NCBI GenBank assembly: GCA_021811925.1 | Contig: JAKAPY010000003.1 | Span: 1 to 33,869, forward strand | Reading direction: 5' to 3' | Length of the DNA: 33,869 nucleotides | Source of the DNA: Thermoplasmata archaeon | GTDB lineage: Archaea; Thermoplasmatota; Thermoplasmata; Sysuiplasmatales; Sysuiplasmataceae | Shown: positions 1-33,869 of the stretch, piece by piece | Numbering within the stretch: the stretch's first letter is position 1 | Layout of the letters: every line of letters starts with the position of its first letter | Program-made: the position numbers and the translations under genes | Notes under the pieces: generated by a model | The model's database searches: none | What the model saw: only the letters and a program-made list of their open reading frames with translations | Told to the model about the DNA's origin: nothing

Positions 1-665
1 GATCTCACTATATCGAAGTTCTTTATGATGTCGAGAGCGTTGTCGGAAGTCATCCTTTCCTCGAACTTCACAACCTTGACTGTTGGATTGATATCCCTGA
101 TGCTCTCTTCAGCCGAATCTATCTTCTTCCGCCCGACATCCTTCTCTGAATGAATGATCTGCCTCTGCAGATTACTGAAGTCCACAACGTCGAAATCCAC
201 AATCCCAATTGTTCCCACTCCCGCCGCGGCAAGATATAGCAATAGCGGAGATCCCAGGCCACCAGCGCCTATCACGAGCACTTTTGCCCTCTTGAGCTTT
301 CTCTGGCCCTCGAGCCCCACCTCCGGAAGGAGGAGGTGCCTGCTGTACCTCTGTATGTCGTCGTATGTGAATTCGCTTGCCAATCCTGTCGAACCACCCG
401 CTATGGATGGTATTATGAAAACCGTGTCTCCCTCTGTGACAGGTGTCTGGCCGCGCTGCAGATACCTTATGTCCTCATCATTCAGGTAAACATTAACAAA
501 ATTTCTGAGCTGCCCACCCTCGTCGAAAAGGTGGCGCTTGATCTGCATATTGGCCGTTGCCAGATTTCGAAGGACTTCATCTACTGTCCTGCCCTCCGCC
601 GAGACTGCATCCCTGTTGCCGACATATTGCCTCAGTGGCGTTGGTATCATTACTTTGACGCTCAT
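1..665 (-). CDS. moeB: Ubiquitin-like sulfur carrier (MoaD/CysO/SAMP-type, 91 aa ending IAGG) fused in frame to a MoeB/ThiF E1-like adenylyltransferase; truncated by the window edge
   Basis: Manual translation from ATG 665, which overlaps the cysteine synthase stop (ATGA): MSVKVMIPTPLRQYVG...RNFVNVYLNDEDIRYLQ...IIPSIAGG-STGLASEF...RYSRHLLLPEVGLEGQRKLKRAKVLVIGAGGLGSP...GIVDFDVVDFSNLQRQ. No stop codon before position 1. Absent from the ORF track. Confidence 0.92.
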   Translation of the reverse strand, partial: MSVKVMIPTPLRQYVGNRDAVSAEGRTVDEVLRNLATANMQIKRHLFDEGGQLRNFVNVYLNDEDIRYLQRGQTPVTEGDTVFIIPSIAGGSTGLASEFTYDDIQRYSRHLLLPEVGLEGQRKLKRAKVLVIGAGGLGSPLLLYLAAAGVGTIGIVDFDVVDFSNLQRQIIHSEKDVGRKKIDSAEESIRDINPTVKVVKFEERMTSDNALDIIKNFDIVR

Positions 666-1594
666 TCTTCCTCCTCCCAGAATTTTTCCGACAGGTATTT
701 CTGCCCGCCGTCCGGAAACACGGTGACAAAGGAGCCTCCGCCTGCTTCCCTGGCCATCTTCATGCACGCAACCAGAGCCGCCCCGGAACTTGGGCCAACA
801 AGTATCCCTTCATGCCTCGCAAGCTGCCTTACTGCCTTCTGTGCTTCCTCCGTGGATATTTCAACATTCATGTCCGCAAGACTTTCGTCGAGTATGCCTG
901 GACGTATAGATGCATCCATTCTCTTCAGTCCCTCGAGCCCGTGGAAGGGGCCATCCGGCTGTACAGACACTCTCTTTATCTCGGGGAATGCCTCCTTCAG
1001 ATAGCGGCTTATTCCGGTGAAAGTGCCGCCCGTGCCAAGACCGGCTACAAAATAATCGAAGTGGCCCCTTGTCTGGGCGACTATTTCCCTTGCCGTCCCC
1101 TCATAGTGTGCCTTCCAGTTGCTGTTGTTATTGTACTGGTCGGCGTAATAGTAAAGTTCGGGCTCGTCTTCTGCCATCTTCCTGGCGGCCCTCTGTGAAC
1201 CGTCTGTCCCCTCAAGCGGGTCAGTGAGCACGATCTCCGCGCCATAAGCTGTGAGCAGGTCAATCTTCTCCTTCGCAACATTCTTCGGTACCACCAGGGT
1301 GCACCTGTACCCCTTGACAGCACATACCATTGCATAGGCTATTGCGGTGTTTCCGGATGATGCGTCAAGCAGAATCCTGTCCTTTGTCAACTTGCCTTCC
1401 TTCTCGGCATCTTCGATGATCTTAAGCGCCGGCCTGTCCTTCACGCTCCCTCCCGGATTGAACCATTCTGCCTTTGCATAGATCCTGGTTCCGGGCATTT
1501 CGGCTGTCAGCTTCCTTATCGCAAGGAGGGGTGTGTTGCCAATCCTGCTTAACAGGGACCAGCTTGCCTCGTAGGTCAGATTGCTGTGCATCAT
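662..1594 (-). CDS. cysM: PLP-dependent cysteine synthase (CysM/CysK family)
   Basis: IGNTPL, NPGGSVKDR (PLP lysine), SSGNT, GLGTGGT and GPSSG motifs; the subfamily call rests on context. Confidence 0.9.
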   Translation of the reverse strand: MMHSNLTYEASWSLLSRIGNTPLLAIRKLTAEMPGTRIYAKAEWFNPGGSVKDRPALKIIEDAEKEGKLTKDRILLDASSGNTAIAYAMVCAVKGYRCTLVVPKNVAKEKIDLLTAYGAEIVLTDPLEGTDGSQRAARKMAEDEPELYYYADQYNNNSNWKAHYEGTAREIVAQTRGHFDYFVAGLGTGGTFTGISRYLKEAFPEIKRVSVQPDGPFHGLEGLKRMDASIRPGILDESLADMNVEISTEEAQKAVRQLARHEGILVGPSSGAALVACMKMAREAGGGSFVTVFPDGGQKYLSEKFWEEEE

Positions 1595-1962
1595 TTTTCA
1601 TCACCCACGGCTTCCTGAAATACCTTTAGTCCAAGGGTTGCACATTTGATCCTTACTGCGCTGAGAGGGATGTGGAGCATCTCCTTGATGTCGTCAGGGC
1701 TCAGACTCATTGCATCGGTAACACTCATACCCTTGAGCCGGTCGGTAAGCATTGAGACAGATGCCTGGCTTATTGCGCAGCCTCTGCCATCGAATTTTAT
1801 GTCAGCTATGACACCGTTGTTCACCTTGAGATACATGCTTATGTCGTCGCCACAGACAGGGTTGTTGCCGTGTCCGAATTTGTCCGGATGGTCTAAGCTG
1901 CCCTTGTTGTGCGGTTTCTTGTAATGCTCGAGTATCTCCTCTTGATAAATGTCATAGGCCAT
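1591..1962 (-). CDS. sufU: SufU/IscU (NifU-N) family Fe-S scaffold / sulfur-transfer protein
   Basis: ILEHYKKPHNKG, NPVCGD, GRGCAISQAS and RIKCA motifs; start moved to ATG 1962, which follows a GAGGT SD. Confidence 0.9.
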   Translation of the reverse strand: MAYDIYQEEILEHYKKPHNKGSLDHPDKFGHGNNPVCGDDISMYLKVNNGVIADIKFDGRGCAISQASVSMLTDRLKGMSVTDAMSLSPDDIKEMLHIPLSAVRIKCATLGLKVFQEAVGDEK

Positions 1963-1973
1963 GTCAAAATACC

Positions 1974-2729
1974 TCAATTCGCAAGTGCCGGCTCGCGGAG
2001 CCAGTCATACCCTTTTTCCTCCAGTTCCTTGGCAAGCTCCTTGCCTCCGCTCTTCACGACCTTCCCGTTGACCACGACGTGGACGTGGTCTGGTGTGATG
2101 TACTGGAGCAGCCTCTGGTAGTGGGTGACAAGCACAAGGCCGATGTTCGGGCCGGCCATCAGGTTGATTGCGTTTGCGACTATCTTGAGCGAGTCAATAT
2201 CAAGGCCGCTGTCGGTCTCGTCCAGTATTGCAAATTTGGGCTGCAGGACAGCCATCTGAAGGACTTCCGCCCTTTTCTTCTCTCCGCCGGAAAAGCCCTC
2301 ATTCAGCGAGCGCCCTATGAAGTTCTCATCTATGCCGAGCGTGTTGACCTTCTCCTTGAGCAGCCTGAAGAACTTGGTCGGGCTCAGCTGGTTGTCACTG
2401 TGAACTGCGTTGTACGCTATCCTCAGGAAATTGCCAAGCCTTACACCCGGCACTTCGACCGGATACTGGAAACCGAGGAAGAGGCCGAGCTTCGCCCTCT
2501 TGTCAGGAGGGAGTGACAGGACATCGGTCCCGTCAACCGTGACATGGCCGCCTGTTATCTGGTACTTGGGATGGCCCATGAGCGAGTAGCTTAGAGTGCT
2601 TTTCCCTGATCCGTTGGGTCCCATGATGGCATGGATCTCACCCTGCCTGACCGTAAGGTCAATGCCCTTCAGTATCTGCTTGCCTTCGATGTTGACTTTC
2701 AAGCCCTTTATCGAGAGTTCTGATGCCAT
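1974..2729 (-). CDS. sufC: Fe-S cluster assembly ATPase SufC
   Basis: GPNGSGKST, FQYPVEVPGV, LNEGFSGGEKKR, LDETDSGLDID and VTHYQRLL motifs; start at ATG 2729 after a GAGGT SD. Confidence 0.96.
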   Translation of the reverse strand: MASELSIKGLKVNIEGKQILKGIDLTVRQGEIHAIMGPNGSGKSTLSYSLMGHPKYQITGGHVTVDGTDVLSLPPDKRAKLGLFLGFQYPVEVPGVRLGNFLRIAYNAVHSDNQLSPTKFFRLLKEKVNTLGIDENFIGRSLNEGFSGGEKKRAEVLQMAVLQPKFAILDETDSGLDIDSLKIVANAINLMAGPNIGLVLVTHYQRLLQYITPDHVHVVVNGKVVKSGGKELAKELEEKGYDWLREPALAN

Positions 2730-2786
2730 TTCTATACCTCTTGAAGTTCCCAGGCACTGTTTCGTTTTCATCCATGAGGCAAATCA

Positions 2787-2830
2787 TATTTAAACATATC
2801 TTACTGTGTAAATTGCACAATGTTAATATA
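2787..2830. promoter_or_regulatory. Back-to-back TATA boxes with a central imperfect palindrome (candidate operator)
   Basis: TTTAAATA on minus (2794-2787), TTAATATA on plus (2823-2830), TGTGTAAATTGCACA at 2805-2819. Confidence 0.6.
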
Positions 2831-2862
2831 CGCTTACGAATTTAACTAAAAGAGGTAAGAAG

Positions 2863-3495
2863 TTGGACGCGGACATTTCGATGCTGGGCGAGTCGAAAGC
2901 CCGGATCATAGACTTCCTGGGTGAAGGCGAGAAATCGGGCAGAGATCTTTCAGCGATGCTCGGCATCAACCAGACTGCAGTCAGGGAACATGTCCAGGCG
3001 CTGGAGCGCATGGGTATTGCCCATGCAAGATTTGTCAAGACAGGGGTCGGGCGGCCGAAGAAAAGGTATTCCCTTACTCCGTTTGGAGTGGAGCTGCTGC
3101 CAAAACATTACGATGTCATGCTTAATACACTCATCAAAAAGATCTGGGAGAAGGGAGGAGATGCCCTGCTCAGCCAGTTCATGTCAGACGTTGTCAGGGA
3201 TCTTGCGGACAGCACGGCGAAGGATGAGAATCTCACGCTTGACCAGAGGATCAGCAGGGTTGTCGGATTCCTGAACAAGCTCGGGTTCATGGCCACGGTG
3301 GAAAAGGAAGGGGAAAGGCTGTTTGTGGTGAGACACAACTGTATTTTTAACAAGACGGCAAAGCTGTATTCGGGCGTCCTGTGCGGTGAGTGTGACACCG
3401 CCCTTATCAGGGAGCCGATAGGAAGGAAGGAAATCGAACTTGTGGAATGCATAGGAAAGGGTGACAATTCCTGCAAGAACCTTATAAAGGCATGA
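2863..3495 (+). CDS. sufR: SufR-like transcriptional regulator (winged HTH plus Cys-rich C-terminal domain)
   Basis: AVREHVQALE...GRPKKRYSLT HTH; C-terminal HNC-x13-C-x2-C...C-x7-C; divergent from sufC; TTG start after GAGGT. Confidence 0.82.
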   Translation: MDADISMLGESKARIIDFLGEGEKSGRDLSAMLGINQTAVREHVQALERMGIAHARFVKTGVGRPKKRYSLTPFGVELLPKHYDVMLNTLIKKIWEKGGDALLSQFMSDVVRDLADSTAKDENLTLDQRISRVVGFLNKLGFMATVEKEGERLFVVRHNCIFNKTAKLYSGVLCGECDTALIREPIGRKEIELVECIGKGDNSCKNLIKA

Positions 3496-3571
3496 GGGCA
3501 CTGAGTTGTTCACCAATTCGAAATGTGTAAAATAAGTGCTTTATATCCTTTCTGCGTCTGTTGCTGTTGGA

Positions 3572-4537
3572 ATGTACAACAAAGCGATCGTACAGCTTGC
3601 GGTGTTCGCGGTGGCGGCACTTCTGCTTGCCCCTGTCCTTTTCAGCGGAGTGGCACGCGCCGACAGCGGAGACAGGGAGACATCTGTCAATGTCCAGAAC
3701 ACGGGCGGCTATTTCAGTATCGATTCGCAGTCGACCAACACTGTTGGCCCCAAGAACGAGTACAACATGGTTTTCACAGGCAACACATTCCTGATGCAGT
3801 TCAAGAATAATTCCCAGACCACAGGCTACAGCCTGCAGTTCAGCGTCCAGCTTGAGAACCTCACGCTTGCCACATCGAACGGGACCATTCCACTCCTCAA
3901 CTTCTCACAGCAGGAATTTGAGGTATCCAGCGCACCAATGACAATGAATGGAATGCAAGTGTTCGCGCTTTCCACAGAGTCTGACATGGCAAGATTCATA
4001 ATGACAATACAGGTTGTGAACGCGCCGTTGTCGGCAAGCCTGCCCAACGGCACCGACAGTTCCCTTCTGACGCCAAACCAGGTAGAGATTTCATTTTACA
4101 TCCTCCTGTCGAACCAGGCCGAAGGCGGCTACCAGAACATGCAGATGGGAGCGGCAACACACGGGGGCAACATAACCCTCAAGCTGGGCCTGAGCGCGGG
4201 AAACGCCACAGTACTCGGTATAGCGAATATGAACTCATACTCACAGGTCGAGTTCCTTCAGGGGAAGAATAGCGGGTACTTCGCATGGGACAATATGGCT
4301 AATGAGGGAGGAAAGAACGTGACGGTTGGATCACACCTGTCCTCAAACGGTACCCTTTCGCTTGTATACCCCTATGCAACCACCATAATACATGACCCGG
4401 CGATCGGCATTTCGCCAAGCACCATCACAAGCCTTGTGACTTCCTCGATTGGGAATATTGTAATATATGCTGTGACACTAGCAGTTTCAGCCGTGCTCAT
4501 CGGCGGCGCAATAGCCTTCAGGCGAAGGCGGCAGTGA
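3572..4537 (+). CDS. Secreted, C-terminally anchored surface glycoprotein of unknown function
   Basis: Signal peptide (MYNKAIVQLAVFAVAALLLAP...ARA), about nine N-x-S/T sequons, C-terminal TM helix plus RRRRQ; TATA TTTATAT at 3540-3546 favours a leaderless start at 3572. Confidence 0.8.
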   Translation: MYNKAIVQLAVFAVAALLLAPVLFSGVARADSGDRETSVNVQNTGGYFSIDSQSTNTVGPKNEYNMVFTGNTFLMQFKNNSQTTGYSLQFSVQLENLTLATSNGTIPLLNFSQQEFEVSSAPMTMNGMQVFALSTESDMARFIMTIQVVNAPLSASLPNGTDSSLLTPNQVEISFYILLSNQAEGGYQNMQMGAATHGGNITLKLGLSAGNATVLGIANMNSYSQVEFLQGKNSGYFAWDNMANEGGKNVTVGSHLSSNGTLSLVYPYATTIIHDPAIGISPSTITSLVTSSIGNIVIYAVTLAVSAVLIGGAIAFRRRRQ

Positions 4538-4560
4538 GCGCGGGGGAACACAGTGCGTAG

Positions 4561-4842
4561 ATGACATTGTTCACGCTTGGAACGGCAGAGAATATAGTTG
4601 CTGCACTCCTTGCCATTCTCTCCTTCACGCTCTTCGTCATTTCAATAGCAGCCTATATGAGGCACAGGAGCGCCAGGATCGCATTTGTTTCCGCGGCATT
4701 CGCACTCTTCTTCTGCGAAGGTATTCTGTTCACATACCAGCTCTTCTACCAGTCATTCGCATCCGGCATGTTCTATGCCCTCATCGGCCTGGTCAGTGTT
4801 GCGATACTTCTCCTCATATTCGCAGCTACATTCAAGAGGTAG
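4561..4842 (+). CDS. Small 3-TM membrane protein of unknown function
   Basis: Three hydrophobic helices with a basic loop (AYMRHRSAR); lies 11 nt upstream of the HTH gene. Confidence 0.78.
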   Translation: MTLFTLGTAENIVAALLAILSFTLFVISIAAYMRHRSARIAFVSAAFALFFCEGILFTYQLFYQSFASGMFYALIGLVSVAILLLIFAATFKR

Positions 4843-4853
4843 GGGCGACGTCC

Positions 4854-5405
4854 TTGGGGGAAGAAGCTCTTGAGCTGGAGACAAGAAAGAAGATATACGA
4901 CACTGTAAGGAAGTTTCCAGGCCTCCATCTGAGGGAGCTGTCGAGACAACTCGGACTCAGTGTCCCCCTCGTGGATTATCATCTCAATTTCCTTGAAAAG
5001 TACGGTTTAGTGTCGGGCATATCCGACGAGCAGTACAAACGCTTCTACCCGAAGGATGCTCTCGGAGCGGAGCAGAAGACCGACGTGCTCTCTGCGGACG
5101 AGAAGAGGATTGTTGCACTGCTCAGGCAGCGGATACCGCTGCAGATTGTGCTCTTTATACTGAAGCAGGGGAGTGCCCAGCACAAGGAGATGGTGCCACT
5201 CATGGGCGTATCGCCCTCCACTCTTTCCCATCATCTCAACAAGCTGCAGAGGAGGGGGATACTCCTCAAGACTTCGGCTGGCCAGGAGAGGGGATACAGG
5301 CTCGCAAATGAGGCGCAGGTCGCGAGGCTACTTATCCGTTACGAGCCCCCTCCAGGTACTCTCGCGGATAGTTTCGCGGAGATATGGGAGGAATTCCACC
5401 AGTAG
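4854..5405 (+). CDS. Double winged-HTH (ArsR/MarR-like) transcriptional regulator
   Basis: Two HTH repeats: PGLHLRELSRQLGLSVPLVDYHLNFLE and HKEMVPLMGVSPSTLSHHLNKLQ. Confidence 0.88.
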   Translation: MGEEALELETRKKIYDTVRKFPGLHLRELSRQLGLSVPLVDYHLNFLEKYGLVSGISDEQYKRFYPKDALGAEQKTDVLSADEKRIVALLRQRIPLQIVLFILKQGSAQHKEMVPLMGVSPSTLSHHLNKLQRRGILLKTSAGQERGYRLANEAQVARLLIRYEPPPGTLADSFAEIWEEFHQ

Positions 5406-5468
5406 GGACCGCTGGAAGCTTAATATAATACAATCATGTGAATCGCAACTGACTGTTCAGGTGCTACA

Positions 5469-5945
5469 ATGAATATCAGGATCAACGGCTGGGAAACAGG
5501 CATAAGGTTTGTCGCAGGCCACTTCCTGCCGTCAATCGAGAAATGCAGCAGGCTGCACGGCCACAACTACGCATTGCTCGTTGAAATAGAGGGAGAGCCA
5601 AACGAGGACGGAATCATAATCGATTTCATCAGGGTGAAAGAGGCAGCACATCCTGTGGTTGAAAAGATGGACCACAGAATGCTTCTTCCCTCGGGCGGTT
5701 CCTCGATGGAGATAATGCGTGCCGATGATGAGTATACTGTCAGATTCAACGACAAGAAATATGTTTTCCCCGCTTCGGACGTGACTGTACTCCCGATCGA
5801 CAATGTAAGCGCTGAGAATCTTGCCTCGTACTTTGCAGGGGAGCTTGCACGCAGCGGCATATTCGGAAAGAATGTGAGAAGCGTAAGCGTTGGTGTTGCA
5901 GAGGGGCGGGGACAGGAAGCGTGGGCCAGGGTGGTGATTAACTGA
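5469..5945 (+). CDS. queD: 6-carboxy-5,6,7,8-tetrahydropterin synthase
   Basis: H...C..LHGHNY, IDF..VK, DHRML and SAENLA motifs; clustered with queC and queE. Confidence 0.9.
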   Translation: MNIRINGWETGIRFVAGHFLPSIEKCSRLHGHNYALLVEIEGEPNEDGIIIDFIRVKEAAHPVVEKMDHRMLLPSGGSSMEIMRADDEYTVRFNDKKYVFPASDVTVLPIDNVSAENLASYFAGELARSGIFGKNVRSVSVGVAEGRGQEAWARVVIN

Positions 5946-6610
5946 CTGGAGCAGTCGTCCTTCTTTCTGGCGGCCTGGATTCGACCACGGTCGCTTCCCT
6001 CCTCAGGAGCAAGGGGGAGAAGTTCAGCGCCCTCACATTGGACTACAGCCAGAGGCATTCAAGGGAGATAGATGCGGCCATCAACATTGCATCGAAGCTC
6101 GGAGCGGCGCAGCACCTGGTGATGAAAATCGACCTGTCAGGCATTGGTGGCAGCGCACTGACGGACAGAAATATAGATGTTCCCGAGCCCGGTGGAGAGG
6201 GTATACCTGCCACATACGTTCCTGCGCGGAATACTATCTTTCTCTCGCTGGCGCTTGCTTTTGCTGAAGCAAGGGACTTCGATTTCGTGTACATAGGCGC
6301 CAACGCTGTCGACTACAGTGGTTATCCGGACTGCAGGCCGGAATACATCGACGCTTTCAACGGGATGGCGGCACTGGCGCTGAAGCGGGGAGTTGAAGGA
6401 AGGCCCGTTACGGTTGTTGCGCCCCTGATGAAGATGAGCAAGGCGGAAATAGTAAGGCTGGGCACGCGGCTGAATGCGCCGTACGAGCTGAGCTGGAGCT
6501 GTTACCGCGGCACGGGAAAGGCGTGTGGGAGGTGCGACTCGTGCAACCTCAGGCTGAAGGGCTTCATGGAAGCGGGAATCAGGGACCCGGTAGAATATGA
6601 GAATCAATGA
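5942..6610 (+). CDS. queC: 7-cyano-7-deazaguanine (preQ0) synthase, probable CTG start
   Basis: The frame is open upstream of the ORF-track start (6038) back to CTG 5942 and gives AVVLLSGGLDST; also TYVPARN, DYSGYPDCRP and SWSCY...CGRCDSC. Confidence 0.93.
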   Translation: MTGAVVLLSGGLDSTTVASLLRSKGEKFSALTLDYSQRHSREIDAAINIASKLGAAQHLVMKIDLSGIGGSALTDRNIDVPEPGGEGIPATYVPARNTIFLSLALAFAEARDFDFVYIGANAVDYSGYPDCRPEYIDAFNGMAALALKRGVEGRPVTVVAPLMKMSKAEIVRLGTRLNAPYELSWSCYRGTGKACGRCDSCNLRLKGFMEAGIRDPVEYENQ

Positions 6611-7235
6611 GATATTCAAGTCAATACAGGGAGAAGGGCTCTTCATAGGCCTTCCCACTGTCTTTGTGAGGACTGCAGGCTGCGATTTGAGGTGTAAATG
6701 GTGCGACACGCCGTACGCCCTACTCGACTCGCAGGGAATTGACTGGAAACTAGAAGACATAGAGAACGAGGTATCCAAATCAGGGGCGAGAAATGTTTGC
6801 CTGACGGGAGGCGACCCTCTCAGGCAGATGGACGAGTCGGTAGAACTGGTTAGAAGGCTTGCGGACATGGGCTTTTCAGTTGTGATCGAGACGAGCGGCG
6901 CATATGACATAAGCGGGCTCCCCCGAGGCGTCAATATAGCGGTAAGCATGGACGTCAAGGCTCCAGGTTCCGGCATGGCGTCACGCAACCTGCCTGGAAA
7001 TGTCGATTTTCTGAGGAGTGGCGACCAGCTGAAATTCATACTGACGGGAATGGAGGACTATGAATTCGCAAAGGAGTTCCTTGCAAAACACAGGATCCCG
7101 TGCGAAGTGATAATGACGCCGGCCGGAGGAAAGGAGATGGGCTGGCTCGCAGAGAAGATACTTGCAGACGGCCTGAACGTACGAGTTCTGCCTCAACTCC
7201 ACAAGTATATTTGGGGAGATGAAAGAGGCAGATGA
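6597..7235 (+). CDS. queE: 7-carboxy-7-deazaguanine synthase (radical SAM)
   Basis: EIFKSIQGEG, CDLRCKWCDT, LTGGDP and PQLHK motifs. Confidence 0.94.
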   Translation: MRINEIFKSIQGEGLFIGLPTVFVRTAGCDLRCKWCDTPYALLDSQGIDWKLEDIENEVSKSGARNVCLTGGDPLRQMDESVELVRRLADMGFSVVIETSGAYDISGLPRGVNIAVSMDVKAPGSGMASRNLPGNVDFLRSGDQLKFILTGMEDYEFAKEFLAKHRIPCEVIMTPAGGKEMGWLAEKILADGLNVRVLPQLHKYIWGDERGR

Positions 7236-7245
7236 CACTTTGGAT

Positions 7246-8268
7246 TTACTGCTCGGCGAGTATCTGGTCAAACCTGAATGAAGAGAAAGGCTTCAGGCCC
7301 ACGGCAATCTCTGCCTCTATCGGTGTGAGCAGAGGTTTCGTGTATCTGTGATAGTCGTCTATTGCAATCCGTGGACATGCTGTTGAGACGAATGCATCGA
7401 ACGAGTAGTTTGATATCAGTTCAGGGGACACAACGTTTGTGTGGACGAGAGTGGCGCTCCTGTTCGCCTGCTTTATCTCCGCCACAAGCCTGTCCGCGAG
7501 CATTTTACGCCTCTGGCCCAGCTTCGAGTTGAGAAGGACACCGAAAGATCTTGCGCTCATCGCCCTTTCAATCGAGACAAGACGCTGTTTCATTATCCTG
7601 TCCCTCAGGGAATCAAGTGTTCTCACTGTCATTTCGGAGGGGTTCGCTGCAACTAGCTTCCTGTCGCTGAGCATTGCAAGCCCGATTGGATGGAAATCCC
7701 CTTCGCCAATGTAGAGGAATGTGTCAACTTCCTTTTCAATCCAGAGGGCTGAGGTGTAATCGCAGCCGAGGAGTTGTGCATAATTCCCGAGCCTGATGTC
7801 GCCCCTGGAAGTCAGTGCCTCGAATCCTTTTACCCTGAGGAAAGAAACAATTCTGTCAAGAAAGTGAACATGCTGCGCTGTCGTCACCACCCCAACACGG
7901 CCCGAAAGATAGGGCAGCGCCATCTCCACCACGGGCAGCGGATCCAGATCGAGGTACAGATTCGCAAAATGCATCTTCGGAATGGCGCCTATGCTCGGCA
8001 TTTCCGTGTGGCCGAACTGCACAACGAGATCCACATGGCCGAACAGGTGAGTAGGCACGTCGCAAGCACCGAAGCATGGTTCCGAATCCACCGCAACTTC
8101 TGCTCCCGTGGCAAGTGATACATTGTGAGCTATCTCGGAAGCGAATATCCTCAGACCCTCCGGTAGCTGGATTGCAATTTTCCTCGCCTTTCTTCGATTT
8201 GCAGAAAGCGTTATGGCATCAAAGTCGACGAGGAACCTAGAACCTTGCACTACTGGCTGGAGAACCAT
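7246..8268 (-). CDS. dph2: Diphthamide biosynthesis enzyme Dph2
   Basis: IQLPEGL, CFGACD, QLLGCD, G.FHP, K.GQ and TACPRI motifs (three Fe-S cysteines). Confidence 0.93.
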   Translation of the reverse strand: MVLQPVVQGSRFLVDFDAITLSANRRKARKIAIQLPEGLRIFASEIAHNVSLATGAEVAVDSEPCFGACDVPTHLFGHVDLVVQFGHTEMPSIGAIPKMHFANLYLDLDPLPVVEMALPYLSGRVGVVTTAQHVHFLDRIVSFLRVKGFEALTSRGDIRLGNYAQLLGCDYTSALWIEKEVDTFLYIGEGDFHPIGLAMLSDRKLVAANPSEMTVRTLDSLRDRIMKQRLVSIERAMSARSFGVLLNSKLGQRRKMLADRLVAEIKQANRSATLVHTNVVSPELISNYSFDAFVSTACPRIAIDDYHRYTKPLLTPIEAEIAVGLKPFSSFRFDQILAEQ

Positions 8269-8332
8269 CTGCTACCTGCCGTTTTCAACAGAACCGCGTA
8301 ATTAAGTCTTTGCAGTTCTGCATCCGGGACGG

Positions 8333-9514
8333 CTACTGGACTCCATGTGACATCGATTCTCTCCGCATCGAAAGGAGGAAGTGATCGCCAAGGCTGTGGA
8401 ATGGCCACCTGGTTGAGAACTTGAAGTCGACCATCTTCAGGATGTCAAAACGCCTTGAAAGCTTGGTCATATAGCCATCCATGTCCGAAGGAGGAAGAAT
8501 TACAGGAACACCAATGACCCGCTCCGTCCTGAAATACGGCGAAAATATCCTTGAGAAGCCGGGGACACTGTATGAGAATACATCCACGCAGAATCTGGAA
8601 TTGCCTTCCATTATCGGGTTTCGAAGACGTCTCAGTGCCCTGGCCGGCCTGAATGAGAGGGAATACGCAAGACTCTCAGACATGCAGTACTTGTTGAAGA
8701 CCCCGGCGACAAGCATGCCTTCATCATTCAGCAGAGAATGTATCGCCTCTGGGATTCCATCAAGACTCTGTTCACAGTTCAGGGCGCCGTATGTCGAGTA
8801 GCAGCCATCGAACAATCCGGTGCGGTTGTCCTCGCTGAGTGAGCGCAATTCGCTTGCCCTCAGTTTGACTGTAGAGAGCTTCTCGCCGAGCCCTTCCGAT
8901 TTCGCCTTCTGCTTCACTATCTCGAGCATCGATGAAGAGATGTCCACAGCTGTGATCTCGTGGCCATCGCGCAGCATTGGAATTGTCTCCATGCCCGAAC
9001 CGCATCCTATTTCGAGCAGCCTTGATTTCTTCCTGAAGGTCTGCCTCATCAGCCAGAGGGATCTTTCCCTGAGAAGCATGTTGATGCTGTTCCCGGTTAT
9101 GTGCCTGTCGTAATCCCATGATACAGAATCGAATTCCGATTCAAGCCATTTGTAGTAGTTGCCGCCAGCGCTTGCTGGAGATTCCTGCCTGCTGTCCACC
9201 CTGATAAGCCTGCCTGGTGAAGGAAACCATTTTTCAAAATCAGCCTTGCCGTACTTCGTCCTGAACCCTTCTATTGCGGCTTCCCTTGAAACCTTGTCAG
9301 TCTCAAGGACGGCCTTGAATATTCCATGTGCATCCCCTTTCCTGATATCGGCCACTCCATTCCTGAGTACGAAAGTGCACCATCGGGCATCATTGCCGGA
9401 AGCGAGGAGGTATATTGCCTCAGGGCGCTCAATGAATGAAAGCGGGACCCATCCGGTTGACGACCTTACCTCGAGAAAATCTCCGCTTGCTTGAGTGGGC
9501 GCATGCATTCTCAT
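8333..9514 (-). CDS. Class I SAM-dependent methyltransferase with an extra N-terminal domain
   Basis: LLEIGCGSG, AVDISSSML and FDGCYSTYGALN motifs; TATA TTAATA at 9546-9541 favours a start at 9514 rather than 9619. Confidence 0.82.
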   Translation of the reverse strand: MRMHAPTQASGDFLEVRSSTGWVPLSFIERPEAIYLLASGNDARWCTFVLRNGVADIRKGDAHGIFKAVLETDKVSREAAIEGFRTKYGKADFEKWFPSPGRLIRVDSRQESPASAGGNYYKWLESEFDSVSWDYDRHITGNSINMLLRERSLWLMRQTFRKKSRLLEIGCGSGMETIPMLRDGHEITAVDISSSMLEIVKQKAKSEGLGEKLSTVKLRASELRSLSEDNRTGLFDGCYSTYGALNCEQSLDGIPEAIHSLLNDEGMLVAGVFNKYCMSESLAYSLSFRPARALRRLRNPIMEGNSRFCVDVFSYSVPGFSRIFSPYFRTERVIGVPVILPPSDMDGYMTKLSRRFDILKMVDFKFSTRWPFHSLGDHFLLSMRRESMSHGVQ

Positions 9515-9669
9515 GCCTTGACAGCGAAGGAAGGCGGCACTATTAATCTCTGCTTCAGTGCATGATGCCCGTACCTCCAGAAGCGGTGAAGGCTTCGGGC
9601 AACAGAGATAAATCCCCATATGCGGTTTGGATTTAAAGGGTGAGTCAGTCTGTGAGCAGGGATAAAATT

Positions 9670-10434
9670 ATGAAAGCGCGCAATGCCGAGCTTACGGACG
9701 TTGTGGTGAGAACATACAATTCTGATGAGTATCTTGAAGACTGTCTGGTCTCAATACTCAGGTTTGTGCCTGTCAACAGGTTGATTGTGGTGGACAGGCA
9801 CAGCGGCGACAGGACCGTTGAAATAGCGGCGGCACACAATGCCGAGGTTATCTTCGACGAAGGCGACCTCGCTTCAGCCACGTCAATCGGTATTTCTTCC
9901 GCCAGGACAAGGCTCATCCTGTTCGTTGACAGCGACGTTGTCATAGAAAGGGAAAATTTCTTCGAGAACGCTCTGAACCTTCTGGGTGAGAAAGGCACCG
10001 GGGCTGTCGTCGGCGTGGCAGTCGGGCACAGGTTTCTCTATGGACTCCCTTTAGGATTGACTCTCTTCAGAAGGGAGACTGTATCTGGTATCGTCTTTCC
10101 TGCCGGGCTTCAGGGAAGGGAGACATACTTCATCCAGCAGGAGCTCAGGAAAAGTGGACTGGCGGTCAGGTATGTTCTGGATGCAATGAAACATTACGGT
10201 GCATACCGGAGCCAGCCGAACTGGCCTGAATGGCAGGGCTCACAGGTCCGTATTGCGACGGGGGGAAGCGTTACAGAGCTCATGCGTTCATTCATTGTTG
10301 TCCTCCTCATGCATATGAACTCTGGGAAGGCGAAGAACGTCCTTTACACTCCAATATTCTGCACGAAACTGGTGAGGGGATACATTTCTCCAGACAGGTG
10401 GGGCAGGATGGACAGGAAGAAGGCCGCACACTGA
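9670..10434 (+). CDS. Glycosyltransferase family 2
   Basis: VVVRTYNS, IVVDRHSGDRTVEIA and LFVDSD (DxD) motifs; TATA at 9632-9637 favours ATG 9670. Confidence 0.88.
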   Translation: MKARNAELTDVVVRTYNSDEYLEDCLVSILRFVPVNRLIVVDRHSGDRTVEIAAAHNAEVIFDEGDLASATSIGISSARTRLILFVDSDVVIERENFFENALNLLGEKGTGAVVGVAVGHRFLYGLPLGLTLFRRETVSGIVFPAGLQGRETYFIQQELRKSGLAVRYVLDAMKHYGAYRSQPNWPEWQGSQVRIATGGSVTELMRSFIVVLLMHMNSGKAKNVLYTPIFCTKLVRGYISPDRWGRMDRKKAAH

Positions 10435-10565
10435 ATGCCTGCAGCGTCATGCAGGTCCAGGCGGCGAGGCTGGCATTCTTCGGGAATACAGGATAATTTT
10501 CAACAAGTGTTAATAGCCGAAATGGGATTCGGCTTCCTCGCCGGGTCGTCCGGGAGATTGCCGAA

Positions 10566-10778
10566 TTGAAATTATACTCCGAGTACTTTCCGATCAAATA
10601 TCTATTCTCAAATGAAGGAGTCTGCCTGGGACTTGATACAAAGAAATGTTCCTACCTCTTCCTTGCCTCAAAGAGAGGAATGATGTTCAGGAGGCGGCCC
10701 GTCGGGGACAAGGTGGTGGAAAACCTGAACTACAACATAATATCCATCGAGGATGCCATCAGAAAGGGAGGAGCCTGA
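10566..10778 (+). CDS. Small hypothetical protein (70 aa)
   Basis: TTG start with GGGAGA SD, an upstream TATA-like TTAATA, and it fills the intergenic gap. Confidence 0.65.
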   Translation: MKLYSEYFPIKYLFSNEGVCLGLDTKKCSYLFLASKRGMMFRRRPVGDKVVENLNYNIISIEDAIRKGGA

Positions 10779-10923
10779 GCGCGGACGACAGGGCCTGATG
10801 CAACAGACACAGCAGCATCCATATCTCAGGCAGTAGTTTTCCGTGCACTTTGCCAATGGAATGGCATTTTCGGAAATGCCACGAAACATGTTAAACAGGA
10901 TGCGTGAATCCCTTAAAGTGCAA

Positions 10924-12141
10924 ATGAACGATGGAGTCAAGGCAAAAACGCCGCCCGAATTGACATTCGCGGCACATCAGTTTTCGAAGTACTACTCGGT
11001 GCATCGCCTGCAGGAGGTCCCGGGACTCAAGCAGAGGGAATTCGGATTCATGTTCTTTGACAAGGGATTTGTGCACAGACATATTGGCTTCCAGAACACG
11101 GATGAACTGAGAAGATACCTGGTGGAGAGGAGCCCTGCCCATGCATACTACTCGACCGCCTACTATGAACGGCCGGATGCCAAAACTATGGCCGAAAAAG
11201 GATGGATGGGGGCGGATCTCATATTTGACCTTGACGCTGACCATGTCCGTGGATCTGAGAAGCTGCCGTACGAGCAGATGCTGGCAAGGGTCAAGGCAGT
11301 GCTGATAAAGCTGTATGACGAGTTTGTGTGCTCGGATCTGGGCTTCGGGGAAAGTGATACCGAGATAGTTTTCTCGGGGGGGCGGGGGTACCATATTCAC
11401 GCTTATGGCGAGGATGTGAAGAAGCTGGGGAGCCATGAGAGAAGGGAGATAGTCGATTATGTCACTGCCGTGGAGCTGGACCTGGATATACTCCTGTCGT
11501 CAAAGGCAATCGAGACAGAAAGGAACAGGAAACAGCTGAAAAGCACCAGGCTTCCTGCCCTCTCGGAAGGGGGCTGGTATGGAAAAACAAGAAAAGCGCT
11601 TAACATGCTTCTTGAACAGCTCCTCTCGCTACCGGAGGAAGGGGCCATCGAACTGCTTGTTTCGGCTGGCATAAAGAAAAATCAGGCTGCCCGGATTTAT
11701 CGCCAGGTCCAGGACAGGGGAGCAAGGGAAAGAATGCTCAGTGAGAACATACTCGATGCTCTTACTGACAGGGACGATGACCTGAAGCAATTCAAATCAG
11801 TGCTGCAGTCAAAAGCGGTTGAATGGCTTGGTGGCCAGACGGATGAGCCCGTCACAAGCGACACACACAGACTGATCAGATTGCCAGGTAGCCTCCACGG
11901 AAAGACTGCGCTCAAAGTAGTCTCACTGACAAGAGACCAGTTGGCAACTTTTGACCCACTGAGAGATGCCGTTCCAGATTTCGGAGAAGAGACCGTCTTG
12001 GTCCACTCTGCCAGGGAATTCGTTGCGGAACCCCTTGGAGGGCATGCATTGGCAATAAGGGAAGGGCTGAATGAAATACCTCTACCACTTGGCCTTTTCC
12101 TTATTCTGAGAAGGCAGGTTACACTCGCGCCGAAGCGGTGA
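10924..12141 (+). CDS. priS: DNA primase catalytic subunit PriS
   Basis: REFGF, YYSTAYY, ADLIFDLDAD, FSGGRGYH and RLIRLPGSLHGKT motifs; exact start uncertain. Confidence 0.95.
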   Translation: MNDGVKAKTPPELTFAAHQFSKYYSVHRLQEVPGLKQREFGFMFFDKGFVHRHIGFQNTDELRRYLVERSPAHAYYSTAYYERPDAKTMAEKGWMGADLIFDLDADHVRGSEKLPYEQMLARVKAVLIKLYDEFVCSDLGFGESDTEIVFSGGRGYHIHAYGEDVKKLGSHERREIVDYVTAVELDLDILLSSKAIETERNRKQLKSTRLPALSEGGWYGKTRKALNMLLEQLLSLPEEGAIELLVSAGIKKNQAARIYRQVQDRGARERMLSENILDALTDRDDDLKQFKSVLQSKAVEWLGGQTDEPVTSDTHRLIRLPGSLHGKTALKVVSLTRDQLATFDPLRDAVPDFGEETVLVHSAREFVAEPLGGHALAIREGLNEIPLPLGLFLILRRQVTLAPKR

Positions 12142-12223
12142 AGGCGATGGTCGCCCGGATTTTCCTGTGATAATTGACTGAAAATGTATTTAAAAAGCTG
12201 CCCATGATTACAGACGGCATCAA

Positions 12224-13051
12224 ATGAAAGCGATGGAGCTAGAGCACGATCCGCGTCTGGCGAGGATACTGATGACCAGGCGCATGCTTTTCAGCATACA
12301 AGGGGCATTCATAGGGCTGTTCACTTTCTATATACTGATATTGAACGGCCTGCTCCTTGCACCTCTGTTCGTGCCGCTGTATAATGCTGTGCTCCTTGGG
12401 GCCCTTGTTCTCCTCATCGTTTCTGTGGAAAGGATATTCTTCTTCAGGCTGTGCATTGTCTACGGCAAGAGGGACTCGGCCAAATTCCTGATTTCCAGGA
12501 AGAGATTCAGGAGTTCCCTTGTAGTGATCGCAATTGCAGTGCTAATATCTGCAGGCCTTGTGGTTCTTACATTTACTCCACTGCTGAACCAGTCGGGAAG
12601 CGAAAGCGGCCAGATAGGCACAATCGCGTTCCAGAGCAACAACATATTCGCCCTGAACACCGTCGGGACGGTGACGCTGACAAACCTTGGAATAAACAAC
12701 CTGACATTCTTCATAGTGAGCGCGAACGACTACTATGCGACGGGGGCGTCGGCGCAGCATGCGAATGAAAGCGCGCTGTTGCAGCTCAGCCTGAACCAGG
12801 GCAACGATTTCGTCTCGCCGGGCGGAAGCACGACGGTATCCATTCTGACCAACCTGAACACCCAGTACTTCATTGTGATTTTCCCTTCAGCAGGATCGGT
12901 GAATGTGAATTTCGTCCTGGGCATGAAATCTATGCCTTCGCTGTTCTATGCCATGCTAATGACTTTTGCCGCAATACCGGTATCTGGCTACCTTGCAGGC
13001 TATGCCAGGATACAGATGAAGGTTTTGAGACCGGCTACGATATTTGCCTGA
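12224..13051 (+). CDS. Membrane protein of unknown function (about 3 N-terminal TMs, extracellular beta-rich domain, C-terminal TM)
   Basis: Hydropathy pattern; TATA TTTAAAA about 30 nt upstream. Confidence 0.75.
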   Translation: MKAMELEHDPRLARILMTRRMLFSIQGAFIGLFTFYILILNGLLLAPLFVPLYNAVLLGALVLLIVSVERIFFFRLCIVYGKRDSAKFLISRKRFRSSLVVIAIAVLISAGLVVLTFTPLLNQSGSESGQIGTIAFQSNNIFALNTVGTVTLTNLGINNLTFFIVSANDYYATGASAQHANESALLQLSLNQGNDFVSPGGSTTVSILTNLNTQYFIVIFPSAGSVNVNFVLGMKSMPSLFYAMLMTFAAIPVSGYLAGYARIQMKVLRPATIFA

Positions 13052-13138
13052 GATGCCTTATCACGCCGGGCCGGTCCCTTGAACGAGAAAATGTTTAATT
13101 ACACAAGCGGTTAGTGAGAGGAAGACAAGGTGATTGCG

Positions 13139-13372
13139 ATGAAGGCATTCGAAGTGAAGGGGACATTCAAGGCTACCGAACGTGCTTGGCAGTCGTTTAC
13201 GCTTCAGGTGGCGTCCGAGGACGGGTCAGGAGCAGAAGAAAAAGTGAAGACATTGCTTGGCAGCAGGCACAGGACACCAAGGCGTTCGATCAAGATAGAA
13301 AACATCAGGGAGATAACGGGAAAGGAGATAACCGACCCTGTTGTGAGGCACCAGGCAGGTGCTAAAACTTGA
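13139..13372 (+). CDS. rpl18a: 50S ribosomal protein L18Ae (LX)
   Basis: MKAFEVKG...LGSRHR..RRSIKI; conserved rpl18a-pfdA-ftsY context; AGGTGA SD. Confidence 0.9.
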   Translation: MKAFEVKGTFKATERAWQSFTLQVASEDGSGAEEKVKTLLGSRHRTPRRSIKIENIREITGKEITDPVVRHQAGAKT

Positions 13373-13794
13373 ATGAAGAGGAGCTCAGGCAGACGCTTGG
13401 GGTCATGGACAGCCTGAAGGAGCAGGTGGAGGCACTATCAGAGCAGTTGCAGCTCATTCAGGACTCGGTGACGGATTTTTCAAGGGCGAAGGAGACTGCC
13501 AAAACATACACGACGACGGACAGTGACACAGAAATGCTCGTGTCCGTTGGAGGCGGGGTGTACCTGCCTGCAAAGATATTGAACAGCGGCAAGGGGCTCC
13601 TTTACACCGCATCGGGCTATACTTTCGAAGAGCCCATTCCAAAGATCATTGAGATTGTAGATGGAAGGATCAAGGAACTCGTGGATGCCTCACAGAAGGT
13701 GTACCAGAGGATGACGGAAATGCAGAACCAGCTCAGTTCGCTTCAGGCAATGGTGGAAGAGGAAGCAAGGAAGGAGCAGGGCCGAGTAGGTTGA
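13369..13794 (+). CDS. pfdA: Prefoldin alpha subunit
   Basis: Coiled coil-beta hairpins (EMLVSVGGGVY...SGY)-coiled coil; gene context. Confidence 0.9.
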   Translation: MNEEELRQTLGVMDSLKEQVEALSEQLQLIQDSVTDFSRAKETAKTYTTTDSDTEMLVSVGGGVYLPAKILNSGKGLLYTASGYTFEEPIPKIIEIVDGRIKELVDASQKVYQRMTEMQNQLSSLQAMVEEEARKEQGRVG

Positions 13795-13800
13795 GCAGAG

Positions 13801-14733
13801 ATGTTCACAGCCCTGAAGAAGAGACTCGGGCTCCTGAAGAATAGCGACGTCGAAGAGCTCATGGACAGCGGGCTGGGCGATCAGGGGAAGAAGATCAAGG
13901 AGGACAGCCTGCAGGACATATGCTGGGAGCTTGAAATGGCTCTCCTGGAATCGGACGTGGCTGAACCGGTTGCGGAGCAGATCATAGCCGAGTTGAAGGA
14001 CAACCTTTCCGGCAAGCGCCTGGCAAAAGGGTTTGATCTTGAGACGGCGATCGAGGGCTCGCTAAGGGACTCGGTAAGGGCCATCCTTTCCACCAATGCA
14101 GTTGATTTTTACAAAGCCGTATCCGGTGTTCCGAAGCCGGTGATCATCATGTTTGTGGGCATCAACGGGACGGGCAAGACAACCGCAATTGCAAAACTCT
14201 CCTCAATGCTCAAGGAGAAAGGAAATACGGTGATAATAGCCGCGGGGGACACGTTCAGGGCGGGTGCAATCGAGCAGCTCAAAGTCCACGGGGAAGCTCT
14301 TGACATCAGGGTTGTCTCGCACGAGCACGGGGGCGACGCGGCGGCAGTCGCGTTTGATGCCATTGACCATGCGCGGGCGAGGCACAGGGATTTCGTCCTG
14401 ATCGACACCGCGGGCCGCATGCAGACAAACAGCAATCTCATGGACGAGATGAAGAAAATAAAAAGGGTCGCAAATCCGCACTTTGTTGTTTTCGTGGGCG
14501 ACTCGCTCGCCGGCAATGACATGGTCGAACAGGCGAAGGCATTCGATGCGGCAGTCGGCATAGACATGGTCATACTGACAAAGATAGATGCTGACGCAAA
14601 AGGGGGCAGCGCACTGTCCATAGCGAAGACCGTCGGCAAGCCGATTGTGTTTCTCGGCACAGGGCAGAAGTACGGCGACCTGATGAAATTCGATGCGGAG
14701 TGGATGGCTGAAAGGCTTGTCTCGGCCTCCTGA
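13801..14733 (+). CDS. ftsY: Signal recognition particle receptor FtsY
   Basis: GINGTGKTT, DTFRAGA, DTAGR, TKIDADAKGG and GTGQ motifs. Confidence 0.97.
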   Translation: MFTALKKRLGLLKNSDVEELMDSGLGDQGKKIKEDSLQDICWELEMALLESDVAEPVAEQIIAELKDNLSGKRLAKGFDLETAIEGSLRDSVRAILSTNAVDFYKAVSGVPKPVIIMFVGINGTGKTTAIAKLSSMLKEKGNTVIIAAGDTFRAGAIEQLKVHGEALDIRVVSHEHGGDAAAVAFDAIDHARARHRDFVLIDTAGRMQTNSNLMDEMKKIKRVANPHFVVFVGDSLAGNDMVEQAKAFDAAVGIDMVILTKIDADAKGGSALSIAKTVGKPIVFLGTGQKYGDLMKFDAEWMAERLVSAS

Positions 14734-14739
14734 GATATC

Positions 14740-15957
14740 TCAGGAGACGAACATGCTTGCCATCACTTCGGCGTCGGCAACCATGTTTTTCACAACAGAG
14801 TACTCGTTCGGCTGGTGGGCCATTCCATCCTCCGTGCTCCAGACTGCCGCCTGAAAACCCTTCGACCTGACTATGTTTGCGCACGTCCCGCCGCCTATGC
14901 CGACGAACATCGGCTCAATGCCCCTTACCCTCCTAATGGCTTCGGCCGTCTTGACCGATATCAGGCTGTCCTTCGACGTGGGCCCTGCCGCAACGCTCTT
15001 TCTGAAAACATCGACCGATATCTTTGCACCCGTCTGCCTTGTGAACACTTCTGCAATGCTGCGCACGTCGGAGAGTATTTTGTTGATGTTGTACGAAGGC
15101 AGTATCCTTGAGTCGATGTAGAACTCGTCGGTGCCGGGAATTGTGTTGACATTGTCAACATTTGCCATCTGCCTTGTCGGCTCGAATGTGGAGTAAGGCA
15201 CGGGATTGAAGAGGCTGTCCACTGCGGAGTATCGTGAATACAGATAGTCCCTGATGAAAACGAGAAACCTGGAAGCGGCAACCTTGGCATTTACGCCCGT
15301 GTTGGGCATGCTTGCATGAGTCTGAACCCCTTCTGTCCGTATCCGTGCCCAGAGGGAGTGCTTCTCTGCGATCTCTATCTGGTCCCCTGTCCTGCTTCCC
15401 GCGTCGGGCACCAGGAATTCGTCCCCCCTGGCAAATTTGTTTTTTGATGCGACGTATGTTATTCCCTTCTCGCTCCCGAGCTCTTCGTCGCTAACAAACG
15501 CAAGCTTGATCGACGGCGTTGTGCCTGACTGGAGGGCTGCCCGCGCGGCATAGAGCGACGCAATCAGAGACTGCCCGTTGTCTTCCGAGCCGCGCCCATA
15601 TAATTTACCGTTTTTGACAAGAGCATTGAAGGGATCTGTTTTCCACAGGGATCTGTCACCGGCCGGCACGGTGTCCATGTGTGATATTACCCACAGGAAG
15701 GGCTTTCCGCTGCCGAGCGTTGCGATGATGTTCGGCCTTCTTCCCTTCTTTGCCTTCTTGTCCGGAGCGTCGCAGCTTTCGATGCTTGTGATGCCGTTCT
15801 CCCTGAGAAGGGAGACAAGGAATTCCGCCCTGTCGTATTCACCTTCACCGGAGGACTCGGGGCCGATAGCGGGGATGGATATCATCTCGGAAAGGGAACT
15901 CACCATCTCCTTTTCGCTTGACCTTACTATTTCAATAAGTTTCCTGTCGGCTTCCAT
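14740..15957 (-). CDS. M20 family metallohydrolase (ArgE/DapE-like)
   Basis: SHMDTVP, GRGSEDNG, DEE, HAS and AHQPNE motifs. Confidence 0.92.
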   Translation of the reverse strand: MEADRKLIEIVRSSEKEMVSSLSEMISIPAIGPESSGEGEYDRAEFLVSLLRENGITSIESCDAPDKKAKKGRRPNIIATLGSGKPFLWVISHMDTVPAGDRSLWKTDPFNALVKNGKLYGRGSEDNGQSLIASLYAARAALQSGTTPSIKLAFVSDEELGSEKGITYVASKNKFARGDEFLVPDAGSRTGDQIEIAEKHSLWARIRTEGVQTHASMPNTGVNAKVAASRFLVFIRDYLYSRYSAVDSLFNPVPYSTFEPTRQMANVDNVNTIPGTDEFYIDSRILPSYNINKILSDVRSIAEVFTRQTGAKISVDVFRKSVAAGPTSKDSLISVKTAEAIRRVRGIEPMFVGIGGGTCANIVRSKGFQAAVWSTEDGMAHQPNEYSVVKNMVADAEVMASMFVS

Positions 15958-16031
15958 TGAGATGACCAAGGTTGGCAACGCCTGTCCCGCAATAAGCTTT
16001 CCCGTGCGTGTGCCCGTTTGTCAGGACGAAT

Positions 16032-16526
16032 TCAGGTTATCCTGGGGGGCTTTTCGACAACAACCCTGTCTACGGCAACACCGAGTTCTTTCATGAGTTC
16101 GATTCCCATGTGCTCCGGATAATCTTCACAGTATACAACCCGCCTAATGCCTGCATTGACAATCATTTTAGCGCAGGTGTTGCAGGGTAGGATCGTCGAG
16201 TAGATTGTGGCGTCGAGTGCACCCGGCCCGGCCTGTATGATCGCGTTCTGCTCGGCATGCGCCACGGTGCGTATTTCCATTTTCGTACCTGAGGGTATCT
16301 GCAAAATGTCGCGGATGCATCCGATTTCCTCGCAGTGCTTCATACTGCGGGGGTTTCCATTGTATCCGCTGCTCACAATGTGGTTCATATCATTGACTAT
16401 CACTGCGCCAATCTGCCTGCCGTTTCGGATGCAGGTGCTCCTCTCCGAAATTACATAAGCCAGCTTCATGTAGTATGTGTCTCTCGGTGTCCTGAACTTC
16501 CTTTGATCGCCCTGCTTGACTGCCAT
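16032..16526 (-). CDS. dCMP deaminase family protein
   Basis: RSTC, GYNG, HAEQNAI and PCNTC zinc motifs. Confidence 0.92.
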   Translation of the reverse strand: MAVKQGDQRKFRTPRDTYYMKLAYVISERSTCIRNGRQIGAVIVNDMNHIVSSGYNGNPRSMKHCEEIGCIRDILQIPSGTKMEIRTVAHAEQNAIIQAGPGALDATIYSTILPCNTCAKMIVNAGIRRVVYCEDYPEHMGIELMKELGVAVDRVVVEKPPRIT

Positions 16527-16640
16527 CCGAAATTCCCTATCCGTGACGGTGATATATAACTAAGCGGACTGAACGGGAAGAAGACAGGCTGGATAATGGA
16601 TCCGTGCACAGTAATATAGGCGAAACTCATCGGAGTAGCG

Positions 16641-17528
16641 ATGCCGGAAGAGCATGAAACTCTGTGGGACTGGATCAAGCCTTTGCTGGCCGCACTCATT
16701 GGTACTGGACTGATTCTGGGGGGCTTGTTCCTATACACGGGCAACTGGCCCCCGATGTCGGTGGTCTCTTCAGACAGCATGCAGCACAGCTCTACGGTCG
16801 CAGACTTCGGGGTCCTGAACATCGGGGATGTTGTTTTGGTAAAGAAGGTGACTTCGGCATCACAGGTTACCACTTACGTGGCCGGCCAGGAGTCCGGCTT
16901 CTCCAGCTACGGTGAATTCGGAAACGTGATCATATACAACAGTCACGACATCAACCAGCACCCATACCTCGTCCCACCTGTAATCCACAGAGCAATCCTG
17001 TACCTCCAGTACAACGCGAGCGGTGGCGGTTATGACGTCCCTTCCCTTCTGCAACTGCCGTTTTCCCAGTGGTATGTTGTGGGGCCGGCGGCGCAGTCTC
17101 ACGACATATACAATGTAAAGGGCAATATCATAATCAAGGATGTGGGATACCCTGGCACACCTGTTTACATTCCGATAAGCAACTTCGTAGGAAAGGCGAA
17201 CTACAGCGGATTCATAACCATGGGGGACCACAATCATGCGTTTTGGGGTGAAAACGCAACAGACCAGTCAGTGGGTATAAACCCACTTCCCGTAAAGCTC
17301 CAGTGGATTGTCGGAATTGCGGAAGGCTATCTGCCGTATGTCGGTCTCATAAAGCTGGAGCTTACACCGCATAGTATTCCGTCCGGCCAGGCGCCTGCCG
17401 CAAACAGCGTATACGCGCTTGTTTTGATTCTCACTGCCATCGTGGCCGTCCCCTTAGCCTCGGAACTCGTATTGTACATCCGCGGAGAGCGTAGGGATCG
17501 CGAGCAGGGGAAGAAGAAATCAGATTAA
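16641..17528 (+). CDS. Signal peptidase I (S26, Sec11 type)
   Basis: TM followed by VVSSDSMQH (Ser), IGDVV, VIHRA (His) and ITMGDHN; C-terminal TM. Confidence 0.88.
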   Translation: MPEEHETLWDWIKPLLAALIGTGLILGGLFLYTGNWPPMSVVSSDSMQHSSTVADFGVLNIGDVVLVKKVTSASQVTTYVAGQESGFSSYGEFGNVIIYNSHDINQHPYLVPPVIHRAILYLQYNASGGGYDVPSLLQLPFSQWYVVGPAAQSHDIYNVKGNIIIKDVGYPGTPVYIPISNFVGKANYSGFITMGDHNHAFWGENATDQSVGINPLPVKLQWIVGIAEGYLPYVGLIKLELTPHSIPSGQAPAANSVYALVLILTAIVAVPLASELVLYIRGERRDREQGKKKSD

Positions 17529-18800
17529 CGTTGTCTGGAATCTTGCCCTTGCGTTCTTGTATGAGCTGAGGAGTTCGTCGTCGACCAGCAATTCCCTCGT
17601 CTCGTTCAGAGGCACGGCCAGCTCAATTTCCTTGGTTCTGCCGCCCCTTCCGAATGAACGAACCCTCGCCCTGACGATGCCCAGCATGTCCAGCTCGGAA
17701 ATGAGATCCCCGATCCTCCGCTGTGTTAGGGGCTGGGCACCTATCGAGTTGCACAGGTTGTGATATGTTGCGTATATGTCGCCCGTGGTCATTATGCGCC
17801 TCTTTTCCGAATAGATTATCATGGAGAGAAGGAGCATCTTGGACTGCGAAGGGAGCGTCTTGACAGTTTCGGTGACGGTGTCAAGCTCGATCTTGTTCTT
17901 TGCCCTCATAACATCCCCGGTCTCAACAGACCGCCTTCCGTCCCTCTCGGCCGACTCTGCCGCCACACGCAGCAGCTCAAGCGCTCGGCGTGCATCCCCG
18001 TGTTCCTGCGCGGCGATCGCAGCGCACAATGGAATGACATCGTCGTTGAGCGCTCCGGGCACGAACACAAGGTCCGCCCTCAGGCGCAGAATATCGGTAA
18101 GCTCCATGGCATCGTACGGGGAGAAGACTATCCTTTCCTCCCCAAGGCGGCTCTTGACCCTGGCATCCAGAAAATCGGTGAATTTCAGGTCGTTCGCTAT
18201 GCCAACGATCGATACCTTCGAATTGCTTAGATCGTCATTGACCCTCGAAAGGCTGTAGAGAAGGTCGTCACCCGTTTTGTAAACGAGCCTGTCCAGCTCA
18301 TCGAGCACTACAATGAGAAGCCTCTTCTGTTTGTCGACCATGTCCTTGAAAAGAGAAAGAACTCTCTCAATGCTCCAGCCGTTGTATGGTGCCCTTTCTT
18401 CGGGGTTGGTAATAAATTTGTTGGCCATGTGCTGAAGCACACTGTAGTTTGTATCGACTTCGCAGCAGTTGACGTAAATGAAATCTATGCTTGTACTCGC
18501 CGTGCTGACACGTGATGCTTCATTTGCGATGAATTTGACAGTAGCCGTCTTTCCTGTACCTGTCTTCCCGAATATCAGCACGTTTGAAGGCCTGTCCCCC
18601 CTGAGACCGGTGGAGACAATGGCTGCGAGCTGATCTATCTCCTTTTCCCTGTGCGGAAGAACCTTGGGTATGTACGAAGGGCGCAACATTTCTCTGTCGC
18701 TTTTGAATATAGCGTCGGAAGCGATGTATTTGTCAAAAACATTCGTCTGAAGCGGTATTCTCAGGGTTTCGGTCTCGTGGACGACCTTCTGTTCACTCAT
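17520..18800 (-). CDS. cdc6: Orc1/Cdc6 replication initiator
   Basis: LPHRE, GKTGTGKT, LDELD, GDARRAL and a C-terminal winged helix (SFGRGGRT). Confidence 0.97.
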   Translation of the reverse strand: MSEQKVVHETETLRIPLQTNVFDKYIASDAIFKSDREMLRPSYIPKVLPHREKEIDQLAAIVSTGLRGDRPSNVLIFGKTGTGKTATVKFIANEASRVSTASTSIDFIYVNCCEVDTNYSVLQHMANKFITNPEERAPYNGWSIERVLSLFKDMVDKQKRLLIVVLDELDRLVYKTGDDLLYSLSRVNDDLSNSKVSIVGIANDLKFTDFLDARVKSRLGEERIVFSPYDAMELTDILRLRADLVFVPGALNDDVIPLCAAIAAQEHGDARRALELLRVAAESAERDGRRSVETGDVMRAKNKIELDTVTETVKTLPSQSKMLLLSMIIYSEKRRIMTTGDIYATYHNLCNSIGAQPLTQRRIGDLISELDMLGIVRARVRSFGRGGRTKEIELAVPLNETRELLVDDELLSSYKNARARFQTTLI

Positions 18801-19089
18801 GTAAAATCAATGCTCCTTGGGAGAGAAATTGGAGGGTAAAGGACGGGTAGAAGCAGGGTCATACTAAAACGTTTTTTTTATTTTCAGCGTTGACTAAAAC
18901 TCGGAACCTCGTACGCAAGGCCTCCCATGCGATAGAGTGCATGGAAGACACTGCCGTTAAGCAACGCCGAAAGGCGGCGGAAAGCGGTTACTGCAACTCC
19001 GAGAAAGAAAAGACAATTAATCGTCTGCATCATCACAGACGAGAATTTCAGGAGTGCATTGACCAAATACAGGACCATGCGCTTTTACC

Positions 19090-19335
19090 AGATTGTTCTC
19101 CGGGGAAGTGCAAAGGGAGAGGTTGGATATAGAGTCCTTCATTTCCACTGGAGCTATGTCTTGTTGGGAGCGCGATCAGGCAAAGTGCTGAGCGCCAGAA
19201 TAGGAGGCATTCGTTTGCCCTTATGGATGATATAAACGCTAAAAAAAGACGTGCTACAATTTCAGCTCATATTGTCTATTCTCTCTACAGTCATGTTTCC
19301 AGAAGAAATTCTACAGTGGAAACAATGGACTCCCT
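19090..19335. other. Probable replication origin (oriC) with inverted ORB elements
   Basis: TCCAGTGGAAATGAAGGA on minus (19152-19135), TACAGTGGAAACAATGGA on plus (19312-19329), mini-ORB-like TTTCCAGAAGAAAT (19296-19309), an AT-rich tract between them, and position upstream of cdc6. Confidence 0.82.
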
Positions 19336-19716
19336 CTACATCTTAAACTGTTTCTTCTTTTCGATTACCAGTTCCTCGTATTTACGTGGCAGGACCCAGG
19401 CAAGATATTCAATATCATCCAAATTCTTTACGAATTTCGCTTTGCTGTCTATCTTCAGGAAGTGCATCAGCTCAAATGTCTTCCTCACCGAGTCGTAAAG
19501 CCACCAGCCTCCCGAAATCAGAAGAATCGGTCCAACAACCAGGTACCAGTAGATCCAGTTGCCTGACCCTTTTATAGCGGGCTGGAAAACAAGGAGGATA
19601 TCAGGAAGCTTTGGCAGGAAAACACCTACCGAACCAATGAATGTCACGAGTATGCCCACTGCCAACATCACTGTAGACAGTTCGAACCTGTATTCCCTGG
19701 TGAAAGCTTTAGCCAT
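19336..19716 (-). CDS. Small 2-TM membrane protein (DUF3198-like)
   Basis: Two TMs, then SKAKFVKNLDDIEYLAWVLP; family assignment from memory. Confidence 0.7.
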   Translation of the reverse strand: MAKAFTREYRFELSTVMLAVGILVTFIGSVGVFLPKLPDILLVFQPAIKGSGNWIYWYLVVGPILLISGGWWLYDSVRKTFELMHFLKIDSKAKFVKNLDDIEYLAWVLPRKYEELVIEKKKQFKM

Positions 19717-19883
19717 GAACCTGCCCCTTTCCGGATGGCCCATCCCGAAGGCAAGCAGCCTGGCAGCCACTAGGAATAAACCGTATATAAATCATTCATC
19801 GGCCGGGTCCGTGAAAGGAAATTCTGCACAAACAATAATATCCGGGGTGCATTCGATTCCGGGCATTGAGGTCATTTGAACGG

Positions 19884-21263
19884 ATGACAACATACATCGG
19901 TGTCGACGATACAGATTCTCCGGACGGGATGTGCACAACCTATCTGCTCACTGAAATTATCAGGGAGCTTGATTTTCCAGTTCTCCTCGGGTATCCAAGG
20001 CTGGTCAGACTGAACCCGAACATACCATGGAAAACAAGGGGAAACGGCGCCCTTTCTATTGCCCTTTCAGGCAACCGTGGCAGTGCATTCAAGATAGGCG
20101 AAATTAGCGGCAGGGAAATCCTATCTTCAAACGAGCCTTCCGATCATGAAGAAAATGCAGACGAAATGCTCGAGAGGGTCTCTTCTGTAATAGAGAGGCT
20201 CGCACAGTTCGGTGAGGACAACACCAACCCCGGGCTGGTCATATCACACAACAGGCCCGACTCAGGTTTCTACTGGGATGCAGTCAGGGGAGTAGTCAAC
20301 AGAGATCAGGCGAAGAATGTGCTTTCCAGGGCAGGCGGAACTGCCCGGACCTGGAAGAACGGTAGGGGGCTGATAGGAGCTACGGCCTCCATATCCTGGG
20401 TGCCGCGGGGAAGGTCATTCGAGATCATAGCATACAGGGAGAGGGAAAGATGGGGAACCACCCGCCAGCTGGACGCCAGTGATGTTTCGGGCCTCAGCTC
20501 CAGGTTCCCGACGACCTTCAGCAATTATGACGAATCGAACAGGCACACATGCATTGTCCCTTCCTCCCCCTGCCCTGTGCTCTTTGGAATCAGGGGCTGG
20601 GACAGTTCTGTTCTGGAGGAGGCAATGCTTTCCATCAGAAGCGAACCCAGGGACAGGTGGCTGGTCTTCGAGACCAACCAGGGTACTGACGATCACATCA
20701 CAGTCCCGCAGGGCATGCTCGAACTCTTTCATTCCTACATGCTCAATGGCACAGTATCATCCGCACCAGTGACAATCCGGGGTGGTCATGTCTTCTTTGA
20801 CCTTGAGACGCATCAGGACAGGCTTGCCTGCGCTGCCTTTGAGGAGACAAAGGAACTGAGAAAGGTCGTGACCAGGCTGATTCCCGGCGACAGGATAACC
20901 GTGTGGGGCGGCCTCAAGCCAGGGCCTTTCGGCCCTTGTCTCAATCTTGAGAAGCTTGCTGTCAATGCGCTTGCTGTCAGGCGCGTCAAGAAGGCAAACC
21001 CAAGATGCGATGTATGTGGAAAGCCGATGCAATCCGCCGGGAAGGACAGCGGCTACAGATGCAGGAAGTGCCATACAAAGTCCGGAAGCGCCATATACGA
21101 GTCGGTGGAAAGGCAGATACAAGAAGGGTTGTATGGTGTGGCGGCTTCCTCAAGGAGGCACATTTCCAGACCGCCCGAGTGGTCATTTTCCACTTCTCCT
21201 GGGCACTCCACGGAACTGACAAATGCAAGGCAAGCTAATACCTGTCAGGGAAACCCTATCTAG
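19884..21263 (+). CDS. tiaS: tRNA(Ile2) 2-agmatinylcytidine synthetase
   Basis: GVDDTDS..GMCTTY, LVRLNPNIPWKTRGN, PVLFGIRG, TNQGTDDH, OB fold, and CDVC/CRKC zinc ribbon. Confidence 0.96.
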   Translation: MTTYIGVDDTDSPDGMCTTYLLTEIIRELDFPVLLGYPRLVRLNPNIPWKTRGNGALSIALSGNRGSAFKIGEISGREILSSNEPSDHEENADEMLERVSSVIERLAQFGEDNTNPGLVISHNRPDSGFYWDAVRGVVNRDQAKNVLSRAGGTARTWKNGRGLIGATASISWVPRGRSFEIIAYRERERWGTTRQLDASDVSGLSSRFPTTFSNYDESNRHTCIVPSSPCPVLFGIRGWDSSVLEEAMLSIRSEPRDRWLVFETNQGTDDHITVPQGMLELFHSYMLNGTVSSAPVTIRGGHVFFDLETHQDRLACAAFEETKELRKVVTRLIPGDRITVWGGLKPGPFGPCLNLEKLAVNALAVRRVKKANPRCDVCGKPMQSAGKDSGYRCRKCHTKSGSAIYESVERQIQEGLYGVAASSRRHISRPPEWSFSTSPGHSTELTNARQANTCQGNPI

Positions 21264-21307
21264 GAATAGAAACTAAACTTCGTATGAGGTGACTTGAAAC
21301 GAAGGCT

Positions 21308-22486
21308 TTGGATGAAGCTGTAATCGTATCTGCCGTGAGGACACCGATTGGCAAGTTTGGCGGCGCTTTCAGGAAGACCTCCGCGGTCGAGCTGGGCACC
21401 GCAGCGGTGAAGGCAGCGATAGTACGTGCGGGAATATCTCCCGGCGACGTGAGGGAAGTCATACTTGGAAACGTCCTTTCCTCGGGTCTCGGTCAGTCAC
21501 CTGCCAGGCAGTGCGCTGTTGGGGCGGGAGTCCCGTACGGTGTGGGTGCATTCAGTGTGAACAAGGTTTGTGGTTCGGGGCTGAAAGCGCTGATGCTTGC
21601 GGCAAACTCAGTCAGGCTTGGTGAACATGAAGTAGTAGTTGCAGGCGGTATTGAAAATATGAGCATGTCCCCTTACATATCCAAGCAGACGAGGTGGGGG
21701 AACAAGTACGGTGACATACTTTTCATAGACTCGATGATACAAGACGGCCTGTGGGATGCATACAACAATATTCACATGATGATAACAGGGGAGATTGTCG
21801 CCGAACGCTTCAACGTTACAAGGGAGCAGGCGGATAAATTTGCATACAGGAGTCACAAGAGGGCCGCCGAAGCGACCAGCGAGGGACTCTTCAAGGAGGA
21901 AATCGCTTCCGTCACTGCAAAGGCGGGCAAAGAACGAGCCGTTGTGTCGAAGGATGAGGGGCCAAGGGCAGATACAACGCTTGCAAGGCTAGGGCAGCTC
22001 GAGGCGAAATTCAAGAAAGGAGGCATTTGCACCGCAGGAAATTCATCACAGTTGAGCGATGGTGCATCCGCCATGGTGGTCATGTCGTCAAAAAGCGCCG
22101 AGGCACTCGGAGCGAAGCCTATCGCAAGAATACTTGATTACAACACAGGCGGCACTCGGCCGGAATGGGTTATGGAGGCACCCATTGAGACAACAAGGGA
22201 ACTGCTAAAGAGAAACAGTCTGCACGTTGAGGATGTCGACCTTTTTGAGCACAACGAGGCTTATGCAACAGCATCCGTCGCAGTCATGGAGTCTTTGGGC
22301 ATCAAGGAGGAAAGGTTCAACATCAACGGCGGGGCAGTCGCACTTGGTCATCCTCTTGGTGCAAGCGGCGCACGCATAACAACAACCCTGATACACAACC
22401 TGAAGAGAAAAGGAAAGAAGAAGGGCGTTGCCACACTTTGTCTTGGCGGCGGCAATGCGGTAGCAATGCTGTTGGAGTCGATGTGA
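21308..22486 (+). CDS. Acetyl-CoA C-acyltransferase (thiolase)
   Basis: RTPIG, NKVCGSG, NEAY (variant of NEAF), GHPLGASG and CLGGG motifs. Confidence 0.96.
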   Translation: MDEAVIVSAVRTPIGKFGGAFRKTSAVELGTAAVKAAIVRAGISPGDVREVILGNVLSSGLGQSPARQCAVGAGVPYGVGAFSVNKVCGSGLKALMLAANSVRLGEHEVVVAGGIENMSMSPYISKQTRWGNKYGDILFIDSMIQDGLWDAYNNIHMMITGEIVAERFNVTREQADKFAYRSHKRAAEATSEGLFKEEIASVTAKAGKERAVVSKDEGPRADTTLARLGQLEAKFKKGGICTAGNSSQLSDGASAMVVMSSKSAEALGAKPIARILDYNTGGTRPEWVMEAPIETTRELLKRNSLHVEDVDLFEHNEAYATASVAVMESLGIKEERFNINGGAVALGHPLGASGARITTTLIHNLKRKGKKKGVATLCLGGGNAVAMLLESM

Positions 22487-23331
22487 TTTTGACGAGAATG
22501 GGAGTCCTTGGCCTCGGTACCATGGGAAGTGGAATCGCCCAGACTGCCCTCGAGTCGGGCATTGAGGTCTTTGCCGTCGAGCTGAATGATGAGCTGCTGT
22601 CAAAGGGTGCAGCAAGAGTGAAGGATGGGCTTGAGAGAAGGGTCAGGTCTGGCAAGCTCAGCAGCGGCAAATCATCATCTCTGCTGTCGTCACTTAGCCT
22701 CTCCACAGATATTTCATCCTTCAGGAATTGTGACATAATTGTAGAAGCTGTGTTCGAAAACGCCGAAACCAAGTCCAGCGCACTCGCTTCTATAGGGAGG
22801 ATTGCGGGCGAAGGGACAATAGTCGCCTCAAATACCTCGTCAATTTCCATCACACTGCTTTCCAAGGGCCTGAAATACCCCGGGAACTTCATAGGAATGC
22901 ACTTCTTCAATCCCGTCCCCGTCATGAAACTGCTTGAACTTGTGAGAGGATATCTCACGACCAACGAGACAGTGGAGAAGGCAAAATCAATTGGAGAGAA
23001 GATGGGGAAGGAAGTTGTCGAGGTCAGGGATTATCCAGGTTTTGTTTCAAACCGTGTGTTGATGCCCATGATCAATGAAGCAGCCTTTGCCCTGATGGAG
23101 GGTATAGCCCGAAAGGAGGACATAGACAGGGTGATGAAGCTCGGGATGAATCACCCGATGGGGCCGCTGGAGCTTGCGGACTTCATAGGTGTTGATGTCT
23201 GCCTGGATATTATGAATGTCCTGTATTCGGGTTTCAAGGATCCTAAGTACAGGCCATGCCCCCTTCTGGTCAATATGGTAAATGCAGGTAGAACGGGAAG
23301 AAAGTCAGGAGAGGGCTTTTACAAGTATTAG
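22483..23331 (+). CDS. hbd: 3-hydroxyacyl(butyryl)-CoA dehydrogenase
   Basis: GLGTMGSG, EAVFE, SNTSS, GMHFFNP and HPMGPLELAD motifs; GTG start overlapping the thiolase stop. Confidence 0.94.
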   Translation: MILTRMGVLGLGTMGSGIAQTALESGIEVFAVELNDELLSKGAARVKDGLERRVRSGKLSSGKSSSLLSSLSLSTDISSFRNCDIIVEAVFENAETKSSALASIGRIAGEGTIVASNTSSISITLLSKGLKYPGNFIGMHFFNPVPVMKLLELVRGYLTTNETVEKAKSIGEKMGKEVVEVRDYPGFVSNRVLMPMINEAAFALMEGIARKEDIDRVMKLGMNHPMGPLELADFIGVDVCLDIMNVLYSGFKDPKYRPCPLLVNMVNAGRTGRKSGEGFYKY

Positions 23332-23340
23332 GGACAATGC

Positions 23341-24588
23341 ATGATGAAACGTGAACAGGCCAGCACTCTTGCAGTCACGTCCGTCGCACATTTCATCAAC
23401 GACGGGCAGTCGGCAATACTCCCGCTCATGTTTCCCCTTCTGGCATATTTCGTCACATCCGGCCTTCTGATAGCTGTCATAGCGACTGTCTTCTACATAT
23501 TCTCCTCATTCGCCTCGCCTTATGCGACCGCCATGGCGGAAAGGAGCGGGAACATGGGGAAGTGGATGGGAATAGGCATGCTGATACTCGCTGCCGGAAC
23601 AATTGGCATGGGACTTGCAATAGCGCCTTCTCATGCGTTCCCGGCCGCTTCCTATGTCCTGATCCTTGTATTTGCCTCGGTAGCCGGATTTGGCTCGAGC
23701 TTCTACCATCCAATAGGCGCCAGCCTGATCCAGCTCTCGTTTGAAGAAAACGTGCAGGGAATCGCCCTGGGCACGAATGGAACACTGGGAAGTCTTGGGA
23801 GAGCACTATTCACTACAATATCTGCTGCCGTATTCACATTCCTTGCCATTGGCCATGACAATTACTTTGCCCTTGTCTACGGCATGGCAATACTCGGCTT
23901 CGCTGGTCTGGTCTTATCTATTCTGGTCATTATGTACTTCAGCAGCGTGAAGTATGCATCCTTCGCCAGAAAGAGGACAGCGAAGAAGCGTGTGAGTCTC
24001 GGTCCGGTGATCAGAAGGACTTGGCTGCTCATACTGATAACAGTGGTCCGCAACATACAGTCTACCGGCGCCTTCATCTTCCTCACCACGTACATACTTT
24101 CGCGGGGGCTGCTCAGTTACGGCGTTGGCCTCGGGTTCGTCTATACCCTCATGCTGGCAGGCCCGGTCGTCGGTCAGCCCATATTTGGAAGGATGTCTGA
24201 CCTGCTTGGTAGAAAGACTAGCCTCTTCGTCACGTCGGTGGGTTCCGGCCTGTTCATGATTCTCTTTTTGCTCACAAGCTCACTTTTCCCTTACTCGCTT
24301 GTCTTCCTGGCCCTTTTCGGGACGTTTGCGTTCACCGGTTTCCCAATACTGCTTCCAATAGCCTATGCCCAGCTCCCACCAGAAAGCAGGGCAACGGGCA
24401 ACGGCGTGATGTGGGCTGCAATTGGCAGCGGGTCTGCAGCCGGCCCCATCATAACAAGGTTTCTCGCCGAAGGGAGCCTTGCAGGAAGCCTGTACGCATC
24501 GTTTGCGATTCTCTCCGCGTGTGTAATCGCAGTTTCATTTCTTTCCTTTGCCGTCAGAATAAACGAGAACAACGGAACGGCGGCATGA
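23341..24588 (+). CDS. MFS transporter (Fsr-like)
   Basis: About 12 TMs; HFIND, SFYHP and GRMSDLLGRK motifs. Confidence 0.92.
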   Translation: MMKREQASTLAVTSVAHFINDGQSAILPLMFPLLAYFVTSGLLIAVIATVFYIFSSFASPYATAMAERSGNMGKWMGIGMLILAAGTIGMGLAIAPSHAFPAASYVLILVFASVAGFGSSFYHPIGASLIQLSFEENVQGIALGTNGTLGSLGRALFTTISAAVFTFLAIGHDNYFALVYGMAILGFAGLVLSILVIMYFSSVKYASFARKRTAKKRVSLGPVIRRTWLLILITVVRNIQSTGAFIFLTTYILSRGLLSYGVGLGFVYTLMLAGPVVGQPIFGRMSDLLGRKTSLFVTSVGSGLFMILFLLTSSLFPYSLVFLALFGTFAFTGFPILLPIAYAQLPPESRATGNGVMWAAIGSGSAAGPIITRFLAEGSLAGSLYASFAILSACVIAVSFLSFAVRINENNGTAA

Positions 24589-24599
24589 AAGACCGCCTC

Positions 24600-25280
24600 T
24601 CAAAGGCTGAGCTGTTCGGCAAGCATGTTTGCCATTTTCTTCTCTATCATTCTGAAATGATAGCTAAGCGTGCTCTTTGGCAGCTTCAGCTCCTTGCTCA
24701 GACTGCTCAGTGACATTTTCCTTGGCCAGTTGAAGAAACCGCCTTCAGAAGCTGCCCTGAAGAGCATCAAGTCCATGTCAGACAGATTGTTGATTATCTT
24801 CAGTGCATGAAGCTCGTAGAATACAGAAGGATATTCCTGGAAGAATTCCTGCTGTGTAATGTTCTTCAGCGAGACAACAGTCGTGTACTTGTCGTTTATC
24901 TGGATCGCAGTGGGTCCTTCGGTTGCACTGCTGATGAAGAACCATCTCTCCACTCCCCTGTGGACCACCACAGGGTGTATCCTGAAACCGTTCAGGCCGA
25001 GCTTCAAAAACATAGAAGTTGCAATTGTTTCATAGAATGCGGTAGCAATGCCGTTCTTCTTCGAAAGAAGGCTGAAATTGTTTACCCTCCTGTGACGTGA
25101 GAAATATGTAAGCGCCCTGTCAAGCTCGACCCTGTCGACAGAGTAGAATATCGAGAACATCTTCTGCCTCCCCTCAATAAGCTGTGTATTCATTATCAGA
25201 ATGTAGGTATTCTCAAACTTTCTGCTCACGTCTATGTGCGGGCAGTCGGATTGAGTGACAGCAATTTCAGTCAGGACCAT
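24600..25280 (-). CDS. HTH-10 (bacterio-opsin activator-like) transcriptional regulator
   Basis: N-terminal DCPH; C-terminal GFFNWPRKMSLSSLSKELKLPKSTLSYHFRMIEKK. Confidence 0.88.
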   Translation of the reverse strand: MVLTEIAVTQSDCPHIDVSRKFENTYILIMNTQLIEGRQKMFSIFYSVDRVELDRALTYFSRHRRVNNFSLLSKKNGIATAFYETIATSMFLKLGLNGFRIHPVVVHRGVERWFFISSATEGPTAIQINDKYTTVVSLKNITQQEFFQEYPSVFYELHALKIINNLSDMDLMLFRAASEGGFFNWPRKMSLSSLSKELKLPKSTLSYHFRMIEKKMANMLAEQLSL

Positions 25281-25305
25281 GTAGTGGCTTAACAGCCAAA
25301 AGCAA

Positions 25306-25353
25306 TATTAACCTTTTTAAAAAAAGTTGAACACGTTCCAAAAAAGGTAATTA
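25306..25353. promoter_or_regulatory. Symmetric divergent BRE/TATA promoters with a palindrome between them
   Basis: AAAAAGGTTAATA on minus (25318-25306), AAAAAGGTAATTA on plus (25341-25353), GAACACGTTC at 25329-25338. Confidence 0.6.
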
Positions 25354-25408
25354 GTGTGCCGGGCGTATTGATGGTGCACATCTTTATCGACAATCAGGAG
25401 AAATCTGA

Positions 25409-26620
25409 ATGACTCAAAGTTTGGCAAAGCATACAGGCTCGCATTCACGCAAGGAAGCCAAGGATATACATCGTGTTGAAATAAACTACCGGGGGATTTT
25501 CCAGAAGAGGCTCGGATACAATATCTCCCATGACATCGTGTACGCTGCGCATTCCGAGGGGAAGACTGCCTTCTCCAACGGCAGGTACAGCGACGACCCG
25601 CAGAGAAACGGGATACCTTGTGCAAACTTTGCGTTTGTTTCAAAATCGCTCGGTGAAGAAGAGCTGGAGGCAATTGCCAGCGCGAAGATGGACGTTGACG
25701 AGGCAGACCTTGTGCTTGTTCTCGACGATACTCTTGCAAAAGGCCTTGAGCCCTGGGGGCACTATGGTATCAGGCCGATCAACCAGAAGGTTGTTGAAGG
25801 CAGCACAATCCTGTTTGTTTCCAGGCGCAAACCCGAAGAGCTCAAGAAGCTGCTTGAGAAGAAGCCTTTCAAGTACAACCTGGCGGTCCTACCCGGAGAC
25901 AGGAGTTTTGCCGGCCTGTGGTATTACAGGGACGACAACTCGGACATCAGGTTCCTTGGCGCCGTCGCAAGGATAGCGCCTCAAGTTCTCGACATCGAAA
26001 CAGTTGTGAATTACGTGCGCAACAAGTACAAGGACGAAAAGAGGGTCGAGGCGGCAAAGGAGGCATTCGACTCGGTGGTGATAAATGAGGTTACTCCCGA
26101 TGATGGAATGGTCTGGCCTTATGAGAAACCAGTGCTTCCGGCATGGCAGGATTTTGACGAGGGAATCGTGGTAAAAAGCGTCAAGCGCGGGTTCAAGATG
26201 GGTCCAAGGGGTCAGAACAGGAACCCTGATTTCAAGAGAGGGACAAGCAAGACCCAGAGGCCGGTCGTTCGTTTTGATACATGCATAAAGTGCACTCTCT
26301 GCTGGTACGACTGCCCGGACGAGTGCTTCGACCCGACACCAGACGGACTCTTCGATATCAACTATGAATACTGCACCGGATGCGGCAGGTGTGCACAGGT
26401 CTGTCCCGTCAATGACTGCATAGTGATGGTAGACGAACTCAAGTTTGACAACACCAAGAGCCCATGGGAGCAGTACACGAAGAACCCCGAACAGTACGTC
26501 CGGGTGATGGAGGAGAAGAAGGGGCTGACAAGGGAAGTTCCTTCACCCGTCACCGGTAAGGGCGAACAGTTCATTGAGCTGAAGAGCAGCGTTCCGTTCA
26601 AGGCAAAGGGGGTAAAGTAA
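25409..26620 (+). CDS. 2-oxoacid:ferredoxin oxidoreductase gamma-delta fusion (oxalate oxidoreductase delta-like)
   Basis: Gamma-like domain without the GxGGQG loop (YRGIFQK...RYSDDPQR) plus two ferredoxin motifs, CIKCTLCWYDCP and CTGCGRCAQVCP. Confidence 0.88.
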   Translation: MTQSLAKHTGSHSRKEAKDIHRVEINYRGIFQKRLGYNISHDIVYAAHSEGKTAFSNGRYSDDPQRNGIPCANFAFVSKSLGEEELEAIASAKMDVDEADLVLVLDDTLAKGLEPWGHYGIRPINQKVVEGSTILFVSRRKPEELKKLLEKKPFKYNLAVLPGDRSFAGLWYYRDDNSDIRFLGAVARIAPQVLDIETVVNYVRNKYKDEKRVEAAKEAFDSVVINEVTPDDGMVWPYEKPVLPAWQDFDEGIVVKSVKRGFKMGPRGQNRNPDFKRGTSKTQRPVVRFDTCIKCTLCWYDCPDECFDPTPDGLFDINYEYCTGCGRCAQVCPVNDCIVMVDELKFDNTKSPWEQYTKNPEQYVRVMEEKKGLTREVPSPVTGKGEQFIELKSSVPFKAKGVK

Positions 26621-27868
26621 ATGGCCGCAACAATGAAACAGACCAAGGTCTATGATAGGGAAGAGCTCGCTTCGGGCACCGACGGTGTCGCACAGGCGGT
26701 GAGGCTTGCAGATGTCGACGTGTTTGCCGCTTATCCAATCCGACCGTACACAGGCGTGATGGACAGGCTTGCAAAGTTCATCGCAGACGGCAAGTTTGAC
26801 GCCGAGTATATCATCGCCGACGGTGAGCATTCTCAGTTTGAGATAGGAAAGCATGCTTCTTCCGTAGGCGCGCGTGCCTTCGTCGGTAGCAGCGGGACGG
26901 GCTGGCTTTACGCAATGGAAGCTCTTGCAACTACAGCCACAGACAGGTTGCCGGTAGTGGCACTCGTAGGCAACAGGGCTCTCGACGATCCAGGGGCCTT
27001 CGGCGTGGAGCACAATGATGCAATGCTTGTGAGGGACCTTGGATGGCTTGTTGTGTGGGTCTCCACTGCCCAGGAGGCGCTGGACACAACCCTGATAGCA
27101 TACAGGGTTGCCGAGGATCCGACAGTCCTTATGCCGTGTGCCGTCGCAATGGACGGAGGATATCTCACCCATTCCGAGCACATAATCAGGGTTCCGACGA
27201 AGGAGTCGGTCTCCAAATTCCTCCCGAGATACAACCTGGGAAAGAGGGTCATGCACCCTGACAACCCCGTCTCCATAGCACCCCAGATCAATGAAGACTG
27301 GTGCATGGAAATCAGGAGGCAGAACTGGGAAGCAGCGAAGAGAGCCAAGGAAGTAATCTACAAGGCTTACAAGGAATTCAACAGCGTGTTCGGCTCCAAC
27401 TACACCAACCCGTTCTTCGATGAGCACATGACGAGTGGCGCTGAAACGATTGTGATTGGCATGGGCACTGTTTCCTCGGCGGCAAAGGTTGCTGTCAACA
27501 GGCTGAGGGAAAAAGGAGAAAAAGTCGGTTTCATCAAGCTCAGGTGGTTCAGGCCATTCCCGACTGAAGAACTCAGGAAGGCACTTTCCCGCGCAAAGAG
27601 GGTAGCCGTCATAGACAGAGACTTCGCTCATGGCGGGCCGGATGACGGTGGTGTGCTCTATAATGAGGTCAGGTCCGTTCTTTTCGACGCGAAGAACAAG
27701 CCGAAAGTTGTCGACTTCATAGCGGGCCTCGGAGGCAGGGAGATATCGATAGAGGACGTTATGGAAGTAGTCAGCATCACAAAGAAATGCAAAGCAGATG
27801 AACGCGTTCACTGGGTGGGCCTCAGGGAAAGGAAGACCGGGGGCACACATGTCAGGATGAAGAGGTGA
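26621..27868 (+). CDS. 2-oxoacid:ferredoxin oxidoreductase alpha subunit (oxalate oxidoreductase-like)
   Basis: YPIRPYTG, DGEHS, NRALDDPG, QEALD, FRPFP and GLGGRE motifs. Confidence 0.9.
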   Translation: MAATMKQTKVYDREELASGTDGVAQAVRLADVDVFAAYPIRPYTGVMDRLAKFIADGKFDAEYIIADGEHSQFEIGKHASSVGARAFVGSSGTGWLYAMEALATTATDRLPVVALVGNRALDDPGAFGVEHNDAMLVRDLGWLVVWVSTAQEALDTTLIAYRVAEDPTVLMPCAVAMDGGYLTHSEHIIRVPTKESVSKFLPRYNLGKRVMHPDNPVSIAPQINEDWCMEIRRQNWEAAKRAKEVIYKAYKEFNSVFGSNYTNPFFDEHMTSGAETIVIGMGTVSSAAKVAVNRLREKGEKVGFIKLRWFRPFPTEELRKALSRAKRVAVIDRDFAHGGPDDGGVLYNEVRSVLFDAKNKPKVVDFIAGLGGREISIEDVMEVVSITKKCKADERVHWVGLRERKTGGTHVRMKR

Positions 27869-28878
27869 TTGAATTGGTTTCGACTCAACAGGCAAAGAAG
27901 GAATTCGAAAGCGCTAAGCTATACACAAGTGTGCACAACATCGACCTGGAGGAGTTCTACTCTTCCGGGCACAGAACATGCCAGGGCTGCGAGTCGGCGC
28001 TTGTAATGCGCGATTTCGTCAAGGCCTCGGGGCCGAGGACAGTCGTCACCGGTGCCACGGGCTGCATGTATGTGGCAAACACAAGCTACATGACGACTCC
28101 CTGGGTTGTTCCCTGGATGCACACCCAGCTTGGTGCTGGCGGGGCATCCGCAATCGGAATGGCGGCAGGGCTCCGTGCGCTAATGAGAAAGGGCAAGATA
28201 AAGAATGAGAAGATCAACGTGATCAACTTCTCCGGAGACCTCGGAGGCGGGGACATGGGCCTCGGAGGGATATCAGGCGCGCTGCAGACAGATTATGACC
28301 TGCTTGTCATAATATACGACAACGAATCTGCTGCAAACACAGACATACAGGCGACGAACCTGACGCCCTATGGTGCACAGACAACTTTCAGTCCGACAGG
28401 GCCAGCAAAGAGGATCATGCACACGAAATGGAAGAAGAATGTCGCTCCAATGATGGCCGTTGGCCATCCAAACTGCAAGTATGTGGCCACTGCATGCGCG
28501 ACCTGGCCGCCGATGGACTACATGAACAAGGTGAAAAAAGCGCTAGACATCGGGGGCCCTACGCTTATCCACACACTTGATCCGTGCCCGAAGGGCTGGG
28601 ATTACCATCCGAGATATTCCGGGGAACTTGGTCAGCTTGCGATAAAGTCAGGGCTCTTCCCGTTGTATGAGATAATCAAGGGCGAGGTCCGCTACACCTA
28701 CGATGCAAGGAAGCAGAAGCGCGTCCCGGTCAGGGAATACCTCGAGAAGCAGGGGAGGTTCACACATTTCATTGACGAGGACTATGAGCTTTTCCAGACA
28801 AAGGTCGACGAGATGTGGAACGACTGGGAAATACCGGGTGTCGCTCCAGTCAAGGGAATTCTGAAGCTTGCGCAATAA
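27865..28878 (+). CDS. 2-oxoacid:ferredoxin oxidoreductase beta subunit (TPP-binding, oxalate oxidoreductase-like)
   Basis: GHRTCQGC, TGCMYVANTSY, GDL...YDNES and PCPKGW motifs; start could be TTG 27874. Confidence 0.9.
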   Translation: MIELVSTQQAKKEFESAKLYTSVHNIDLEEFYSSGHRTCQGCESALVMRDFVKASGPRTVVTGATGCMYVANTSYMTTPWVVPWMHTQLGAGGASAIGMAAGLRALMRKGKIKNEKINVINFSGDLGGGDMGLGGISGALQTDYDLLVIIYDNESAANTDIQATNLTPYGAQTTFSPTGPAKRIMHTKWKKNVAPMMAVGHPNCKYVATACATWPPMDYMNKVKKALDIGGPTLIHTLDPCPKGWDYHPRYSGELGQLAIKSGLFPLYEIIKGEVRYTYDARKQKRVPVREYLEKQGRFTHFIDEDYELFQTKVDEMWNDWEIPGVAPVKGILKLAQ

Positions 28879-29139
28879 GACCAGCGATGTGCCCAGAAAC
28901 GCTTTCAATAAACACTTTCATGTTTTTGCACCGCAAACCCCCACGGGCACCCGGTACCTTAACGAGCTCTAAATCCGAGGCATGCACAGCGCCGAGCGGA
29001 AGAACGCCGGGGATCCGTCAGAAGGGCTGTTTCCGCTTGAAACGGCTGCCGGGTGATGCCAAGTCATAATCATGTAGTCTGTTCCAAACATGTGCAATCG
29101 TTCGATTCAGTCTGCAGTCCCCTGTACCGTTACAGTAAA

Positions 29140-31134
29140 TTACTGCTGCGAAGGAGGCATGCCCTTTTCCAGGTCAAATTGCTTTATCGTATAGTTTCTC
29201 GGACTTGAAAACGGCCTGAAGTATTTGCCGTTGCCCTTGTAGAATTTCGAGAAGAACTCGACGTAGATCAGCCTCGCGCCCTGAATGCCCGGCTCGAACA
29301 CTGCAATGATCAGGTTGAATATCTGGCCCACAACAAGGATAACCACGCCTACTACGGCCAGCAGCGGCGACTTGTGTATACCCCTCCAGAATATCAGGTC
29401 GATGACATAGGCAAGTATGACCGAAGCGAGCAGTATTCCGACTATCCTCGTGTATGACAGTATGTGGCTTATGATGGAAGGAAGTTCCATCGCCCCCATC
29501 GTCCCCTCGGAGCCGAATATTGTTGCAACTCCGGCTATTATCATTGCTATCGATGCAAGACCAGCCGTCGTGCCAGTTATCGAGGTCTTGTGTATAAGGT
29601 CGAGTCCGAGTGTGGCAATGCCCCAGGCAAACAGTAGCCATCCGATCTTGCCTGCTATTCCCCTCCGGTGGCCCTTCGTGTATTCGTTGTATGCGCCGAG
29701 CAGCAGACCCAGTGATACCAGCGCCAGACCGAAATAGCCGGAGAACAGAAGCAGTTTTCCTATGCCTGTATTGAGCAGGGTCGACGACGTGACAAAAACG
29801 GAAAGCGTCGGAAGTCCCATGTTGAACACAGTCACTGGCAGAATCGGGAAACCGAAGAAAGTGTTGAACAGGAGGCCCGCCACAATCGCTATAATGGACG
29901 AAGGTATGAGCGCCCTCGCGAGCGTCTTTAGCGCGTTTGGCCCCATTATCATCAGCACGAAGCGCGACAGCATCTTAGGTATGTGGCTCTTGGCGACCGG
30001 ATGGTCTATCCTGTGTTTTATGAAAAGCGATATGAGAAGTATAGTCAGGCCATATCCCCAGTCTCCGACCATTATGCCGAAGAGGAAAGGAAATACAATG
30101 GCAAAAACAAGCGTCGGGTCGACCTCGTACTCCTGCGGGAGTGAGTAGAAGCGGATGAAGAATTCAAAGAGTTTTATTCCCCTCGGGTTCTTCAGAAGCG
30201 TCGGTGGCTGCTCATCCGTCTCCACGACAGATACAATCACATTTCCGCCGGTCGTGTTGTTGAGCAGGTCGACAAGCATTTTGTAATGCCGCTTCGGCAC
30301 CCAGCCTTCAATAGCGAAACTGTCCCTCGTGGAGGAAAGCTTCTCCGAAACCTCGAATTTCCTTGACTCTATCTCAAGCTGTTCCCTGATCTGCGCTACA
30401 CTGGCAAACCACCTGTCAGAGAGCTGGCCAAGCCTTTCCTGTATCTTCCCCGACTGCTTTTCAAGTTCGCCTACTCTCTTCCTCGAGTCATCTATGAAAT
30501 CGGAAGGCAGGCCACGCATTGCAGGCACCGCAATGATTTGGAACCCCTTCTCGTTGGACAGCCTTGCAAGATCCGAGTCCATCCCTGCCGGGACAGATAT
30601 GAGCACGTAATCATTTCCAAGGTCCCTGCAGACGGATCCATGGATTGTTTCCCTTACCGGGGAGTATATGTCTATATCCTCCTTCTTAACAGCAAGGAAG
30701 GAGGCTATGAGCCTGCCGGAGTAAATCGAAAGATCGTAGTTGAGTGCTGACAGGGCCCCCGCGATCCTTACCTTCTCCTTCAGGTCCCTTGTCTCTGCAG
30801 ATATTGAGCTCTCTTCCTCCTTTAGCCTCTTGAGCTCCGGTTCTATGTTGACCTCCGAAGCGGCGGCCGACAGTTCGTCGAGAGACTTGAAGAACTTTTT
30901 CTCAACCGGCCTCTTCGGCATTATGGCCTCCATTCCCCTGAACCGGAGCAGTTCGGAGCTCAGCTTTTCGTAGCTTTCCGCCTGCAATCCCTTCTGCATC
31001 AGGCCTGCAACTTCGCCGCTGACTTCCTCAAGCTGCATGATGCCGACATCATGCAGAGCGGACACTATGACATTCCGCTTCGAGTTGGCGCCTATGACAC
31101 GTATCCTTATGATCTTCTCCGGTTTCAGTGTCAT
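29140..31134 (-). CDS. atpI: A/V-type ATP synthase subunit I (a)
   Basis: EGWVP, PPTLLKN, EVDPT, FGIMVGDWGYG, SHILSYTRI and RLIYVEFFSKFY motifs. Confidence 0.96.
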   Translation of the reverse strand: MTLKPEKIIRIRVIGANSKRNVIVSALHDVGIMQLEEVSGEVAGLMQKGLQAESYEKLSSELLRFRGMEAIMPKRPVEKKFFKSLDELSAAASEVNIEPELKRLKEEESSISAETRDLKEKVRIAGALSALNYDLSIYSGRLIASFLAVKKEDIDIYSPVRETIHGSVCRDLGNDYVLISVPAGMDSDLARLSNEKGFQIIAVPAMRGLPSDFIDDSRKRVGELEKQSGKIQERLGQLSDRWFASVAQIREQLEIESRKFEVSEKLSSTRDSFAIEGWVPKRHYKMLVDLLNNTTGGNVIVSVVETDEQPPTLLKNPRGIKLFEFFIRFYSLPQEYEVDPTLVFAIVFPFLFGIMVGDWGYGLTILLISLFIKHRIDHPVAKSHIPKMLSRFVLMIMGPNALKTLARALIPSSIIAIVAGLLFNTFFGFPILPVTVFNMGLPTLSVFVTSSTLLNTGIGKLLLFSGYFGLALVSLGLLLGAYNEYTKGHRRGIAGKIGWLLFAWGIATLGLDLIHKTSITGTTAGLASIAMIIAGVATIFGSEGTMGAMELPSIISHILSYTRIVGILLASVILAYVIDLIFWRGIHKSPLLAVVGVVILVVGQIFNLIIAVFEPGIQGARLIYVEFFSKFYKGNGKYFRPFSSPRNYTIKQFDLEKGMPPSQQ

Positions 31135-31138
31135 CTGT

Positions 31139-31462
31139 CTATTCCTCTAGAAATGAGAGCACGAGCTTGTTGACAGCCCCTTCCAGCTCTGCCTTTGTCA
31201 CCCTGAGTTTCATTGCAGCAGCCTCCTTCCGGGCTCCTTCAACTATTTCCTCGCATCGGGCGCCCGTGTCAGTTTTCACCTTCTGCAGTGCTTCCAGGTA
31301 AGCCTTCTCGGCATCCGTCTTCGCCGATTCAACGCTGCCTGCGAGCTCCTTCCTCTTCTGCTCCAGCATTTCCTCCTGCTTCCTGGCGAACTCCCTGATT
31401 TCGGCCTCTACGGAATCCTCTTTTTCCCTGATTGACTTGAGCGCCTCAACATCGCCTGTCAT
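31139..31462 (-). CDS. atpH: A/V-type ATP synthase peripheral stalk subunit H (G)
   Basis: Charged coiled-coil protein of 107 aa immediately upstream of subunit I. Confidence 0.8.
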   Translation of the reverse strand: MTGDVEALKSIREKEDSVEAEIREFARKQEEMLEQKRKELAGSVESAKTDAEKAYLEALQKVKTDTGARCEEIVEGARKEAAAMKLRVTKAELEGAVNKLVLSFLEE

Positions 31463-31639
31463 TCATATCACCCCTGATAGGAAAAGAACCAGCAGGACAA
31501 GCGCTATTGCCGGGTTCAGCATGACCACAAGTCTTCTGATGAGCATGAAGCGTCTCAGGCTTGGATTGCCCCGGACCATGTCGGGCGTCACTAGGACCTG
31601 CTTCACAAAGTGCCTCACCTTGTACTTAGGCTGATACAT
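31463..31639 (-). CDS. Unannotated 58-aa basic protein with a C-terminal TM helix inside the ATP synthase operon
   Basis: MYQPKYKVRHFVKQVLVTPDMVRGNPSLRRFMLIRRLVVMLNPAIALVLLVLFLSGVI*; GGAGG SD; overlaps the atpD end by 14 nt; its TGA abuts the atpH ATG. Confidence 0.82.
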   Translation of the reverse strand: MYQPKYKVRHFVKQVLVTPDMVRGNPSLRRFMLIRRLVVMLNPAIALVLLVLFLSGVI

Positions 31640-32282
31640 CCGCTGCCTCCTTCCCCTGTCTCTGCACCATTTTCCTTTTTATGACCTTGAGCGTAGTGAA
31701 AGTGTCTCTCTCTATCTCGTCCAGCCTCATCCTGATCTGCTTTGCAGAGTACGTCAGCTGTGGAATGAGTATGTTCTCGATCGCGTTTGACCTTCTCTTC
31801 GTCTTGTCTATCTCCTGCAGGAGCCTCCTCATCGAATTCTCCTTTTCGGCGATCTCGAGCATCGATGAAAGCACCTTTTCGAACTTCTTGATTGCATCGT
31901 TGACTGGGGCGCTGACGGCGGTAGACCTGTACTCCGGGCTGAGAACGGAGAGCCCTGCCTTTACACTGAGCTCCGGGACCCTGACGCCCATCACATTCTT
32001 CGCCCCCACGCCGACATTGGAGCTGGACGACATCTGCGCGACACGCTCGAGCTCCATTGCACCGCTCATGACTTCTGCAAGCTTGAGCGAATCAATTGCC
32101 CTGCCTATGTCTTCCCTCAGGTTCTCCCTGAGACCCCTGATCTTCCTGCTAATGTTGAAGAATTCCATCACCAGGGCGTTGCGCTTCATTTTCAGCAGGT
32201 CCAGCCCTCTCTTGGCGAGCTTGATGCGCCTGTTTGTCCTGATCAGTTCTATCCTGGTGGGCTTGATCTGCTGTGCCGGCAT
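31626..32282 (-). CDS. atpD: A/V-type ATP synthase subunit D
   Basis: KPTRIEL, LLKMKR, NVMGVRVP and TKRRSNAIE motifs; true start at ATG 32282 (TAATG overlap with atpB). Confidence 0.95.
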   Translation of the reverse strand: MPAQQIKPTRIELIRTNRRIKLAKRGLDLLKMKRNALVMEFFNISRKIRGLRENLREDIGRAIDSLKLAEVMSGAMELERVAQMSSSSNVGVGAKNVMGVRVPELSVKAGLSVLSPEYRSTAVSAPVNDAIKKFEKVLSSMLEIAEKENSMRRLLQEIDKTKRRSNAIENILIPQLTYSAKQIRMRLDEIERDTFTTLKVIKRKMVQRQGKEAADVSA

Positions 32283-33670
32283 TACTCCTTCCTCCACTTG
32301 CCGTACTTCTCTATGAACTCCCTCTTGACTCTCTTCATCTCTGTTTTGGGCATGACGCTCAGAAGCTCCCATCCAAGGTCCAGTGTCGTCTCTATTCCCC
32401 TGTCCTCGTAGACACCCTGCTTCACGAACCTGTTTTCAAACTCGTCCGCGAATTTCAGGTAGAGCCTGTCATTTGCCCCGAGCGCCTCCTCACCCACAAT
32501 CGCACTGAGGGATCTCAGGTCCTTGCCGTTGGCGTAGGCCGAATAGAGCTGGTCGGCAATGCCCCTGTGATCCTCCCTTGTTCTCCCCTTGCCTATGCCC
32601 TGGTTCATCAGCCTTGAAAGAGAGGGAAGGACGTCTATCCCGGGATATATCCCCTTTCTCTGCAGATCTCTGCTAAGCACCGTCTGTCCTTCTGTAATGT
32701 AGCCTGTCAGGTCGGGGATGGGATGCGTTATGTCGTCTCCGGGCATTGTCAGTATTGGTATTTGTGTAATCGAACCGTTCTTTCCCCTTATTTTTCCTGC
32801 GCGTTCGTATATTGTGCTCAGGTCGGTGTACATGTAGCCAGGATAGCCCCTTCTTCCCGGGACTTCCTCCCTCGCGGATGAAATCTCCCTGAGCGCCTCG
32901 CAGTAGTTTGTCATGTCGGAGAGAATCACAAGAATGTGCATCTCCCTCTCATACGCCAGATACTCTGCCGTTGTGAGTGCAACCTTTGGGAGCATGATGC
33001 GTTCCATCGACGGGTCGGAGGAAAGGTTGAGGAAAAGCACGGCTCTTGACAGTGCACCCGTGTTCCTGAATTCGCTGATGAAGAAATTGGCCTCCTCGCT
33101 TGTTATGCCCATGGCACCGAAGATGACAGCGAAGTTCTCTCCTTTCCCGAGCACCTTCGCCTGCCTCGCTATCTGGGCCGCAAGCATGTTGTGTGCCAGG
33201 CCAGACCCTGAGAAGATTGGCAGTTTCTGCCCCCTCACAAGCGTGTTCATTCCATCGATTGTGGAAATGCCCGTTTCAATAAACTCTGAGGGCTCCTCCC
33301 TGGAATAAGGATTTATCGCGTTTCCAACGATTTCCACCCTCTCCTTGCTTATGATCAAAGGGCCACCATCGGATGGTTCGCCGAGACCGTTGAATATCCT
33401 TCCGAGCATTTCGTCTGAGACTGTAATCCTGGCCGTTGTGCCAGAAAACTTCACTCTTGTCTTCCCGACATCCAATCCCGAAGTCGGACCGAACACCTGC
33501 ACGACTGCCAGGCCCCTGCTTGTGTCGAGGACCTGCCCGGTTCTTGTCTGTCCATCAGGCGTCCTGATTTCTACAAGCTCGTTGTATGCAGCGTTCTCCA
33601 CCTTCTCCACAAAAAGGAGAGGACCCGTTATCTGTGATATTGACTTGTAGCTCACACCAGGCATTTTCAT
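32282..33670 (-). CDS. atpB: A/V-type ATP synthase subunit B
   Basis: [41 protein letters not shown] and PSLSRLM motifs. Confidence 0.98.
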
Positions 33671-33869
33671 GCACCTACCATCTGTGTCCCGGCAGACTGC
33701 ATCTGCCCCGCGATATCCTTTAGGAGGTCTGCGAAGAATGACTCTGCCTGCTCCTCCTTCACTTCTTTCATCCTGGAGATTTTCTCCCTGACAGGAAGAA
33801 CTGAGAGCTGCTCCATTGTGGCTCCCCTTTCGAGTGCCTCATTCTGGAATTTTCCCATCTCACTTATAG
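33667..33869 (-). CDS. atpA: A/V-type ATP synthase subunit A, C-terminal fragment (continues beyond the window)
   Basis: Frame open to the window edge; ALERG...[11 protein letters not shown]; stop overlaps the atpB start. Confidence 0.85.

Follow-up and report, generated by a model that had tools for sequence, protein, structure and literature searches.

A three-subunit 2-oxoacid:ferredoxin oxidoreductase of a Thermoplasmata archaeon from an apparent sister clade of Moorella oxalate oxidoreductase

Introduction

To our knowledge, a single oxalate:ferredoxin oxidoreductase has been characterized to date, that of Moorella thermoacetica (MtOOR; EC 1.2.7.10; PDB 5C4I, 5EXD, 5EXE; NCBIfam NF045790-NF045792). 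Surveys of genes for oxalate breakdown are based on this enzyme and on the Frc/Oxc pathway. MtOOR has neither the YPITP motif nor the GRGGQG-type glycine-rich loop, which binds CoA. Both are found in the archaeal pyruvate:ferredoxin oxidoreductase of Methanosarcina acetivorans (PFOR; PDB 9BT4), a four-subunit, CoA-dependent member of the same 2-oxoacid:ferredoxin oxidoreductase (OFOR) superfamily with separate gamma and delta subunits. Two residues of the OOR alpha subunit are central to the comparison made here. According to PMC5020499, Asp116alpha is important in the bait-and-switch mechanism of OOR, and Arg31alpha, the Arg that replaces the Thr of YPITP, also has a role. We take residue roles in OOR from that paper, and residue numbering was derived here from an alignment to 5c4i.

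The window analyzed here is a stretch of 33,869 nucleotides (contig JAKAPY010000003.1) from an acid-mine Thermoplasmata archaeon whose genome is 85% complete. A first-pass annotation of this DNA proposed that it encodes an OOR-like enzyme and knew of no biochemically characterized archaeal member; our literature search on oxalate oxidoreductase and archaeal oxalotrophy, judged partly by titles, likewise found no characterized archaeal enzyme among the papers listed.

Results

Gene organization and cofactor motifs

The enzyme is encoded by three co-directional genes that abut or overlap by 4 nt (Table 1). Their products carry the POR_N, PFOR_II and TPP_enzyme_C domains, four proximal-cluster cysteines and two CxxCxxCxxxCP motifs, a combination that places them in the OFOR superfamily. 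The same genome contains three further OFOR alpha genes, one of which is of the YPITP/GRGGQG type.

Table 1. Features of the operon and its upstream region, with positions in the window
Feature	Position	Strand	Domains and motifs
MFS transporter (predicted), 415 aa	23341..24588	+	Pfam MFS_1
HTH_10 (bacterio-opsin-activator-type) regulator, 226 aa	24600..25280	-	Pfam HTH_10, E 1.7e-12; divergent to operon
Imperfect palindrome TTGAAC-NN-GTTC(C)AA	25327..25341	no strand	Divergent promoter region; candidate operator
Gamma/delta-type (first) subunit, 403 aa	25409..26620	+	Divergent domain III without GRGGQG; 2x[4Fe-4S] ferredoxin-like domain V; conserved C-terminal tail of ~60 aa
Alpha subunit, 415 aa, domains I and II	26621..27868	+	YPIRP (Arg41), Arg119, loop GNRALDDPGAFGVEH; Pfam POR_N, PFOR_II
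Beta subunit, 337 aa, TPP-binding domain VI	27865..28878	+	Pfam TPP_enzyme_C; proximal-cluster cysteines; GDL...DNES Mg/TPP motif

The motifs on which the first-pass annotation was built are all present in the open reading frames. The alpha subunit has YPIRP in place of YPITP at residues 38-42 (context AAYPIRPYTG), with Arg at 41; beta carries GHRTC (35-39) and TGCMYVANTSY (65-75); and the first subunit, a gamma-delta fusion, reads YRGIFQKRLG where a canonical gamma-delta paralogue on contig C163 of the same genome has GRGGQG. No G.GG.G loop was found within the first 120 residues of this subunit in any of 35 family members. Because Arg41 and Arg119 are invariant in 81/81 family alphas, and GHRTC and TGCMYVANTSY are identical in 79/79 and 78/79 family betas, respectively, the YPIRP and beta features are not chance. 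The cysteine motifs, which in beta comprise the proximal-cluster set GHRTC, QGC, TGCMY and DPCPKGW, recur in the 35 aligned first subunits and, among betas, in 72-79 of 79. Pfam recognizes only Fer4 (288-340) across the two ferredoxin motifs of the first subunit, and a search of the genome with the PF01558 (POR gamma) profile matched two other OFORs only, not this subunit.

That these motifs and the subunit layout typify Moorella OOR, as was also claimed, holds in part. The layout is that of MtOOR, with domains I-II in alpha, VI in beta and III plus V in delta, but it is not diagnostic by itself because the YPITP paralogue on contig C163 likewise fuses gamma with delta and keeps alpha separate. 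[quoted passage not shown] Also shared with MtOOR are the YPIRP Arg, kept along with the second substrate Arg, the Phe that follows the switch position, the shared lack of a GRGGQG loop, and the CMYVANTSY segment of beta, which MtOOR has and PFOR does not.

At 403 aa versus 315 aa, the first subunit is about 90 residues longer than its MtOOR counterpart. Its domain III has diverged strongly, a C-terminal tail is added, and its N-terminal domain matches OOR delta weakly (8 bits). An AlphaFold model of this subunit has a mean pLDDT of 64; residues 20-240 are mostly well predicted, whereas the ferredoxin domain and tail are poorly predicted, with pLDDT below 50 over about 249-345. In a Foldseek search with this model, the top matches were the MtOOR delta chains of 5c4i, 5exd and 5exe (E 9e-15), followed by PorC gamma subunits.

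Database matches and phylogeny

MtOOR is the closest characterized enzyme for every subunit, and M. acetivorans PFOR, which has the same cofactors and domain folds, is the second-best PDB match: alpha scores 336 bits against 5c4i_A and 214 against 9bt4_B, beta 269 against 5c4i_C and 191 against 9bt4_C, and the first subunit 58 against MtOOR delta and 54 against PFOR. The best NCBIfam matches of all three subunits are likewise the OOR models, yet each falls under its equivalog cut-off (alpha, NF045791, 384.3 bits against 500; beta, NF045792, 328.4 against 590; delta, NF045790, 88.9 against 230). The PorB model gives 265 bits against a cut-off of 405. A representative of the true-OOR clade, P0130, scores 583 against the same alpha cut-off of 500 and 512 bits against 5c4i_A.

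The alpha trees carry P0130-type representatives, which pass the NCBIfam cut-off, in place of the Moorella OOR sequence. In both trees the YPIRP enzymes form one group separate from the YPITP (POR/VOR) enzymes. Within it, the window's clade is monophyletic (99), the clade identified as OOR through P0130 is monophyletic (100) and lies apart from the window alpha, and the two are joined as sisters at an SH-aLRT of 90, an arrangement with which FastTree agrees. The nearest outgroup of the window's clade (SH-aLRT 93) is the uncharacterized P0124 cluster, 49% identical, which retains the motif Arg (as FPIRP) and an NRALDDPG loop but has Asn, not Ala, at the switch position. The best 120 listed relatives of the window alpha are all at least 64% identical to it, and the clade spans soil Acidobacteria, Binatia, Chloroflexi and others, plus Thermoplasmata and Nitrososphaerales. 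Judged by sequence, then, the window enzyme is a member of a large uncharacterized sister clade of MtOOR and not of the OOR family proper. An OFOR phylogeny had been proposed as the check on the OOR-like assignment: alpha does group with OOR and away from POR/VOR, but as a sister to the OOR clade (with P0130 as its proxy) and not inside it. The assignment stands to the extent that MtOOR is the closest characterized relative of all subunits; membership of the family does not follow, given the three sub-threshold scores and the replacement of Asp116 by Ala described below.

These comparisons also bear on the name under which such proteins are filed. Relatives in the sister clade are uniformly labeled 'pyruvate ferredoxin oxidoreductase', the mislabeling that the first-pass annotation had anticipated, and PorA_Arch (NF040682) is the second-best alpha model at 358 bits. 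An ordinary CoA-dependent pyruvate or 2-ketoisovalerate:ferredoxin oxidoreductase nevertheless seems to us highly improbable: the Thr of YPITP is replaced by Arg in 81/81 alphas, GRGGQG is absent, both trees place alpha outside the YPITP group, and the PorA_Arch score is well short of its cut-off of 550. The genome, moreover, already has its three other OFOR alphas, among them the YPITP/GRGGQG enzyme on contig C163, whose alpha shares 35% identity with that of the window and branches well inside the YPITP group.

The switch loop

Ala126 of the window alpha aligns with the switch residue Asp116 of MtOOR. This position is Ala in 120/120 members of the sister clade, versus Asp in 95/95 relatives belonging to the clade that passes the OOR cut-off. 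Comparison of the loop in the window (GNRALDDPGAFGVEH) with that in MtOOR (ADRTLDPPGDFGEEH) shows three changes, Asp116 to Ala, Pro113 to Asp and Asp108 to Asn; an invariant Asp123 is adjacent to Ala126. A total of 136 alpha columns are conserved within each of the two clades, and at 43 of these the sister clade differs from true OOR, with many of the differences falling in the loop 116-132 and in 171-185 and 219-235.

Such a pattern could mean that the Ala126 loop reflects a changed substrate and not a changed mechanism, so that the enzyme would be an oxidoreductase working without CoA on some other small 2-oxo acid, for example glyoxylate, oxamate, mesoxalate or hydroxypyruvate. The loop and the 43 differing columns, the failure of every subunit to reach its OOR cut-off, and a first-subunit domain III and C-terminal tail that differ from OOR delta are all in keeping with this idea. 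The invariance of Arg41 weighs against it, as it argues for an anionic group beside the reacting carbon. We regard a different substrate of this kind as rather unlikely, a judgment that also draws on the genomic neighborhood.

Genomic neighborhood

Some bacterial members of the clade lie beside genes of oxalate metabolism. Among 80 related loci, formyl-CoA transferase (Frc) adjoins the operon in 9 and an oxalate/formate antiporter in 3, all bacterial; the equivalog cut-offs were passed by the members scanned (3 for Frc, 2 for the antiporter). Frc was found in 11/40 clade genomes, within about 10 kb of the operon in 6 of those 11, and this context signal is a minority one because 29/40 clade genomes do not have Frc. 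A true OOR alpha was found alongside the sister-clade enzyme in 0/40 sampled genomes, which fits functional equivalence. The recurrence of oxalate-specific Frc and OxlT-type antiporters and the lack of co-occurrence with true OOR thus both speak against a different 2-oxo acid, whereas the archaeal loci speak for it: they contain no Frc, OxlT-type transporter or other oxalate marker, Frc is found in 0/6 archaeal genomes, and neither Frc nor Oxc scored over its cut-off in the window's own, 85%-complete genome. The earlier suggestion that this archaeon may oxidize oxalate or a related substrate is in this respect not supported as worded, since the link to oxalate rests on the neighbors of bacterial members. 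No family matches were found for neighbor clusters c12, c36, c43, c59, c53, c56 and c24, nor for the pair of ORFs that precede the operon in locus L050.

The oxalate context of the bacterial members also includes a GntR/FCD regulator, present in 42/80 loci, and genes for TctABC carboxylate uptake, present in 11-12 of 80. Formate-dehydrogenase-like and NuoEF-like genes occur near the operon in some bacterial loci. OFORs are reversible in principle, according to PMC13768988, and this reversibility, with the formate-dehydrogenase-like and NuoEF-like genes, would be compatible with a mainly reductive, carboxylating enzyme that uses reduced ferredoxin to turn CO2 or a C1 unit into oxalate or glyoxylate. 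We find this very hard to credit. The enzyme has no CoA-binding loop for a formyl-CoA substrate, the adjoining genes point to uptake and to the regulation of catabolism (GntR/FCD, TctABC, OxlT-type, Frc), and there is no carbon-fixation context within the window.

The archaeal host also sets this operon apart from MtOOR through a divergently oriented HTH_10 regulator. Its cluster (c9) adjoins the operon in 7/80 related loci, all of them in the archaeal-type branch, and it is likely the regulator of the operon. In an alignment of seven intergenic regions (the window, L001, L002, L004, L006, L007 and L008), the invariant columns are concentrated in the palindrome, which is thus a candidate operator through which the HTH_10 protein is predicted to act. 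An MFS gene of cluster c18 adjoins the regulator in L001, L002, L004 and L005. In the window, its product is predicted to be a transporter that may serve the operon, but the gene is directly downstream of thiolase and 3-hydroxybutyryl-CoA dehydrogenase genes. As a candidate oxalate/formate antiporter it was rejected, with no NCBIfam OFA/OxlT match and no PDB match at E <= 0.01. In a single comparison with an OxlT-type neighbor of a bacterial member, the similarity was limited to a local match of 71 residues (30 bits, E 9e-05), and an ESM Atlas search returned generic MFS clusters only.

Discussion

Taken with the alternatives above, the evidence leads us to consider it somewhat probable that the window encodes an oxidoreductase that acts without CoA on oxalate, or on an acid much like it, and whose second half-reaction is changed. 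This would be a three-subunit, thiamine-pyrophosphate, triple-[4Fe-4S] 2-oxoacid:ferredoxin oxidoreductase in which the substrate, oxalate or a small anionic 2-oxo acid that closely resembles it, is bound between Arg41 and Arg119 of alpha, attacked by the TPP held in beta, and then decarboxylated. Two electrons would pass from the proximal cluster in beta to the pair of clusters in the ferredoxin-like domain and on to free ferredoxin, the predicted acceptor. Coenzyme A is predicted not to be used because domain III does not have the GRGGQG loop. Since Asp116alpha is replaced by Ala126, the details of the second half-reaction cannot be the same as in Moorella OOR, and the invariant Asp123 may stand in for the switch aspartate.

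A more far-reaching possibility, which we hold tentatively and with some doubt, is that the loop change is more than cosmetic and the clade represents a new OFOR specificity or mechanism, acting without CoA either on another small anionic 2-oxo acid or on oxalate without an aspartate switch. In acid-mine Thermoplasmata, such an enzyme might be switched on by a dedicated HTH_10 protein through the palindrome and provide a ferredoxin-reducing route that is not known from any archaeon.

Because the sister clade does not have the aspartate held to drive the second decarboxylation, it puts the mechanism proposed for OOR to a natural test. If the clade does oxidize oxalate, then oxalate turnover has a widespread CoA-free route that is currently overlooked, including its first archaeal case.

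Closest characterized enzyme and subunit anatomy

For every subunit of the window enzyme, the best solved-structure match is the Moorella thermoacetica oxalate oxidoreductase (MtOOR), with 336 bits for alpha and 269 for beta versus 214 and 191 to Methanosarcina acetivorans pyruvate:ferredoxin oxidoreductase (PFOR). The first subunit matches MtOOR strongly in the ferredoxin domain only, its N-terminal domain scoring a weak 8 bits. An AlphaFold model of this subunit built from 35 family sequences (mean pLDDT 64; most of residues 20-240 well predicted, the ferredoxin part poor) retrieved MtOOR delta chains as top Foldseek matches (E 9e-15), with PorC gamma subunits next. Judged from this model, the layout of alpha, beta and delta(III+V) matches MtOOR, and the structural comparisons bear out the three-subunit Moorella-type arrangement proposed in the first-pass annotation. 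NCBIfam OOR equivalog models rank first for all subunits, yet score far under their curated cut-offs (384/500, 328/590 and 89/230); the next match for alpha is PorA_Arch (358/550).

The motifs reported earlier, YPIRP with Arg41 in alpha and GHRTC and TGCMYVANTSY in beta, are in place; CMYVANTSY is common to the window enzyme and MtOOR, whereas PFOR has CLEVMTTPF instead. The reported lack of a glycine-rich loop in the gamma-delta fusion was likewise recovered, as the first subunit has YRGIFQKRLG where the canonical fusion on contig C163 of the same genome has GRGGQG. A motif search found G.GG.G within the first 120 residues in 0/35 family first subunits, and the Pfam POR gamma model matched only the genome's two other OFORs, not the window first subunit. 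The C163 enzyme (L082/L089) is a canonical OFOR that pairs a YPITP alpha with a 307-aa gamma-delta fusion, so that gamma-delta fusion is not confined to OOR-type enzymes.

The three ORFs are co-directional, the first two abutting and the last two overlapping by 4 nt. After its ferredoxin domain the first subunit carries a conserved tail of ~60 residues that the 315-aa MtOOR delta chain lacks; AlphaFold predicts two helices and a pair of short strands for it, with low to moderate confidence. A 450-aa ORF lies antisense to the entire alpha gene, with similar antisense ORFs in bacterial loci (clusters c4 and c5); as a gene, we set it aside as a by-product of codon composition.

Features of the operon, its flanks and related loci
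Feature	Location	Strand	Detail
First subunit ORF	25409-26620	+	403 aa; 4Fe-4S dicluster matches only, residues 288-340 (Pfam)
First-subunit tail	26447-26620		residues 347-403; SPWE...KKG...VTG.G
Alpha ORF	26621-27868	+	415 aa; POR_N plus PFOR_II (Pfam)
Beta ORF	27865-28878	+	337 aa; TPP-binding domain (Pfam)
Antisense ORF	26543-27895	-	450 aa
Imperfect palindrome	25327-25341		TTGAAC-NN-GTTC(C)AA; candidate operator
Upstream flank	19866-24588		TiaS-type tRNA-Ile agmatidine synthetase, thiolase, 3-hydroxybutyryl-CoA dehydrogenase, MFS gene
Downstream flank	29140-33670	opposite	A/V-type ATPase operon (subunits I, D, B-like)
Canonical OFOR, own genome (G000)	C163:1-2048		YPITP alpha, GRGGQG fusion
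Gamma-glutamyltranspeptidase	L006:2248-3906		archaeal-type locus
Gamma-glutamyltranspeptidase	L007:8299-8880		archaeal-type locus

A sister family of OOR

Relatives were sampled with one genome per species, and the best 80 of 258 confirmed relatives were taken as loci. Within these 80, archaeal members come from Thermoplasmata and Nitrososphaerales MAGs (69-98% identity) and bacterial members from soil and sediment (62-67%), including Binatia, Acidobacteria, Vicinamibacterales, Chloroflexi and delta-proteobacteria. Alpha is present in 80/80 loci, the ~400-aa first subunit in 77/80 and beta in 78/80, with absences falling at contig ends. As the first-pass annotation anticipated, pipelines label the family as a pyruvate enzyme, the source name of relatives being "pyruvate ferredoxin oxidoreductase (alpha subunit)". 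We regard the function implied by this label as very improbable. The window's own genome encodes three further OFOR alphas, one with YPITP and GRGGQG; pyruvate oxidation does not need the window enzyme.

In a FastTree phylogeny of 118 alphas, 22 of 23 rows with the motif Arg, together with one fragmentary SPPIP row, occupy one branch apart from a 94-row, mostly YPITP group; the remaining motif-Arg row, P0260 (LPIRP), sits on a long branch just outside both. A search of 50%-identity representatives yielded P0121 for the window's family and P0124 for a neighboring, uncharacterized FPIRP cluster. P0130 exceeds the cut-off of the OOR alpha model (583/500) and aligns to 5c4i_A, the MtOOR alpha chain, at 512 bits; it therefore marks the true OOR clade. 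A second tree (IQ-TREE, LG+C20 PMSF, quick search, 43 rows) supports the true OOR clade at 100, the window's clade at 99, the YPITP group at 95, the window's clade with P0124 at 93, and these two with true OOR at 90. The P0124 cluster, nearest outgroup of the window's clade, has the loop NRALDDPGNF, with Asn at the switch position.

On the phylogenetic check against POR/VOR clades, the alpha falls outside the YPITP group in both trees. Because the trees place its clade beside the true OOR clade, the window enzyme is a sister of OOR and not a member. The OOR-like identity first assigned to it thus holds insofar as OOR is its closest characterized enzyme and fails as to membership, given equivalog scores below the cut-offs, the sister placement and no Asp116. 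A literature search for this clade and for an archaeal OOR found no paper.

Active site and proposed reaction

According to PMC5020499, MtOOR needs no CoA and binds its anionic substrate through Arg31alpha, which lies in the unique YPIRP motif; Arg31 and Asp116 take part in a bait-and-switch mechanism that involves a mobile loop. Numbered from the alignment of window alpha with 5c4i_A, this loop reads ADR109-TLDPPGD116-F117-GEEH in MtOOR versus GNR119-ALDDPGA126-F127-GVEH in the window. Across the window's clade (n=120) it reads VGNRALDDPGAFGVE[HQ]N, the switch residue being Ala in 120/120; the OOR-cut-off clade (n=95) keeps the core LDPPGDFGSEHT and has Asp there in 95/95. Conservation reaches at least 90% within each clade at 136 alpha columns; the two clades agree at 93 of these and differ at 43. 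With Arg41 and Arg119 invariant in 81/81 family members and Asp116 replaced by Ala, the alignments indicate that the substrate-binding arginines are retained but the named, catalytically important residue is systematically replaced. Where MtOOR has Pro113, the window enzyme has an invariant Asp123 that may stand in for the switch Asp.

Judging from sequence, the mode of action is closest to that of MtOOR, probably with no requirement for CoA. We lean modestly toward a CoA-free oxidation of oxalate, or of a near-identical substrate, in which the second half-reaction is altered; that the enzyme instead serves a reductive role seems highly unlikely.

Genomic neighbors of the bacterial relatives

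ORFs of the 80 loci (best 80 of 258) were clustered and representatives scanned; because many loci are short, counts are lower bounds. In 42 loci a GntR/FCD regulator gene is found directly upstream; TctA and TctC, for carboxylate uptake, occur in 11 and 12. Formyl-CoA transferase (Frc) occurs in nine (three members scanned, 675-684 bits; cut-off 504), an oxalate/formate MFS antiporter in three (two scanned, 572 and 592 bits; cut-off 335), an Oxc/2-hydroxyacyl-CoA-lyase-like TPP enzyme, under all NCBIfam cut-offs, in six, an ADP-forming acyl-CoA-synthetase-like gene in six, and NuoEF-like and molybdopterin oxidoreductase genes in three each. After the operon in L013, L021, L024, L048 and L063 come the Oxc-like enzyme, Frc and the synthetase-like gene, which may together constitute one oxalate module that includes substrate-level phosphorylation; of the three, L079 has just the TPP enzyme.

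In each of 40 genomes with this clade the OOR alpha model finds a single match (366-395 bits), and in 0/40 is it over the cut-off. Frc is found in 11/40, within ~10 kb of the operon in 6 of the 11. These results argue for oxalate in the bacterial branch and fit functional equivalence with OOR, as a minority signal because 29/40 genomes are without Frc.

The archaeal branch

The window groups with L002, L005, L007 and L009 in a clade apart from bacterial members (support 99). Among 41 related genomes, orthologues of at least 76% identity occur in 5/5 genomes of the window's genus and in 2/4 of another genus in its family. A third genus, represented by one genome, yielded none, and neither did 31 genomes from other families of Thermoplasmata, where the best matches are POR/VOR-type paralogues at 30-40%. 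The archaeal loci carry no oxalate marker, Frc occurs in 0/6 archaeal genomes, and neither Frc nor Oxc exceeds its cut-off in the window's own genome (85% complete). A different small 2-oxo acid is a possible substrate, to which we give clearly less credence than to oxalate or its near equivalent.

An MFS transporter, not a member of the OFA family, is common to the window, L001, L002, L004 and L005; its link to the operon is uncertain because thiolase and 3-hydroxybutyryl-CoA dehydrogenase genes directly precede it in the window. A gamma-glutamyltranspeptidase gene adjoins the operon in two archaeal-type loci.

Seven archaeal loci share a divergently transcribed HTH_10 regulator, and the imperfect palindrome between this gene and the operon, a candidate operator, is kept in seven archaeal intergenic regions. 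What the window adds to this family is an archaeal branch that has a regulator and a candidate operator of its own.
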